Assembly: GCA_043822245.1 (NCBI GenBank)
Contig: JBDRBY010000081.1
Location: 10,773-74,772 of the forward strand
Length of the DNA stretch: 64,000 nt
Source: Candidatus Omnitrophota bacterium
GTDB taxonomy: Bacteria > Omnitrophota > Gorgyraeia > Tantalellales > Tantalellaceae
Direction: 5' to 3'
How positions within the stretch are numbered: the first letter of the stretch is position 1; every line of letters starts with the position of its first letter. A model generated the notes under the pieces. The model made no database searches. It was given only the letters and a program-made list of their open reading frames with translations, and was not told the DNA's origin. Position numbers and translations under genes: made by a program. Below, piece by piece: positions 1 through 64,000 of the stretch.

Positions 1-1515
1 GACAATGTTTTTCAGATCGTCCCGATGGAAGAGCGGATATTTAGTTCAAAGTTATTGATATCACAGGTGCTGGGCAGGGGGTTGCGTATCCCGCGCAAGG
101 TTCTTAATGTTGATATCCTTCAGACCTATCCTTGGCTAACCGTAACCAATCATGAGAAGTTTGCCGGCCATATAAAAGAGCTGATGGATGCGGTTACAAA
201 TTCTGATATATATATTTTATCCGAGCCGTTGCCGATAGTTGATAAAGATAACTGGCGAAGCAAACATCATTTCTCGCTTTTTAATCTCAATTATTTATCG
301 GGAGTTAAATTTGAAGATGTCGATGAAAAGGATCAGTTGCCTCTTCCTGTAAGAGAGCTCGTATTGACAAAGTATGACGTTGATGAAAATGTTATTATTG
401 AACGGATTAAGGGCACAGAGAAATATGCCCTTAAAAAAAAGACCATTTCAGTCGATGCTTTGGTGGACGCGCGTTACCGCCGTTTTAAAAACAGGGAATA
501 CGAGGGGATACATTTTGACTTTGGGAATGGAGACTATAAGCGTTGTCCGGAAGAGGATGAGATCCGGAGCGCTATCCTTGCCGCTATGGAAAAAGCGGAG
601 ATTCCGGATAAAGGTTTAACGGAGGATAATAAAAAGCAGATAGACCTTTTCTTTAATCAATTTCTGCCTCGAGGCAAGAAAAAACGTGTATTCGAAAACA
701 TCAAGGGCGATATTGTACCTGCCAGCACGCAAAAATTAGAGCGCGGATCAATACGGGTCGGAGAGCTGGAGCGCGATGCAACGGCTTTTATCAGCGAATC
801 GTATCAAGAGGAAGTAGATGAAAAAACAAAAGCGCTGCTCAAACACCTTGCCGGTAATAGAAAGCCGAACGCACAGCAAACTCTCTTCCCTTTTGATCCA
901 ATCGGTTTGCTCAGGACACATAAAGAGTATGTTCGAGCATTGATAGAGAACGATGACCGGCCGCCTTACATTGTCAATCCGTCAGTGTTTAAGACGCCTC
1001 AAAGCACAATTCTTGTTACCCATACGCCCGAAAAGGAGTTTGTTTTTCGATTGCTTGAACATTCGCAATATTTGAATGCTTGGATAAAATCTCCGGATAA
1101 AGGGTTTTATTCGATTGATTACGAATATTGGAGGAAAGGAAAGGATCGGGTACGTCGTGGATTTAACCCTGATTTTTTCATTAAGATTAATTTGGATGAT
1201 TATATTGCCCTTTTGAAAAAGAAAGGTGCGGTAAGACATTTAGATGCGTTAAGAGATCTGCAAGAAAAAGGCATCGAGACCATCGTCAGAGTTGTAGAAA
1301 TTAAATCTGATGAAGATGATGACGAGGCAACGCCAGCCAAGGCCGAGTGGGCAAAGGCTCATTTTGAAGCCGTTAATCAGAAGCTACAGGATCCCCTGCC
1401 GGGTAATTTTGACAGGCAGTACGTAGGAGAGATAAAGCAATTCTATACATTTGACCTTCTTAAGCCGGACGGATATGTGAGTTGGTTCGAGGGCCTGAAA
1501 GAAGGGAAAATATGA
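1..1515 (+). CDS. 5'-truncated (window edge) C-terminal portion of an SF2 helicase-nuclease; Type III restriction Res-like
   Basis: Reading frame open to position 1. Helicase motif VI QVLGRGLR lies near the N-terminus of the fragment. The C-terminal region has a PD..ExK-like pattern (NPDFF ... VVEIK), which fits a C-terminal endonuclease as in Type III Res. The downstream neighbours are defense genes. Confidence 0.45.
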   Translation, partial: DNVFQIVPMEERIFSSKLLISQVLGRGLRIPRKVLNVDILQTYPWLTVTNHEKFAGHIKELMDAVTNSDIYILSEPLPIVDKDNWRSKHHFSLFNLNYLSGVKFEDVDEKDQLPLPVRELVLTKYDVDENVIIERIKGTEKYALKKKTISVDALVDARYRRFKNREYEGIHFDFGNGDYKRCPEEDEIRSAILAAMEKAEIPDKGLTEDNKKQIDLFFNQFLPRGKKKRVFENIKGDIVPASTQKLERGSIRVGELERDATAFISESYQEEVDEKTKALLKHLAGNRKPNAQQTLFPFDPIGLLRTHKEYVRALIENDDRPPYIVNPSVFKTPQSTILVTHTPEKEFVFRLLEHSQYLNAWIKSPDKGFYSIDYEYWRKGKDRVRRGFNPDFFIKINLDDYIALLKKKGAVRHLDALRDLQEKGIETIVRVVEIKSDEDDDEATPAKAEWAKAHFEAVNQKLQDPLPGNFDRQYVGEIKQFYTFDLLKPDGYVSWFEGLKEGKI

Positions 1516-1533
1516 GGATGATGAAGAAGGATT

Positions 1534-1695
1534 ATGCCGGATGATTTATTTGATGAGTTTTTGGGATACGATTTTGTTATGGGCGCGGATGTCGTGAAAT
1601 GCCCGCATTGCGGGGCCGATGTGCCCTGTAGTTTGTTTTTCGATGACGAGGTCGAATGCCCAAAGTGTGGAAAGAAGTTTAAAAAGGATGATTGA
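1534..1695 (+). CDS. small zinc-ribbon protein (53 aa, CPHC...CPKC)
   Basis: ATG at 1534 with a purine-rich upstream stretch. Two CxxC pairs (CPHCG, CPKCG). Lies between the Res-like gene and the GHKL gene. Too short for the ORF track. Confidence 0.3.
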   Translation: MPDDLFDEFLGYDFVMGADVVKCPHCGADVPCSLFFDDEVECPKCGKKFKKDD

Positions 1696-1732
1696 AAGAT
1701 GCATAGATTAAATTTAAAGCGAGGAGAGTTGT

Positions 1733-3385
1733 ATGACTGAATCACCATTTGAAATGCGGTTTGATCCTCAGACAATAAAGCATCTTGGTGTACGAATGTA
1801 TTCTAGACTTGCGCCCGCATTGGCGGAGATTGTTTCAAATGCGTATGATGCTGACGCAACTAATGTTACAATTACTTTGATCGAAAAAGACGGAAATCCA
1901 GAGGAAATACGGATTGAAGATGATGGAATAGGAATCGCATACGATGAAATCAATAGTAAATTTCTAGTAATTGGTAGAAACAGGCGTGATGCTGAAGGAG
2001 ATAATCGTTCAGAAAAGCATAAGCGCTTGCCTACCGGTAAAAAAGGTCTTGGAAAACTCGCGCTGTTTGGACTTGCCAAAACTATTACAATTTCAACAAA
2101 ACATTCCGGAACGCAAAATGAATTTGTATTAGCATGGGATGATTTGATGATAGCAAAGGGTAGTTATCGACCTAGAGCAAATAGCATTAACGTTAGCACA
2201 AGCGATGCCGATGGGACGATAATTACGTTGACAGGATTAAAACGAAAAACACCATTTGATTTTAATGGATTAGCGGACAGTTTATCTCGAATATTTATTT
2301 TCGATGAAAGTTTTAATTTGGTTCTTGAATCACCTTCGGGAGACAGAATCTCAGTAGATAATAAGAGAAAATATAGCCTATTGGATAAGGAATTTGAGTG
2401 GGATCTTGGGTCAACATTATTGGTACCTTCAGAATCTGAATATCACGGAAAAATAAACGGGCACCTAATAACTTCGGAAAAACCGATTACACCTTCTTCT
2501 GGTCTAAGAGGGATAACTCTTTTTTCGAGAGGAAAGCTTGTAAATGCTCCTGAATTTTTCTCCAGTAGCGCTTCAAGCCACTTTTTTCAATACCTTACCG
2601 GATGGATAAGTGTAGATTTTATAGATCTCTTAGACGATGATGTTATATCAACGAATCGTCAATCCATAGATTGGGAACATCCCGATATGACTAAATTAAG
2701 AAAATTTCTTTCAGGAATAGTTTCACAAATTAATGCGGATTGGAGAAAGAAAAGAAAGGAAAAAAAAGACAAAGATTTAAAAGAGAAAACCGGAATTGAT
2801 ACTGGAAAATGGATAGATACAATGCCTGACGATGTAAAAGCGAATGCAGCACAAATTATTGAGACATTAGGTGGAGAAGATGCGCTTGAGAAATTTACTC
2901 CTATAATAAAAGCTCTACACGAAATTGTGCCTGAATATCCTCTTTTACATTGGCGTCATTTACATCCTGTTGTGCAAGAAAAATCTAAGCAGTACTATAT
3001 TAATAAAGATTATTATACTGCTTTCATCGAGGCCATTAAAAAATATGCAGATTCAGTTAAACAAAAGTCCGGTAGCACTGTAACTCCCGATATCAGTTTA
3101 ATGGGGGCTGTATTCAAAGAAGCAGCGGGTGACTTAGATGTTATAGGCAATTACAAAAAACAAGATGACGGTGAATTTACAGCAGACACTAAGAATAATA
3201 TCCAAAGTGGACAACAACATTTGTCTCAAGGTATTATAGCTGGAGGACGTAATCCATTATCACATGAGGAACATGATGAATTAAGAATATCCGGTTTGTT
3301 TTCAGAAAAAGATTGCTTAGACTTACTTAGTTTATTGTCCCATTTATTTAAAAGGCTTGATAATTCCGTAAAGAGAGAGACGTGA
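1733..3385 (+). CDS. GHKL/MORC-like ATPase (HATPase_c_3) fused to a C-terminal HEPN-like domain
   Basis: Bergerat-fold motifs are present: N-box AEIVSNAYDADAT (ExxxNxxDA), G1 box EDDGIGI (DxGxG) and G2 box GKKGLGKLALFG. Near the C-terminus GGRNPLSHEEHD fits the HEPN Rx4-6H signature. The stop codon overlaps the GTG start of dcm (GTGA). Confidence 0.6.
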   Translation: MTESPFEMRFDPQTIKHLGVRMYSRLAPALAEIVSNAYDADATNVTITLIEKDGNPEEIRIEDDGIGIAYDEINSKFLVIGRNRRDAEGDNRSEKHKRLPTGKKGLGKLALFGLAKTITISTKHSGTQNEFVLAWDDLMIAKGSYRPRANSINVSTSDADGTIITLTGLKRKTPFDFNGLADSLSRIFIFDESFNLVLESPSGDRISVDNKRKYSLLDKEFEWDLGSTLLVPSESEYHGKINGHLITSEKPITPSSGLRGITLFSRGKLVNAPEFFSSSASSHFFQYLTGWISVDFIDLLDDDVISTNRQSIDWEHPDMTKLRKFLSGIVSQINADWRKKRKEKKDKDLKEKTGIDTGKWIDTMPDDVKANAAQIIETLGGEDALEKFTPIIKALHEIVPEYPLLHWRHLHPVVQEKSKQYYINKDYYTAFIEAIKKYADSVKQKSGSTVTPDISLMGAVFKEAAGDLDVIGNYKKQDDGEFTADTKNNIQSGQQHLSQGIIAGGRNPLSHEEHDELRISGLFSEKDCLDLLSLLSHLFKRLDNSVKRET

Positions 3386-4413
3386 TTAGAAATAAATATA
3401 ATGCCATAGACTTGTTTGCCGGTTGCGGCGGATTGTCGGAAGGATTGAAGCAAGCCGGATTTTGTACAATAGCGGCTTGCGAAATTGATCCGGTTGCCGT
3501 TGCGACTTACCGGCTTAATCATCCCAGTGTTACTGTGTTTGAGAACGATATTAAGCTGGTAAATACATCCGAAGTGAAAAAACTATTGGGAGGCGAGCCG
3601 GTACATTTATTAGCCGGTTGTCCGCCTTGCCAAGGTTTTTCTTCTTTGAGAAGGCTAAATAAAAAAAGATCAGTGCGGGATGGGCGTAATTCCTTAGTCG
3701 ACGAGTATTACCGATTTATTGAAAAACTCAGACCGTTAACTATCATGATGGAGAATGTGCCGGGGTTGCAAAATTATTTCAAATTTCAAAATATGATTAA
3801 GAAATTAGAAAGAATGGGCTATCGACTTGATACTGCAGTTGTCAACGTAGCTGATTACGGAGTGCCTCAACGGAGGAAAAGATTGATTGTGGTAGGTTCT
3901 TTGCTTAATGAAATAAAAATTGCGCCCAGTGTAAATATCAAGAAAACAGTGGCAATGTGTATTGGTTCCATCGAATCTATACAAGAAACGAAAGATTCAC
4001 TCCATAAAATAGTAGCGAAACATACTGATAAAATAATGGAGATGATTAGATTGATACCTAAGGACGGCGGCAGTAGAACTGATTTACCGAAAAAATATAT
4101 TTTGAAATGTCATAAACGCGACAATGTCGGATTCAATGACATTTACGGTCGGCTTAAATGGGATGATTGTTCGTCTACGATAACCGGAGGTTGTCTTAAT
4201 CCCTCAAAAGGGCGCTTTTTACATCCGTCTGAGCATCGAGCTATTACTGCTCGTGAGGCAGCTCTACTGCAAACTTTTCCTATGAATTATGAGTTTCCGG
4301 AAAATGCAACTAAAACTAAGATTGCATTAATGATAGGGAATGCATTGCCTCCGGAATTTTGTCGTTTGCAAGCGAAAAACATATTGGATCACCTGGTTGT
4401 GAATTATGGCTGA
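3382..4413 (+). CDS. dcm: C5 cytosine-specific DNA methyltransferase
   Basis: Motif I DLFAGCGG, motif IV GCPPCQGFS, motif VI ENVPGL, motif VIII QRRKR and motif X GNALPP are all present. Confidence 0.9.
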   Translation: MIRNKYNAIDLFAGCGGLSEGLKQAGFCTIAACEIDPVAVATYRLNHPSVTVFENDIKLVNTSEVKKLLGGEPVHLLAGCPPCQGFSSLRRLNKKRSVRDGRNSLVDEYYRFIEKLRPLTIMMENVPGLQNYFKFQNMIKKLERMGYRLDTAVVNVADYGVPQRRKRLIVVGSLLNEIKIAPSVNIKKTVAMCIGSIESIQETKDSLHKIVAKHTDKIMEMIRLIPKDGGSRTDLPKKYILKCHKRDNVGFNDIYGRLKWDDCSSTITGGCLNPSKGRFLHPSEHRAITAREAALLQTFPMNYEFPENATKTKIALMIGNALPPEFCRLQAKNILDHLVVNYG

Positions 4414-4825
4414 TATCTTTTCTCCGAGCAAAAGAACTGAGATAATGAAGAAGATTCGCACTAAAGATACCGGGTGCGAATTGACGGTTAGAAAGATGAT
4501 TTATGCTATGGGGTATCGCTATCGTTTACATAAGAAAAGTTTACCTGGAAACCCGGACATAGTTTTTAATAGGCGCAAAAAGGTAATATTCGTTAACGGA
4601 TGTCTTTGGCACGGATGTAAGAAGTGTAGTCGATCTAAGTTGCCGGAATCTAACGAAAAATTTTGGAAAGATAAAATTCAAGGAAATTTTGTACGGGACA
4701 AACGAAATTATAAAGAATTAAAAAAACTCGGATGGAATTATTTTTGTGTTTGGCAATGTGAGATTAAGAAAAAGAACGAAGATAAATTGAAATCGAGAAT
4801 AGATAAATATTTGAGAAGTGAGTAA
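4406..4825 (+). CDS. vsr: very short patch repair endonuclease Vsr
   Basis: FVNGCLWHGC and ...GWNYFCVWQCE align with Vsr (FxDGCFWHxH ... GWxVxxVWEC). The start overlaps the dcm stop by 8 nt. Confidence 0.85.
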   Translation: MADIFSPSKRTEIMKKIRTKDTGCELTVRKMIYAMGYRYRLHKKSLPGNPDIVFNRRKKVIFVNGCLWHGCKKCSRSKLPESNEKFWKDKIQGNFVRDKRNYKELKKLGWNYFCVWQCEIKKKNEDKLKSRIDKYLRSE

Positions 4826-4925
4826 AAATGAACTTCTCGATATTGATTTAACAATCAATAGTACAGTTAAGGATTTCATGTAATTCCGGTGTCGTGCGGC
4901 GCAGTCCAAAATAATTAAGAGTAAA

Positions 4926-5603
4926 ATGACCAAAAAAATCATATCTGAAATTGATAACGAGCTAATTGCCGAAGAAAGTATTTTGGGAAATTCTAAATTT
5001 GTTTCACCGGATGAGTGGGGTGGATTCTGTACCTATCTTTTGAAACAGAATAGATATGTTTTGAGCAAGAAATGGAAAAGATTTATTGAAACGGTTTTGT
5101 TCACAGCTAAGAAACGGGAGCATCTTTTAAAATCAGGATCGGTATTATGCCGTGCGCGTATCGGTAGCGATGAACATGAGTATGAAGATGATCAAGGTGA
5201 ATATAGAATTGATATTAATCCGTTGCCTCCACCGGAAATAGATGCTCCACTTAGCGGAAAGGCGATAGAGGGGAGAATAAATCCTAAAGGGATTTCCTAT
5301 CTTTATTTAGCAAATAGTATCGAAACAGCTATATCGGAAGTCAGACCTTGGCTCAAACAGGAAGTTACGGTGGGACGGTTTAGCCTAGGTAAAGATGTAC
5401 TCCTTGTTGACGCATCTCAGGATAAACATAGTCGGTACGTTCTTTCAGAAAGAAAGATTGAAGAGCCATCGGAAAAATGGGAACCATTTGTCTGGAGAGA
5501 TATTAACCAATCTTTTTCTATCCCGGTTATATTCGGCGAAGAGCATATTCACTATGTTCCGACTCAATATTTATCTGAATGCTTTAAAAATGCGGTAAGT
5601 TAG
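4926..5603 (+). CDS. RES-domain protein (putative NAD+-targeting toxin of Xre-RES type), with a ~70-aa N-terminal extension
   Basis: LCRARIG ... GRINPKGISYLYLANSIETAISEV matches the RES-domain Arg, Glu and Ser conserved blocks (YRARxG ... GRxNxxGxxxLYxAxxxxTAxxE). Confidence 0.5.
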   Translation: MTKKIISEIDNELIAEESILGNSKFVSPDEWGGFCTYLLKQNRYVLSKKWKRFIETVLFTAKKREHLLKSGSVLCRARIGSDEHEYEDDQGEYRIDINPLPPPEIDAPLSGKAIEGRINPKGISYLYLANSIETAISEVRPWLKQEVTVGRFSLGKDVLLVDASQDKHSRYVLSERKIEEPSEKWEPFVWRDINQSFSIPVIFGEEHIHYVPTQYLSECFKNAVS

Positions 5604-5660
5604 GGGGACACAATACTTAATTATGGCAAACAGAGAAATGAATTAAGTATTGTTTCCCTC
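5603..5660 (+). repeat. imperfect 22-bp inverted repeat (tagggggacacaatacttaatt / aattaagtattgtttccctcta) with an 18-nt spacer, overlapping the stop codon of the RES gene
   Basis: 19/22 complementary positions. It sits at the downstream edge of the defense island. Confidence 0.6.
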
Positions 5661-5696
5661 TAACTTACTGAATTATAGAAATTTTAATTTAAAAAA

Positions 5697-5730
5697 ATAC
5701 CCCGTGGTCCTCCTTTGAAAAGGGGGAAAC
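5697..5730 (+). repeat. Repeat B-like hairpin
   Basis: cctcctttgaaaagggggaaac. Confidence 0.4.
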
Positions 5731-5747
5731 ATCACGCTGTTTATTTC

Positions 5748-5790
5748 AGGCAAAGCAGCCGTAGAGACGCGATTAATTGCGTCTCTGCCA
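5748..5790 (+). repeat. Repeat A partial copy (hairpin-1 module gtagagacgcgattaattgcgtctc)
   Basis: Shares gtagagacgcga...tcgcgtctc with copies 1 and 2, but the loop differs. Confidence 0.5.
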
Positions 5791-5856
5791 AATTTTTGTC
5801 GTCAACTATTTCTGTAGGTTGCATTTTCCGCGCCGATTAGGTATATTTGAGGTACT

Positions 5857-6225
5857 ATGGTATGGGAAGGAATGGACGAGAGAAGATTCCCCAGGGTTAA
5901 ATACACATGTTTGATTAAGGTGCATGGCGAAGATCAAGAAAAGCCGATTGAAGCCTTTACCGAAAACATTGGAACTGGAGGGGTATGCGTGATTGTGGAA
6001 AAGGAGTTTAAGCTTTTTGAGGGAATATCTCTTGAGATAGCATTAGGTGATGGAGGAGATATAATTTTATGTAAAGGAACAATAGTATGGGTGGTGAAAA
6101 AACACTGCGTAAAGAAATTAGAGAAAAACACATATGACGTTGGTGTGGAATTTTTAGATATACTGAAGGAAGATAAACAGCGCGTAGCCAATCTTGTTCA
6201 AGCGGGTTCAATTGCTAAAACTTGA
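5857..6225 (+). CDS. PilZ domain protein (c-di-GMP receptor family)
   Basis: RxxxR motif (ERRFPRV) and DxSxGG-like motif (ENIGTGGVCV). An alternative start ATG lies at 5872. Confidence 0.65.
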   Translation: MVWEGMDERRFPRVKYTCLIKVHGEDQEKPIEAFTENIGTGGVCVIVEKEFKLFEGISLEIALGDGGDIILCKGTIVWVVKKHCVKKLEKNTYDVGVEFLDILKEDKQRVANLVQAGSIAKT

Positions 6226-6302
6226 CATCCAAAAACGCGCGTGATATACTCCACGGCGATTGGATTTTTTAAGTCTATTTCGAAGAAGGAGGTGAAAAAA
6301 TT

Positions 6303-6632
6303 ATGCAGAGGATAGTAAAAACGTTATTTGTTTGTTGCGTTGTTGTATCTATGGTAGGTATGGCCGCTCAGTGTTACGCTCAGGATCCAGCGAAAAAATT
6401 AAGCAGGGGCATTGCTAATGTCTTGACGGGTTGGGTAGAGCTCCCCAAAAATATCTATGAAACAAGCGTTGAAGAAAATGTGCTCTCTGGCCTTACGATG
6501 GGTCTGGCCAAAGGTGTTGGTATGACAATAGTTAGAACGGGCGCTGGTGTCTATGAGGCAGTGACGTTTCCGTTTCCAATACCAGAAGAATATGAGCCTG
6601 TCTTAGAGCCTGAATTTGTATTTAGTGAATAA
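6303..6632 (+). CDS. small secreted protein, exosortase-system-associated TIGR04073-like
   Basis: N-terminal signal peptide, then SRGIANVLTGWVELP, resembling the TIGR04073 core. The call is from recall and not verified. An RBS (aaggaggtgaaaaaatt) precedes the ATG. Confidence 0.35.
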   Translation: MQRIVKTLFVCCVVVSMVGMAAQCYAQDPAKKLSRGIANVLTGWVELPKNIYETSVEENVLSGLTMGLAKGVGMTIVRTGAGVYEAVTFPFPIPEEYEPVLEPEFVFSE

Positions 6633-6733
6633 TTTTACGAAGATGATTAATCAATCATTTGGACGAAAAGGGAGCGATTAGACGTCGTTCCTTTTCCGTT
6701 TTAGGAGACGTTTCTACAAAAAAAGGAAAACTT

Positions 6734-7093
6734 ATGGGAGAAAAGAGAAAATACATGCGGTTTGATGTTTTGCTTGAGGCGGTATGCTATACAGGAAAAG
6801 CGTTAAAAAAGTTAAAAGTAAACAATTTTTGCAAAGAAGGAATAGGCATATTAAGCGCTTCCCCTTTTTCTCAGGGGAAAGCTCTTGAGATAGAAATGAT
6901 GATTCCCGGAGATAATGTTCCGATAGTGGTTGAGGGTGAGATTGCCTGGACAAGCGCGGCAGTTTCAGATAATATGCAATATCAGGGAGGTGTTAAGTTT
7001 AAAAAAATTAGCAACGAGGATAAGAGCAGAGTGCTTGAGTACATTTATAAAAATTGGATAAAAAACGAGGGTCCTGAAAAAAACAATGAATAA
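6734..7093 (+). CDS. PilZ domain protein
   Basis: The ATG at 6734 is preceded by aaggaaaa. It has the RxxxR motif (KRKYMRF) and the GxG motif (KEGIGI). The ORF-track start at 6659 is a TTG extension. Confidence 0.6.
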   Translation: MGEKRKYMRFDVLLEAVCYTGKALKKLKVNNFCKEGIGILSASPFSQGKALEIEMMIPGDNVPIVVEGEIAWTSAAVSDNMQYQGGVKFKKISNEDKSRVLEYIYKNWIKNEGPEKNNE

Positions 7094-7103
7094 TGGAGGA
7101 AAA

Positions 7104-7391
7104 ATGAACTTAGATGAACAGAAAAAAGATGAAATAAATGAAACTGAAAATAAGGAAGAAAAGCCGAAACAAGAGGAGTCTTCCAAACAAGAAAAGAAGA
7201 AAGAATCTCCAAAAGAAAAAAAGGGTGACGCGAACCAGCCTAAACGTACGGCCCCTCTTAAACCTGCCGAATGCGCAGGATGTAGCAAGGCGTTATTGAA
7301 GAAGCTGTGGTATTACCGCGATGACGCTTTCTATTGCAATAAAAAGTGTTATAAGCGAAAGATAGAGGCGGACAGAAAGAAAGAAAAATAA
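7104..7391 (+). CDS. Lys/Glu-rich low-complexity protein with a C-terminal CxxC...CxxxC zinc-ribbon
   Basis: The RBS ggagg lies 8 nt upstream of ATG 7104. The N-terminus is highly charged and K/E-rich, followed by ECAGC...CNKKC. Confidence 0.4.
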   Translation: MNLDEQKKDEINETENKEEKPKQEESSKQEKKKESPKEKKGDANQPKRTAPLKPAECAGCSKALLKKLWYYRDDAFYCNKKCYKRKIEADRKKEK

Positions 7392-7512
7392 ATTCGCAAG
7401 ACGCGTAGATAACCACGGGCGGGGTTTAGACCACGCCTGCGGCTTTGTCGAAGGCGGCACGCTCTACATTTGATTTTTATCTTGTTGAAAAATACAAGGC
7501 GCGTGTTATAAT

Positions 7513-7869
7513 ATGTCCATTGTGGCGGATGATTGTATTTTTTGCAAAATGGTGGAAAAGAATGTAAATGCCGAGACGGTTTACGAAGATGAAGAGGTTA
7601 TGGCGTTTAAGGATCTCAAACCGCAGGCTCCGGTTCATTTCCTTTTTATACCCAAAAAGCACATTTCTACTCTGAATGATATCTCGTGTCAAGATGTTGT
7701 TTTAATTGGTAACTTGTTTGCGAGAATTAAAGAAGTTGCCCATAAAAAGGGCTTAGATAAAGATGGATACCGTGTGGTCGTAAATTGTGGTAAAAATGCT
7801 GGGCAGGAAGTTTTTCATTTGCACGCGCATCTCCTGGGAGGCAGAGTTTTTTCATGGCCCCCGGGATAA
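7513..7869 (+). CDS. HIT family (Hint-like) nucleotide hydrolase
   Basis: Histidine triad HLHAHLLGG, plus the conserved N-terminal CIFCKM...VYEDEE...AFKD block. Confidence 0.85.
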   Translation: MSIVADDCIFCKMVEKNVNAETVYEDEEVMAFKDLKPQAPVHFLFIPKKHISTLNDISCQDVVLIGNLFARIKEVAHKKGLDKDGYRVVVNCGKNAGQEVFHLHAHLLGGRVFSWPPG

Positions 7870-7917
7870 GACGCGAACAACGAGCGACGAACGACGAGAG
7901 ACGAATAGGAGGATAAG

Positions 7918-8283
7918 ATGGAACATAAAAATGAACGCCGAAACTATCCGCGCGTGAAAGACGAAAATGTGTCTGTTAAACTGTCAGGGGAAGGCTTCAA
8001 TACTATTACACAAAGTCTGGATTTAAGCGCTTCAGGTGTTTATTGTAAGGTGGCCGAACGCATACCCTTGATGACACGAGTACAGGTTGTTCTTGTTCTT
8101 CCTGCCAAACAAAACTCATCTTCTGTAACTATGAATGTTGAAGGAGTTGTTGTAAGAGAGAATTCGCTTAAAAAAGACGGCAAGGTAGAACAGTATGATA
8201 TTGCTATTTTTTTTAGCAGCCTTTTGCCGAAAGAGAGAAAACAACTCATGCAATACATTAGCCGAAAATTAATACAGAGTTAA
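7918..8283 (+). CDS. PilZ domain protein
   Basis: ERRNYPRV (RxxxR) and DLSASGVYCKV (DxSxGG-like). RBS ggagga upstream. Confidence 0.65.
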   Translation: MEHKNERRNYPRVKDENVSVKLSGEGFNTITQSLDLSASGVYCKVAERIPLMTRVQVVLVLPAKQNSSSVTMNVEGVVVRENSLKKDGKVEQYDIAIFFSSLLPKERKQLMQYISRKLIQS

Positions 8284-8347
8284 TCGGTCCTTCCATTCCG
8301 CTTGAGCGCGAGCCAATAGCAGAGATAATAGGAGAATAATTTTTGAT

Positions 8348-8884
8348 ATGGGGATTTTGGTAAAACAAAAACCGGTCAAATTGGCAGTGAGTATAATCTT
8401 TAAAGATGAAGACTGCCGTTGGCGGGCAGAAGAGTGTTTAGTCAAAAAATATGGAAAGGTCGAGCCTGTAAATACGATACTTCCGTTTGATTTTACGGAT
8501 TATTATAGTGAGGAATTCGGCGAACCATTAAAAAGACAGCTCATGTGTTTTAAAAGATTGGTGGATAATGAAAAAATCTACAAGATAAAGCTAGAAACTA
8601 ATAAAATCGAAGATAGTTTTAAGAAAAATGGAAAAAGAGTCGTAAACATAGATCCAGGGTATGTTACGAAAGCAAAACTTGTGCTGCTCTCTACGAAAGA
8701 TTACTCTCATCGCGTGTACATAGGAGGAAAAATATTCGCGGAAATAACTCTTTTTTTTCAAGGAGGCACTTTTAAGTCCCATCCATGGACATATCCGGAT
8801 TACGCTTCTCAAGAAATAGTATCCTATTTTAATAAAGTTCGAGCAATTTACAGGGATGAAATTAAAAACAATCATGTTTATTAA
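8348..8884 (+). CDS. conserved hypothetical protein (DUF4416-like; assignment from memory, unverified)
   Basis: 178-aa ORF with RBS. It carries NIDPGYV...KLVLLSTKDYSHRVY...PWTYPDY blocks. Confidence 0.4.
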   Translation: MGILVKQKPVKLAVSIIFKDEDCRWRAEECLVKKYGKVEPVNTILPFDFTDYYSEEFGEPLKRQLMCFKRLVDNEKIYKIKLETNKIEDSFKKNGKRVVNIDPGYVTKAKLVLLSTKDYSHRVYIGGKIFAEITLFFQGGTFKSHPWTYPDYASQEIVSYFNKVRAIYRDEIKNNHVY

Positions 8885-9455
8885 ACGAAAACACCTGTCT
8901 GTTATTCTTTTTTCCTCCATTGTCATTACAGTTGTTTTTGTTTGTACACTTCTGGGTTATATGCTCTACATACAGTGGAAGAAGGACAGTTATGCTTTGA
9001 ATTATAGCGACTCGATATGTAAATTGACGGCCGAGTTATTTGAAAAAGATATAGTTTTATCTAATGTGCGGGTTAAAGTTGAAGAGAAGGAATCTTTCCC
9101 CGATGTGCCTTTTATCGAAGGAAGCATTAAGAACAATTCGAATAAAGTTGTGACTTCTATCCTGATAGAAGCATCATTTTTAAAATCTGATGGGACAGTT
9201 GTTTATAAAGACTGGTTCTGTCCTTTGGGCGAAAGGTTCGCGCGCCAGAATTTTGGCGCGCCTGTTTTATTTTCGAGCATACGAGAAACAATAAATGTCC
9301 TTATGCCGGGAGAAAGTTTGCCGTTCAGGCATGTATTGAAAAACTGTCCCCGTGAGATTATCTCTCAATTTTTTTCAAGAATGGAATTTGCCAGAAATAA
9401 TTCAGAGGGTAAGATAAAGTTGGTTTATTCAATTTCAGGTATTGGTGTTTTATGA
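8856..9455 (+). CDS. membrane-anchored hypothetical protein
   Basis: N-terminal TM helix (VILFSSIVITVVFVCTLLGYMLY). It overlaps both neighbours, which suggests an operon. Confidence 0.4.
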   Translation: MKLKTIMFIKRKHLSVILFSSIVITVVFVCTLLGYMLYIQWKKDSYALNYSDSICKLTAELFEKDIVLSNVRVKVEEKESFPDVPFIEGSIKNNSNKVVTSILIEASFLKSDGTVVYKDWFCPLGERFARQNFGAPVLFSSIRETINVLMPGESLPFRHVLKNCPREIISQFFSRMEFARNNSEGKIKLVYSISGIGVL

Positions 9456-11287
9456 AGAAGATAACTGTAGTATTTTTTCTGTCCGTTTTTTTTATGATTA
9501 CTCTTATGGGGATGACGTTTTTCTATATCGATTTGAGCGGACATAAAGGGTATAGCTATGATGTAGTGGACAACAAAGACAAAGTTTTAGGAACAGTTAA
9601 GGTGGACAGATATGTCACAGAGGATAAGATAATTTTTAAAAGTAAAGGGGCGTTTCCTTGTTTTTTAAATTATTCTAAAGTAACGGAAAGGATGTTTTTA
9701 AAAAAGAAAGACGCGTCATTTCTCAAATTTGTTAGAGAAACATACGATGAAAAATGGCAAAAGCGATTAGTTATGATTACTCAAGAAAAGGGAGAAGCCG
9801 ATTCTTTATTTTTGGAGCACCCGAGGTTCGTTAATCTGGAAAATGTTAAAATAGGGTATAAAACTATAGTTTTTTCTCCAGATGACATTATGTTATATAA
9901 AGCTTTGCTGGAGAGGTATAATTTTTGGAAAAAAGGCGCGCAGTTTTTTAAAGTTTATATCCCGATAGAGGAAATGATTCCTCCTCTAATCGATAAGATA
10001 ACAGTCAGGTTTCTCCAGGATGAATATATTCCCGTAATGGGTCGCAGGGTTGAAACGGAAAGTTACATAATCAGCTCAAAGATACTGCCAAAGGCGAAAG
10101 TATTTTTGTCAAAATATAATCACGAAATTTTGGCTTTAGAAATAAAAAAATTAGGACTGAGATTTACCCTTACAAATTGTATAAAAAATCCCGTTAATCG
10201 GATAAAAGCTATGGTAAGACAATTAACCTTCTGGTCAGATTGTGTACAGAAAATATTTCAACCGAAGACTTCCGTTGTAGAGGCAAATGTTGCAAATGAG
10301 TCTGAGGAAAAGAAGAAAAACGCGAGTGGTAGTGGAATCGGGGAAATCGCTCAGGAAGTAAAGACGCCGGAAGAAGTGTTTTTTGAAAGTGACGGCCAAA
10401 TATTGGCAGGCCGTCTGCTGCGTCCTCACGGGGGAGTGGTTTGTAATGCCGTTTTAATTGTTCCAAAAGACGGACCGATGTCAAAAGCGGAACGTTTTTT
10501 TGTTGATTCTTTAGCGGAAAAATTATCGCAACAAGGTTTCGTTGTTATGGCTTATGATAGCCAGGGATGCGGCAAGAGTCAGGGATTTTTTACGGATCTG
10601 GATGATAAAAAGAGAACACAAAACATTATTTCCGCTGTCGCGTATTTAAAGACTTGTCCATATGTTAATAAGCTTTCCATTAATATTATCGGGCACGAAG
10701 GAGGGGGCGTTATCGCGTTAAAAGCGGCTACTAATTTAGATTCTGTCGTAGGGTGTGTCATGTTGGCGGTGCCTCCGGGGTTGATAAAATCCAGTTTATT
10801 TCCAAATGCGTTAAAAGAACATATTCAGGTGGTGCTCAATACCAGGGGATTTGAGTCTTTTAATGAAGAAGACATTAACAATTTAACGGAAACAGCAAGA
10901 GCCCACTTTGCGAAGGTAGTTCAAAATAATGAAAATTTTTGTTTTTTTGAAGGAATAAAGATTCCAATGAAGGAATATAGAGAATTTCTTTTACGCGATT
11001 CCGCTGAAACAATACTTTCCTTTAACAAACCACTTTTGGCGGTTTTTGGAAGAGATGACAAATATTTTAATCTCCAAGTAGTTGATGGGATTAAAGAAAA
11101 GTTTGCTAAAAATGAATGCAAGAGAAAAGTAACGGTGTTTAAGAGACTTGAAGATTACGTGGAGAATAATGCCTATTTAACAAATGTCAGGGGATATGGT
11201 TTTGGCAGAACATTTCTGAATGAAGAGGTATTCACGTGTATCGCGAAGTGGCTTAAAGAGAACAACCGGCAGTATGACGGGATATAG
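9452..11287 (+). CDS. membrane-anchored protein with a C-terminal alpha/beta-hydrolase-like fold in which the nucleophile elbow reads GHEGGG
   Basis: N-terminal TM helix. The C-terminal region resembles a dienelactone-hydrolase/peptidase-S9-like fold (VVMAYDSQGCGKS...IIGHEGGGVIALKAA). Confidence 0.45.
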   Translation: MKKITVVFFLSVFFMITLMGMTFFYIDLSGHKGYSYDVVDNKDKVLGTVKVDRYVTEDKIIFKSKGAFPCFLNYSKVTERMFLKKKDASFLKFVRETYDEKWQKRLVMITQEKGEADSLFLEHPRFVNLENVKIGYKTIVFSPDDIMLYKALLERYNFWKKGAQFFKVYIPIEEMIPPLIDKITVRFLQDEYIPVMGRRVETESYIISSKILPKAKVFLSKYNHEILALEIKKLGLRFTLTNCIKNPVNRIKAMVRQLTFWSDCVQKIFQPKTSVVEANVANESEEKKKNASGSGIGEIAQEVKTPEEVFFESDGQILAGRLLRPHGGVVCNAVLIVPKDGPMSKAERFFVDSLAEKLSQQGFVVMAYDSQGCGKSQGFFTDLDDKKRTQNIISAVAYLKTCPYVNKLSINIIGHEGGGVIALKAATNLDSVVGCVMLAVPPGLIKSSLFPNALKEHIQVVLNTRGFESFNEEDINNLTETARAHFAKVVQNNENFCFFEGIKIPMKEYREFLLRDSAETILSFNKPLLAVFGRDDKYFNLQVVDGIKEKFAKNECKRKVTVFKRLEDYVENNAYLTNVRGYGFGRTFLNEEVFTCIAKWLKENNRQYDGI

Positions 11288-11373
11288 ACATTTTCAAAAG
11301 CCTGGGTTTAAACCGAGGCTGTGTTCGAGAGAGAAAGTGCCATAAATTGTTACGCTGGTGATGCTTAATGTAT

Positions 11374-11402
11374 TTGACGTATTTGGCGTGATGTGTTATA
11401 CT
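11374..11402 (+). promoter_or_regulatory. sigma70-like promoter TTGACG-17-TATACT upstream of the PilZ gene at 11419
   Basis: TTGACG at 11374-11379 and TATACT at 11397-11402. Confidence 0.45.
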
Positions 11403-11418
11403 TTTGCGCGGTAGAAAA

Positions 11419-11787
11419 ATGAAGCTGAAATTACCTGAAAGAAGGCGTTTTGTCAGGATAGACGTTCCTTTAAGGATAGTCGTTAAGGGTAATGGCTATA
11501 GTGAGGAAGTGCTTACTAAAAACATTTCTCCTCTGGGTTTTAATTTTGAGGCAAACCGAAAGTTTGAAGAGTCTGAAAGTCTGTCCATATTGTTGTACAT
11601 CCCGTCATTAGATGATCCTGTCTCTATTCTCGCGAAAGTTGTGTGGCAGAACAAAGTAAACCTGGAAGATAACGCGCCATATGATATGGGAGTGGAAATC
11701 GTTGAAATAGATGATACGAAAAAAGATGTTTTTTTGAAATATTTGTGCGATTTGTTATACGAATCAGTCTATGAAGAACGGGCATAA
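11419..11787 (+). CDS. PilZ domain protein
   Basis: ERRRFVRI (RxxxR) and NISPLGFNFE (xxSxxG). ATG 11419 lies downstream of the predicted promoter at 11374-11402. Confidence 0.65.
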   Translation: MKLKLPERRRFVRIDVPLRIVVKGNGYSEEVLTKNISPLGFNFEANRKFEESESLSILLYIPSLDDPVSILAKVVWQNKVNLEDNAPYDMGVEIVEIDDTKKDVFLKYLCDLLYESVYEERA

Positions 11788-11826
11788 CCGTATTATTAGG
11801 TGAAAAACAACAGGAAAGGGTAGAGA

Positions 11827-12618
11827 ATGGCACAGAAAGCGTTAAATGACATTGTAATCTCGAAAGCTATAATCGAAACATTTTCAAAGAAACTGATTAA
11901 ATGCCTTAAAATAGATGTTGCTATCGTTGGTGCCGGGCCCGCGGGGCTCACTGCCGGCTACTATTTAGCCAAATCTGGAATAAAAGTTTCCCTATTTGAA
12001 CGAAAACTCAGTATCGGGGGCGGGATGTGGGGAGGCGGCATTATGTTTAATCAAATTGTCGTTCAAAGTGCGGCGAGAGACATCTTGGAAGAATTTGGAA
12101 TTCCTTCAGAATTGTACCAAAAAGACTATTATACGGCGGACTCAGTGCAGGCTGTTTCCACGCTTTGTTCAAAGGCGTCATTAGCGGGAGTTAAGATTTT
12201 TAATCTTATGGAGGTTGAGGACCTTTTGATCAAAAATAACAAAGTGAAAGGCCTGGTTATAAACTGGTCGGCAGTTGGTTTAGCCAAACTGCATGTGGAT
12301 CCTATCAGCATTGAAACTAAATTTGTGATAGATGCCACAGGCCATCCGTGTGAAATTTCACGTTTACTTGAAACTAAGTCCAAAAAGAAATTATCCACAG
12401 AGACAGGCGGTGTTGTGGGTGAAGAGTCAATGTGGGCTGATGTGGGAGAAAGAGCGATGCATATGAACACAAGGGAAATTTTTCCCAACGTGTATGTCGC
12501 GGGTATGGCCGCGAACGCGGTTTTTGGCAGTCCTCGAATGGGCCCCATTTTTGGAGGGATGCTCATATCCGGAAAAAGAGTGGCGGAGTTGGTAAAACAG
12601 AAGATCGTTGGCCGTTAG
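11827..12618 (+). CDS. thi4: thiazole synthase Thi4 family (sulfide-dependent ADP-thiazole synthase)
   Basis: [21 protein letters not shown]-binding motif and overall Thi4 similarity (GGGMWGGG). Confidence 0.8.
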
Positions 12619-12620
12619 TC

Positions 12621-12678
12621 CGTTAACGGTCAGCAAGCTAACGATCAACGGCCTAACGATCAACGGTCAACGATCTAG
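12621..12678 (+). repeat. CAACGG/ACGATCAACGG short tandem repeat tract upstream of panD
   Basis: gctaacgatcaacggcctaacgatcaacggtcaacgatc. A related tract lies at 49151-49210. Confidence 0.6.
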
Positions 12679-12696
12679 AATTTGAAAAGGAGAAAT

Positions 12697-13050
12697 ATGT
12701 TAAGGACATTGTGTAAATCAAAAATAACTAAAGCGTATGTTACAAATAAGCAGTTACAGTACGATGGCAGCATAGGAATCGATAAAGCGATAATGGACAC
12801 GGTTGATATCATGCCGGGCGAACAAGTCCAGGTGCTTAACGTTGACAATGGAGAGAGGATTACCACATACGCGATAGAAGAAAAACAGGATTCAGGAAAG
12901 ATTGTGCTGTATGGCCCCGCGGCTAGAAAAGGCGAAGCCGGAGACCAGTTGGTAATACTGGCCTATTGCTTATTGGAAACAAAAGAAAGCCATAATTTTA
13001 AGATCCGTACAGTTAGTTTGGGAAAAAATAACCAATGCAAGAATAAATAA
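12697..13050 (+). CDS. panD: aspartate 1-decarboxylase
   Basis: MLRTLCKSKITKAYVT...YDGSIGID matches PanD, including the Gly-Ser self-cleavage site. RBS aaaggag. Confidence 0.85.
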   Translation: MLRTLCKSKITKAYVTNKQLQYDGSIGIDKAIMDTVDIMPGEQVQVLNVDNGERITTYAIEEKQDSGKIVLYGPAARKGEAGDQLVILAYCLLETKESHNFKIRTVSLGKNNQCKNK

Positions 13051-13598
13051 TGAAACGTTTAGAGGTAAAACTATATCCGGACCCTTGTTTGAGAATAAAG
13101 ACTAAAACTGTTGAAAGTTTTACGGAAGAAATAGAAGAAACTTTGCGCGTAATGGCGGATATTATGTACGAAAGGCAGGGAATTGGCCTCGCGGCTACTC
13201 AGGTTGGGCTTGGATTGAGCATGATGGTTATTGATACGGGAAGTGGCTTAAGGGCGTGCGTGAATCCTGAAATTCTTGAAAAATCAAAAGAATGTTCTCA
13301 GACGGAAGAGGGCTGTCTTAGTTTTCCAGGGCTAACTGTCAATATAGCAAGGCCGGAAAAAATAAAAATACGAGCTAAGAATGAAAAAGGTGAATTGTTT
13401 ATTCAAAAGATGGAGGGGTTGGATGCCAGGGCTTTTCAGCATGAATTGGATCATCTTCAGGCGAAATTAATCATAGATTACCTGGACCCCGTAAGACGTT
13501 GTATAGCTGTGCTTAGGCGAGGACGGATAAAAAAAATATGTGAGGTTGTGTGTAATGTTGGAAAAAACCATACAAGACGAAGTAATAAAAGCTCTTAA
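13050..13598 (+). CDS. def: peptide deformylase
   Basis: Motifs GIGLAATQVG, EGCLSFPG and HELDHL. Confidence 0.9.
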   Translation: MKRLEVKLYPDPCLRIKTKTVESFTEEIEETLRVMADIMYERQGIGLAATQVGLGLSMMVIDTGSGLRACVNPEILEKSKECSQTEEGCLSFPGLTVNIARPEKIKIRAKNEKGELFIQKMEGLDARAFQHELDHLQAKLIIDYLDPVRRCIAVLRRGRIKKICEVVCNVGKNHTRRSNKSS

Positions 13599-14010
13599 AG
13601 GCGGAGATAAAACCAGGCTGTCGATTCTCAGGATGCTTGTTGCCGAAATCAAAAATAAAAAAATCGCTGATAAGACAAAAGATTTGGACGATGAAAAGGT
13701 TTTGAGCCTTGTACAAAAAATGATTCGTCAACATAAAGAATCCATTGAAAAGTTCGCGCAAGGCAAGCGTGATGACTTAGTACGCAAAGAAGAAGAAGAG
13801 TTAAAGATACTTGAAGAATATCTGCCGGAACAAATTTCTGAAGAAGAGCTGATAAAGATAGTTAATGAAGCTGTAAAACAGGCGGGTGCTGTTTCCCCAA
13901 AGGATATGGGCAGGGTAATGGCCATAGTTATGGCGCGCGTGGGAGGCCGTGCCGACGGCAGGCTTATCAGCCAGAAGGTTAAGGAGAGTTTGTCGTCCCG
14001 CGCGGAGTAA
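13555..14010 (+). CDS. GatB/YqeY domain protein
   Basis: Similar to the YqeY family (MLEKTIQDEVIKALKGGDKTRLSILRML...). The exact start is uncertain and the ORF overlaps the 3' end of def. Confidence 0.65.
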   Translation: MLEKTIQDEVIKALKGGDKTRLSILRMLVAEIKNKKIADKTKDLDDEKVLSLVQKMIRQHKESIEKFAQGKRDDLVRKEEEELKILEEYLPEQISEEELIKIVNEAVKQAGAVSPKDMGRVMAIVMARVGGRADGRLISQKVKESLSSRAE

Positions 14011-14021
14011 ACAATCATTAG

Positions 14022-15239
14022 GTGGATATATATTTTTTCATATTATTACTAGCCGCGTCCGCGTTTTTTTCTAGTTCGGAGACTGCCTTTTTGTCTCTGG
14101 ATAAGATCAGGCTCAGGCAGTTTGAAGCGATTAATCATCCGTCCGGTAAGAGGGTAGTAAAACTCTTGTTGGACCCCCATAAGCTTCTAATCACAATCCT
14201 CATAGGCAATACATTGGTAAACATCGCCGCTAGCGCTGTTTTAGCGGATTTTTTCTACAGTATCATGGGGGAGAAGGGTATTGCTGTTTCCATCGCGGCA
14301 ATGACTGTGATGATTCTTATTTTTGGCGAGGTTACGCCTAAAATGTTCGCGTTGTCAAATAAAGAGACGGTTTCTATTTTCGCGGCATTGCCTTTGAAGG
14401 TCTTAGGGTGGTTGTTTACACCTTTCCGCCTAGTTTTGGACTATATAGCGCGTTCTATCATAAATGGGTTCGGGCTTAGGTTAACGTCCGAGAGTGAAAA
14501 AATGACGAAACAGGAAATACGGTCTTTGTTTTCGGTTAGCAAAAAAAAGGGAGTAGTTAAAGCTAAAGAAAAAGATATGATAGAAGGCATCTTAGAATTT
14601 AAGGACTCAAACGCGGCGGATATTATGACCCCACGAATAGGTATATCGGCGCTGGATCTTACAATGGAGAGGTGCGAACTAATCAAAGAAGTAAAAGAAA
14701 ACCAATTTTCCAGATATCCCGTGTATGTGCATACTCTTGATAATATTGTCGGGATAGTACATTCCAAAGATTTATTGCTAGACAAAAATCTTTCTGTCAG
14801 AGACATTGTGAAAAAACCTTTTTTTGCTCCGGAAAGCATGAAAATTGACGGCCTTCTTCAAGAACTCCAAAAAAAACGCCTGCATATGGCAATAATCACG
14901 GATGAATATGGTGTTACTTCAGGGATAGTAACTGTTGAGGATATCTTGGAGGAAGTAGTGGGAGAGATAAAAGACGAGTTTGATTTTGAACTGCCAAAAG
15001 TACGCAAGATTGACCGAAAAAGATATGAGGTTAGCGGACAGGCTCATATTGATGAAGTAAACGAAAAAATTGGGTTATCCATTGAAACGGAAGAAGTCGA
15101 TACTATCGGGGGATATGTTACTTTAAAAATAGGAAAAATTCCTCGCTCGGGAGACATGATTAAAGTAGGAAAGTTCAGTATAATCGTTAATGATGTTTCC
15201 AAAAATAGAATAACAAGCGTGACGGTGAGCAGGGAATAG
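14022..15239 (+). CDS. CNNM/CorC-family transporter (DUF21 TM domain + CBS pair + CorC_HlyC)
   Basis: N-terminal DUF21 helices (LSLDKIRLRQ), CBS domains, and a C-terminal TVEDILEEVVGEIKDEFD transporter-associated domain. GTG start. Confidence 0.8.
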   Translation: MDIYFFILLLAASAFFSSSETAFLSLDKIRLRQFEAINHPSGKRVVKLLLDPHKLLITILIGNTLVNIAASAVLADFFYSIMGEKGIAVSIAAMTVMILIFGEVTPKMFALSNKETVSIFAALPLKVLGWLFTPFRLVLDYIARSIINGFGLRLTSESEKMTKQEIRSLFSVSKKKGVVKAKEKDMIEGILEFKDSNAADIMTPRIGISALDLTMERCELIKEVKENQFSRYPVYVHTLDNIVGIVHSKDLLLDKNLSVRDIVKKPFFAPESMKIDGLLQELQKKRLHMAIITDEYGVTSGIVTVEDILEEVVGEIKDEFDFELPKVRKIDRKRYEVSGQAHIDEVNEKIGLSIETEEVDTIGGYVTLKIGKIPRSGDMIKVGKFSIIVNDVSKNRITSVTVSRE

Positions 15240-15271
15240 GTAGTGAATAGTGGGGTAGAGGGAGATTAGCT

Positions 15272-16261
15272 ATGGTAACAATTTATGCGATTTTGATTTT
15301 CGCGGCAATACTGATGCAGGCTTTTTTTACGGCTTCAGAAATGGCCTTTACAACGGTAAACAGGAATAAACTCAAAAGCCTTGTGGAATCGGGTGACCGG
15401 CGGGCGAATAAACTTTACAATTTTTTAAGGAAAGAAGGAGTTTATTTAGGGGTAACTCTTGTAGGTACCAATATGGCCGTGGTTATTTCTTCTATCTCGG
15501 CTACTCGCGTGTTTGGTGAATACTTTGGCCATAAAACCTCTCCGTTAATAACGATTCTTGTAATGGTGCCTTTAACTCTTATCTTGGCGGAAATCATTCC
15601 AAAAATGATAGCGCGGCAATTTTCTATGGGTTTGGCGCTCAACACAGTGGTGCCGGCAAGCAGTTTTTATCGGTTATTTTATCCTCTTATTTTCGTGGTT
15701 AGTTCCATAGCGCGATTTTTTCTTAAGCCTTTCGCGAAAAATAAATCTACGCGAGAGATAATGTTAACAAAAACTGACTTAAAGAAAGTATTGCTTCTAG
15801 GGTATAAAACCGGTGAAGTCGAAGAAGATGAGGTTGAACGTATTCATAAAATTTTGGATTTAGGAGCAAAAATAGTTGAAAAAATTATGGTACCTCTTTA
15901 TCGAGTGTCTTCGGTTAGCAGGATAGACACAATTAGTGATCTTAAAAAATTGGTTTCTCTTACCGGGTTTTCAAGAATCCCGGTATATAAAAACCACAAA
16001 AATAATATTTTGGGTATTGTCAATATATACGATATACTATTTTCTAGGGGAGCAGAGAATCAAGATTGGAAAGCGGGAGATTTTATGCGCGATGCGGTTT
16101 ATGTGAACAAAAAAGACAGGCTTGATATAGCACTCGCGCGCCTGCGCCACAAAAAACAGCCGATGGGGATAGTTGTGGAAGAAAAAAATATGGTTGTCGG
16201 CATAGTAACTATAGAAGATATTTTGGAAGAGATCGTCGGTGAAATTGGAGACGGAGACTAG
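15272..16261 (+). CDS. DUF21-CBS hemolysin-like protein (CNNM family paralog lacking the CorC C-terminus)
   Basis: Paralog of the preceding gene (TIEDILEEIVGEI). It has DUF21 TM helices and CBS domains. Confidence 0.75.
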   Translation: MVTIYAILIFAAILMQAFFTASEMAFTTVNRNKLKSLVESGDRRANKLYNFLRKEGVYLGVTLVGTNMAVVISSISATRVFGEYFGHKTSPLITILVMVPLTLILAEIIPKMIARQFSMGLALNTVVPASSFYRLFYPLIFVVSSIARFFLKPFAKNKSTREIMLTKTDLKKVLLLGYKTGEVEEDEVERIHKILDLGAKIVEKIMVPLYRVSSVSRIDTISDLKKLVSLTGFSRIPVYKNHKNNILGIVNIYDILFSRGAENQDWKAGDFMRDAVYVNKKDRLDIALARLRHKKQPMGIVVEEKNMVVGIVTIEDILEEIVGEIGDGD

Positions 16262-16272
16262 GAAGGAGAAGA

Positions 16273-16947
16273 ATGGCTTTTATATTTGTTATCCCGGTTA
16301 TTGTGATCATTGTAATTTCCGCTCTTATTGTGAAAATCGCGTCAGTCGCGTTAAATCTCACGGGGCTTGACGAGAAAAGAGCTTTTTTCCAGGCTCTATC
16401 AGCTTTTACCGGTACCGGTTTTACCACAAAAGAGTCGGAAGTCGTTCTCGAGGATAATGTCCGCAGAAAAATAATTATGTTTCTCATGATCCTGGGAAAC
16501 GCTGGATTGGTTTCAGTAATTACTACTCTTATGCTGTCTTTTACCAGAGGCGGATTAACCCCGATTTTGCTTAATGTTACTTTTATCCTCTTAGCCATTT
16601 TATTGATTATAAAAGTTTCCTTCAATAAAACCATTACGAGGAACTTAACGAAAAAAATACAAGAGCGTCTAATAAAAAGCGCTTCATTTACTAAACGCCC
16701 GGTTGAAGAGATATTGAGGCTCGCGGAGGGGTATGGGATAGCCGAAGTAACGTTAAACGAAGACTGCAGTGATATAGGCAAAGCTCTTTCCAATTCATCT
16801 TTTAGAGAAAAAGATATACTGATTTTAGCGATAGAACGTTCAAGCGGAGTTATCCCCGCCCCGCACGCTTCTGACCGGCTTCTAGTAAACGATACGGTTA
16901 TTTGCTACGGGAAATTGAAAAACATAGAAAAGATACATATGCGATAA
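16273..16947 (+). CDS. membrane protein with a C-terminal TrkA-C (RCK_C) domain
   Basis: Four predicted TM helices, followed by the RCK_C-like region EVTLNEDCSDIGKALSNSSFREKDILILAIERSSGVIPAPHASDRLLVNDTVICYG. Confidence 0.5.
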   Translation: MAFIFVIPVIVIIVISALIVKIASVALNLTGLDEKRAFFQALSAFTGTGFTTKESEVVLEDNVRRKIIMFLMILGNAGLVSVITTLMLSFTRGGLTPILLNVTFILLAILLIIKVSFNKTITRNLTKKIQERLIKSASFTKRPVEEILRLAEGYGIAEVTLNEDCSDIGKALSNSSFREKDILILAIERSSGVIPAPHASDRLLVNDTVICYGKLKNIEKIHMR

Positions 16948-16969
16948 AAAAGTTGAGGAGGGTGAAGAA

Positions 16970-17107
16970 ATGAGAAACCTTATGGGCATATTTTCTATTT
17001 TGATTATTGTCGTGTTTTTGGCAGGATGCGGCGAAACCATAAACGGTGTAGTTAAAGACGCCAAACGCGTCAGCGCCGGAGTCCAAAAAATTTTCATAAG
17101 AGACTAA
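16970..17107 (+). CDS. entericidin-like small lipoprotein (45 aa)
   Basis: RBS gaggagggtg upstream. The signal peptide with lipobox FLAGC, then GETINGVVKDAKRV, resembles EcnA/B. Confidence 0.35.
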   Translation: MRNLMGIFSILIIVVFLAGCGETINGVVKDAKRVSAGVQKIFIRD

Positions 17108-17137
17108 CCTCCTGCCGCCAACATTCTTCGGTGTCCA

Positions 17138-17180
17138 ATACCCCCTTTTCCAAAGTGGGGGAAAATTGTGGGCATTTAAT
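17138..17180 (+). repeat. Repeat B copy (inverted relative to 37040-37078)
   Basis: cccccttttccaaagtgggggaaaattgtgggcatttaat is the reverse complement of 37040-37078 (38/40 identity). Confidence 0.75.
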
Positions 17181-17272
17181 TTTTAGATTTGGCATAAGAT
17201 ATCATCGTGGCAAATGGGTGACGTCCCTATTTATTCCTATTTATTCCAGGGTTTGTCAAATGAGGCAGATAT

Positions 17273-18121
17273 ATGCATAAAATAATCAGAAAAGAACAGC
17301 TTAACGCGGATATTTGTTTGGTAGAGATTGAAGCGCGGGATCTCGCGCTCGCGGCAAGAGCGGGCCAGTTTGTTATTTTGCGAATTGACGAAAAAGGTGA
17401 AAGATTTCCTCTTAAGCTATATTACTGGGATGCTGACAAGGGCACAATCACGGTGGTTGTTCAGGCGGTCGGAGTAAGCACAAAAAAACTTTGCGCGCTA
17501 AATGCGGGAGACTTTATTTGTGATATAGCCGGCCCGCTGGGGCATTCCGCACGGACGGAAAAAATAGGTAAAGTAATTTGCGTTGGCGGCGGTGTCGGTA
17601 CTGCTGAAATATATCCAATCGCGAAGGCCATGAAAAACCAAGGCAATGATGTTACCGTGATAATCGGCGCCAGAACAAAAGATTTAATTATTTGTGAAGA
17701 AGCGATCCGTGAGTTTTGTGATAAGGTTTATATCACCACTGATGACGGTTCGCGTGGAAAAAAAGGATTTGTTACGGATATTTTAAAAAGTCTTTTGGAG
17801 AAAGATTCTTACGATCAGATCTTTGCCGTGGGGCCGCTGATTATGATGAAAATGGTTTCTGAGATGACGCGTTCAAAGCCTGTTAAGACGCTGGTATCTT
17901 TGAATTCAATAATGGTAGATGGTACGGGTATGTGCGGAGGATGCAGGATATTATACGATAAAAAAGCAAAGTTTACTTGTGTTGACGGGCCGGAATTTGA
18001 CGGCCATCTTGTTGATTTTGAAGACCTGATGAGGCGGCAGGGGAGATATCAGGGTAAAGAGAAAATCGCGTTGGATGCCCATGAAGGAAAATGCCGGATT
18101 GGTTTGGATAAAAAAGGGTAG
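17273..18121 (+). CDS. NfnA/SudB/PyrK-like FAD- and [2Fe-2S]-containing oxidoreductase subunit
   Basis: It has a ferredoxin-reductase-type FAD/NAD-binding fold and a C-terminal CGGC cluster (GTGMCGGCR). It is paired with the GltD-like downstream gene. Confidence 0.75.
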   Translation: MHKIIRKEQLNADICLVEIEARDLALAARAGQFVILRIDEKGERFPLKLYYWDADKGTITVVVQAVGVSTKKLCALNAGDFICDIAGPLGHSARTEKIGKVICVGGGVGTAEIYPIAKAMKNQGNDVTVIIGARTKDLIICEEAIREFCDKVYITTDDGSRGKKGFVTDILKSLLEKDSYDQIFAVGPLIMMKMVSEMTRSKPVKTLVSLNSIMVDGTGMCGGCRILYDKKAKFTCVDGPEFDGHLVDFEDLMRRQGRYQGKEKIALDAHEGKCRIGLDKKG

Positions 18122-18145
18122 AAGGTGAGATCCTCCGGTCAAGCC

Positions 18146-18216
18146 GGAGGATGACAGAGGTGTAGGAGGATGACAGAGGTGTAGGAGGATGACAGGGGTG
18201 TAGGAGGATGACAGGA
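18146..18216 (+). repeat. 19-bp tandem repeat (GGAGGATGACAGRGGTGTA) x ~3.6 in the nfnA-nfnB intergenic region, preceded by hairpin tcctccggtcaagccggagga
   Basis: Units at 18146-18164, 18165-18183, 18184-18202 and a partial fourth. Each unit carries an SD-like AGGAGGA. Confidence 0.85.
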
Positions 18217-18220
18217 GCGC

Positions 18221-19615
18221 GTGATGAGAGAACAGTATCCGAGAGAACGTATAAAAAATTTCAAAGAAGTGCCGTATGGTTATTCGGTTGAAGAGGCTGT
18301 AAATGAAGCGTCAAGGTGTCTGCAATGTAAAAACGCGCCGTGCGTGAAAGGTTGTCCCGCTGAAATAGATATCCCTTCTTTTATCAAAGCCATTAAAGAA
18401 AAAAGGTTTCAATACGCGAATCCTATCATTAAAAAGACGAATAATCTTCCCGCGGTGTGCGGCAGAGTTTGCCCCCAAGAAGACCAATGCGAAAAAATGT
18501 GCGTGCTGATGAAGGCGAAGAAGGCGATTAATATCGGAACTCTTGAACGTTTCGCGGCAGATTGGGAACGGGAAAATATCGGAAACGATTCTCCCAATGC
18601 CTCCGCTTGTCATTGCGAGCCTGTCAATGTCAGGCGAAGCAATCTCAATAAAGAAAAAGTGGCGGTTATAGGCGCGGGACCGGCGGGCCTTACCTGTGCC
18701 GCGGATCTAGCGGATAAGGGATACAGGGTAACTGTTTTTGAGGCACTGCATAAACCCGGCGGAGTTTTAACTTATGGGATTCCGGAATTCAGGCTTCCTA
18801 AAGATATAGTGTACGGCGAAGTGGACGCGATACGCGCTCTTGGCGTGGAAATTAAATATAACTATGTGATCGGCAGGATTAAAACTATTGAAAAATTACG
18901 GCAAGAAGGATATGAGGCGTTTTTTATAGCCACAGGCGCGGGCTTGCCGTATTTTCTTGAGATTGAAGGGGAGAATCTCAGTGGTGTTTATTCAGCCAAT
19001 GAGTTTTTAACACGCGTGAATCTTATGAAAGCGTATAAGTTTCCGGAATATGATACGCCCATAAATGTAGGCAGGAAAGTGGCGGTTGTAGGTGCCGGTA
19101 ATGTGGCTATGGATTCGGCAAGGTCGGCGTTGAGGCTGAACGCCGAAAAAGTTTACATTGTTTACCGGCGCAGTGAAGAAGAAATGCCCGCGCGTATTGA
19201 TGAAATTCATCACGCGAAGGAAGAGGGAATAGAATTTCATCTTTTGACAAGCCCGGTAAAGATAATCGGCGATAAAGACGGAAACGTGCGAAAAATGGTA
19301 TGCCTGAAAAATAGGCTTGCTGAACCGGACGCGAGCGGCCGGAGGCGGCCTGTGGCTATTGAAGGGTCAGAGTATGAGATGGATATTGATACTGTTATAA
19401 TCGCGGTTGGTAACGGGCCAAACCCGCTTTTACTTGAGACAATAAAGGATTTAAAACTTACCATAAAAGGAAACATCGAAGCCGACGAAAACGGCAAAAC
19501 GAACGTAAAGGATATCTTTGCCGGAGGTGACATTGTCACCGGCTCCGCGACAGTCATAGCCGCCATGGGTGCCGGCAAACAAGCCGCGAAAGCGATTGAC
19601 AATTATTTAATGTAG
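18221..19615 (+). CDS. NfnB/SudA/GltD-like NADPH-dependent oxidoreductase (glutamate synthase small-chain family)
   Basis: Two 4Fe-4S Cys motifs (CLQCKNAPCVKGCP; CGRVCPQEDQCEKMC) and two Rossmann motifs (VAVIGAGPAGL; VAVVGAGNVAMD). The start is either GTG 18221 or ATG 18224. Confidence 0.8.
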   Translation: MMREQYPRERIKNFKEVPYGYSVEEAVNEASRCLQCKNAPCVKGCPAEIDIPSFIKAIKEKRFQYANPIIKKTNNLPAVCGRVCPQEDQCEKMCVLMKAKKAINIGTLERFAADWERENIGNDSPNASACHCEPVNVRRSNLNKEKVAVIGAGPAGLTCAADLADKGYRVTVFEALHKPGGVLTYGIPEFRLPKDIVYGEVDAIRALGVEIKYNYVIGRIKTIEKLRQEGYEAFFIATGAGLPYFLEIEGENLSGVYSANEFLTRVNLMKAYKFPEYDTPINVGRKVAVVGAGNVAMDSARSALRLNAEKVYIVYRRSEEEMPARIDEIHHAKEEGIEFHLLTSPVKIIGDKDGNVRKMVCLKNRLAEPDASGRRRPVAIEGSEYEMDIDTVIIAVGNGPNPLLLETIKDLKLTIKGNIEADENGKTNVKDIFAGGDIVTGSATVIAAMGAGKQAAKAIDNYLM

Positions 19616-19670
19616 GGACAGCCCCCAGTGGCTGTTCGTTATATGCTATTTCAAAACCAAAGGGAGATTT

Positions 19671-22600
19671 ATGCCACGACGAAAAGATATCCACAAAGTT
19701 CTCATAATAGGGTCCGGCCCGATTATTATCGGGCAGGCGTGTGAGTTTGATTATTCCGGGACTCAGGCTTGTAAAGCGTTAAAGGAAGAAGGGTATGAGG
19801 TGGTTTTGGTAAATTCTAATCCGGCGACGATAATGACTGATCCCGGGACAGCTGACAGGACATACATTGAATCTTTAACCGTTGAAAGCGTGGAAAAAAT
19901 AATCGCGAAAGAACGCCCTGACGCGTTATTGCCGAACCTTGGCGGGCAGACAGGGCTCAATCTGGCGGCCAGTCTTTATAAGGCGGGAGTTTTAGAAAAG
20001 TATAATGTTGAGCTTATTGGCGTCAAAGCTGAAACTATTGAGAGGGGGGAAGACCGGATTGAGTTTAAGAATACCATGAATAAACTTGATATTCCTATGG
20101 CAAAGTCTGACCCATGCCACTCTGTCGAAGAGGCTGAACGAATAGCGGAAGAGCTTAAGTATCCGGTTGTCTTGAGGCCGGCCTACACTATGGGCGGTAC
20201 CGGAGGCGGGATAGCGTATAACGTTGAAGAGCTTAGAACTATTGTTACTCGTGGTTTGGCCGCAAGCCTTGTTCATCAGGTGCTGGTTGAGGAATCGGTT
20301 TTAGGATGGGAAGAACTCGAACTTGAAGTAGTAAGAGACCAGAAGAATCAGAAAATAACGGTATGCTTTATAGAAAATATTGATCCAATGGGTATTCACA
20401 CAGGAGATAGTTTTTGTTCCGCGCCTATGCTTACGGTTCCCGAATCTTTGCAAAAAAAACTGCAGGATTATTCTTATCGCATAGTTGACGCTATAGGAGT
20501 AATCGGAGGGACTAATGTGCAGTTCGCGCATAATCCCGCCGATGGCAGGGTGGTAGTAATAGAGATTAATCCCCGCACGTCCCGGTCGTCAGCGCTTGCT
20601 TCCAAGGCAACCGGGTTTCCTATCGCCAGAATATCCACAAAACTTGCCGCGGGGTTAACCTTAGATGAAATCCCCTATTGGAAAGAAGGAACCTTGGAGA
20701 AGTATCAGCCGAGCGGTGATTATGTCGTTATAAAATTCGCGCGCTGGGCTTTTGAAAAATTTCCCCAGGCAAAAGATGTGCTCGGCACCCAGATGAAAGC
20801 GGTAGGCGAAGTTATGAGCATAGGAAAGACTTTTAAAGAAGCTTTTCAAAAAGCTATCCGTTCGCTTGAGATAAAAAGATATGGCCTTGGAGTTGATGAA
20901 TTTAAAGAACTTACGCTGGAGAAACTCAAAGAAAAAATAGCCGCGCCTTCAAGTGAACGTATCTTTCAGATTTATGAAGCTTTGCGCAAAGGCGTCGCGG
21001 TGGAAGAGATACGCAAATTAACGCGTATAGGGCGCTGGTTTATCAATGAAATGAAGGAATTAGCGGATTTTGAAAAAGAAATAGAAAATGAAAAACTGGA
21101 AAATATCCCAGACGAAAAAATAATAAAGGCGAAAGAATGGGGATTTTCTGACAGATATTTGGCAGAGATGTGGAATGTCGCGGAATCCGAAGTGCGCCAA
21201 AAGAGAATATCTTTAGGTAAACACAGCCGGTACGAGCCTGTTCCAGTCAGCGGAGTTGAAAACGCGGTGTATTACTACTCAACTTATGTCGGAGAAGATA
21301 AGGTTCCGGTTTCTTCAGGAAAAAAAGTAATGATACTGGGAGGCGGCCCGAATAGGATAGGACAGGGAATTGAATTTGATTACACGTGCGTGCACGCGGC
21401 TTTCGCGCTCAGAGACGAGGGATATGAAACAATCATGGTTAACTGTAATCCGGAGACAGTCTCAACGGATTACGATACTTCAGATAAGCTTTATTTTGAA
21501 CCACTTACAGTAGAAGATGTCCTCTCGATTTGGGCGAAGGAAAAACCGGAAGGGGTTATAGTGCAGTTTGGAGGGCAGACACCTTTAAATATCGCTCAGG
21601 AATTGAAGGATAATGGAGTTAACATATTCGGCACATCACCGGAAAACATAGATTTAGCGGAAGACAGAGAGAACTTTAGAAAAAAAATAATTGAACTTGG
21701 TATTCCTCAGCCGGAAAGCGGAGTCGCGCGGTCTTTGGATGAAGCGCTTAAAATCGCGAGAGAGATAGGTTTCCCTCTTATGGTCAGGCCTTCCTATGTT
21801 TTGGGCGGTCGGGGAATGGAGATAGTTTACGATGAAGAACGGCTAAAAAAGTACGCGCTTGAAGCGATTAAGGTTAACAAAAAACAGCCGATGCTTATCG
21901 ACAGATTTTTGGAAAACGCAATAGAGGTGGAAGTGGACGCGCTTTGTGACGGAGAAAACACGTTTGTCGCGTCAATTATGGAACATATCGAGCTGGCAGG
22001 AGTCCATTCCGGTGATTCAGCGTGCGTGATTCCCTCCAGGACTATCAAAGAGAAACATCTGAAAATTATAGAGGAATACACGGGTAAGATCGCGAAAGAA
22101 CTTAAAGTTATCGGGCTGGTGAATATCCAATACGCGATTTGTAAAGATACGGTATACATCCTTGAAGCAAATCCTCGCGCGTCGCGCACAGTTCCGTTAG
22201 TTTCCAAGATGATAGGTGTTCCTATCGCCCGGATAGCTACTATGATGGTGTTGGGCAAAAAGATTAAAGATTTTCCGGAATTGCGAAAGAAAAAATTGCC
22301 GTATGTGGGAGTTAAAGAAGCGGTTTTTCCGTTTAACATGTTTCCGGAAGTGGATCCATTGCTGGGGCCTGAGATGAAGGCTACAGGAGAAGTTCTTGGA
22401 ATAGACGATTCGTTCGGGGGAGCTTTTTATAGGGCTCAGGAAGCGGCCGGTTCAAAACTTCCGCTAAAAGGAAATGTTTTATTAACCGTGGCGGATAAAC
22501 ATAAATCCGCTCTGCTTCCTATAGCGCGGAGGCTTAAGGGCATAGGTTTTAATATCTACGCGACGGAAGGAACAAGCCGTTTTTTAAAGGATAACGGTGT

Positions 22601-22871
22601 TGATAGTGTTGAAGTAAAAAAACTGCATGAAGGAAGGCCGAATCTCTTGGACGCCATAAAGAACAAGGAGATACACCTTATCATTAACACCCCTGTTGGC
22701 CGTGACAGCAAATATGATGACAGTTATATTCGTTTGATGGCGATACAGAATAAACTACCATATATCACGTCAATGGCCGCGGCGGAAGCAAGTGTGGAAG
22801 GTATTGAAGCAATGCAAAGCAAAACCATAGAACCTAAACCTCTGCAAGACTATTACAAGGAGTTGGAATAA
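19671..22871 (+). CDS. carB: carbamoyl-phosphate synthase large subunit
   Basis: 1066 aa with duplicated ATP-grasp halves, an MGS-like C-terminus, and the [23 protein letters not shown]-terminus. Confidence 0.95.
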
Positions 22872-22873
22872 AC

Positions 22874-24391
22874 ATGAAGAAGAATACCGGATTTGATAAT
22901 GAACTTTATCTGAAACAGCAGACCGAGGCGATACTTGAACGGGTTAATATGTTCGATAGTAAATTGTATCTTGAGTTTGGAGGGAAGATAATATTTGATT
23001 ATCACGCCTCGCGTGTTTTGCCCGGATTTGATCCCAACGTGAAGATGAAGCTCCTTCAAAAACTGAAAGATAAGGCTGATATATTGCTTTGTATTTACGC
23101 CGGCGATATAGAAAGAAGAAAAATCCGCGCGGATTTTGGCATTACTTATGACGTTGACGCGTTGAAATTGATAGATGATTTAAGAGAGTGGGAGATAGAA
23201 GTGCGAGCCGTGGTAATAACACGTTTTGATAATCAGCCTGCCGTGAAGATATTTAAAAATAAGCTTGAGAGGCGGGGCATGAAAGTATACACGCATCGTT
23301 ATACAAAGGGATACCCCACGGATGTGGACATGATTGTGAGCGACGAGGGGTACGGCGCGAATGATTATATTGAGACAAAAAATCCGCTGGTTATAGTAAC
23401 GGGCCCGGGCCCCGGAAGCGGGAAACTTGCCACGTGCCTTTCTCAGTTATACCATGACAATAAAAGGTGCCGAAAATCAGGATATGCCAAGTTTGAGACC
23501 TTTCCTATTTGGAATATTCCGTTGAAACATCCTGTGAATGTGGCCTATGAAGCGGCGACCGCCGATATAAAAGATTTCAACATGATCGATTCTTTTCATT
23601 TAGAAGCGTATAACAAAACCGCTGTTAACTACAATAGGGATATGGAAGTGTTTCCCGTATTAAAGAGAATTCTGGAAAGAATAACGGGAGCGGAATCAAG
23701 ATACAAGTCTCCCACGGATATGGGAGTTAATAAGGCAGGGTTCGCGATCCTTGATGACGAAGCGGTTCGTCAGGCGTCAAAGCAGGAAGTAATAAGAAGG
23801 TATTTTAGATTCGCGTGTGAACATGTGATGGGCCTGGCCGATAAAGACACCGTCGAGAGGGTGGAGCTTTTAATGAATGAGCTGAAAGTTACGACGGAAT
23901 GCAGGAGGGTTACCCTGCCCGCGCGTGAAGCGGCAAAAGAAGCCAAAGCAAAGGGCAAAGGCAATGAGGGTATTTTCTGTGGAGCGGCAATTGAGCTGAT
24001 GGACGGTTCTATAATTACCGGAAAAAATTCTTTTCTCATGCACGCCTCTTCAAGCCTCGTACTGAACGCGATAAAAAAATTAGCAGGGATACCTGATGAC
24101 ATACATTTATTATCACCAAAGACCATAGAGTCAGTAACCAGCCTGAAAAAGGACATTCTAAAATCCAAAACAGTAAGCCTGGATCTTGAAGAAACATTGA
24201 TAACACTGAGCATCAGCGCCTCTTCAAGCCCCGCGGCACAAACTGCCATGGAAAAGCTGAGAGAGCTTCATAGCTGTGAAGTTCATATGACACATATGCC
24301 GACTCCGGGTGATGAAGCGGGCCTGCGCAAACTAGGCGTGAATCTCACCAGCGAGCCCCAGTTTTCCAGTAAAAGTTTTTTTGTGGCGTAG
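22874..24391 (+). CDS. DUF1846/UPF0371 family protein
   Basis: ~505 aa. The N-terminus [19 protein letters not shown]...[23 protein letters not shown] matches my recollection of UPF0371. Confidence 0.55.
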
Positions 24392-24394
24392 AAA

Positions 24395-24595
24395 ATTAAA
24401 ATCCCTAAAATCCACCTAACCCACTTTTTCAAAGGGGGGATGGTTGTGTGTGGGGGTGGGGGTACTCTTAGATATAATGTCAAAAATAAAATTAGAGAAT
24501 TATGAAAAAATAATGAAGTAGTTTCCCCTCCCCCTTGAAAAAAGGAAGCCAACATTTCCCCCCTTTGAAAAAGGGGGTTAGGGGGTTTAAACAGA
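24395..24595 (+). repeat. Repeat B composite array (CCCCCTTTGAAAAAGGGGG hairpin family)
   Basis: Holds several copies of the G/C-tract hairpin. A ~115-bp module is shared with 40099-40215 (tgtcaaaaataa...agaattatgaaa...gaagtagtttccc...tttcccccctttgaaaaaggggg..agggggttt). Confidence 0.8.
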
Positions 24596-24600
24596 AAAGG

Positions 24601-24629
24601 TTGAATTTCATTATGTTACATACTATAAT
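24601..24629 (+). promoter_or_regulatory. sigma70-like promoter TTGAAT-17-TATAAT upstream of icd
   Basis: TTGAAT at 24601-24606, a 17-nt spacer, and TATAAT at 24624-24629. Confidence 0.5.
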
Positions 24630-24633
24630 GTAG

Positions 24634-24653
24634 GGCAAAGGCATGCCTTTGCC
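24634..24653 (+). promoter_or_regulatory. perfect 20-bp palindrome GGCAAAGGCATGCCTTTGCC, a candidate operator just downstream of a consensus promoter
   Basis: Lies 4 nt downstream of the TATAAT at 24624-24629. A 34-nt near-identical copy (aatgtagggcaaaggcatgcctgtgccgat) is at 51397-51430. Confidence 0.45.
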
Positions 24654-24681
24654 GATACGATAGACGGGAGGACATTTTAGA

Positions 24682-25914
24682 ATGATGAATAGAAAAGAAC
24701 TTATAGAAAAAGCTAAACAGCATTTTGGACAATTGGTGGAAGAACAATTAGACCGTGTCGAGATGATGAAAGGCCAAAAAGATTGGATTAATTACAAGAC
24801 ATTAAAACCGATAATTATTGGTATATGCTGGGGCGATGGTATCGGCAAGATTATTTCTAGGCATGCCGAAAAAGTTCTGAGGTATATGCTTAAGAAGGAA
24901 ACAGCCTCAGGCAGTGTTGAATTTCGCGATATTAGCGGGCTGACCATAGAAAACCGGGTTAAATGGAAAAAAGCTATTCCTGACGATGTGCTTTGTGAAC
25001 TGAAAAAATGTCATGTTATTCTAAAAGGGCCGACCACTACGCCGCAGGTTGGCGGCAAGTGGCTTAATATCGAAAGCGCGAATGTCGCTATGCGCCGTGA
25101 GCTAGATCTTTTCGCGAATGTTCGGCCCGTGAAAATACCGAGAGAAGGCGTTGATTGGTGTTTTTTTAGAGAAAACACGGAAGGCGCGTATATTCTGGGA
25201 TCGAGAGGTATAGACGTTAGCGAGAGTTTAAGTGTTGACTTTAAAGTTATAACCGAGGAAGGTTCTGAAAGAATAATCCGGATGGCGTTTGAATACGCTA
25301 AAACTAACGGTAAAAAAAGGGTTACTGCTGTTACAAAAGCGAATGTGGTGAAAACGACGGACGGAAGATTTTCCCGTATGGCAAAAAAAATTGCCGGAGA
25401 ATATTTAAAGTACGGCATAAAGCAGGATGAGTGGTATATTGACATTATGACCGCCAAACTTTTAGACCCGGCCCGGCGCAAAGATTTTCAGGTTATGGTT
25501 CTTCCTAATTTGTACGGAGATATACTTACGGATGAGGCGGCTCAGCTTCAGGGCGGAGTTGGTACCGCGGGCAGTGCCAATATAGGAAAAAAGTGGGCGA
25601 TGTTTGAAGCTATCCACGGCAGCGCGCCGCGTATGGTGGATGAAGGCCGCGATATTTACGCTGATCCGTCGTCAATGATCAGGGCCAGCGCGATGCTTCT
25701 CAGGCATATAGGTTTTACTGAAAGAGCCGATTGTTTAGATAAAGCGCTCGAAGTTTGCGGACAATTCGAGAAAAAGCTTGTTATAACAGGGAGAGATAAC
25801 GGAGCGACCGGAGAAGCATTTACCGAATACCTTTTAGAATGGGCCCAAAACCCCGAACTTGATAAAAAATGGCGGAACTTTGTCATTCCCGCGAAGAGAC
25901 AGTGTCATAATTGA
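24682..25914 (+). CDS. icd: NADP-dependent isocitrate dehydrogenase (prokaryotic IDH/IMDH family)
   Basis: ILKGPTTTP...NVAMRRELDLFANVRPV, FRENTEGAY and FEAIHGSAP align with E. coli Icd blocks. Confidence 0.7.
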   Translation: MMNRKELIEKAKQHFGQLVEEQLDRVEMMKGQKDWINYKTLKPIIIGICWGDGIGKIISRHAEKVLRYMLKKETASGSVEFRDISGLTIENRVKWKKAIPDDVLCELKKCHVILKGPTTTPQVGGKWLNIESANVAMRRELDLFANVRPVKIPREGVDWCFFRENTEGAYILGSRGIDVSESLSVDFKVITEEGSERIIRMAFEYAKTNGKKRVTAVTKANVVKTTDGRFSRMAKKIAGEYLKYGIKQDEWYIDIMTAKLLDPARRKDFQVMVLPNLYGDILTDEAAQLQGGVGTAGSANIGKKWAMFEAIHGSAPRMVDEGRDIYADPSSMIRASAMLLRHIGFTERADCLDKALEVCGQFEKKLVITGRDNGATGEAFTEYLLEWAQNPELDKKWRNFVIPAKRQCHN

Positions 25915-25931
25915 TGGCTATTCTTTAAAGT

Positions 25932-25999
25932 GGATTCCTGTTTTCAAAGGAATGACAAAAGTGAGGTGTCATTCCCGCGAAAGCGGGAATCTATAATAA
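25932..25999 (+). repeat. chain of three hairpins upstream of guaA, ending in the TGTCATTCC...GCGGGAATCTATAA element
   Basis: ggattcct..aggaatg; gaatgaca..tgtcattc; attcccgc-gaaa-gcgggaat. Related TGTCATYCC-hairpin-ATCTATAA elements are at 27567-27640, 32654-32692, 37300-37345 and 43618-43665. Confidence 0.55.
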
Positions 26000-26010
26000 A
26001 GAGTAAAATA

Positions 26011-27561
26011 ATGAAAACACACAAAAAACAAGGCATATTGATAATCGATTTTGGTTCGCAGTACGTCCAGCTTATCGCCAGGCGTGTTAGAGAAAATCGA
26101 GTCTATTCCGTAGTCAAGTCTCCCAAGATTTCCATTGAAGAAATCAAAACGATAAATCCGGCGGGGATTATTTTTTCAGGGGGGCCGGCGAGTGTTTATG
26201 ACAAAGGCGCTCCAAGGTTTGATGCGGCTGTGCTTGATTTAAAGATTCCTGTTTTGGGTATATGCTACGGGATGCAGGTCATGGGCGATGAACTGGGCGG
26301 GCATATTAAAAAAAGCGGGCGCCGGGAATATGGGCGCGCGTCTGTTTGGTTTCACCGCGAAAACGCGCTTTTCCAGGGAATTAAGCCGAAAAGCGTGACA
26401 TGGATGAGCCATTGTGACAAGGTAGATAAGTTTCCCGCCGGATTTAAAATAATCGCCAAAAGTGAAAATACCGCTTGCGCGGCGTTTGTTGACGAAAGGA
26501 GACAGATTTACGGAGTCCAGTTTCACCCTGAAGTTGTTCATACGGAGAATGGCCCTGAGATATTGAAGAATTTTTTGTTTAACATTTGTGGGTGCAAAAA
26601 AAATTGGACAATGAAATCCTTTATAACGAAAAAGATTGAAAATATTAAGAATGAAGTTGGAGACAAACACGTTGTTCTCGGCCTTTCAGGCGGGGTTGAT
26701 TCCGCCGTAAGCGCGGTTCTTTTGCATAAGGCCGTTGGAAAACAGCTTCATTGTATTTTTGTGAACAATGGCCTTTTAAGAAAGAACGAATCTGAAAAAG
26801 TGGAAAGATTGTTCAAAAAAAACATAAAATTGAATCTTGAAGTGGTAAACGCGGAAGAGAGGTTTTTAGAAGCCCTCAAAGGCGTGCTTGAGCCGGAAAA
26901 AAAACGTAAGATAATCGGTGAAACCTTTATTCGGGTTTTTGAAGAAAGCGCTAAAAAAATAGAAAACGCGGAATATCTCAGCCAAGGCACATTATACCCC
27001 GATGTAATAGAATCCCAGTCTTTTTTTGGCGGGCCGAGTAAAACAATAAAGTCTCATCATAATGTCGGCGGGCTTCCTGAAAAAATGGGGTTGAAATTAA
27101 TCGAACCGCTTAGGGATTTGTTTAAGGATGAAGTAAGAAAAGTAGGCAAAGAATTGGGTCTAAAGAAAGAAATTACCGGGCGCCAGCCGTTTCCCGGCCC
27201 GGGGCTTGCCGTACGAATAGTTGGTGAAGTGACAAAACAAAGGCTGGATATGCTGAAAGAAGCGGACAAGATTATCGTTGAGACGGCGAAAAAATATAAT
27301 ATCTATTACAAAACATGGCAGATCTTTGGAGTTTTTCTGCCGGTCAAAAGCGTGGGCGTAATGGGCGACTGCCGTACTTATGAGGACACTATCGCGATAC
27401 GAGCCGTAACAAGCGTTGACGGGATGACAGCCGATTGGGCGAAGGTGCCTTATGAAGTTCTAGCGGAAATGTCTAACAAAATAATCAACCAGGTTGAAGG
27501 AATTAATCGCGTAGTTTACGACATAAGTTCCAAACCGCCAAGTACTATCGAATGGGAGTAA
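26011..27561 (+). CDS. guaA: GMP synthase (glutamine-hydrolysing)
   Basis: GATase-1 domain (GICYGMQ), ATP-PPase SGGVDS motif, and a C-terminal dimerisation domain. The ATG at 26011 follows the repeat element, so the ORF-track N-terminal extension is rejected. Confidence 0.9.
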
Positions 27562-27650
27562 TCTTTTGTCATCCTCCACGGTTGTGATAATCTGTTTTGT
27601 AGGGACAAGCCTAAGGCTTGTCCGATGTAATCTATAACACAAAATAAATC

Positions 27651-30533
27651 ATGAAACACGCCAGAATAGAAGTAAAAGACAAAAAAGAAATATACGACGC
27701 GGTCGCCGAAGGCCTTAAAAAAGATATAAGAGACCTTGGAATAAAGGGCGTTGACGAAGTTGAATATGCCGTGGTATATAATTTTCACGGAGAATTTTCA
27801 AAAAAAGACTTAATCAATATCTCTGCCGATGTGCTTACCGACAAAGTGTCTCAGGAATATGAATTAACGGACGCTTCCCAGTCAGAAACTAAAAAAGGTA
27901 TCCATATCGTGGAAATCGCTTACAATCCGGGAGTTATGGATCCTGTGGAACAAAGCGCGCTAAAGGCGGTAAAAGACGCGGGTATAAACGGAATCCATTC
28001 CATTACTACTTCAAAAAAATATTCTATTCATGGAGCTCTTTCCAAAAAAGATATCCAAGAGATAACAGAGAGGCTTTTATATAACAAGGTGATTCAGCAT
28101 GTTGTCTCAAGCCGGGAGGAACAAGAAACGTCTGTCTCCTATCGGTTTCAACGGATTGAAGTTGATATCCTAAACGCCGATGACGCTCAGTTGGAGCGTG
28201 TAAGCAGGCAGGGACAGCTCTATTTGAGCCTGATCGAAATGAGGGCGGTGAAGGAGCATTTTAAAAAGCTTAAACGTAACCCCACGGATTGTGAACTTGA
28301 GGTAATAGCGCAGACTTGGAGTGAACATTGTAAACATAAAACAATGATGGGCAGTGTTGAGTTTAACGGATGCCATATCGAAAATTTATTAAAAGACACG
28401 GTAATGAAAGTAACAAAAGAACTTGATAAAACTTGGTGCGTTTCTGTTTTTAAAGACAATGCCGGAATTATTAAGTTTGACGAAGAATATAACGTGTGTT
28501 TTAAAGTAGAAACACATAATCATCCGTCCGCTCTTGAGCCGTATGGAGGCGCGGAGACAGGTGTTGGAGGCGTAATCCGTGACCCTATGGGAACCGGCAG
28601 GGGCGCCAAACCTATCATTAACACCGATATCTTTTGTTTTGGAATGCCTGAAGCGGCATTAGAGTCAATTCCTAAAGGGGTCTTGCATCCGAAGCGCGTG
28701 CTCAAAGGCGTGGTCAGCGGAGTGAGGGATTATGGTAATAAAATGGGTATTCCGACGGTTAACGGCGCGGTTTGTTTTGATGGGAGATATACGGCTAATC
28801 CGTTGGTTTTTTGCGGTAATGTCGGGATAATGCCTGCCAAATTTTCGTTCAAAAAAGTTTCTTCCGGAGATTTGATTGTCGCTGTGGGCGGGAGAACCGG
28901 CAGGGACGGCATCCATGGCGCGACATTTTCTTCCGCAGAACTTACGTCTGAATCGGAAAAGGTTTCAGGCGCGGCAGTCCAAATAGGCAATCCAATAACC
29001 GAGAAAAAAATGTTAGATGTGCTCTTAAAAGCGAGAGATTTAGAGCTTTATGAAGCTATAACCGATTGCGGCGCGGGAGGGTTTTCGAGCGCGGTGGGGG
29101 AAATGGCGGAAGAAACCGGAGCTCTTGTGCGGCTGGAAAATATTCCGTTAAAATACAAGGGGCTCAGGCCCTGGGAGATATGGGTTTCAGAAGCGCAGGA
29201 GAGAATGGTGCTCGCGGTAAAACCGGAAAAGTTAGAAAAATTAATGGAGATTTTTGAAACTGAAAATGTGGAAGCTCTTGTCATCGGAGAGTTTACCGGC
29301 ACAAAAAAACTTCAAATATATTATGAAAAAAATGAGGTAGTTGACCTGGAAATGTCTTTTATTCATGAAGGCCTTCCTAAAATAACTCGCAAAGCTTGTT
29401 GGACGGAAAAAACGCGGGATAACAATATTCTTCTTCCTGAAAAATCCGACCTTACTAATGACCTTTTGGATATACTCGCCTCATGGAATGTGTGCAGTAA
29501 AGAATGGATTATCAGGCAGTATGACCATGAGGTTCAGGGCGGAAGCGTTTTAAAGCCTTTAGTGGGAGTCCACAATGACGGGCCTTCGGACGCTTCGATA
29601 ACAAGGCCGCTATTGAATAGCAATAAGGGAATTATCCTTGCTAATGGGATAAATCCCTTTTATGGAGATATTGATCCTTATTGGATGAGTGCCAGTGTTA
29701 TCGATGAAGCCTTGCGCCAGATTGTCGCGGTTGGTGGAAGAGTCGACAAAACCGCGCTCTTAGATAACTTTTGCTGGGGGAATACGGAAAAACCGGAGCA
29801 GTTAGGCTCATTAGTACGTGCTTCTCAAGGCTGTTACGATATGGCAAAAGTGTACGGCACGCCTTTTATTTCGGGGAAAGACAGCCTTAACAATGAGTTT
29901 AACACGGGGAGGGAAACAATTTCAATACCTCCGACTTTATTGATTTCCGCCATAAGTATTATGGACGATGTTAGAAAATCTATTTCGTCTGATATAAAAA
30001 AGGCCGGTAATTTGATATATGTAATCGGCATAACTTTTCAGGAAATGGGCGCGTCAAGATATTTTTTGTCACGTGGAGAAAAAGGGGGCGCTGTCCCAAG
30101 AGTAGATCCGGGGGAGTCGTTAAAACTTATGAATACGCTTTCTTCCGCGATTGAAAAAGGTGTGGTTTTGTCCTGCCATGACTCCTCTGAAGGCGGGCTC
30201 GCGGTTTGTATCGCGGAAATGCTTTTTTCGGGAGGGTTGGGCGCGCGGATTTCTCTTAAGAATGTGCCCAGAGAAGAATGTATAACGAGAGACGATGTTA
30301 TCCTTTTTTCAGAATCAAATTCAAGGTTTGTTGTTGAAGTGTCGCCAAAAGATAAAGGCAATTTTGAAAACGCTATGAAAGAGACGCCATATGGTTTTAT
30401 CGGTGAAGTTTTAGAAAATAAAGAATTAATCATAAAAGGTTTTGATGATGAAGTAGTAATTAGCGCAGATATCGATAAACTAAAAGAAAAATGGCAAGCT
30501 CCTTTTAAAAATTTAATGCATGAAAAAAAATAA
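27651..30533 (+). CDS. purL: phosphoribosylformylglycinamidine synthase PurL with a fused N-terminal PurS-like domain
   Basis: Residues 1-~85 are PurS-like, followed by the PurM-like AIR-synthase-related duplication (GAETGVGG..., DCGAGG). Confidence 0.9.
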   Translation: MKHARIEVKDKKEIYDAVAEGLKKDIRDLGIKGVDEVEYAVVYNFHGEFSKKDLINISADVLTDKVSQEYELTDASQSETKKGIHIVEIAYNPGVMDPVEQSALKAVKDAGINGIHSITTSKKYSIHGALSKKDIQEITERLLYNKVIQHVVSSREEQETSVSYRFQRIEVDILNADDAQLERVSRQGQLYLSLIEMRAVKEHFKKLKRNPTDCELEVIAQTWSEHCKHKTMMGSVEFNGCHIENLLKDTVMKVTKELDKTWCVSVFKDNAGIIKFDEEYNVCFKVETHNHPSALEPYGGAETGVGGVIRDPMGTGRGAKPIINTDIFCFGMPEAALESIPKGVLHPKRVLKGVVSGVRDYGNKMGIPTVNGAVCFDGRYTANPLVFCGNVGIMPAKFSFKKVSSGDLIVAVGGRTGRDGIHGATFSSAELTSESEKVSGAAVQIGNPITEKKMLDVLLKARDLELYEAITDCGAGGFSSAVGEMAEETGALVRLENIPLKYKGLRPWEIWVSEAQERMVLAVKPEKLEKLMEIFETENVEALVIGEFTGTKKLQIYYEKNEVVDLEMSFIHEGLPKITRKACWTEKTRDNNILLPEKSDLTNDLLDILASWNVCSKEWIIRQYDHEVQGGSVLKPLVGVHNDGPSDASITRPLLNSNKGIILANGINPFYGDIDPYWMSASVIDEALRQIVAVGGRVDKTALLDNFCWGNTEKPEQLGSLVRASQGCYDMAKVYGTPFISGKDSLNNEFNTGRETISIPPTLLISAISIMDDVRKSISSDIKKAGNLIYVIGITFQEMGASRYFLSRGEKGGAVPRVDPGESLKLMNTLSSAIEKGVVLSCHDSSEGGLAVCIAEMLFSGGLGARISLKNVPREECITRDDVILFSESNSRFVVEVSPKDKGNFENAMKETPYGFIGEVLENKELIIKGFDDEVVISADIDKLKEKWQAPFKNLMHEKK

Positions 30534-31386
30534 AGCACTCATACTGCGAACAGCAGGCACTAACTGCGACAAAGAGACAGAGTTCGCGTTTAATTCTGTC
30601 GGCGCGGAAGCTCAGTTAGTACATGTGAAGGCGTTGATAAAAGATAAATCAATGCTTGAGGAGTATCATATCCTCGCTATCCCCGGCGGATTTACCTACG
30701 GCGACGATATCGCGAGCGGCAAAATCCTTGCCAATGAACTTAAATTTGGGCTGGGCGGCGAGCTCTCCCGTTTTATATCTCAGGGCAAGATTATTATCGG
30801 TATTTGCAACGGGTTCCAGGTGCTCGTAAAAATGGGGCTTTTGCCCAATCTAACAGCGAACGCGGCTCCCCAGATAGAAGCAACCCTCAGTTTAAACGAT
30901 TCAGGACGTTTTGATGACAGATGGGTATACCTGAGGAATGTAAAATGTAAAATTAAAAATGTAAAAATAGAAGATGCTGAGTGTAAGATTGAAAATGTAG
31001 GAATGGAAGGTGTGAAATGTATTTGGGCTAAGGGGCTTCCGGATGTTATTTATTTGCCAATCGCGCACGCGGAAGGTAAATTTATACCGAAAGATAAAAA
31101 TGTGTTGGAGTCTTTACAAAAAAATAATCAAATCGTGTTTCGTTATTCGGATAGAAGCGGTAAAGTAGGCGCGGGGTATCCGCATAATCCAAATGGCTCA
31201 GTTGATGATATAGCGGGCATTTGTGATACCACCGGAAGAGTCTTCGGCATGATGCCGCATCCTGAAAGGCACATAACATATCTTCAGCATCCGAACTGGC
31301 GCCGCGTGGGTTTAGGTGATAGAAAGAAAATGGGAATAGGATTAAAAATCTTTGAAAACGGCGTGAATTTCGTAAGAGGACATTAG
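30520..31386 (+). CDS. purQ: phosphoribosylformylglycinamidine synthase glutaminase subunit
   Basis: Class-I GATase: IPGGFTYGDD, GICNGFQ, and a C-terminal HPER. Confidence 0.85.
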   Translation: MKKNKALILRTAGTNCDKETEFAFNSVGAEAQLVHVKALIKDKSMLEEYHILAIPGGFTYGDDIASGKILANELKFGLGGELSRFISQGKIIIGICNGFQVLVKMGLLPNLTANAAPQIEATLSLNDSGRFDDRWVYLRNVKCKIKNVKIEDAECKIENVGMEGVKCIWAKGLPDVIYLPIAHAEGKFIPKDKNVLESLQKNNQIVFRYSDRSGKVGAGYPHNPNGSVDDIAGICDTTGRVFGMMPHPERHITYLQHPNWRRVGLGDRKKMGIGLKIFENGVNFVRGH

Positions 31387-31413
31387 TTCGACTAATGGTT
31401 TCAGAACGATAAA

Positions 31414-31588
31414 GGAAAAATTGAAAAAGATGTAGAGACGCGATTTATCGCGTCTCATACCGATGTTCTGGCCGTGTGGGATGTTGGGGTAAATCTTGCA
31501 AGCAATATTTCCCCCAAACGGCTCGGACATTAATTCGACTAATGGTTTCAGAACGATACCCGTTCTGAAACCAAAGTCTCATTAAGGA
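31414..31588 (+). repeat. Repeat A copy 1: ~175-bp structured intergenic element ending in an SD (aaggag)
   Basis: ~90% identical to 54655-54829. It contains hairpin 1 gagacgcga-ttta-tcgcgtctc and hairpin 2 ggtttcagaac-gataccc-gttctgaaacc. A 25-nt direct repeat ttcgactaatggtttcagaacgata flanks it (31388-31412 and 31534-31558). Confidence 0.8.
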
Positions 31589-31594
31589 GCCAAG

Positions 31595-32245
31595 ATGAAA
31601 AATGAACGTATTGTGAACGATACACCCACGCAAGACCCATGGCGTGTATTTAGAATAATGGGTGAATTTGTGGACGGGTTTGAAGCTTTGAAAGATGTAG
31701 GCAAAGCCATAAGTGTGTTTGGAGCGTCAAGGTTGAAGAGAACGCATAAATATTACGCGTTGGCTGAACACGCGGCAGCTCTTTTTGCCAAAGATGGTTA
31801 TTCTGTTATAACAGGAGCCGGAGAAGGAATAATGGAAGCTGCCAATAAGGGCGCGAAAAAAGCGGGCGGTAAATCAGTTGGCCTTAACATCCTTATCCCG
31901 CTTGAACAAAAGATCAATAAATATGTCAACCTTCCGCTTGAATTTCGGTATTTTTTTGTTAGAAAATTAATGTTTGCCAAATATAGTAAAGCCTTTTTAG
32001 TGTTCCCGGGCGGATTTGGCACCTTGGATGAATTTTTTGAAGCAGTCGCGCTTATACAAACCAAAAGGGTCAAACCTTTTCCGGTAATCCTTGTCGGAAA
32101 AGATTATTGGGAAGGTATGCTGAAATGGATAAAAGCGGCGTGCCTAAAGAACGGAACTATCAGCAAGGCTGATATGGATATTTTTAAAGTGTTGGACAAA
32201 CCGGAAGATATGGTTAAATTTGTGAATTATTTTTATGAAAGATAG
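31595..32245 (+). CDS. LOG family protein (cytokinin riboside 5'-monophosphate phosphoribohydrolase-like; TIGR00730)
   Basis: VITGAGEGIMEAANKGA and PGGFGTLDEFFE motifs. Its RBS is supplied by the Repeat-A element. Confidence 0.8.
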   Translation: MKNERIVNDTPTQDPWRVFRIMGEFVDGFEALKDVGKAISVFGASRLKRTHKYYALAEHAAALFAKDGYSVITGAGEGIMEAANKGAKKAGGKSVGLNILIPLEQKINKYVNLPLEFRYFFVRKLMFAKYSKAFLVFPGGFGTLDEFFEAVALIQTKRVKPFPVILVGKDYWEGMLKWIKAACLKNGTISKADMDIFKVLDKPEDMVKFVNYFYER

Positions 32246-32258
32246 GGGGAGGGCCAGT

Positions 32259-32648
32259 ATGAACGATAATTATAACGACGAAAAAAGAGAATTTTTAAGA
32301 ATAGAGCATGACGCGCCGTTAAATTTTAAAGTACTTAGCGGTGAAAGGCTGATTACAAAATCTGATATTTCTTCGTGTAATATCAGCGCGTCAGGCCTGC
32401 TTTTTAGAACCACGGCTGAAAGTTCGATCCCTGCGCTCTCAAGCATAGTGTGGGTAGAATTGGATGATAAGATGCTGAATGTTTGTGCCGAGATTGAAAA
32501 TGATCTTGTTATTCATAAAAACGGACTTTTTGGAAGAGTGGTTAGGATAGCTGAAGGTGAGCCCGGCAAATCCTATGACATCGGTGTGTGTTTTTTGCGA
32601 AAAAAAGATATGACCGAAGAAGAAATCCACTCGCTTGTAGGAGAGTAA
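32259..32648 (+). CDS. PilZ domain protein
   Basis: The ATG at 32259 is preceded by ggggagg. It has EKREFLRI (RxxxR) and NISASGLLFRT. Confidence 0.6.
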   Translation: MNDNYNDEKREFLRIEHDAPLNFKVLSGERLITKSDISSCNISASGLLFRTTAESSIPALSSIVWVELDDKMLNVCAEIENDLVIHKNGLFGRVVRIAEGEPGKSYDIGVCFLRKKDMTEEEIHSLVGE

Positions 32649-32712
32649 CCCATTGTCATCCCGGAATTTTGCAAAGCAAAATATCCTGGATACATCAACC
32701 AAAGGTATTATC

Positions 32713-32922
32713 ATGGAAACTCTAAAAAACTTTTTTATAGGTCTTTTTGTAATTATCGCGTCTTTCATCCTTCTCGTCGTAATATCGCTTACCTGGCCGT
32801 TTATTTTCGGTATCAGCTCAATCTTGTTGACAATACTAGCCGCGATTCTTCTTGTCGTCCTAATTTTATCAATAATAGTTTTGGTCGGCCACATCACCCG
32901 CAAACTCCTGCGCCGTTCGTAA
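32713..32922 (+). CDS. small two-TM membrane protein
   Basis: Two hydrophobic helices. The start is taken at METLKNFF, because the ORF-track extension to 32653 translates a hairpin repeat. Confidence 0.3.
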   Translation: METLKNFFIGLFVIIASFILLVVISLTWPFIFGISSILLTILAAILLVVLILSIIVLVGHITRKLLRRS

Positions 32923-33111
32923 GCAGAGCGGATAGCGAATGGTGGATAGTGGACGGTGAAGTGTAAATAAGGGGGAAGGGGGATTTCTCCACTAGCCCCT
33001 CGTTGTTAAAGAGGTGAACATAAGGTATGGCTAACCTGGTTAGATTTTTATGAAATAAAAGGTAGATTTTGTTCTGTTTTGTGATACAATGTTGTCATTC
33101 AATGTTAGTTT

Positions 33112-33153
33112 AAACCTGTTTCAGCCTTTGCCGAAGGCAAAGTGGAAACAGGT
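33112..33153 (+). promoter_or_regulatory. strong nested hairpin in the 5' leader of the giant DUF89-domain gene
   Basis: aaacctgtttc-agcctttgcc-gaa-ggcaaagt-ggaaacaggtt. The inner arms resemble the GGCAAAGG/CCTTTGCC palindrome. Confidence 0.4.
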
Positions 33154-33183
33154 TCGTTATAAAATTATGCGAGTTTGTTAATC

Positions 33184-36100
33184 ATGAAAAAGACACATCG
33201 AATAATAGCAGTCATTGTTTTAATTTGTTTCGCGGCCAGTTCTTGTCCATGTCCAGCGTTTTCAAACTCTTTACACGATAACACGCTTAGTGAGACATTA
33301 GCCGTTCCGTCAATATTTGGTAACCTTGTTGGTTTTCAGCTAAAAGATATTGGCAATATCCAACTCGAGCTTCAGGCATATCTTATGCGGACTGGCGAGA
33401 CAACACTTACCATAAAAAAACTTAAAATGGGAACTGTTGTACTGAACGAAAGTACAGTATTCAATCCATCTGACATGCACTTTATTTTTAGCGGAATCCA
33501 GGATTTTCCGGGAAATAATATCTCCGTTGAATGTAGAGTTAAACGAGAAAAGGCATGGAGCGTTCAACAAGAAAATGTATATAGAGTCCCCAAACGAAAG
33601 GTTGAACAATATTACATTGTGTTTTCAAAAACAAAGGACGAAGATAATGGTTTTCCAATTGTTGAGGTATACACGAAAAAAGAATGGGATTGGATACAAA
33701 TACAACTGGCTAAGGGGCTAATAACGGTTCCGCCTAAAAGGATTTCATACAACAAAGAAGACGCGGAAGCTATTGAGAGATACCTTCAGCATGAAAAAGG
33801 TATAGATAAAGCGATTAGTTACGCGCACTACTATAACTTTGTTGGAAAACCTTTTAAGAAAGACTATTATCAAGAACTAATCCACCAAATTTATAGCAAT
33901 CTAAATTTCAGAGTAGAAACTCCGGAAGGCCTTGTGCCAATAGACCGCAGAGATTTTTTTCTGATTAAATGTACCCCTCAAATAAAAAAAATGATGAGAG
34001 ATTTTCCCAAAACTAAGGTTATTGATGAAAACGGCACAGAACATGAAATTATGTATGGAAGCCATTCCAGTAACCATGCTGTACACATCTTTGTTGAAGA
34101 AGAGGTTTTCAACGTGCTTGTAAATGGAAATGTGGGAGAAACTCCGGGTATGTTATCCCTGATCAGAGAAATGAATGGTATCTGGGTAGAATCTTTTTTA
34201 ACAGAAAAGATTGTCCATGAAATAGGTGTTATGGCGGGCTATCCTGTTTTGGAAGTAGACGCGAGCGGCAGACCGATTAATTTGATGGACAAAAGATGGC
34301 AGGAGTATTTCGAGACACACATGACCCCGTCCACAACGTTAGAAGTGAAAGCTGTTGATTTGGATATAACCATTCACAAAAGAGACTATGCGGGAGGTTT
34401 TTCTGAGGAAAAAGAGGTAGCTGTTCTTAGCGGCGAACCTTTGCTAGGGGTAGAAGCGTTACATGCGAAGCAACAAGAATTAAAAAAAGAAGGATGTCTT
34501 CCGTGGGAAAAGGGGGTCAATACAGACGAATATTGGAACGAATTACCCAGGGAGTTAGATACCGGAGTTCCGCCAGAGGTTACGGTAGATGATGTTAGAT
34601 TTGTATTTCCTGATTTTATTCAGCAGATGTGGATTGTTGTACAGGAAATAATTGAAAGTAAGGAATTTGAAGAAAAGGTAAAAGCCGCGTGGGACAACGC
34701 CGGGCATGAAGATGAAACGACGTATTATGAAAGCATTATAGGAAAGTTAAGAGCGCTGAGAGTAAATATTCTTTCAAACTCGCCTATAGAGGCATTGGGG
34801 GAAGGTGTTGATTTTGAGATAAAACAGCGATGGGATGTGGTAATGGGTAAGTACATAGGCAAAAGATGGTTTATGGCGTCAGGCGAAGAATTTGGTCTTT
34901 TTGAGAAGATAATTGAGGATAAGGTGGGAGATAATCCGAAGGAAAAAGAAGATTATGAATTATGTAAAGAAAACTTCAGAAAAACACAAGGATTAGATGA
35001 GGCCAGTGGGAACATTCCATGGCTGTTGGCCGCGGATTACAGGTATGTTAAGATATTAGAGGCTACAGGATATTGGGAAAATGGGGTTGATCCGTTTATT
35101 GAGAAAAAATCCAAAACTTGCGAAAAAGGATGCGAGCTGTTTCAGGAAAAAGTAAACATTAAATCTCTCAAAAAGTGTGAAGAAGCGCATAATTGCGGGG
35201 GTGTTACAGTAGGAATGAGATATTTGTTGGATATCTTGCTTTTAGGTAATATGCTAAGCGATTCTCTACACAAGACAACAGAAAAGAAAAATGAGGTTTA
35301 TCTAATTGATGACAGGAAAAAAGCCCTGAATTATCTGATACATCTAAAAGAATTGACAAACAAAGGAGAAAAAACAGAACTGCATATTCTTCATGACAAC
35401 GTGGGGCTTGAATTAGTTACACTTTTTTGGATTATGGACTATTGCGTAAGGCACAACATTGTCAGCAAGGTTGTATTGCATACAAAAAATTATCCTTATT
35501 GTGTATCTGATGTCGCGGGAGAAAAAGATATTTATTTGCAATTGGATCAGATGACGAAATTTGGAGGTGAACTTAATGAGCTTTCCTTGAGGGTAAAGCG
35601 TTGTATCGAAACAGATAAAAACATAGAGATACTTGAACCTCACTGGTTTTCAACATTGGGCCAGAATTTTGTTGATATGCCAAAAGAGTATTATTCAAAA
35701 CTCGGGAAAGCGGATCTCGTTATGGTTGTAGGGGATAAATGGTATAGAAAACTTTTCGCGAATCGAAATTGGCCGCACACTGAGTCTGCTGAAAAAATTT
35801 TAAGCTATTTGCCAGCGCCTACCCTTATCGTGCGTATGGGAAAATGCCCAATATTAGTTGGAATAGGAATGAAAGGCGCGAAGTTTCTCAGGGATATTGG
35901 TAAATGGTGGGAACCACCCAAATATGGATTAATAGAATTTGTTCTAGGGTACAAGAAAAAAATAGAAAACATGAAACTTTTGGCAAAAGAAATCGGCACT
36001 GAGATTGCCCAGCCGGTACTGGATAGGCCCTATACGTTGTTTACCTGTGGTGACTTTTACGCGGAGAGAAAAGAATATGAAAGTGATTTAGAAAACTATG

Positions 36101-36633
36101 GCAGTATATTTCGCCCGTGTTGGATAGAGTCAGATAAGCCGGATGCGATTATTCGAAACATAGAGGATGCGATAGAAAACAGCCTTGATCCTAACAGTGT
36201 GACAGTTCAACTCCCGAAGGTGTTTTTCGAAGAATCCGGAGCAGGATATATGAGTGAGTTGTGTGCCTTAAGGAAACAGGGTGTCAAGTTTATGGTTATA
36301 AATACGCAAGGCATGAATGGTGAGGGAAGCAAAGAAAAACGAGCTGAATATCGTTTGAGTATATACGCGATGATGCTTTTGGCCAGAAGAATAAACGCGA
36401 AAAAAACAGAGGAGAATAGAAAAATTTACGAACTACTAGAGTTTTTTATAATGAGCCGTCTTGAAGAGAGCCGTAAAATAGATAATATTCAGAATTACAT
36501 AGAGGTTTTAAAACAAGAAAACCTTAACGAAGGTGATATGTTCGTGATAATGAACACAATGCTTTTTTATAAACCGGCAGAAAGATTCGCACTGGATTAC
36601 AACACAATCGCGCCGGCGCTTATTTCAGCATAA
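33184..36633 (+). CDS. large (1149 aa) secreted/lipid-anchored protein with a C-terminal DUF89/ARMT1-like (damage-control phosphatase) domain
   Basis: Signal peptide MKKTHRIIAVIVLICFAASSC. The C-terminal region has HDNVGLELVTLF (cf. DNxGxE of DUF89) and VGDKWYRKLFANRNW (cf. GDxNYRKL...RxW). Confidence 0.6.
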   Translation: MKKTHRIIAVIVLICFAASSCPCPAFSNSLHDNTLSETLAVPSIFGNLVGFQLKDIGNIQLELQAYLMRTGETTLTIKKLKMGTVVLNESTVFNPSDMHFIFSGIQDFPGNNISVECRVKREKAWSVQQENVYRVPKRKVEQYYIVFSKTKDEDNGFPIVEVYTKKEWDWIQIQLAKGLITVPPKRISYNKEDAEAIERYLQHEKGIDKAISYAHYYNFVGKPFKKDYYQELIHQIYSNLNFRVETPEGLVPIDRRDFFLIKCTPQIKKMMRDFPKTKVIDENGTEHEIMYGSHSSNHAVHIFVEEEVFNVLVNGNVGETPGMLSLIREMNGIWVESFLTEKIVHEIGVMAGYPVLEVDASGRPINLMDKRWQEYFETHMTPSTTLEVKAVDLDITIHKRDYAGGFSEEKEVAVLSGEPLLGVEALHAKQQELKKEGCLPWEKGVNTDEYWNELPRELDTGVPPEVTVDDVRFVFPDFIQQMWIVVQEIIESKEFEEKVKAAWDNAGHEDETTYYESIIGKLRALRVNILSNSPIEALGEGVDFEIKQRWDVVMGKYIGKRWFMASGEEFGLFEKIIEDKVGDNPKEKEDYELCKENFRKTQGLDEASGNIPWLLAADYRYVKILEATGYWENGVDPFIEKKSKTCEKGCELFQEKVNIKSLKKCEEAHNCGGVTVGMRYLLDILLLGNMLSDSLHKTTEKKNEVYLIDDRKKALNYLIHLKELTNKGEKTELHILHDNVGLELVTLFWIMDYCVRHNIVSKVVLHTKNYPYCVSDVAGEKDIYLQLDQMTKFGGELNELSLRVKRCIETDKNIEILEPHWFSTLGQNFVDMPKEYYSKLGKADLVMVVGDKWYRKLFANRNWPHTESAEKILSYLPAPTLIVRMGKCPILVGIGMKGAKFLRDIGKWWEPPKYGLIEFVLGYKKKIENMKLLAKEIGTEIAQPVLDRPYTLFTCGDFYAERKEYESDLENYGSIFRPCWIESDKPDAIIRNIEDAIENSLDPNSVTVQLPKVFFEESGAGYMSELCALRKQGVKFMVINTQGMNGEGSKEKRAEYRLSIYAMMLLARRINAKKTEENRKIYELLEFFIMSRLEESRKIDNIQNYIEVLKQENLNEGDMFVIMNTMLFYKPAERFALDYNTIAPALISA

Positions 36634-36760
36634 CATTTTACTCTCCGGAAGCGCGTATTTTTTTGTACCGTTTGCGAATTTTTTACTTTTTATAATTGAA
36701 CTATTACAAAAAAAAAGTACACTTGCAAAGCTAAAACTGCAAACGGTACAAATTGACAAA

Positions 36761-37036
36761 ATGGACCTTAAAAAATACTCACAATACACAAAAGAAAAAG
36801 AGAACAAATTTGAAGCTGTTTGCGCAAGGTGCGGCCAGTGTTGCGGCGCGTTGGATGACCCGTGTCAAAATCTCGCGAAAGATGAAAGCGGCAGATATTT
36901 TTGCAAAGATTACAAAAACCGTCTTGGCCCGCAAAAAACCGCCTCAGGCAATTTTTTCAACTGTGTCCCTATTCGCGAACACATTTCACACTCAACTCTC
37001 AGGCCAGCCTGCGCGTACAAATTATACCAACTCTAA
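36761..37036 (+). CDS. YkgJ-family cysteine-cluster (putative Zn/Fe-chelating) protein
   Basis: CARCGQCC (CxxCxxCC) is the hallmark of PF03692, and the C-terminus carries RPACAY. Confidence 0.45.
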   Translation: MDLKKYSQYTKEKENKFEAVCARCGQCCGALDDPCQNLAKDESGRYFCKDYKNRLGPQKTASGNFFNCVPIREHISHSTLRPACAYKLYQL

Positions 37037-37270
37037 AAATTAAATGCCCACAATTTTCCCCCACTTTGGAAAAGGAGGCAGGTGGATTTTTTGTAAATCC
37101 GGAATAAAATCTTCCCTATCCCCTCTTTGTCAAAGAGGGGGAAGACATATGAATGGTTGTTTTTTGGTGGTATAGTCGCGAATGTACATTTATTTTCTGT
37201 ATTTGGTATAACAGCATGAATCCCCACTCTGAAAAGGAAATAAAGTCGTCACCCCTTTGAAAAATGGATA
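37028..37270 (+). repeat. Repeat B composite array
   Basis: ttcccccactttggaaaagg, cccctctttgtcaaagaggggg and cacccctttgaaaaatgg hairpins. Positions 37040-37078 are the reverse complement of 17140-17180. Confidence 0.7.
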
Positions 37271-37608
37271 GTGTAACATATTATGGGTACTTTCAAGATT
37301 GTCATCCCGGAATTTCGCGGAGCGAAATATCCGGGATCTATAAGATTTAATCATTTTTAGATTACTGATCCCCGCTTCCCCCCTTCGGGGACTTCGCGCG
37401 GGGATGACACCAGGTCAAAGTGTCCATAACTCTTGACACTATGTTTTATAAAAAAATCCATCATATTAAACAAAAATATGGTACTATATTAAATCCTGAT
37501 GTTGCACTAGACCATGGCGAATGACACTAATCTTTTAGCTCAAAAATCTTAGCATTCTTCATCCATGGTCTAATTCAATATCCGGGTTACAAAAAAAGGG
37601 AGGGCAAT

Positions 37609-38844
37609 GTGTCCCAACAGAATCATTTACAAATAACAAAGGAAGAGATTTTTGAATATCATCTTGGCGGAAAGATTGGCCTGGCGCTTTTAAAAAAGCT
37701 TACCAGCCAGAGAGACCTTAGCATGGCTTACACTCCGGGTGTGTCTAAGGTTTGCGAAGCGATTCAGGAAGATCCCTCGAAAGTTTATTCCCTAACTTCT
37801 AAAGGCAATCTTGTTGCCGTGGTGACTGACGGCACAGCGGTTTTAGGGCTGGGAAACATAGGAGCGAAGGCTTCTATCCCGGTTATGGAAGGTAAGGCGG
37901 TTCTTTTTAAGGTATTCGCGGGTGTTGACGCGTGGCCTGTGCCTCTAGAAGGCGTGCTTAATGAGAATGGCCGCACAGATATTGACAAATTTATTGAAAC
38001 TGTCGTAAGAATCGCGCCGATGTACGGAGGAATCAATCTTGAAGATATTGCCGCGCCTGAATGTTTTGAAATAGAAGATCAGCTGGATAAAATTTTAGAT
38101 ATCCCGGTATTTCATGATGACCAGTGGGGGACAGCCATAATTACGCTTGCCGCGTTAACGAATTATTGTGTGATCGCCGGAAAAAAGCCTAAAGATCTTT
38201 ATGTCGTAATAAACGGCGCCGGTGCCGCGGGCCTGCGTATAGCGGAAATGATCAAAGAAGAAGGTGTGCGAAATTGTGTTATGTGTGATTCAAAGGGTGT
38301 GATTCATACCGAAAGAAAAGATCTTAATAAGTATAAAAAAGTGTACGCTGTTGAAACTTCTAAGAGAACCCTGCTGGATGCCGCAAAAGGCGCGGATGTT
38401 CTTATAGGGGTGTCTAAGGCAGGATGCGTGACAGGTGAGATGGTGAGTTCCATGGTCGAGTACCCTGCAATTTTTGCCATGGCAAATCCGGTTCCTGAGA
38501 TTCAGCCTGAGGATGTCGCGAAATATATGAAAGGCCGAAAGTATGTTATGGCAACCGGCCGGTCGGATTACGCGAACCAGGTTAATAATGTTTTAGGTTT
38601 TCCTTTTATATTTCGCGGCGCGCTTGACGCCGGAGCGAAGAGTATTACCATGGATATGAAGCGCGCGGCGGCTCGGGCCCTGGCGGATTTAGCCAGAGAG
38701 GGGAACATCCCGGAAGAGGTAAAGAAAGCGTATGGCCGTGATTTTGAGTTTGGCGCGGATTATCTCATTCCAACGCCATTTGATCCAAGAATATGGGCTT
38801 GGGAAGCAAAGGCCGTGGCGAAGGCTTGGAAGGAAAAAGCATAG
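37609..38844 (+). CDS. NAD(P)-dependent malic enzyme, short (~410 aa) form
   Basis: The N-terminus matches the malic-enzyme family (YTPGV...VVTDGTAVLGLGNIG...), with an NAD-binding GAGAAG motif. Confidence 0.8.
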   Translation: MSQQNHLQITKEEIFEYHLGGKIGLALLKKLTSQRDLSMAYTPGVSKVCEAIQEDPSKVYSLTSKGNLVAVVTDGTAVLGLGNIGAKASIPVMEGKAVLFKVFAGVDAWPVPLEGVLNENGRTDIDKFIETVVRIAPMYGGINLEDIAAPECFEIEDQLDKILDIPVFHDDQWGTAIITLAALTNYCVIAGKKPKDLYVVINGAGAAGLRIAEMIKEEGVRNCVMCDSKGVIHTERKDLNKYKKVYAVETSKRTLLDAAKGADVLIGVSKAGCVTGEMVSSMVEYPAIFAMANPVPEIQPEDVAKYMKGRKYVMATGRSDYANQVNNVLGFPFIFRGALDAGAKSITMDMKRAAARALADLAREGNIPEEVKKAYGRDFEFGADYLIPTPFDPRIWAWEAKAVAKAWKEKA

Positions 38845-39152
38845 TGAAGGCGTGCCCTTATTGCGCTGAACAAATACAGGACGGAGCGGTGTATTGCAGG
38901 TATTGTCGCAGGAAGGTGCGTGGTATTTTATTCCGGCGCGTCGTTCTGGTTGTTCTTGTTTTAGCGTGTATGATTTTTATTTTATTTTATCGGGACGAGT
39001 TTAATAAGCTGTTATATAACACAAAAATCTTTCTTGGCGAGCTTAACGATATGTGGAAGCTCACCAAGAGTTTATTAGAAAATTTTAAGAATGGTATAAA
39101 CGGTATCAATTCCCTCCATACCCGCGTGGAAATGATCAACAATATTAAATAG
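38844..39152 (+). CDS. small zinc-ribbon + TM-helix protein
   Basis: CPYC...CRYC zinc ribbon followed by a hydrophobic helix. A GTG start at 38844 overlaps the malic-enzyme stop. Low support. Confidence 0.3.
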   Translation: MKACPYCAEQIQDGAVYCRYCRRKVRGILFRRVVLVVLVLACMIFILFYRDEFNKLLYNTKIFLGELNDMWKLTKSLLENFKNGINGINSLHTRVEMINNIK

Positions 39153-39181
39153 AAAAGAATGACAACTATCCAGTAAATTGG

Positions 39182-39216
39182 AACAGAGCGGTTTAGAACG
39201 CTCTGTTATAATTTCT
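39182..39216 (+). terminator. putative intrinsic terminator after the zinc-ribbon/malic-enzyme unit
   Basis: Stem aacagagcg / cgctctgtt, loop gtttagaa, then ataatttct. Confidence 0.4.
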
Positions 39217-39379
39217 CGTAGCGTAGTAAAAGAATGTGGCCATCCGCCTCTGGGTTGCCCAAATACTTATTCTGTACAGCTAAACAGATTTGTTTCTACC
39301 ACATAGTGTACCCTCTCTTATTTCTATTACCATATAGAGTGTATCCATAAAACATGTCAAAACAGCTAAAAATAGTGGT

Positions 39380-39408
39380 TTGACAAGCAGGGTATTTTTA
39401 GGTATACT
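39380..39408 (+). promoter_or_regulatory. sigma70 promoter of the dcw cluster (TTGACA-17-TATACT)
   Basis: TTGACA at 39380-39385, a 17-nt spacer, and TATACT at 39403-39408, ~35 nt upstream of the mraZ ATG. Confidence 0.6.
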
Positions 39409-39418
39409 CCTATTGTAG

Positions 39419-39444
39419 GTGGAGCAAAGTGGAGGTAAGTGGAA
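39419..39444 (+). promoter_or_regulatory. MraZ-box-like direct repeats: GTGGAG-N4-GTGGAG-N4-GTGGAA with 10-bp phase
   Basis: Three GTGGA[G/A] hexamers at 39419, 39429 and 39439. They lie between the promoter and the mraZ start and resemble published MraZ operator repeats (GTGG[G/N] with 10-bp periodicity). Confidence 0.5.
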
Positions 39445-39893
39445 TGTTCTATGGCGAATATAATCATACATTAGACAAGAAAAACCGGATGATACTTCCG
39501 TCGCGGTTCCGTGTTCCTATTAAAGAAATGGGTATCGAAAAACTGTACATAACACGGGGTTTAGACGAATGTCTTTTTGTGTTCGCGGAAGATGAATGGA
39601 AGGCGCAGGAAAATAAATTCAAAGCAATGCCTTTTACTAAAAAAGAAGTAAGAAAGTTTAAACGGTTGTTTTTTTCAGGAGCTGTTGAAGCCGTGCCGGA
39701 TAAACAGTGGCGCATACTAATTCCGGATTATTTAAAAGAATACGCGTGTTTGTCAAAAAATATAATGATAATCGGGATTTCCAATCGAATAGAGATATGG
39801 GACAAAAAGAAATGGGAAGATTTTTATAAAACTTCAAAAGAGAATTATGAAGATATTGCTGAGAATCTAATAGAGTTAGACCCTAAAGAATAA
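39444..39893 (+). CDS. mraZ: transcriptional regulator MraZ
   Basis: MFYGEYNHTLDKKNRMILPSRFR, with the duplicated DxxxR SpoVT/AbrB-like halves. First gene of the dcw cluster. Confidence 0.9.
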   Translation: MFYGEYNHTLDKKNRMILPSRFRVPIKEMGIEKLYITRGLDECLFVFAEDEWKAQENKFKAMPFTKKEVRKFKRLFFSGAVEAVPDKQWRILIPDYLKEYACLSKNIMIIGISNRIEIWDKKKWEDFYKTSKENYEDIAENLIELDPKE

Positions 39894-40098
39894 GGGAAGG
39901 AGGTTTGCCATGTATAGGCGTTATGCGGTCAAATTACACGAAAAGCAGGTAGAGTTTGTTAATTGCGTGAACATAACAGAGAGGATTAAAAAGGCTAGAG
40001 CGCTTCCTTCAGGAACTTCGCATTTGGGGGTAGAACGATATGTAGTTTCTTCAGTTAATTCCAATATGATGAAATATGTATCGATGAAAAATTGTTGA

Positions 40099-40330
40099 TA
40101 GTGTCAAAAATAACATGAAAGAATTATGAAAGAAAGAGTGAAGTAGTTTCCCTTCTCTTTTTTGAAAAAAGGGCAGATCTTTCCCCCCTTTGAAAAAGGG
40201 GGACAGGGGGATTTGATACAAGATGAACTGTAAAATGAATCTAAAATCAAATGCATATCGATTGTGGAGAGAAATGACAAAATCCCCCTAACCCCCTTTT
40301 TCAAAGGGGGAATTTTAAGGGGGAGGGAAG
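40099..40330 (+). repeat. Repeat B composite array with ~30-bp inverted terminal copies
   Basis: cccctttgaaaaagggggacagggggattt at 40180-40215 and its reverse complement aaatccccctaaccccctttttcaaaggggg at 40277-40310 flank a ~60-bp core. The architecture is MITE-like. Confidence 0.8.
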
Positions 40331-40616
40331 TTAATCTTAGATAACTGCTTTAAATGCAAAGGATTAAGAAAAATTTGGATACAAACTTTTGACAATACCA
40401 AATTGTTTATAAGGGAGGAGTAATGAAAAAGTATTTGCAGGCGTGTGAATTAGGCGGATCGATTTATGGAAGAAAACGTACGGCCGCCAGGTCCGGCAGA
40501 TCAAGTAAAAGCTCCACAAGGAAAAAAACTAATCTTTTGAATGACTATGACAATCTTTATAAAAATCAATTTAGCCTTATGAGCAGGATTTTTCGGCGCG
40601 CGAAATAATTTATTTT

Positions 40617-41513
40617 ATGAACTCTGAACTAAAACACATTCCGGTTCTTTGCCAGGAAATTATGGGGTATCTGAAGCTAAATCAGGGGGACACTGTTTTT
40701 GACGCGACCCTTGGCGGCGGCGGACACGCGGGGGAAATATTAAAAAAGATAATTCCCGAAGGTATTCTTATAGCCGTTGATAGAGATATAGAAGCGATCG
40801 AAAGAGTTAAGTTTGGATTAAAGCAGTATGAGGGAAGTATTATTTACGCGAATGACAGTTTTAGAAATATTGACCAGATTTTAAGACGAGAGCGTATAAC
40901 AGAGCTTGACTCAGCCGTGTTTGACTTGGGGATGTCGTCTTTCCAGATAGATGACGCTGAGAGAGGTTTTAGCTTTTTAAAAGACGGCCCTTTGGATATG
41001 AGATTTGATAAATCTCAAGAGCTCTCAGCCGTGGAAGTTGTAAACAAGTTTGGCATGGAAAAACTCGCGGATATCATAAAAGAGTACGGCGAAGAGAGGC
41101 ACGCGAAACTTATAGCGTCCGCTGTAGCGGTAGCCCGGAAGAAAAAACGGATAAGTACTACCGGCGAGTTGAAAGAAGTAATTTATCAGGCGGTGGGAAG
41201 GAAATATTCAAGACAAAAATTGAATCCGGCGGCGAGGACTTTTCAGGCGCTCAGGATTTATGTGAATGACGAACTTGAGGCTATAGAGGATGCTGTGGCC
41301 AAAACAATTTCTTATTTAAAGCCAAATGGCAGAATTTGTGTGATATCGTTTCATTCTTTGGAAGACAGGATAGTAAAAAACATTTTTCGAAATAAACAAA
41401 GAGAAAAGGAGATTTCTGTTATAACGAAGAAACCGATTTATCCGTCTCGTGAAGAGATAGCGGTAAATCACAGATCGAGGAGCGCGAAATTGCGCGTAGC
41501 AGAAAAACTGTAA
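40617..41513 (+). CDS. rsmH: 16S rRNA (cytosine1402-N4)-methyltransferase
   Basis: HIPVL, DATLGGGGHA, and the conserved C-terminus. Confidence 0.9.
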   Translation: MNSELKHIPVLCQEIMGYLKLNQGDTVFDATLGGGGHAGEILKKIIPEGILIAVDRDIEAIERVKFGLKQYEGSIIYANDSFRNIDQILRRERITELDSAVFDLGMSSFQIDDAERGFSFLKDGPLDMRFDKSQELSAVEVVNKFGMEKLADIIKEYGEERHAKLIASAVAVARKKKRISTTGELKEVIYQAVGRKYSRQKLNPAARTFQALRIYVNDELEAIEDAVAKTISYLKPNGRICVISFHSLEDRIVKNIFRNKQREKEISVITKKPIYPSREEIAVNHRSRSAKLRVAEKL

Positions 41514-41875
41514 TGAGATTATACAAGATTGTATTCACAGGTATTTTTGTAACAATAATCGCGATGGTTCTGGTGCATCAGCGTGTCGAAATAGTTAAAC
41601 AAGGCTACGTGTCGCAGAAAAATGGGAACGTTTTATCCTCTTTAATTGACCAAAATAAAGGCCTAACATACAACCTGTCCAAGATAGAGTCGCCTTCTCA
41701 TCTTTTGGCCTCGCTTGGCGCGGAAGAGATAGAATTCGCGAAATACAGGACACGACAAACAAATATTTGCCCGTCTCGTCGCCTCAATCCCGATATTGGT
41801 GGTACCAGCGGGGGTTTTATGGGAAAGTTGCTTGATGTTTTCACATTAAACGCTGAAGCAAGACCCCAAGATTAA
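41513..41875 (+). CDS. FtsL-like cell-division protein
   Basis: Single N-terminal TM helix. Its position between rsmH and ftsI supports the call. Confidence 0.5.
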   Translation: MRLYKIVFTGIFVTIIAMVLVHQRVEIVKQGYVSQKNGNVLSSLIDQNKGLTYNLSKIESPSHLLASLGAEEIEFAKYRTRQTNICPSRRLNPDIGGTSGGFMGKLLDVFTLNAEARPQD

Positions 41876-41898
41876 ACTAAAACATAGCGAGAGGATAA

Positions 41899-43605
41899 AT
41901 GTTTAAGTTACGCCAATGTCTGGCATTTCTCTTTTTTATATCTTTTCTTTTTTTCTTGCTTATCAGGTTGTTTTATTTACAGATTCTCAAATCTGAGAAA
42001 TTCTCGGAAATGGCCGCGGATCAGCACAATAAGATTGATAGAATAGAGCCCATTAGAGGAATAATATTTGACCGGTATAGGGATTCAGTAGCCGTAAATC
42101 TTGATGTGCCAAGTGTGTGTTGTAATCCTAGAGTTGTAAAAGACAAAAATCAGCTCAGCAATGTTTTAAAGGAAAAGTTGAATGTTGAAAAAAATGTAAT
42201 TCTCGAAAAGTTACATAAGGATAAGGCTTTTATCTGGATAAAAAGAAAAGTTACTCCTGAAGAAGCGGAAAAAATAAAAGCCCTAAAGATTGCTGGTGTT
42301 GAAATTGTCGCCGAAAGTGAAAGGCATTATCCGAATGACAGTTTAGCCGCGCATGTTATAGGTTTCGTAGGGCTGGATAATCAGGGGCTGGAAGGACTGG
42401 AGCTGTTGTTCAATAAAGAACTTACGGGAAAACCAGGATGGAGGCATGTAATTCGTGACGCTTGGCAAAGGCCGGTTATTTTTAATGAAGAGCAGTCTAT
42501 CCCTCCGCGAAATGGTTATTACCTTGTGTTAACGATAGACAGTGTAATACAATATATCGTGGAGCAGGAGTTAGAATGCATGGCCAAGGCGCATAATGTT
42601 TCGAGCGCGTCTTGTGTTGTTATGGATCCATCTTCCGGTGAAATTCTGGCAATGGCGAACTATCCGGCCTATAACCTCAACTTATTTTCTAAGACGCCGC
42701 AAAAGGTGATGAAAAATACAGCCGTTACTGATGTATATGAGCCCGGCAGTGTATTTAAAATAGTTGCCGCGAGCGCGATTTTAAATGAAGGAAAGGCTAG
42801 CCTTGACACGCGTTTTTATTGTGAAAACGGAAGTTATAATGTGGCAGGCCGTGTTTTACACGATTATCACAGGTATGGGGATCTCTCGTTTAGAGATGTA
42901 ATTGCCAGATCAAGTAATATTGGTGTGGTTAAGGCCAGCCAGAGAATAGACAAAAAAAAGCTTTGCGAATATATCTTCAGGTTTGGATTTGGGGAAAAAA
43001 CAGGAATTGATTTACCCGGAGAATCAAGCGGCATAGTCCGGCGGGCTGAAGAGTGGTCCAAGAGTGACATAAGCACAATTCCCATTGGCCAAGGGATAGC
43101 GGTTACCCCTCTGCAGTTAGTTTGTGCCGTAAGCGTTATCGCTAACGGAGGGTATTTGATGCGGCCTTACATTGTTGATTGCGTTATCTCAGAAGAAGAG
43201 GATGTGTATAGACAAAATAAGCGTGAGTTAAGACGCAAGGTTTTGGAAGTAAAAACATGTGAAGATATGAAAGACGCGTTGCAATGTGTAATGACTTTGG
43301 GAACGGGCAAAAAAGCGTACTCGAAGCTTTATGAAGCGTGCGGAAAGACAGGCACAGCTCAAATGGTGAATCCGGCGGGAGGATATTATTCAAATAAGTA
43401 CGACGCGAGCTTTATTGGATTCGCGCCGAAAGAAAAACCTGTTATTAGTGTTGCTATTGTAGCGAGGAATCCTCATCCGGTATATTTTGGCGGCAGTGTT
43501 GCCGGGCCTGTTTTTAAAAAAATAGTAGAACGCACGCTTCAGTATTTGGAATTGAATTCGGCACAGCTAACCGGTAGTAGTTCTTCCAGTGAGACTGTGT
43601 CGTAA
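41899..43605 (+). CDS. ftsI: peptidoglycan D,D-transpeptidase (class B PBP, FtsI)
   Basis: PBP dimerisation and transpeptidase domains, with the SxN and KTG triad (KTGTA). Confidence 0.85.
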   Translation: MFKLRQCLAFLFFISFLFFLLIRLFYLQILKSEKFSEMAADQHNKIDRIEPIRGIIFDRYRDSVAVNLDVPSVCCNPRVVKDKNQLSNVLKEKLNVEKNVILEKLHKDKAFIWIKRKVTPEEAEKIKALKIAGVEIVAESERHYPNDSLAAHVIGFVGLDNQGLEGLELLFNKELTGKPGWRHVIRDAWQRPVIFNEEQSIPPRNGYYLVLTIDSVIQYIVEQELECMAKAHNVSSASCVVMDPSSGEILAMANYPAYNLNLFSKTPQKVMKNTAVTDVYEPGSVFKIVAASAILNEGKASLDTRFYCENGSYNVAGRVLHDYHRYGDLSFRDVIARSSNIGVVKASQRIDKKKLCEYIFRFGFGEKTGIDLPGESSGIVRRAEEWSKSDISTIPIGQGIAVTPLQLVCAVSVIANGGYLMRPYIVDCVISEEEDVYRQNKRELRRKVLEVKTCEDMKDALQCVMTLGTGKKAYSKLYEACGKTGTAQMVNPAGGYYSNKYDASFIGFAPKEKPVISVAIVARNPHPVYFGGSVAGPVFKKIVERTLQYLELNSAQLTGSSSSSETVS

Positions 43606-43680
43606 TCAATGGCCGGAATTCCCGCGCAAAATCCCCGAAGGGGGAAAGCGGGAATCTATGATATGAAATGAAGCGCAAAT

Positions 43681-45132
43681 ATGAAAAATTCAGATTTATT
43701 TAAAAAAGTACCGTTTTTAAAAGAAAACGTTAAAACAGATTCAAGGTTGGTTACACAGGGAGATATCTTTGTTGCCATAAAAGGGCCGCTTCAGGACGGA
43801 CATAAGTACATCCCTGAGGTTTTCAGAAAAGGTGCCGGGTATGTTTTGAGTGAAGTTCAAATACCGGATTTGACAAAAGAACAAACGAAAAAGCTTATAA
43901 TTGTTAAAGATACCCGGAAAACGTTGGGAAGGGTAGCGGCATATATTTTTAATAATCCGTCAGAATCTCTTTTAGTGTATGGCGTTACTGGAACAAATGG
44001 AAAAACAACCACGGTATTTTTAATAGACAAAATTTTAAATACCGCTGGTTTATCAGCAGGCTTCATAAGTACGGTTTTTACAAAAAGCAAAAAAGATTTA
44101 TTATGTCCATCCTCTATGACAACTCCGGATGTAATAACACTTAACAGTCTTTTGTCGGAAATGGTTATGGATGGCAAGAAAGCGGCTGTTATTGAAATAT
44201 CAAGCCACGCTCTAAGCCAGAAAAGAACGTATGGAATTAGATTAGACAGCGCGGTTTTTACAAATATATCGCCTGAGCATCTTGATTATCATAAGAATAT
44301 GAAGGCCTACTTAAAGGATAAATCAAAGATTTTTCAATATTTGAAACCAGGCGGGTTGGCAGTAATAAACGTGGATAATCCTATGTGTTGTGAATTAAAA
44401 AAAAGCATAAAGGCCCCGAATCTTGTAACTTTTGGAATTAATAATAAGTCAGATGTTAGCGCGAAAAATATCAAGATGAGCAAGAATAAGACAGAGTTTA
44501 TTTTGACTTTAAAACAAATTGGGTCGATAGAAATCCGCAGTAAACTTATTGGGAAACACAATGTTTACAATATGCTCTCAGCCGCGGCCGCGCTCATAAC
44601 AAGCGGACTCGATTTAAAGCGAATAAAGGACGGGTTAGAAGCCAGTTTCGGCGTACCGGGCCGATTAGAAAAGATTTCCGGGAATTTTCCTTTTAGAGTT
44701 TTTGTGGATTATGCTCATACTCCAAACGCGTTGGAAAATGTTTTGAGCGCTTTACGGCCTTTAACGGAGAAGAGGCTTATTTGCGTGTTTGGATGCGGGG
44801 GCAATCGTGATAAAACAAAAAGGGAAATAATGGGACAAGTCGCGTCTAAAATGTGCGATTATGCTATCCTGACAAATGATAATCCCAGATTCGAGGACCC
44901 TCGAAGCATATTGGATCAGATTGAAAAAGGCATGTCTTGTAAGGGCCATTATAGTATAATACCGGAGAGAAGAGGCGCGATTAAAGAAGCTTTGCGTATC
45001 GCGCGTAAAAATGATGTGGTAGTAATAGCGGGCAAAGGTCATGAAAATTATCAGATTATAAAAGATGAAACAAATCCTTTTAGTGATAAGATGACCGCGG
45101 AAGAACTTCTTAGAGAGATGGGATATGAGTAG
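43681..45132 (+). CDS. murE: UDP-N-acetylmuramoyl-tripeptide synthetase (diamino acid-adding)
   Basis: Mur ligase motifs (GVTGTNGKTT), and conserved dcw gene order. Confidence 0.85.
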   Translation: MKNSDLFKKVPFLKENVKTDSRLVTQGDIFVAIKGPLQDGHKYIPEVFRKGAGYVLSEVQIPDLTKEQTKKLIIVKDTRKTLGRVAAYIFNNPSESLLVYGVTGTNGKTTTVFLIDKILNTAGLSAGFISTVFTKSKKDLLCPSSMTTPDVITLNSLLSEMVMDGKKAAVIEISSHALSQKRTYGIRLDSAVFTNISPEHLDYHKNMKAYLKDKSKIFQYLKPGGLAVINVDNPMCCELKKSIKAPNLVTFGINNKSDVSAKNIKMSKNKTEFILTLKQIGSIEIRSKLIGKHNVYNMLSAAAALITSGLDLKRIKDGLEASFGVPGRLEKISGNFPFRVFVDYAHTPNALENVLSALRPLTEKRLICVFGCGGNRDKTKREIMGQVASKMCDYAILTNDNPRFEDPRSILDQIEKGMSCKGHYSIIPERRGAIKEALRIARKNDVVVIAGKGHENYQIIKDETNPFSDKMTAEELLREMGYE

Positions 45133-46513
45133 AGTCACAATAAAACAAATTGCTAAAATAACAGATGGAGAGCTTTTTTCAAAAAATCCTTTAGAAATTT
45201 TAGTAAAAAGTTTTTCCATAGATTCAAGAACTATCGAGCCTGGTCAGTTTTTTATAGCGGTAAAAGGAGAAAATTTTGACGGGCATAATTTTGTTGAGGA
45301 AGCCGCGGCAAAGGGCGCGGCGGGTTTTATTATTGAAGGCCCGGCCGGGGCGGGGTTAGCTAAGAAAGCTGTTCATATCATTCAAGTAAAGAATACCCTG
45401 AAGGCTATGGGCGACATCGCGTCTGAGATAAGATCTTGCGCGGAATTACCGGTAATATGTGTAATCGGAAGTAATGGAAAAACCACAGTAAAGGATATGC
45501 TCTCCGGTATGCTTTCTTCCAAGTACAAAGTGTTAGCGAGTAAACGCTCGTATAACAATCTAATAGGGCTAAGCTTAACCTTATTTGGAATGAATCCTTC
45601 GTGTGAAGCGGTGGTTTTAGAATTGGGAACCAATTCTCCGGGAGAGATTTTGAATCTGTCGCGAATTGCCAGGCCGGATGTCGTGGTTGTTACTAATATC
45701 GGAAGCGCTCATTTAGGCGCTTTTGGCAGTAAAGGAAAAATTTTTGAAGAAAAGATAAGTATTCTAAATTCTTTGTCTTCAAAAGGGGCATTTTTTTTTA
45801 ACAAGGATGATTCTTTGTTATCCGCCATCAGATCCCGGCAATATAATTTTTTGACACAGTGTTATGGAAGAACCTCAGGCAGTGATTTTTTGATTTCCCG
45901 GATTTTACAAAAAAAAGAGGGATCTGAATTTTTTCTTGGGAAAAACAAGTTTTATGTTCCTTTTCCCGGACTGCATAATGTTTACAACGCGTCGGCGGCA
46001 ATAGCATCAGCCCTGTATATGGGAGTTCAAATTCGAGAGATACAAAAGGCTTTAAAATGTGTCAAGCTTCCTGATATGCGTATGGCCAACGCGCGGGTTG
46101 ATAAGGTAAGGTTTATCAATGATTCTTACAACGCCAGCCCTGAGTCTTTTGAATGCGCTCTTAATGTTTTGCAAGAGAATCAAAAAGGTTTTTTGAAAGG
46201 TGTTGTCACAGGCGGAATGCTGGAGTTGGGCCCCAAAACAAAAGAGTTTCATAGAAAAATCGGACAGAGTATCGCGGCCAGAGGTATAAACTTTCTCATA
46301 GTGGTAGGAGATTTGGCAAAAGATATCGCGTCCGGCGCGCTCCGGAAAGGAATGTCAAAAAAACAGGTTTTTTACGCGGACAGCCATATGGACGCGGCTC
46401 GAAAAATTCAAAACCTGGAAGAAGGGCGGGAAAAAGTAGTTCTGTTAAAAGGTTCGCGCGAAACAAGAATGGAGGAAGTTCTCAAATGTTTTACCATGTT
46501 TTATACCCGCTGA
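45125..46513 (+). CDS. murF: UDP-MurNAc-pentapeptide synthetase
   Basis: Mur ligase P-loop GSNGKTT, and conserved order. Confidence 0.85.
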   Translation: MSRVTIKQIAKITDGELFSKNPLEILVKSFSIDSRTIEPGQFFIAVKGENFDGHNFVEEAAAKGAAGFIIEGPAGAGLAKKAVHIIQVKNTLKAMGDIASEIRSCAELPVICVIGSNGKTTVKDMLSGMLSSKYKVLASKRSYNNLIGLSLTLFGMNPSCEAVVLELGTNSPGEILNLSRIARPDVVVVTNIGSAHLGAFGSKGKIFEEKISILNSLSSKGAFFFNKDDSLLSAIRSRQYNFLTQCYGRTSGSDFLISRILQKKEGSEFFLGKNKFYVPFPGLHNVYNASAAIASALYMGVQIREIQKALKCVKLPDMRMANARVDKVRFINDSYNASPESFECALNVLQENQKGFLKGVVTGGMLELGPKTKEFHRKIGQSIAARGINFLIVVGDLAKDIASGALRKGMSKKQVFYADSHMDAARKIQNLEEGREKVVLLKGSRETRMEEVLKCFTMFYTR

Positions 46514-47574
46514 AGGAGTTTTGGTTTGGATTTAACGTGTTTAAGTACATTACGTTTCGTGCCAGTATGGCGGCGATTACATCTTTTGCCGTATGTGTTA
46601 TTTTCGGCCCTATTCTCATAAAATGGCTGAAAAAAGCAGACGCAAAACAGTACGTCAGAAAAGAGCATGTGAGAAATCTATATGACCTTCATAAACATAA
46701 AGAAGGAACACCAACCATGGGAGGGCTTTTAATTATTTTTGCCGTTGCTGTAAGCAGTTTGTTATGGTGCCGCCTGGATAATGATTACGTCCTGCTTGTG
46801 CTTAGCGGTATGATTTGGCTGGGTATTGTTGGCTGTGTAGATGATATGCTGAAGATACGGAATAAAAGCTCTAAAGGTCTGCAGGCTATAACAAAGTTAG
46901 TTGGACAAATAACTTTGGCCTTAATTGTAGGACTTTTTGTGATAAACAATGAACACATAGGACCGGGTTTATATCTGCCCTTTGTTAAAAACGCTATCGC
47001 GAATTTGGGTATATTTTACCTATTGTTTGTTCTGGTGGTTATCGTAGGCACGTCCAACGCGGTAAATCTTACGGATGGCCTTGACGGCCTGGCAATCGGA
47101 TGTGTTGTTTTTATAACCATGACATACGCTCTTATAAGCTACATTACTGGACATGTGGAAATGAGCAAATATTTGCAGGTTTTTTATCTCGCGGGCGCGG
47201 GCGAAATAACCGTTTTTTGCGCGGCATTAACCGGCGCGGGGTTAGGATTTTTGTGGTTTAATTCATATCCCGCGAGTATTTTTATGGGAGACACCGGATC
47301 TCTTTCTTTGGGTGGGGTTATCGCGATCATAAGCGTTTTATTGAAAAAAGAGGTTTTATTGCTCATTGTTGGAGGAGTTCTTACGTTGGAAGCAGTGTCG
47401 GTTATTTTGCAGGTAGGTTCGTACAAATTGAGGAAGAAAAGAATATTTCTTATGGCGCCTATTCATCACCATTTCCAGCTAAAAGGATGGCACGAAGCTA
47501 AAGTTACCATAAGGTTTTTGATTGTAGCCGCCATTCTCGCCGTTTTGAGTATGGCAACACTAAAAGTCCGATAA
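46486..47574 (+). CDS. mraY: phospho-N-acetylmuramoyl-pentapeptide transferase
   Basis: FNVFKYITFR N-terminus and multiple TM helices. The start overlaps the murF end. Confidence 0.9.
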   Translation: MFYHVLYPLKEFWFGFNVFKYITFRASMAAITSFAVCVIFGPILIKWLKKADAKQYVRKEHVRNLYDLHKHKEGTPTMGGLLIIFAVAVSSLLWCRLDNDYVLLVLSGMIWLGIVGCVDDMLKIRNKSSKGLQAITKLVGQITLALIVGLFVINNEHIGPGLYLPFVKNAIANLGIFYLLFVLVVIVGTSNAVNLTDGLDGLAIGCVVFITMTYALISYITGHVEMSKYLQVFYLAGAGEITVFCAALTGAGLGFLWFNSYPASIFMGDTGSLSLGGVIAIISVLLKKEVLLLIVGGVLTLEAVSVILQVGSYKLRKKRIFLMAPIHHHFQLKGWHEAKVTIRFLIVAAILAVLSMATLKVR

Positions 47575-47579
47575 GCAAA

Positions 47580-47665
47580 ACCAATTCCCTCCTTTTTTTC
47601 AATGGAGGAATTGGTATGAAATTCCCCCCTTTGAAAAAGGGGGACAGGGGGATTTTATCCACGAA
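47580..47665 (+). repeat. Repeat B copy upstream of murD
   Basis: ttcccccctttgaaaaagggggacagggggatttt is nearly identical to 40166-40203. Confidence 0.75.
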
Positions 47666-47669
47666 AAAA

Positions 47670-48983
47670 ATGAACATAATTAACGTAAAAAACAAAAAGG
47701 TTCTTGTGCTTGGGCTTGGCGTGAGCGGGTATGCCGCGGCAAAACTTTTGACTGAGAGGGGAGCAAAGGTAAAGGTAAGTGAGGCTTCTGATAACGGCGC
47801 GGTTCAAGATTATTCTGGAAAATTACAACAATACTCAATTCCGTGTGAAATGGGCGGACATACCAAAGGTTTTTGCGAAGACGCGGAAATTGTCGTTATA
47901 AGCCCCGGTATTTCTTTGTCCAAGGTAGAGTTGTCCAAGATACTTCATAGAAATGCCGCCATAATGGGAGAATTAGAATTAGGTTTTCTGTTTTGCCGCG
48001 CGCCGATAATCGCGATAACAGGAACTAATGGCAAGAGCACGGTAACAAAGCTTATCGGTAATATTCTTTCTGTCGGCGGTAGGCACACGGTAGTTAGCGG
48101 AAATATTGGTAATCCGCTAAGCGGTGAAGTAGATTTGCTTACAGAAACAAGCCTGGCAGTGGTAGAAGTAAGTTCTTTTCAGCTGGAAACTATAAAACAT
48201 TTTAAACCGTATATTGCCGTTCTTTTAAATGTTACCGAAGACCACTATGAAAGACACACGAATTATGATGAGTACAAGGCCGTGAAATTCAAAATCTTTG
48301 AAAACCAAACGTCAGATGATTGGGCGGTTTTGCATCCTTGTTTTCGGGGCGATGAGTTGCTGAGCGAGATAAAATGCCGGTGCTTATTTTACGAAGCGCG
48401 CCAGGACAAAATTATAGAAGATATCATAAAATCCGGTGAAATGCCTCTTAAAGGCGTGCACAACATAGATAATGCCGCCTGTGCCGCGGTTGTCGCGAGA
48501 ATCGCTGGTATAGACGACAACGCGATACGTGATGGCATAAAAAACTTTACGGCTTTAGATCATCGTTTTGAAACAATAAAAGAATTTAACGGAATAGAGT
48601 TTATTGATGATTCAAAAGCTACGAATATTGACGCCGCGTATCAAGCGCTTAAATCAATGGACAAAAAAACTATTCTTATTGCAGGCGGCAGGGATAAAGG
48701 AGGCGATTATCTCTCGATTTTGCCTATGGTAAAAGAAAAAGTAAGAGTCATGGTTGTTATGGGCGAGAGCGCTTCAAAAATAAAGAACGCCTTTAAAGAT
48801 GTTCTTGTCGTGCGTACGGCAAAAGACATGAAAGAAGCAGTTACTATCGCCTACAGCGAAGCAAAAAAAGGCGAAGCCGTCATCCTCTCCCCCATGTGCT
48901 CAAGTTTCGATATGTTTTCAAGCTACAAAGAGAGGGGACAAGTTTTTAGAAAAGAAGTTAATTCGTTGACGGTTGACTGTTGA
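47670..48983 (+). CDS. murD: UDP-N-acetylmuramoylalanine--D-glutamate ligase
   Basis: KKVLVLGLGVSG Rossmann motif and GTNGKST. The ATG at 47670 follows the repeat element, so the ORF-track extension to 47616 is rejected. Confidence 0.85.
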   Translation: MNIINVKNKKVLVLGLGVSGYAAAKLLTERGAKVKVSEASDNGAVQDYSGKLQQYSIPCEMGGHTKGFCEDAEIVVISPGISLSKVELSKILHRNAAIMGELELGFLFCRAPIIAITGTNGKSTVTKLIGNILSVGGRHTVVSGNIGNPLSGEVDLLTETSLAVVEVSSFQLETIKHFKPYIAVLLNVTEDHYERHTNYDEYKAVKFKIFENQTSDDWAVLHPCFRGDELLSEIKCRCLFYEARQDKIIEDIIKSGEMPLKGVHNIDNAACAAVVARIAGIDDNAIRDGIKNFTALDHRFETIKEFNGIEFIDDSKATNIDAAYQALKSMDKKTILIAGGRDKGGDYLSILPMVKEKVRVMVVMGESASKIKNAFKDVLVVRTAKDMKEAVTIAYSEAKKGEAVILSPMCSSFDMFSSYKERGQVFRKEVNSLTVDC

Positions 48984-49150
48984 TTTGTTGTATTTGTTTA
49001 GTTGTACAGAATAAGCTTTTACGCGAACCAGAGGCGAATGGCCGCATTCCGCGCGCTTCACGATTTGCCTGTTATTTTTTAAGATTGCTTCGTCGCGAAA
49101 AGCGCTCCTCGCAATGACACTTTTCGTGGTGAGACGGTCATCTTAACGAA

Positions 49151-49210
49151 ACTTGTTGCAACGGATCAACGGCCAACAGCCAACGGACAAACGAACTAAC
49201 GGTCAACGAC
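49151..49210 (+). repeat. CAACGG-rich repeat tract upstream of ftsW
   Basis: caacggatcaacggccaacagccaacggacaaacgaactaacggtcaacgac. Shares aacggtcaacga with 12621-12678. Confidence 0.55.
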
Positions 49211-49212
49211 TT

Positions 49213-50301
49213 ATGAATAGAGACGGGAAAATAGTTTTATTAGCGGTGTTTATTTTAACTATGATAGGGATAGTTATGATCTATTCCTCAAGCGCGGTGT
49301 ATGCCCACAAGACATATGCCGATAGCATGTATTTTACCAAGAGGCATTTGGAGTATCTTGCCGCCGGTTTATTGTGCGCTGTATTTTGCATGGCTATTTC
49401 CGTTGAAAGGGTAAAAGATAACGCGAAATGGATAATGCTGTTTACCCTACTTCTTCTAACGGCTGTGCTAATTCCAGGGATAGGCACGGAAGCTTCGGGG
49501 GCTCGCAGATGGATACGTTTTTTCGGCCATGGTTTTCAGCCGTCAGAAGTGGCGAAGCTCGCGTTGATTATTTATCTTGCTGATTTCACTTCGCGGAAAA
49601 AATATATTATGCGTAGTTTTAGGCACGGCTTTTTACCCGCGCTTGCTGTCATAGGGTTTACCGGCGCGATAATTTTAATGGAACCGGATATGGGAACTTT
49701 TGTTTCAGTATTAAGTATAGGTCTGGTTATGTTGTTTTCTTCAGGCGTGCGTTTAAGACATTTGTTTTTTACCGGCCTGGCGGCCTTGCCGGTATTGGCG
49801 GCCGCTGTCGCTTTGGAACCGTACCGCGTAATGCGTGTTCTAACGGTTTTTAACCCTTGGAAAGACGCGAAAGGCGCCGGGTTTCAGCTCATACAGTCTT
49901 TTATAGCTTTAGGTTCTGGCGGTTTTTTTGGAGTAGGGCTTGGAGCGTCACAACAGAAACTTTTCTATTTGCCGGAATCGCACACTGATTTTATTTTTTC
50001 AATTATTGGAGAAGAATTGGGTTTTTTGGGTACAGGGTCCGTTCTCGCGTTATTCGCCGTGCTCATATGTTTTTGTTTTAAGATAGCGTTCAAGCTTAGG
50101 GATAAGTTTTCTTCAAGTGTTGTTTTTGGGGTGGGATCAATGATCGCGTTTGAAGTTGTTGTGAATGTGGGGGTATCTACGGGTGTTCTCCCAACCAAGG
50201 GGCTGCCGCTGCCCTTTATAAGCTACGGCGGAAGTTCTTTGGTATGCCATTTAGCGGCCATAGGGCTTGTGCTTAATATGTCTAGAAGGACGGAGCAGTA
50301 G
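49213..50301 (+). CDS. ftsW: peptidoglycan glycosyltransferase FtsW (SEDS family)
   Basis: Ten-TM SEDS protein. The ATG at 49213 follows the CAACGG-rich repeat tract. Confidence 0.85.
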   Translation: MNRDGKIVLLAVFILTMIGIVMIYSSSAVYAHKTYADSMYFTKRHLEYLAAGLLCAVFCMAISVERVKDNAKWIMLFTLLLLTAVLIPGIGTEASGARRWIRFFGHGFQPSEVAKLALIIYLADFTSRKKYIMRSFRHGFLPALAVIGFTGAIILMEPDMGTFVSVLSIGLVMLFSSGVRLRHLFFTGLAALPVLAAAVALEPYRVMRVLTVFNPWKDAKGAGFQLIQSFIALGSGGFFGVGLGASQQKLFYLPESHTDFIFSIIGEELGFLGTGSVLALFAVLICFCFKIAFKLRDKFSSSVVFGVGSMIAFEVVVNVGVSTGVLPTKGLPLPFISYGGSSLVCHLAAIGLVLNMSRRTEQ

Positions 50302-50304
50302 TTT

Positions 50305-51435
50305 ATGAAAATTATACTTGCCGCAGGCGGAAGCGGAGGGCATATTTTCCCTGCCGTGGCTTTAGCCGCGGAACTTAAAAAACGCGGGATTAAAGATATT
50401 TTTTTTGTTTCAAGCAAAAGGCGTTTAGATAAAAGCATCTTGGATGCTCAGAAGCATAGATGTTTTTTTCTTTCCGTGAATCCCTTGCCCGGAGGGTTTA
50501 AGCCGTTGGGTTTTTTTGTTTTCGCGATAAAGTTTTTCGTTGATATGGTAAGAGCTGGTGGGATTGTATTGAAGATACGGCCGGATGTTGTGGTAGGGTT
50601 CGGCGGATATTCTTCCTGCGCCATAGCGGTAACGGCATGGATTTTTAAAATTCCGGTTATGGTTCATGAGCAGAACATCGAGCCGGGAATCGCGAACAAA
50701 ATGTTGAGCCGTCTCGCCAAACGTATCGCGATTAGTTTTAGGGGGGCTGAAGGGTGTTTTGGTTACGTGAAAGAAAAAATTTTTTATTCAGGAAATCCTT
50801 TGAGGATGGATATTTTGTTTAATGATAGAAAAAAATCTGCTGAGAAATTAGGTATTGCTTCTGACAAATTTACCGTTTTAGTAATAGGGGGCAGTCAGGG
50901 GGCCTCGTTTTTGAATAAGATAGCCTCAGAATGCGCGTTAGTGATAAAAGAGCGAATGGGTGATATGGCGCAATTTATTCACATTACAGGACGCCAAAAT
51001 GACGAAAGAATAAGAGAGTTTTACCGTGTAAATAAAATTAACGGCAAAGTTTACGCGTTTTTGGAAAACATAGCCGACGCGTACGCGGCAAGTGATGTAG
51101 CCGTGAGCCGCTCCGGCGCGGCCGCGATATTTGAACTGGCGTTTTATGGGAAGCCCATGATTTTGGTGCCATATCCAAATCCGAAAAATAGTCAAAAACA
51201 TAACGCTGTGTATTTTTCGAAAAACGGAGCCGCGCTCCTTCGAGAAGAAAAGGAACTTGATTGTAACGGCTTAGCCTCTGATGTCATCAAATTTTTAAAC
51301 AATGAATCTTATCGAGCCGACATGGCAAAAGCCGCGTTAAAACTTGCTGTTCCCGAAGCAGGAAGTGTTTTAGCGGAGGAAGTGATAAAAATGGCAAAAT
51401 GTAGGGCAAAGGCATGCCTGTGCCGATGTGAATGA
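50305..51435 (+). CDS. murG: UDP-GlcNAc:undecaprenyl-PP-MurNAc-pentapeptide GlcNAc transferase
   Basis: GGSGGHIFPA N-terminal motif. The last ~12 codons run through the palindromic repeat, so the C-terminus is uncertain. Confidence 0.85.
   Translation: MKIILAAGGSGGHIFPAVALAAELKKRGIKDIFFVSSKRRLDKSILDAQKHRCFFLSVNPLPGGFKPLGFFVFAIKFFVDMVRAGGIVLKIRPDVVVGFGGYSSCAIAVTAWIFKIPVMVHEQNIEPGIANKMLSRLAKRIAISFRGAEGCFGYVKEKIFYSGNPLRMDILFNDRKKSAEKLGIASDKFTVLVIGGSQGASFLNKIASECALVIKERMGDMAQFIHITGRQNDERIREFYRVNKINGKVYAFLENIADAYAASDVAVSRSGAAAIFELAFYGKPMILVPYPNPKNSQKHNAVYFSKNGAALLREEKELDCNGLASDVIKFLNNESYRADMAKAALKLAVPEAGSVLAEEVIKMAKCRAKACLCRCE
51397..51430 (+). repeat. second copy of the GGCAAAGGCATGCCTNTGCC palindromic element, at the murG/murC junction
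   Basis: aatgtagggcaaaggcatgcctgtgccgatgtga matches 24627-24660 with 3 mismatches. Confidence 0.6.
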
Positions 51436-51444
51436 AGGAGACCA

Positions 51445-52848
51445 ATGCGGAAAATACATTTTATAGGGATTGGCGGGATAGGGATGAGCGCTTTGGCGAG
51501 TATATATTTGTCTTGGGGGCATAGAGTGGCGGGGTCGGACCTTAAACTTAATAATTTGACGGAAAAGTTGTCCCAAGGTGGCGCTTTGATATTTGAAGGC
51601 CATTCCGCGGGTAATGTGAAAAGTGATTTTGATATTGTGGTGCGCTCCGCTTGTATAAGAGAAAATAACCCTGAGGTTATCGCGGCGCGGAAATTGAACA
51701 TACCTGTTATTTCAAGAAGCGAACTGTTAAGAAAAGTTTTACATGAATTCAATTTTTCTTTGGTGGTTACCGGAACGCACGGGAAAACAACTACAAGTTC
51801 TTTGATCGCGTGTATCATGGAGCGTATCGGAAAAAATCCCACGGTTGTTGTCGGCGGAGAGACCGAGCTTTTTGACGGCAATGCCAAACAGGGCGAGGGC
51901 GGCATGATTGTCGCTGAACTTGATGAAAGCGACGGTTATTTTCGAAACGTCAGTTCCACATGCGCGGTAGTAACTAATGTGGAAGAAGAACATATGGAAA
52001 ATTACGGTTCTTTTGAAAATCTAAAAAAAGCTTATGGAGAGCTTATTGGAAAAATTTGTCCGGATGGTTTTTTTGTTTTTAATGGAGAAGACGCGCAACT
52101 TAACAGTCTAAAGTCAAAAACCAAGGCAAAAAAAATTAGTTTTGGCATTAACGGTGATTTCGATGTAACCTGTCAAAATTATTCATGGAAAGATTCCATA
52201 GCTTTCGATTTGATTATATCTGGGAAAAATTACGCCAGGATAGAAAGCCCCCTCATAGGGCGTCATAATATGATGAATATTTTAGCGGCCGTGGCCGCTT
52301 GTACAGCTTCCGGAACTCTCGCCCCGGGAGCTGTTTTGTTGACTGAAGCACTCAAGTCTTTTAAGGGAGTTAAAAGGCGGTTTGAGTTGATGGGTAAGGT
52401 AGGCGGGATAAGGGTAATAGAGGATTACGCGCATCACCCGACAGAATTAAAGGCAGTTATTACCGCGGCGGCGGCCTCAGCACCGGCGAGGCTCATATGC
52501 GTGTTCCAGCCGCATCGTTATACTCGTACTCGTGATTTAATGAATGAGTTTTCAAAATGTTTTGACATGACGGATGTTTTAGTGTTAACTCCTATATATC
52601 CCGCGGGAGAAGAGAAGATTGAGGGAATAAGCTCTCGGGTTCTTTGTGATAAAATTGACTCTGCTTTGTTTGAAAAACTAACGGTTATGGAGAAAAAGAA
52701 TGTCTCTGATTTTCTCGCGGGTTTTGTTAAAGAAAATGATACTATTCTAATTCTAGGCGCCGGTGATATCAGGGAAATAAGCAAAGAGGTAATTAGTTCA
52801 TTGGCTGACGAACTAACGGCCGGCAGAAAAGGAGTTTTCTTATGTTAG
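51445..52848 (+). CDS. murC: UDP-N-acetylmuramate--L-alanine ligase
   Basis: IHFIGIGGIGMS and GTHGKTTT. Confidence 0.85.
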   Translation: MRKIHFIGIGGIGMSALASIYLSWGHRVAGSDLKLNNLTEKLSQGGALIFEGHSAGNVKSDFDIVVRSACIRENNPEVIAARKLNIPVISRSELLRKVLHEFNFSLVVTGTHGKTTTSSLIACIMERIGKNPTVVVGGETELFDGNAKQGEGGMIVAELDESDGYFRNVSSTCAVVTNVEEEHMENYGSFENLKKAYGELIGKICPDGFFVFNGEDAQLNSLKSKTKAKKISFGINGDFDVTCQNYSWKDSIAFDLIISGKNYARIESPLIGRHNMMNILAAVAACTASGTLAPGAVLLTEALKSFKGVKRRFELMGKVGGIRVIEDYAHHPTELKAVITAAAASAPARLICVFQPHRYTRTRDLMNEFSKCFDMTDVLVLTPIYPAGEEKIEGISSRVLCDKIDSALFEKLTVMEKKNVSDFLAGFVKENDTILILGAGDIREISKEVISSLADELTAGRKGVFLC

Positions 52849-53756
52849 ACAGTAATATCCTGGATAAAATTGAGAAAATATGCCGCGGCCATGGTGGAGA
52901 GATAATTTTTAATTATCCTCTCGAGAAACACAGCACAATAGGTATTGGAGGCAGCGCCGGAGTTTTGTATAAACCTGCCGGGGTTGAAGAATTAAAAGAA
53001 GTGAAGTTTCTTCTTGATAACCTCCGAATTGTATCAGTTGTTATTGGTAGAGGCAGTAATGTGCTGATACCCGATGATGGGGTAGATAATTTTGTTATCA
53101 ACCTTTCGAATGCTTCTTTTCGTGAAATAGTAATTGAAGATGATATGGTTTTCGCGGGTTCCGGTGTGTTTTTGGAAAGACTTATCGCTGATTGCTGTAC
53201 GCGCGGGCTTTCCGGATTGGAAGGCCTCTCTGGTATTCCCGCGACAGTCGGAGGGGCGCTCAGGATGAACGCTTCACACAAAACTGAAATAAGCAGGCAC
53301 CTGGTTAAGGTTTTGGTTATGGACTCTAAAGGGAAAGTTGAGTGGAAAGACAAAGATGAATTAAAGTTTCATTATCGGGGTTCTTCATTTAATAAAAATG
53401 ACATAATTCTTCAGGCGGTTTTCGGCCTCGGGAAAGATAAAGCGGATGATATAAAAAAAAGGATGAAGGAGTATTTTTCGGAAAAAGTCAGGAATCAGCC
53501 GATTGGCCAGAAGACTTTAGGATGTGTGTTTAAAAATCCCAAAGATTGTCAATATTCCGCCGGTGAATTAATTGACAGGCTGGGACTAAAAGGGCGTAAG
53601 AAGGGTGGCGCTGAAATATCGCAAAGGCACGCGAATTTTATCGTGAACACGGGAAAAGCGGTGTCTAATGACGTGCGGCAGCTTATGGCAGTTATGGAAA
53701 AAGCAGTGCGAGAGAATTTTTCAATTAAATTAGAGTCTGAGATTGAAATATGGTAG
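52842..53756 (+). CDS. murB: UDP-N-acetylenolpyruvoylglucosamine reductase
   Basis: FAD-binding IGRGSNVL and conserved gene order. Confidence 0.8.
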   Translation: MLDSNILDKIEKICRGHGGEIIFNYPLEKHSTIGIGGSAGVLYKPAGVEELKEVKFLLDNLRIVSVVIGRGSNVLIPDDGVDNFVINLSNASFREIVIEDDMVFAGSGVFLERLIADCCTRGLSGLEGLSGIPATVGGALRMNASHKTEISRHLVKVLVMDSKGKVEWKDKDELKFHYRGSSFNKNDIILQAVFGLGKDKADDIKKRMKEYFSEKVRNQPIGQKTLGCVFKNPKDCQYSAGELIDRLGLKGRKKGGAEISQRHANFIVNTGKAVSNDVRQLMAVMEKAVRENFSIKLESEIEIW

Positions 53757-54724
53757 AAAATTATCGAATTGGAGTCCTTGCCGGCGGGTCGTCCAGCGAA
53801 AGACAAATAAGCCTTCGAAGCGGCAAAGCGGTTTTTAACGCGTTGAAGGGGAATGGGTTTGATGTTCTCTTTCTTGATGTTGATGAAAATAATTTTTTAA
53901 AGCGGATAAAAGAAAATAAGGTTGACATTGCTTTTATCGCTTTACACGGCAAATTCGGAGAAGACGGGACTGTTCAAAAAATACTTGAGGAGGAGGGAAT
54001 TTCTTATACCGGTTCATCTGTTGAAGCCTCTCGGTTAGCTATTGATAAATTATTGACAAAGGATATTTTAAGGAAGAACGGCATACCTGTTCCCGGATAC
54101 AAAATTGTTCACAAAGGTATGGATATTTCTTGTTTGGATTTAGTTTATCCCTGTGTGGTCAAGCCCCGATATGAAGGTTCAAGTGTAGGGCTTTCTGTTC
54201 TTCATTCCAAAGAAAATTTATACGAAGCTGTAAAAACTGCTATGCGGTATAGCGATGATGTTATTATTGAGGATTTTATTTCGGGTAGAGAAGTAACGGT
54301 TGGTATACTTGAGCGAAAGGCTCTTCCTGTTGTGGAAATAATTGCTGAGACGGGAGTTTATGATTTTGACGCGAAATATGAGTCATCCAAGACAAAGTAT
54401 ATCGTGCCGGCGGAATTAGATAAGGACGTTTTTTGTCTATGCCAGGAGATTTCTTTAAAAGCGCATAACGCTCTTGGATGTGGAGATTTTTCACGAGTAG
54501 ATTTAAGACTGAGGGCAAAAAATGAGGTTTTTGTGTTGGAGATTAATACCATACCGGGCCTTACTGAGCGTAGTCTTCTTCCTATGGCCGCGAAAGCGTG
54601 TGGATTGGATTTTTTACAAGTTTGTGTTAAGATGATGGGGGGGGGTATGCGAAGTAAAGGAAAAATTGAAAAAGACGTAGAGACGCGATTTATCGCGTCT
54701 CATACCGATGTTCCGGCCGTGTAG
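53750..54724 (+). CDS. ddl: D-alanine--D-alanine ligase
   Basis: ATP-grasp Ddl motifs. The C-terminal ~25 codons are encoded by the Repeat-A element, so the C-terminus may be remodelled. Confidence 0.85.
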   Translation: MVENYRIGVLAGGSSSERQISLRSGKAVFNALKGNGFDVLFLDVDENNFLKRIKENKVDIAFIALHGKFGEDGTVQKILEEEGISYTGSSVEASRLAIDKLLTKDILRKNGIPVPGYKIVHKGMDISCLDLVYPCVVKPRYEGSSVGLSVLHSKENLYEAVKTAMRYSDDVIIEDFISGREVTVGILERKALPVVEIIAETGVYDFDAKYESSKTKYIVPAELDKDVFCLCQEISLKAHNALGCGDFSRVDLRLRAKNEVFVLEINTIPGLTERSLLPMAAKACGLDFLQVCVKMMGGGMRSKGKIEKDVETRFIASHTDVPAV

Positions 54725-54829
54725 GATGCTGGGGTAAATCTTCTACGCATATTTCCCCCAAACGGCACGGACATTAATTCGACTAATGGTTTCAGAACAA
54801 TGCTTGTTCTGAAACCAAAGTCTCTTTAA
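54655..54829 (+). repeat. Repeat A copy 2
   Basis: Aligns to copy 1 with a few substitutions. Overlaps the 3' end of ddl and supplies the SD of ftsQ. Confidence 0.8.
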
Positions 54830-54835
54830 GGAGAT

Positions 54836-55633
54836 ATGGTGGCAAGAAAGGGTGAATCGCGAAGAAGAAAGAGAAAAGTTGGAAAGAATGTTTCTCTTGT
54901 GAGGACAAGGATAACAAAGTTTGTTTTGACTATTCTTTTTTGTGGGGCGGTATCCGCCGGGGTTTTTTATGGCCTCCGGCATTTTTTTGTTAATAACCCG
55001 CTTTTTGACGTAAAAGATGTAACCGTAACCACGAGCAAAGGCTATTTTTTTGAACAGGGCGAGCAAAACATAAAAAATTTGTACAGGGGAAGAAATATTT
55101 TTTCCATTAATCTTAAACAAGTCCAACTATTATTTGAGAATGAATTTCCGCAGGTAAAAGAGGTTGAGGTAAAGAGAATTTTACCTGATAAGATAGAGAT
55201 TGATGTTATAGGAAGAGAGCCGCGGGCTTTAATAAATTTTGGAGGGGGAATTATCATTGATAAGGACGCGGTTGTTCTTGCTATAGGGGCAAAGGCTGAA
55301 AATTTGGTGCAAATACAGGGAATTACGTTTTTTATGAATATGCCAAGGAAAGGTGAAACTATAAAAAATGAGTTTTTGGATAAGGCGTTGCTTTTGTGTG
55401 AAGGCCTGTACGAAAACATGAAGATGTACCGCAAAGAAGTAAAATATATCGATATTTCGGACAGAAATAGTATTGTTTTAGGATTTTGTGATGTAGAAAT
55501 AAAGATGGGGGCAAGCGGTTTTTCTAAAAAGATTGCTAAATTAAAAGAGATAAGAGAAGACCCGAATATGCGTATGGGAGATATAAGATATGTAGATCTT
55601 CGATTTGAAGATTCAGTTATATCGTTGAAGTAG
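54836..55633 (+). CDS. ftsQ: cell-division protein FtsQ/DivIB-like (POTRA)
   Basis: Basic N-terminus, one TM helix, then a POTRA-like domain. Sits between ddl and ftsA. Confidence 0.6.
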   Translation: MVARKGESRRRKRKVGKNVSLVRTRITKFVLTILFCGAVSAGVFYGLRHFFVNNPLFDVKDVTVTTSKGYFFEQGEQNIKNLYRGRNIFSINLKQVQLLFENEFPQVKEVEVKRILPDKIEIDVIGREPRALINFGGGIIIDKDAVVLAIGAKAENLVQIQGITFFMNMPRKGETIKNEFLDKALLLCEGLYENMKMYRKEVKYIDISDRNSIVLGFCDVEIKMGASGFSKKIAKLKEIREDPNMRMGDIRYVDLRFEDSVISLK

Positions 55634-55644
55634 TCCGCGCTGTT

Positions 55645-56724
55645 ATGAACTACGAACCAGATAGGAGTAAAATGGACCGCTGTTTTGCCGTACTTAATGC
55701 CTCAGATGAAAGAATCACAGCTCTTGCCGCGAGCTGGCACAATAACAGTAATGGCTGGAAAATAGAAGATTTTTGTTACGCGAACGCGAAAGGTTTTGAA
55801 AAAGGCAGGGTTTTGGATGTTGCTTTAGCCGCGGATTCTATTTGTGATGTAGTGGACAAATTGAAAACTAAATCCGGAAAAAATATTCAACAGGTGTATG
55901 CCGGAGTAAGTTCTTCTTCAATTGATGTGATTTCATCCAGAGGAGTGATAATACTATCCAGGTACGGTGGAGAGGTTTCGAAAAGGGGCATAGCCAGATG
56001 TATGGACATAGCTGCTACTATTAAGATTCCCCTCAATAGAGAAATCTTACACAAAATGACATGTGCTTTTTTTATAGACGGAGAAAAAGTAAATAATCCT
56101 ATGGGATTGGAGGCTACAAAGTTGGGGATTGAGTTAAATATTTTTACCATTCCTTCTTCTGTGGTAAACAATATGGCCAAAGCCATTTCCCAGGCGGGAT
56201 TTGTTCCAAAGGGGTTCGTTTTTTCAGGAATCGCTTCAGCCCATAGGGTTTTAACTGAAGGAGACAAAGAAAAAGGTACGGTATTGTTGGATATGGGCAG
56301 AGACATGACAGAGGCCTTGTTTTTTTCCCGAGGCAACTTAATGGGGTGTAAAATTTTGCCAATAGGTGTAAATGAAATTTGGCAGAATCAAGGGAAAATG
56401 GATATTAATAACTTAAAACATTTGGTTTCAGAAGTCAATACGTTATCCAAAGGGGAGAAACTGAATAAGGTTGTAATTGTGGGAGATGACGCGGAGATAG
56501 AAAATTTGGTTGAACTGCTGGAAGTGAATTTTAGATGTCCTGTTAAGATTGGATCTTGCCTTACGAGGCCGCTTGAAGAACTGCCGGTAGATAGAGACGG
56601 CTACATAAGAAACTTGGGAATTTTAGACCACCTCATGGAAGAGAGAAAAAAGGAAGATTTGGGAGGAAATATCGTTTCATCCGTTTTTAAAAAAATCTTA
56701 AATTTTTGCGACTCTTATTTTTGA
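55645..56724 (+). CDS. ftsA: cell-division protein FtsA
   Basis: Actin-like ATPase fold with a C-terminal amphipathic helix (VFKKILNF). Confidence 0.75.
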   Translation: MNYEPDRSKMDRCFAVLNASDERITALAASWHNNSNGWKIEDFCYANAKGFEKGRVLDVALAADSICDVVDKLKTKSGKNIQQVYAGVSSSSIDVISSRGVIILSRYGGEVSKRGIARCMDIAATIKIPLNREILHKMTCAFFIDGEKVNNPMGLEATKLGIELNIFTIPSSVVNNMAKAISQAGFVPKGFVFSGIASAHRVLTEGDKEKGTVLLDMGRDMTEALFFSRGNLMGCKILPIGVNEIWQNQGKMDINNLKHLVSEVNTLSKGEKLNKVVIVGDDAEIENLVELLEVNFRCPVKIGSCLTRPLEELPVDRDGYIRNLGILDHLMEERKKEDLGGNIVSSVFKKILNFCDSYF

Positions 56725-56815
56725 AATAAACCACCGGATGCCTACCGAATTATTGACTTTGGCGTTAAAGTATGGTACTTTTAACCATCGCGAAGGGTAC
56801 TGCGAGGCGTAATAT

Positions 56816-57625
56816 ATGAAAAGTATTGTCGAAAGTATAGGTATCATAGGGTGCGGGAATATGGGAAGCGCTATAGCGAGCGCGCTTGCCGAAAAGGGTA
56901 CGATTTCTCTTCGAGACATGTCTTTGTACGATAAAGACACACGCAAACGGGATATTCTTGCCGAGAAAACCGGTTGCCGGAAGAGGGATTTATTTGATTT
57001 AGTAAAATCTTCTGAAATTTTAATCGTCGCGATTAAGCCGCGGGATTTTGACGAACTTGCTGAGAGTATCGCGCGAAATATAAGAACAACTCAAACAATT
57101 GTGTCTGTAATGGCGGGGATAAAAATACATGCCATAGCTGAAAAATTAGGGAAAGATCTCGCGATAGCCAGGGCGATGCCTAATATGTCCGCGTTTGTTC
57201 GGGAGAGTATGACCTGTGTTTCATTTAACGCGAAGGTTCAGAATGAAAATGGAATACTGAGTATTTTTGCCAGTATAGGCAGGGTTTTAGAAATAGAAGA
57301 GTGTTTTATGGACGCGGTAACCGCGCTTTCAGGGAGCGGGCCCGCTTATTTTTTTTATTTAGCGGACGCTATGATAAAAGCGGGCAGAGAAACAGGTCTT
57401 GATAAGAAAATCGCGGAGGAGTTAGTTATCCAGACTTTTTACGGTTCTGCCGCGCTTATGCGGGATTCCGGCGGTACGCCTGAAGATTTAATAGAAAAAG
57501 TAGCTTCTAAGGGCGGAACCACGGAAACAGCTTTAAAGGTATTTGATGAGAAAAGGGTAAAAGATGCCGTTAAAGAGGCTGTGGCGAAGGCAAAAAAAAG
57601 AGCGGAAGAATTATCACGGGGGTGA
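56816..57625 (+). CDS. proC: pyrroline-5-carboxylate reductase
   Basis: IGIIGCGNMGSAI Rossmann motif and a conserved C-terminus (KGGTTE). Confidence 0.85.
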   Translation: MKSIVESIGIIGCGNMGSAIASALAEKGTISLRDMSLYDKDTRKRDILAEKTGCRKRDLFDLVKSSEILIVAIKPRDFDELAESIARNIRTTQTIVSVMAGIKIHAIAEKLGKDLAIARAMPNMSAFVRESMTCVSFNAKVQNENGILSIFASIGRVLEIEECFMDAVTALSGSGPAYFFYLADAMIKAGRETGLDKKIAEELVIQTFYGSAALMRDSGGTPEDLIEKVASKGGTTETALKVFDEKRVKDAVKEAVAKAKKRAEELSRG

Positions 57626-57634
57626 TTTAGAATA

Positions 57635-57931
57635 ATGTTTATTATCGCTGAATTTGTTCGAAGCTTCGCGCTTTTAATATCGCTTCTTTTTAACATTATC
57701 TACTTTCTACTCATTATCCGAATCATTCTTTCATGGGTTAGCCCGGATCCATATAATGAAATTGTGCGAATTATTTACAAGATTACCGATCCTGTTTTAG
57801 TGCCGTTTAAAAGGCTTCCGCTAAACGTGGGAGCTATAGATTTTTCACCGATTGTCGCGTTTTTAACGCTGAGTGTCGCGAAAAGTTTTATAGTTAGTAT
57901 TTTGTACCAAATTGCGTCACGTCTGGGGTAA
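57635..57931 (+). CDS. YggT family membrane protein
   Basis: Two TM helices, conserved pairing with yggU, and location after proC. Confidence 0.65.
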   Translation: MFIIAEFVRSFALLISLLFNIIYFLLIIRIILSWVSPDPYNEIVRIIYKITDPVLVPFKRLPLNVGAIDFSPIVAFLTLSVAKSFIVSILYQIASRLG

Positions 57932-57967
57932 CAAAAATAGGCAACGTACAGATACGGTTAATCGTGT

Positions 57968-58216
57968 ATGTACGTTGATTTATACCAAATGGCTGAACGA
58001 ATTGAAGTAAAAGTATTTCCAAAATCCTCACGCGAGGAGATTGTCGAAACAGACGGAATTATCAAAATTTATGTCAAGGCGGCTCCGGATAAAGGGAAAG
58101 CGAACGCGGCTGTGTTAAAAATTATAGCGAAAAAATATAAAACGAAAAAAAACAAAATTAAAATAATCGCGGGGCTTACAAACAAAAGAAAGGTAGTGGA
58201 GATATCAAAAGAATGA
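57968..58216 (+). CDS. DUF167 (YggU) family protein
   Basis: ~80 aa, with IKIYVKAAPDKGKAN typical of DUF167. Confidence 0.6.
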   Translation: MYVDLYQMAERIEVKVFPKSSREEIVETDGIIKIYVKAAPDKGKANAAVLKIIAKKYKTKKNKIKIIAGLTNKRKVVEISKE

Positions 58217-59076
58217 AAAAAATAGGGATTATCGGGGGAAGCGCGCTTTACAATATAGAAGGGCTTAAGATTTCGAAGAAGAAGCGAATCAAGACTCCAT
58301 TTGGCGATCCGTCGGATGAATTTGTTTTTGGTGAATTGGCAGGAAAACAAGTAATTTTTTTGCCCAGGCACGGCAGTTCTCATAGCTTGTTGCCGACAGA
58401 AATAAATAACAAGGCGAATATTTACGCGTTCAAAATTTTAGATGTTGACCGCGTTATCTCTGTCTCGGCTGTCGGCAGTTTAAAGGAAGAGATTCTTCCA
58501 CTGGATGTGGTTCTTGTTGATCAATTTGTGGACAGGACTAATCAGGCTAGATTAACAACCTTTTTTGGTGAGGGGATTGTCGCTCATATCCCGTTCGCTG
58601 AACCTATATGCGCTAAGTTAAAAAAGGCCGTGTATGAGAATAATCAAAATCTTGGTGTTAAAATCCATGGCAAAGGCACATATTTGAACATGGAAGGCCC
58701 CGCGTTTTCAACAAAAGCGGAATCTCATCTCTATAGAAGTTGGGGTATGGATATCATAGGCATGACCAATATGCCTGAAGCGAGATTGGCCCGTGAAGCT
58801 GGAATTTGTTACGCTACAATGGCTATGGTAACGGATTATGACTGCTGGCGCGCCATGGGGGAAGAAGAGACGGTTTCGGTTGAAATGGTTATGGAAAATC
58901 TCAGGAAGAATGTGGATACGGCCAAGAAAATGCTGAGTAATACCATTAGGAATATGGCGGACGATTGGTCTTGCCCATGCGGACAAACTTTAAAACACGC
59001 GATTGTTACCCCAAAAGCCGCGGTTCCAAAAGCGACATTGAAGAAATTAAAACCTTTGATTGAAGGAGTTGTCTAA
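58213..59076 (+). CDS. mtnP: S-methyl-5'-thioadenosine phosphorylase (PNP/MTAP family)
   Basis: IGIIGGS...LPRHG motif and the PNP-family fold. Confidence 0.75.
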   Translation: MKKIGIIGGSALYNIEGLKISKKKRIKTPFGDPSDEFVFGELAGKQVIFLPRHGSSHSLLPTEINNKANIYAFKILDVDRVISVSAVGSLKEEILPLDVVLVDQFVDRTNQARLTTFFGEGIVAHIPFAEPICAKLKKAVYENNQNLGVKIHGKGTYLNMEGPAFSTKAESHLYRSWGMDIIGMTNMPEARLAREAGICYATMAMVTDYDCWRAMGEEETVSVEMVMENLRKNVDTAKKMLSNTIRNMADDWSCPCGQTLKHAIVTPKAAVPKATLKKLKPLIEGVV

Positions 59077-59094
59077 AATACGTTACACAAAACA

Positions 59095-61902
59095 ATGGAT
59101 AAGATAGGGTATAAAGACACACTTAATCTTCCGCGCGCCTCATTTTCAATGAAGGCGAATCTTCCTCAGAAGGAGCCTGAGATGCTAAGGGAGTGGGGGG
59201 AACGTGATATTTACGGACAGATACTTAAAAAACGTAAAAACGCGCGTAAAAATTTTATTTTACATGACGGCCCGCCATACGCGAATGGACATATACATAT
59301 GGGCCATGTGCTTAACAAAATACTAAAGGATATGAGTGTTAAGTATTTCACGATGAAGGGTTTTTTCACTCCATTTGTACCGGGTTGGGATTGTCATGGC
59401 CTGCCGGTGGAACATCAGCTTTTTAAGGAACTAAACATAACTAAGCACGAGATTGACCAGGCTACGTTTAGAAAAAAGGCGCGTAAGTACGCCATGAAGT
59501 ATGTAGGCATACAGTCTAAAGAATTTGAACGCTTAGGTATTTTTGGAGATTGGAAAAAACCGTATTTAACGATTGACCGCGCGTATGAAGCGGAGATACT
59601 TGCCGGGTTGGCGGATCTTTACGAAAAAGGATACATCTATAAGGATTTAAAACCCGTTAATTGGTGCAGAAAATGTGAAACAGCGCTCGCGGAGGCTGAA
59701 GTTGAATATGAGGATAAGGCGTCTCCGTCCGTGTATGTAAAATTCAAAGTGGATGGCGATAAGAAAGAGGGGAGCACATATTTTGTCATATGGACAACTA
59801 CGCCATGGACGCTTTTGGCAAACACTGCCGTCGCTCTGCATCCGGAGTTTATGTATTCCGTCCTTACTTCAGGGAGCGAAAATTGGATTATGGCAGAGGA
59901 ATTGGCGGAGCCTCTTATGAAAAAATTTGGTGTAAAAAATTATAAAGAAACCCGAAAAATTAGTGGAAAAACTCTCTCAGAGAAAATACAAAAGGTAAAA
60001 CATCCGTTTTTAGAAAGAGAGTCACGTGTTGTACTGGCTGATTATGTCACAAAAGAAGAGGGCACAGGGTGTGTGCATACAGCTCCCGGCCATGGACAGG
60101 AAGATTATCTAACGGGGAAAAAATACGGCCTTCCTATGATTATGCAGGTGGCACCGAATGGAAATTTTACGGGTGAAGCGGGTGAGTTTTCCGGACAAAA
60201 TGTACTAGAGGCTAATGGTGCTATAATTCAAAAAATGCGGGATAATGGAAGCCTTATTTTGGATGAAGAAGTGATTCACTCTTATCCGCACTGCTGGAGG
60301 TGCAAAGAACCTATAATTTTTCGCGCTACGCGGCAATGGTTTATGAATATAGGCCACCAAGGGCTTAGAGAAAAGATGCTTTCTTCGATTTGCAAAGATG
60401 TGGAATGGATTCCCCGCGTGGCAGAAGAGAGAATAGGTTCCATGATCGAGACCAGGCCGGATTGGTGCCTTTCACGGCAGAGGTATTGGGGAGTGCCTAT
60501 TCCCGCCTTTCGGTGTGTTTCGTGTGAAGAGAGTTTTACGACTAGCGATGTGATCCGAAAAGTATCAAATCTTACCAGGGATTTTGGCGCGGATGTCTGG
60601 TTTGAAAAACCGGCTGGTGAGTTTCTTCCAAAAAATGCTATATGCGGCAAATGCGGCGGGAAAGAGTTTGAGAAAGAAGAGGACATTCTTGATGTATGGT
60701 TTGATTCAGGGGTAAGCCATAAGGCTGTTTTAGAAACGAGAGAAGGTCTTAGTTTTCCCGCGGATTTGTATTTAGAGGGTTCGGACCAGCACAGAGGATG
60801 GTTTCAGTCTTCTCTTATTACGTCAATGGCGATAAAGGGACGCGCGCCTTATAAAAAAGTTCTGACCCATGGATTTGTGGTTGACGGTGAAGGCAAGAAG
60901 ATGTCTAAATCTGAAGGTAACGTTATCGGCCCTCAAGACGTAATGAAGAAATACGGGGCGGATATTCTGCGCCTGTGGGTTTCTTCAAGTGATTATGAGG
61001 GCGACATAAAACTGTCTCCGGAAATATTGGAACGCTTAGCGGATGGATATCGTAAGATACGCAATACTTTTAAATTTTTATTGAGCAACCTATATGATTT
61101 TGACATTTCCAGTAATTCAAGGCCAGTCAAAGGCCTTGAAGAGACGGACAAGTGGATGCTCAGCCGGCTTTATGGGATGGTTCAGGAAATAAATGGTTAT
61201 TATGAGAAATGGGAATTTCATAAAGTGTACAGGGCAGTGTATAATTTTTGTGTCTATGAGATAAGCGCGTTTTATCTTGATGTTGCTAAAGATGTTTTAT
61301 ACGTGGAGTCTTCCGATTCAAGCCAGAGAAGGTCCGCTCAAACAGTTATTTTTAACATACTAGATGTATTAGTCCGGATAACCGCGCCAATACTTTCCTT
61401 TACAGCGGAGGAAGCGTGGGGGTTTATTGAATACAAGGGTAAAGAGACAAGTGTTCATATGGCAGACTGGCCGGATGTCACGGGAGATCTGAAACTTTGG
61501 AAGAATGAGGCGCTTGACGCTAAATGGAAAACTATTTTAGCCTTAAGAGATAATGTGATGAAATTTTTAGAATTAAAACGCTCAGAAGGGCTTATCAAGA
61601 GTTCACTTGAGTCAGCCGTTGAATTTTATTCTGACAAAGAGGACATAAGAACTTTTATCAGGGAAAATATAAAACTTTTCCCAGGGCTTTTTAAGGTTTC
61701 ACAAGCATCTTTGATGGACACCTCTGATAACGAATTTAAGGATATTCCTGAACTTTGTATTAAGATAAAAATAACAAAAGCCGCGGGAAAAAAATGCCAG
61801 AGGTGCTGGAATTTCAGTGAAAATGTTGGGAAAGACAAAGATTTTCCTGATATATGCGAGCGGTGTTTCAGTGTGATACAAGAAAGGAGCCGTCATGGTT
61901 AA
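59095..61902 (+). CDS. ileS: isoleucine--tRNA ligase
   Basis: HMGH and KMSKS motifs, and a C-terminal zinc finger (CQRCW...CERC). Confidence 0.95.
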   Translation: MDKIGYKDTLNLPRASFSMKANLPQKEPEMLREWGERDIYGQILKKRKNARKNFILHDGPPYANGHIHMGHVLNKILKDMSVKYFTMKGFFTPFVPGWDCHGLPVEHQLFKELNITKHEIDQATFRKKARKYAMKYVGIQSKEFERLGIFGDWKKPYLTIDRAYEAEILAGLADLYEKGYIYKDLKPVNWCRKCETALAEAEVEYEDKASPSVYVKFKVDGDKKEGSTYFVIWTTTPWTLLANTAVALHPEFMYSVLTSGSENWIMAEELAEPLMKKFGVKNYKETRKISGKTLSEKIQKVKHPFLERESRVVLADYVTKEEGTGCVHTAPGHGQEDYLTGKKYGLPMIMQVAPNGNFTGEAGEFSGQNVLEANGAIIQKMRDNGSLILDEEVIHSYPHCWRCKEPIIFRATRQWFMNIGHQGLREKMLSSICKDVEWIPRVAEERIGSMIETRPDWCLSRQRYWGVPIPAFRCVSCEESFTTSDVIRKVSNLTRDFGADVWFEKPAGEFLPKNAICGKCGGKEFEKEEDILDVWFDSGVSHKAVLETREGLSFPADLYLEGSDQHRGWFQSSLITSMAIKGRAPYKKVLTHGFVVDGEGKKMSKSEGNVIGPQDVMKKYGADILRLWVSSSDYEGDIKLSPEILERLADGYRKIRNTFKFLLSNLYDFDISSNSRPVKGLEETDKWMLSRLYGMVQEINGYYEKWEFHKVYRAVYNFCVYEISAFYLDVAKDVLYVESSDSSQRRSAQTVIFNILDVLVRITAPILSFTAEEAWGFIEYKGKETSVHMADWPDVTGDLKLWKNEALDAKWKTILALRDNVMKFLELKRSEGLIKSSLESAVEFYSDKEDIRTFIRENIKLFPGLFKVSQASLMDTSDNEFKDIPELCIKIKITKAAGKKCQRCWNFSENVGKDKDFPDICERCFSVIQERSRHG

Positions 61903-62311
61903 CAAAAAAAAGAAGACAGCGGGAAAACCTTATACTAAGAAAGAACTTGAGGCTATAAGAAAGTCTCTGGTGAAGGATAAGGCAAAAATTCTTAAAGATA
62001 TTATCGCTCTCAAAGGGTCGTCTCTGAATAAATCCCTTAAAGACGCCGCGGGAGATCTTTCAGGTTATTCGTTTCATATGGCAGATATGGCAACAGATCT
62101 CTACGATAGGGAGTTTTCTCTTGAATTGGCTGAGGGTGAAAGAGAAAGGCTTTACGCGTTAGATGATGCCCTAACTCGTATTAGGGAAAATAGTTACGGT
62201 AAATGCAGTGTATGCGGCAAGGCTATTCCACGTCAGCGGTTAAAAGCTATGCCACAGGCGGAATACTGTATTGAGTGTCAACAAGATCAGGAAAAGCCCA
62301 CGGATAGATAG
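61895..62311 (+). CDS. DksA/TraR-family C4 zinc-finger protein
   Basis: C-terminal CSVCG...CIEC. The start overlaps the ileS stop. Confidence 0.7.
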   Translation: MVNKKKKTAGKPYTKKELEAIRKSLVKDKAKILKDIIALKGSSLNKSLKDAAGDLSGYSFHMADMATDLYDREFSLELAEGERERLYALDDALTRIRENSYGKCSVCGKAIPRQRLKAMPQAEYCIECQQDQEKPTDR

Positions 62312-62313
62312 CA

Positions 62314-62745
62314 TTGAAGTATATCATCACGGTAGTTATATGCTTTTTAGATCAGTTGTCGAAATTTTTTATTGGCAAATTGATTGTCAGAGGGGACAGT
62401 GTTCCCATAGTCAAAAATATCTTTCACGTAACGCTTGTACATAACACGGGCGCGGCTTTTGGCATATTCAAGTCTTATCCTCATCTGTTTATAGTGATTG
62501 CTTTTTTAGCAGTCGGGTTTATTCTTTATCACTTAAGAAAAGCTCATACAATTAGTATCCTGGAGAGAACGGCTTTTTGTTTTATTCTGGGAGGAATTTT
62601 TGGTAATCTTATAGACAGGATAAGGTTCGGGTATGTGGTAGACTTCATCGATTTTAGAATCTGGCCTGTGTTTAATGTGGCGGACAGTTTTATTACTATG
62701 GGCGCGATTATGTTGTTGTGGTTGATTCTTGAGAGAAAAAGATAA
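62314..62745 (+). CDS. lspA: lipoprotein signal peptidase II
   Basis: Four TM helices with the conserved N and D motifs (FNVADSFI). Confidence 0.85.
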   Translation: MKYIITVVICFLDQLSKFFIGKLIVRGDSVPIVKNIFHVTLVHNTGAAFGIFKSYPHLFIVIAFLAVGFILYHLRKAHTISILERTAFCFILGGIFGNLIDRIRFGYVVDFIDFRIWPVFNVADSFITMGAIMLLWLILERKR

Positions 62746-62769
62746 AAGAGAGAGGGTAGAAAATACAAT

Positions 62770-63528
62770 ATGCATAGAGTTGTTTTTCAAATAGGATCAT
62801 TCACATTATATTCTTACGGAGTATTTGTGGCATTTGGCTTTTTGCTTGGCTCGAGTTTGATCTTGCGGCAAGCAAAAAAAAAGGGTTTTGATTCAGGCAG
62901 CATTTCAGATTGTTTAACTGCCGTTCTTATTGGCGGACTCTTAGGCGGCAGGCTTTTATTTGTGCTTATCAATTGGCAGCAATATTCTCAAAATATTTTG
63001 AGAATATTTATGATTTATGAAGGCGGGTTAGCGGTGCAGGGAGCGGTTGTAATGGGAATTTTGTCCGTAGCGCTGATTTCTCATATTAGAAAACTATCTT
63101 TTTGGAAAGTCAGTGATTTAATAGCTCCATATGTCGCTCTTGGCCAGGCCATGGGGAGGATTGGTTGTTTTTTGAATGGATGCTGTTACGGCAAACCGAT
63201 TGAGTCAGGCATAGGAGTTACTTTACGGGGAGAAAGCTTTAGGAGGATACCTACGCAAATTTATTCAAGTATCGGCCTTTTTTTTATATTCATTTTGCTA
63301 TTGTGGATTAGAAAAAAACATTCCTTTGACGGCCGGATTTTTATTGTATACATAATGCTATATTCTGGTTTTAGATTTTTTATGGATTTTCTCAGGGGGG
63401 ATGAATTAGCCCTTATTTATGGCGTAAAGTTGTCCCAGGCTATAGGTGCCCTGATGTTTGCCGCCGCGGCGGGGCTATACGCGATTCTGCGAAGGCGAGG
63501 TCAAGGTGTCACTAATGAAAAAACTTAA
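62770..63528 (+). CDS. lgt: prolipoprotein diacylglyceryl transferase
   Basis: Signature G(R)xGxFxNxE-like GRIGCFLNGCCYG. Confidence 0.85.
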   Translation: MHRVVFQIGSFTLYSYGVFVAFGFLLGSSLILRQAKKKGFDSGSISDCLTAVLIGGLLGGRLLFVLINWQQYSQNILRIFMIYEGGLAVQGAVVMGILSVALISHIRKLSFWKVSDLIAPYVALGQAMGRIGCFLNGCCYGKPIESGIGVTLRGESFRRIPTQIYSSIGLFFIFILLLWIRKKHSFDGRIFIVYIMLYSGFRFFMDFLRGDELALIYGVKLSQAIGALMFAAAAGLYAILRRRGQGVTNEKT

Positions 63529-64000
63529 ATTCACTGCCGAACTTGCTGACGCGCGAACACGTCTGGATAAGTTTATTACGCTTAACTTGGGTGAAGAATA
63601 TTCCAGGAATTATGTTAAATTTTTAATAGAAAACGGGTTTGTTCATCTCGCGGGAAAGGAAATGAAACCTAGTTATCTTTTACGTAAAGGCGACGAAATC
63701 TCTCTGGAACTAGTGCCTTTGGAAGAGCCAAAATTAGCGGAACCGGAAAATATACCGCTAGACATTCTGTACGAGGATAAGAGCCTTTTGATAGTAAACA
63801 AGCCCGCTGGCATGGTTGTCCATCCGGCCTCGGGCAACAGAACGGGCACTTTTGTTAACGCGTTGCTCTACCATTGTAAAAATCTCGCGGATACAGGCAA
63901 CGGTTTACGGCCTGGTATAGTGCATAGATTGGATAAAGACACGACAGGTGTTATAGCGGCGGTAAAAAATGAAAGAGCTTTAAGGTCACTGGCAAAACAG
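63515..64000 (+). CDS. rluD: RluA-family 23S rRNA pseudouridine synthase (RluD-like), 3'-truncated by window edge
   Basis: S4-like N-terminus (RLDKFIT) and the catalytic HRLDKDTTG motif. The ORF runs off the window. Confidence 0.75.
   Translation, partial: MKKLKFTAELADARTRLDKFITLNLGEEYSRNYVKFLIENGFVHLAGKEMKPSYLLRKGDEISLELVPLEEPKLAEPENIPLDILYEDKSLLIVNKPAGMVVHPASGNRTGTFVNALLYHCKNLADTGNGLRPGIVHRLDKDTTGVIAAVKNERALRSLAKQ

Follow-up and report, generated by a model that had tools for sequence, protein, structure and literature searches.

MFH1799148.1, a Candidatus Omnitrophota MAG protein that NCBI lists as 'ARMT1-like domain-containing protein', is one member of a large Omnitrophota family, with DUF89 as its swappable middle. 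The family is built from a conserved leader, an N-module of ~380 aa, at least one interchangeable enzyme cassette and a C-module of ~227 aa at the very C-terminus, and this capped architecture recurs with different cargo. MFH1799148.1 follows the order leader, N-module, DUF89 cassette, C-module (Table 1, positions being those of the window, the whole 64,000-nt stretch of DNA analysed). A sequence-only reading of this DNA had rightly recognised an intact ORF of 1149 aa, an unusually large protein with a DUF89 domain, and had assigned that domain to the last ~400 aa, behind an uncharacterised N-terminal region of ~700 aa. These boundaries are revised here: DUF89 is followed by a separate 227-aa module, and the supposed N-terminal region comprises a conserved module of 400 aa and the beginning of the DUF89 cassette itself.

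Table 1. Features of the capped DUF89 gene and its surroundings, in window coordinates.
Feature	Position	Strand	Remarks
Small membrane-protein gene, 69 aa (METLKNFF...)	32713..32922	+	Backbone; left edge of insertion
Lineage-specific inserted segment	32923..36760	.	Carries large gene, predicted own promoter, flanking hairpins
Extended -10 promoter-like element TGTGATACAAT	33080..33090	+	Consensus-type match, putative
Nested hairpin, predicted 5' leader	33114..33153	+	ACCTGTTTC..CCTTTGCC GAAG GGCAAAG..GAAACAGGT
CDS of capped DUF89 carrier	33184..36633	+	1149 aa, intact ORF, NCBI MFH1799148.1
Leader, aa 1-27	33184..33264	+	MKKTHR-IIAVIVLICFAASS-CPCPAFS, followed by N; signal-peptide-like, family-conserved
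N-module, aa 28-408	33265..34407	+	Motifs LAxPS, HSSNHAVHIF, HEIGVMAG, terminal RDYAGG
DUF89/ARMT1-like phosphatase cassette, aa ~425-921	34456..35946	+	PF01937 and active-site residues
C-module, aa 923-1149	35950..36630	+	Rossmann-like alpha/beta core and helical bundle, ends ...APALISA-COOH
Perfect 14-nt inverted repeat TTTGTACCGTTTGC / GCAAACGGTACAAA, 63-nt spacer	36662..36752	+	Between large gene and next gene
CxxCxxCC cysteine-cluster protein, 91 aa, MFH1799149.1	36761..37036	+	Backbone gene, not carrier part

The DUF89 cassette and its two caps

The HMM search with PF01937 that the sequence-only reading had proposed returned a significant match over aa 512-894 (E 4.8e-28; score 98.7 bits, cut-off 25), and a phmmer search of the PDB matched six DUF89 structures (E 1.6e-16 to 6e-7), with alignments that reach aa 919. 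Among solved structures the cassette comes closest to eukaryotic members of subfamily III, namely human ARMT1 (6umq), S. pombe Duf89/Duf8901 (7t7k/7t7n) and yeast YMR027W (3pt1), and the likeness extends over the whole catalytic domain (aa ~500-920), where the D-N...D that binds metal, the R and K that bind phosphate, and the GDxxYR(K/R) and GN lid motifs are all kept. The active-site residues are N689, D738, N739, E743, D776, D851, R855 and K887, of which D738, N739 and D776 align with the S. pombe metal-binding residues D252, N253 and D290, and R855 and K887 with its phosphate-binding R371 and K405 (roles from PMC9062747); in S. pombe Duf89 the D252A and D290A substitutions abolish activity (PMC9062747). 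The catalytic residues, including D738, N739, D776, R855, K887 and G850-D851 of the GDxxYR motif, are invariant among 56 aligned sequences, and the two DUF89-like peptides quoted earlier are found at aa 737-748 (HDNVGLELVTLF) and aa 849-863 (VGDKWYRKLFANRNW). The active site is intact, and the cassette is predicted to be a metal-dependent phosphatase of the eukaryote-like (subfamily III) DUF89 type. Whereas known DUF89 members are free-standing cytosolic proteins of ~280-470 aa or pantothenate kinase fusions, in the present protein of 1149 aa DUF89 is an internal cassette, with an export-type leader ahead of it and an unrelated conserved module on either side. The same cassette was found in six further proteins (P0001, P0002 and P0004-P0007), carriers as long as 4-4.6 kaa occur in Omnitrophota, and its extra N-terminal extension of ~75 aa (aa 425-500) is common only to other Omnitrophota large proteins.

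An N-module profile (from alignment A2) matches MFH1799148.1 with E 2.7e-138 over positions 1-384. The motifs by which leader-plus-N-module members are recognised (LAxPS, HSSNxAxH, HEIG and RDYAAG) lie in this protein at aa 39-43, 294-301, 345-348 and 400-405, the last being the almost invariant junction in which family N-modules end. A weakly zincin-like subdomain of the N-module contains a metzincin-like HEIGxxxG helix; a metzincin or zincin metallopeptidase was considered and set aside, HExxHxxGxxH with three His ligands not being found. The HEIGxxxG helix together with the RDYAAG junction suggests proteolytic processing at the boundary between N-module and cargo. The 227-aa C-module is well folded in the predicted structure (pLDDT 92), with a Rossmann/receiver/PBP-like fold, and its C-terminal ...LxSA-COOH (APALISA in MFH1799148.1) is shared by 46 of 48 relatives. 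Neither module has a match in Pfam, NCBIfam or the PDB; an RFC1 match obtained when the N- and C-regions were searched alone against Pfam and NCBIfam is sub-threshold and considered chance. At the protein ends, an autotransporter beta-barrel and a T9SS CTD were ruled out by motif and fold.

Exhaustive phmmer/HMMER searching gave 1150 matches, and among the best 150 representatives, on which modules were counted, the N-module is present in 82, the C-module in 77 and the pair of them in 67; the best matches alone hold at least ~90 representatives at 50% identity. Family proteins range from 0.4 to 3.6+ kaa, with one leader and no internal TM segments, and their cargo as identified by Pfam comprises DUF89, PGK, transaldolase, PFK, class II FBP aldolase, AlaDH, GluDH, PTA, NAD-epimerase, 2-hydroxyacid DH, ROK, MurB, CsrA, GH77, 6PGL/GlcN6P isomerase, hexokinase and aldose 1-epimerase. 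At the genomic loci examined every complete N-module gene ends in a C-module, with a 1186-aa ORF (L017) as sole exception, and the relatives occupy unrelated genomic contexts. The closest homolog (P0001) reads N-PGK-DUF89-C and is collinear with MFH1799148.1 save for PGK, inserted exactly at the N-module/cargo junction, and both flanking modules recur around many other enzymes. Sources that name an organism all give Omnitrophota except for two loci labelled Planctomycetia, and these aside the family is restricted to Omnitrophota. Scanned with the N-module profile, the GTDB genomes yielded 12 loci, and with a two-sequence alignment 0. Word-index homology searching yielded one relative with the full protein and 0 with the N-module alignment, a shortfall that we take as a limit of the method given the hundreds obtained by exhaustive search; the single relative is explained by the 55-aa fragment that represents the target's 90% cluster.

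An accessory gene in a housekeeping block

The large gene is an accessory one, inserted into a conserved housekeeping block. Three syntenic Omnitrophota contigs carry icd-guaA-purL-purQ-(LOG)-PilZ-like-small ORF-CxxCxxCC-(malic enzyme) without it, and the segment is for this reason read as a lineage-specific insertion. Its left neighbour, the 69-aa gene, shows codon-level conservation with three relatives (L018, L019 and L020), and in L019 the ortholog directly abuts the CxxCxxCC gene. GC content inside the segment is 0.36-0.40 versus 0.41-0.47 in the flanks, and no mobile-element signature (target-site duplication, direct, inverted or terminal repeats) was found at its 32923 and 36760 edges. 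Origin from a defence system or phage was rejected because PADLOC and PHROGs both gave no match. Rfam returned chance matches only over 32600-37700, among them a spurious MIR4378 match that reflects the hairpin of the 14-nt inverted repeat.

Upstream of the gene, the putative promoter-like element is the only block kept between this region and that of the closest homolog, where it reads TGTGGTATAAT (L001). The nested hairpin that had been placed at 33112-33153 is real, and the surrounding 33060-33200 folds with an MFE of -37.6 kcal/mol (z = -3.7); the closest homolog (L001) lacks it in its 5' region, and it has no Rfam match. It was also considered as a terminator, and this was discarded, there being no U-tract after it and no call in the terminator scan. 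The motif reported just upstream of the hairpin, TGTCATTC, is indeed present at 33093-33100; the window holds 8 copies versus 1.85 expected, and the copy at 33093 does not lie within a longer repeat seen elsewhere.

The next gene had been called YkgJ-type, of which the cysteine pattern stands and the family assignment is not confirmed. MFH1799149.1 resembles YkgJ/YcgN (PF03692 / COG2983) in its CxxCxxCC motif (CARCGQCC), in the four further conserved Cys (C21, C24, C27 and C28 plus C35, C48, C68 and C84, eight in all) and in weak NCBIfam YcgN matches, which are sub-threshold (E 0.04-0.7, 9.7-13.5 bits versus cut-offs of 150-256); PF03692 gave no Pfam match even at E<=10. With 91 aa versus ~150 it has about half the length of YcgN, and it belongs to an Omnitrophota clade of its own, with 24 homologs at 48-69% identity, one of them (67% identical) named YcgN (CxxCxxCC family) by IMG. 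Its orthologs keep the icd...malic-enzyme synteny in three relatives that have no large gene, so that we regard it as a backbone gene and no functional partner; no homolog of it was found beside other capped-family members.

Leader and cellular location

Aa 7-20 form the sole hydrophobic segment of MFH1799148.1. By manual rule check the leader obeys Sec (SPase I) grammar, with a K/R n-region, an h-region of 12-14 residues and small residues at -3/-1 (AFS, followed by N), and the profile of 67 members has K/R at position 6, the h-region at 7-18, F16 (64/67), N19 (53/67) and then A/S-x-G/A/S. The AF2 model gives a helix at aa 2-20 followed by disorder at aa 22-46. Across the family the leader is confined to the true N-terminus, and internal N-module repeats go without it. 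The signal peptide proposed earlier is thus borne out in its features, which recur in 67 family members, and export itself is a prediction. A lipobox is unlikely because I/V precedes Cys15 and Cys is kept in only 38/67 members. A type IV pilin or pseudopilin reading of leader plus first subdomain was also set aside, a class III signal (G/A/S at -1, Glu at +5) not being found.

We put at roughly 0.5 the probability that the protein is a Sec-exported modular carrier by which an episymbiotic bacterium places a metal-dependent phosphatase beyond its cytoplasm. The leader would route the chain into the Sec pathway, with the N-terminus inside and the bulk outside as the positive-inside rule predicts, and would probably be cleaved after AFS27, while the two caps would share a handling function, be it anchoring, processing, oligomerisation or onward delivery. 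By this routing the phosphatase would act outside the cytoplasm, in the periplasm, at the cell surface or at the host-cell interface, where it may dephosphorylate sugar phosphates with a divalent metal as its only requirement. Counting against export are the rather long c-region of about 10 residues, a sequence conservation unusual for a plain Sec signal, the lack of CBM, Ig-like, dockerin or similar extracytoplasmic cargo among the family middles and the lack of conserved secretion-system genes beside family members. Most of the cargo, moreover, consists of classic cytoplasmic enzymes dependent on ATP, NAD(P)H, CoA or RNA (PGK, PFK, hexokinase, dehydrogenases, MurB, PTA and CsrA), and such cofactor-dependent cargo has no obvious periplasmic substrate supply.

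It is this cargo, entirely cytoplasmic in type and including MurB and CsrA, that speaks for the main rival, a possible but somewhat doubtful one, in which the hydrophobic helix is an uncleaved anchor or assembly helix, the bulk of the protein stays cytoplasmic and the modules assemble or regulate enzymes on the inner membrane face as a small-cell 'metabolon', DUF89 serving ordinary metabolite damage control. Folds like that of the C-module often serve ligand binding or regulation, and a 2026 preprint interprets many Omnitrophota giants as anchored in the inner membrane, with metabolic domains on the cytoplasmic side (10.64898/2026.06.07.730766). The leader, however, has K/R before its hydrophobic stretch and D after it, which predicts N-in/C-out, its h-region falls short of a canonical TM helix in length, and the small-residue site comes after it; at least one such enzyme (PFK) has untagged, ordinary copies near a family member, and the large gene here is an insertion and not a core gene.

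As a special case of export, the caps may translocate the enzyme into the cytoplasm of an archaeal or bacterial host and rewire its carbon metabolism. A host cytoplasm offers ATP and NAD, and with it as destination an export-type leader and cofactor-dependent cargo would no longer be at odds; the family is accessory and patchy and diversifies by cassette shuffling, and Omnitrophota, taken to be host-dependent, are described in two studies as probably episymbiotic or predatory (10.64898/2026.06.07.730766; 10.1101/2023.11.21.568195). We nevertheless consider such delivery improbable, the idea being purely inferential, with no linked secretion machinery and neither cap pore-forming or beta-barrel in character. 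MARTX toxins have conserved N- and C-terminal arms around variable effector domains, and the capped family resembles them in logic, through invariant ends, exchangeable central cassettes and diversification by swapping; it differs in having no sequence or fold similarity to them, none of their hallmarks (glycine-rich repeats, cysteine protease domain (CPD), T1SS signal), and a metabolic cargo in place of toxins. An isolated fusion of a secreted unknown domain with a C-terminal DUF89, coupled to a YkgJ-type Fe/Zn protein and hairpin-controlled, has its ingredients present (DUF89, hydrophobic N-terminus, hairpin, CxxCxxCC ORF) and is nonetheless very improbable and largely refuted by synteny, since DUF89 is central with a conserved C-module behind it, the flanking modules are common to many proteins with other cargo, genomes that lack the large gene keep the cysteine-cluster gene in place and the closest homolog has no hairpin.

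Returning to export, we would tentatively extend it to the family: leader, N-module and C-module may form a generic frame for protein handling, hitherto unrecognised and specific to the phylum, that exports otherwise cytoplasmic enzymes, possibly into hosts or a dedicated compartment, with cassette-shuffled cargo and release through processing at RDYAAG, of which the multi-enzyme giants would be elaborations. Omnitrophota giant proteins are reportedly 94% SP/TM-bearing, with multi-enzyme metabolic types among them (10.64898/2026.06.07.730766; 10.1101/2023.11.21.568195), and these 'multi-enzyme metabolic cluster' proteins and the Archaeovorins share with the capped family the phylum and the presence of sugar-metabolism enzymes (hexokinase, ROK and others) in long, mostly SP/TM-bearing polypeptides. 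The two studies deal with proteins of at least 10 kaa, sorted by Pfam content, whereas the capped family spans a lower size range, and the parts of the giant-protein and Archaeovorin literature searched do not describe the leader, N-module and C-module frame.

The annotations 'ARMT1-like domain-containing protein' and 'hypothetical protein' hide the family, and both caps merit profile models; for DUF89 itself, the protein adds a bacterial enzyme of subfamily-III-like type in a new setting. The Omnitrophota, an abundant and uncultured group of mostly ultra-small bacteria that apparently depend on hosts, here carry glycolytic, pentose-phosphate, amino-acid and cell-wall enzymes that follow a leader of export type and have a novel conserved module on each side. 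Should the capped proteins stay inside the cell, they would represent a new membrane-tethered enzyme-scaffold principle. Should they leave the cytoplasm, central-metabolism enzymes would be put to a use without precedent, and the episymbiotic lifestyle could be approached concretely through the conserved leader, the conserved junction and two new domain families.

The 1149-residue protein and its DUF89 cassette

The gene under study is, as had been claimed from the sequence alone, an uninterrupted ORF of 1149 residues counted from its ATG; an alternative TTG start three codons upstream is possible but misfits the N-terminus of the family. Its product is identical to NCBI MFH1799148.1, an [quoted passage not shown] from an 83.5-kb MAG contig, and the PurQ, LOG and malic-enzyme proteins encoded on either side have neighbouring accession numbers. 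Pfam returns one significant family, PF01937 (ARMT1-like/DUF89; aa 512–894, E 4.8e-28, 98.7 bits, cut-off 25), which bears out the proposed DUF89 assignment, and both signature peptides quoted for it are found in the protein. DUF89 had been taken for the C-terminal domain; it is instead followed by ~230 residues and preceded by a distinct module of ~410 residues. Thus, the raw observations of the sequence-only reading hold, and its domain map fails. We refer to the flanking regions as the N-module (aa 28–408) and the C-module (aa 923–1149), and to both as caps.

A PDB-wide phmmer search with the protein gave eukaryotic subfamily III enzymes as best matches (human ARMT1 6umq, E 1.6e-16; S. pombe Duf89 7t7k and Duf8901 7t7n; yeast YMR027W 3pt1), with alignments running from aa 585 or 700 up to aa 919. 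The S. pombe active site comprises D252, N253, D290, R371 and K405, mutants D252A and D290A being inactive (PMC9062747); their counterparts in the phmmer PDB alignment are D738, N739, D776, R855 and K887. A MAFFT alignment of 56 DUF89 sequences drawn from the search shows no variation at N689, D738, N739, E743, D776, D851, R855 and K887. Because the active-site residues both match those of S. pombe and are invariant in this alignment, the cassette looks catalytically competent, and the DUF89 enzyme is probably active. The same cassette (aa ~425–921) also occurs, at 43–49% identity, in proteins of 1.3–4.6 kaa without recognisable caps, in one of which it adjoins a methyltransferase.

A family with a common frame

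A word-index search with the protein found one relative, P0001 (1540 aa, 62% identical). P0001 is collinear with our protein apart from a phosphoglycerate kinase (PGK) domain (PF00162, E 1.8e-38), inserted exactly where the N-terminal region ends and the DUF89 cassette starts. An exhaustive HMMER search over 1.84 billion representatives yielded 1150 matches, which on splitting of the query into segments fell into three independent classes, being free-standing DUF89 proteins of ~400 aa, proteins with the region of aa 1–410 at their own N-terminus, and proteins with the region of aa ~923–1149 at their own extreme C-terminus. Profiles built from family alignments A2 (N-module) and A4 (C-module) were applied to the best 150 of the 1150 matches and detected the N-module in 82, the C-module in 77 and both in 67; many of those lacking a full module set among these 150 are contig-end fragments. 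Of 48 full C-module matches, 46 run to the very last residue, and the conserved terminus reads ...LSYKPxE...PDYxxVxAALISA. Complete N-module genes in the fetched loci end in a C-module in all cases but one, a 1186-aa ORF (locus L017) in which no C-module is detectable. Some proteins contain three or four N-module repeats, with a hydrophobic leader on the first copy only.

The variable middles are, by Pfam scans, ordinary cytoplasmic enzymes, and many gave no match. Identified cargo includes transaldolase (P0009), PGK, PFK, class II FBP aldolase, alanine dehydrogenase, glutamate dehydrogenase, phosphotransacetylase, NAD-dependent epimerase, D-2-hydroxyacid dehydrogenase, a xylose-isomerase-like TIM barrel, ROK kinase, MurB and CsrA, besides the combinations GH77 4-alpha-glucanotransferase with 6PGL/GlcN6P isomerase (P0018), hexokinase with AlaDH (P0105) and aldose 1-epimerase with a WD40 propeller (P0040). 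The frame of leader, N-module, cassette(s) and C-module is modular, cassettes are exchanged at fixed junctions, as with the PGK insertion in P0001, and the distribution of the genes is accessory and patchy. All sources naming an organism give Candidatus Omnitrophota, two loci labelled Planctomycetia excepted. A scan of GTDB genomes with the N-module profile located 12 loci, ten in Omnitrophota MAGs (one a complete 1.43-Mb chromosome) and two in MAGs labelled Planctomycetia by automated submission.

Members also occur in tandem (loci L005 and L015). L005 has a 2032-aa member and, after it, a 1596-aa protein (Glucosamine_iso and URO-D, weak N-module) and a third protein of >3349 aa (Aminotran_5 and HATPase_c); on the complete chromosome CP070780.1 a full N...C gene comes 210 bp after a gene that ends in a C-module. 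The annotation of P0001 probably includes 11 residues too many, since its annotated start (MPNINQGG...) falls within a predicted -10 box and an AAGGAGG Shine-Dalgarno sequence precedes an internal ATG that gives the MKKIK start typical of the family.

Neither cap matched Pfam-A (E≤10), NCBIfam, PADLOC or PHROGs, and profile searches of PDB sequences with the caps returned nothing significant; judged by their sequences, the caps are new domains. AlphaFold2 models from family alignments are usable for the N-module (pLDDT 77.7, pTM 0.72; helix 2–20, disorder 22–46, an alpha+beta subdomain, a long helix and a second alpha/beta subdomain) and excellent for the C-module (pLDDT 92.3, pTM 0.91; a four-stranded parallel alpha/beta core with a helical bundle). 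Foldseek with the N-module model gave no match below E 0.1. Conserved N-module residues are K54, D55, Y143-Y144, D193, E204, D208, H215, R256, H294-S-S-N297, H301, (H345)-E346-x-G348, N366, R371 and the terminal R400-D-Y-A403. In the HEIGVMLGxP helix, which is similar to the metzincin motif HEIGHxLGLxH, the second and third histidines of that motif are missing, and a peptidase or pseudo-peptidase role for the N-module may be regarded as a lead.

Genomic setting

The gene lies downstream of icd, guaA, purS-purL, purQ, LOG, a PilZ-like gene and a small membrane ORF, and upstream of a 91-aa CxxCxxCC ORF, malic enzyme, mraZ and the dcw cluster.

Features in the window and at loci of relatives
Feature	Coordinates	Strand	Remark
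Region of palindromic element and nearby partial copies	window 25881-25990		
Palindromic element GTCATTCCCGCGAAAGCGGGAAT	window 25968-25990		icd/guaA junction
PurL with N-terminal PurS fusion	window 27651-30533	+	960 aa
PilZ-like gene	window 32235-32648	+	
Small membrane ORF	window 32713-32922	+	69 aa, METLKNFF...
Lineage-specific insertion	window 32923-36760		3.8 kb
Extended -10 element (predicted) TGTGATACAAT	window 33080-33090		within insertion
Nested hairpin	window 33114-33153		within insertion
Large ORF	window 33184-36633	+	1149 aa
CxxCxxCC ORF	window 36761-37036		91 aa
Spacer to malic enzyme	window 37037-37608		572 bp
Imperfect inverted repeat	window 37492-37588		26 nt
Octamer TGTCATTC	window 37519, 39157		just upstream of genes
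Annotated start of P0001	L001 206-270		
Tandem family members	L005 16063-26099		
Tandem family members	L015 8813-12310		

The CxxCxxCC product, with CARCGQCC and eight cysteines in total, had been noted as a YkgJ-type protein encoded by the next gene. It has 24 Omnitrophota homologs (48–69% identity), one named YcgN (CxxCxxCC family) by IMG. Three of their loci (L018, L019 and L020) keep the block icd-guaA-purL-purQ-(LOG)-PilZ-like-small ORF-CxxCxxCC without the large gene; malic enzyme follows in L018 and L020 and a GGDEF/HD gene in L019, where the small ORF overlaps the CxxCxxCC gene start. No CxxCxxCC homolog is present in the loci of other family members. The adjacency is therefore incidental, and the YkgJ link is wrong. 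Those other members sit in unrelated housekeeping neighbourhoods and share no conserved partner genes in the fetched loci; one is close to a normal 363-aa PFK.

Since the syntenic loci keep the block without the large gene, and since the small ORF aligns codon by codon with three other Omnitrophota contigs, the intervening 3.8 kb is a lineage-specific insertion. Its GC is slightly lower than that of the flanks, and it holds a perfect 14-nt inverted repeat downstream of the gene; target-site duplication and terminal repeats were sought at the insertion and none were found. The extended -10 element is the only block conserved between the upstream regions of the gene and P0001. The hairpin noted earlier in the 5' region is real (141-nt stretch at -37.6 kcal/mol vs -25.4 ± 3.3 for shuffles, z = -3.7) and, being absent in P0001, unconserved.

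Several further observations concern the surrounding DNA. The small ORF seemingly has no NCBI protein in the record, as accession numbering leaves no slot. The PilZ-like gene, part of the conserved backbone, scores 21.4 bits, narrowly missing the Pfam cut-off; PilZ genes adjoining Omnitrophota giant genes are reported in a preprint, whereas here PilZ is present with or without the large gene. The syntenic relatives have the same 960-aa form of PurL. The spacer beyond the CxxCxxCC gene, measuring 26–106 bp in L018 and L020, contains GC-rich hairpin-like sequences (e.g. gtcatcccggaatttcgcggagcgaaatatccgggat) besides its inverted repeat, and may be a second small insertion. The octamer occurs eight times in the window vs 1.85 expected, several copies lying just upstream of genes.

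Leader, predicted export and possible handling of cargo

A Kyte-Doolittle scan finds a single hydrophobic segment, aa 7–20, within a leader that reads MKKTHR, IIAVIVLICFAASS, CPCPAFS↓NS (arrow, putative cleavage site). Over 67 members the consensus is M-x-[RK]-x-x-[KR], [IV][IV]S-x-[IV]VL-x-CFLF, N-T-x-x-S-D-x-[AS]-[FL]-[GAS], with K/R at position 6 in 61, F16 in 64, N19 in 53 and small residues at -3/-1 in about two thirds; sequence conservation of this kind is unusual in a leader. A positive n-region, an h-region of 12–14 residues and an A-x-S site together form the pattern of a cleavable Sec signal. The h-region falls short of the length of a normal TM helix, the positive-inside rule would place the bulk of the protein outside, and export is predicted for the protein and its family. 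A lipobox is unlikely (I/V at -1 of Cys15; Cys in only 38/67 members), and a class III pilin signal is excluded, since position -1 lacks G/A/S and position +5 lacks Glu.

The best reading, to which we assign a probability of about one half, is that the leader would direct Sec-dependent export, the caps would serve a common handling function and the cassette would supply enzymatic activity. For the DUF89 protein export is chemically comfortable, because this phosphatase requires only a divalent metal. The remainder of the family fits less easily, as kinases, dehydrogenases, MurB and CsrA require ATP, NAD(P)H or RNA; such cargo would imply either retention in the bacterium's own cytoplasm or delivery into that of a host, and both fit it. 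Retention, on a membrane tether, is the main rival and less likely than export. Delivery, a sub-case of export in which the caps would carry cargo into the host cytoplasm by MARTX-like logic, is improbable. That the frame constitutes a new protein-handling system is a tentative proposal.

Among Omnitrophota giants of at least 10 kaa, 94% are reported to have signal peptides or TM helices, and a class of "multi-enzyme metabolic clusters" is distinguished (10.64898/2026.06.07.730766); for Archaeovorins and dockerin-type giants, extracellular sugar pre-processing and proteolytic maturation have been suggested (10.1101/2023.11.21.568195). The capped family has phylum and theme in common with these giants. 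Its frame is absent from Pfam and NCBIfam, is not described in the passages located by term in the two preprints or in section 8 of that of 2026 as a whole, and finds no match to its terms in the 2023 Nature Microbiology survey. We class the protein as a variant of two known kinds, DUF89 enzymes and large enzyme-bearing Omnitrophota proteins.

With Sec-dependent export, the DUF89 phosphatase could remove phosphate from sugar phosphates outside the cytoplasm, in the manner of periplasmic phosphatases. Such activity would suit an episymbiont feeding on host metabolites, a lifestyle inferred in PMC10066038 and 10.64898/2026.06.07.730766. The locus merits attention for the family of capped carriers that this protein reveals.
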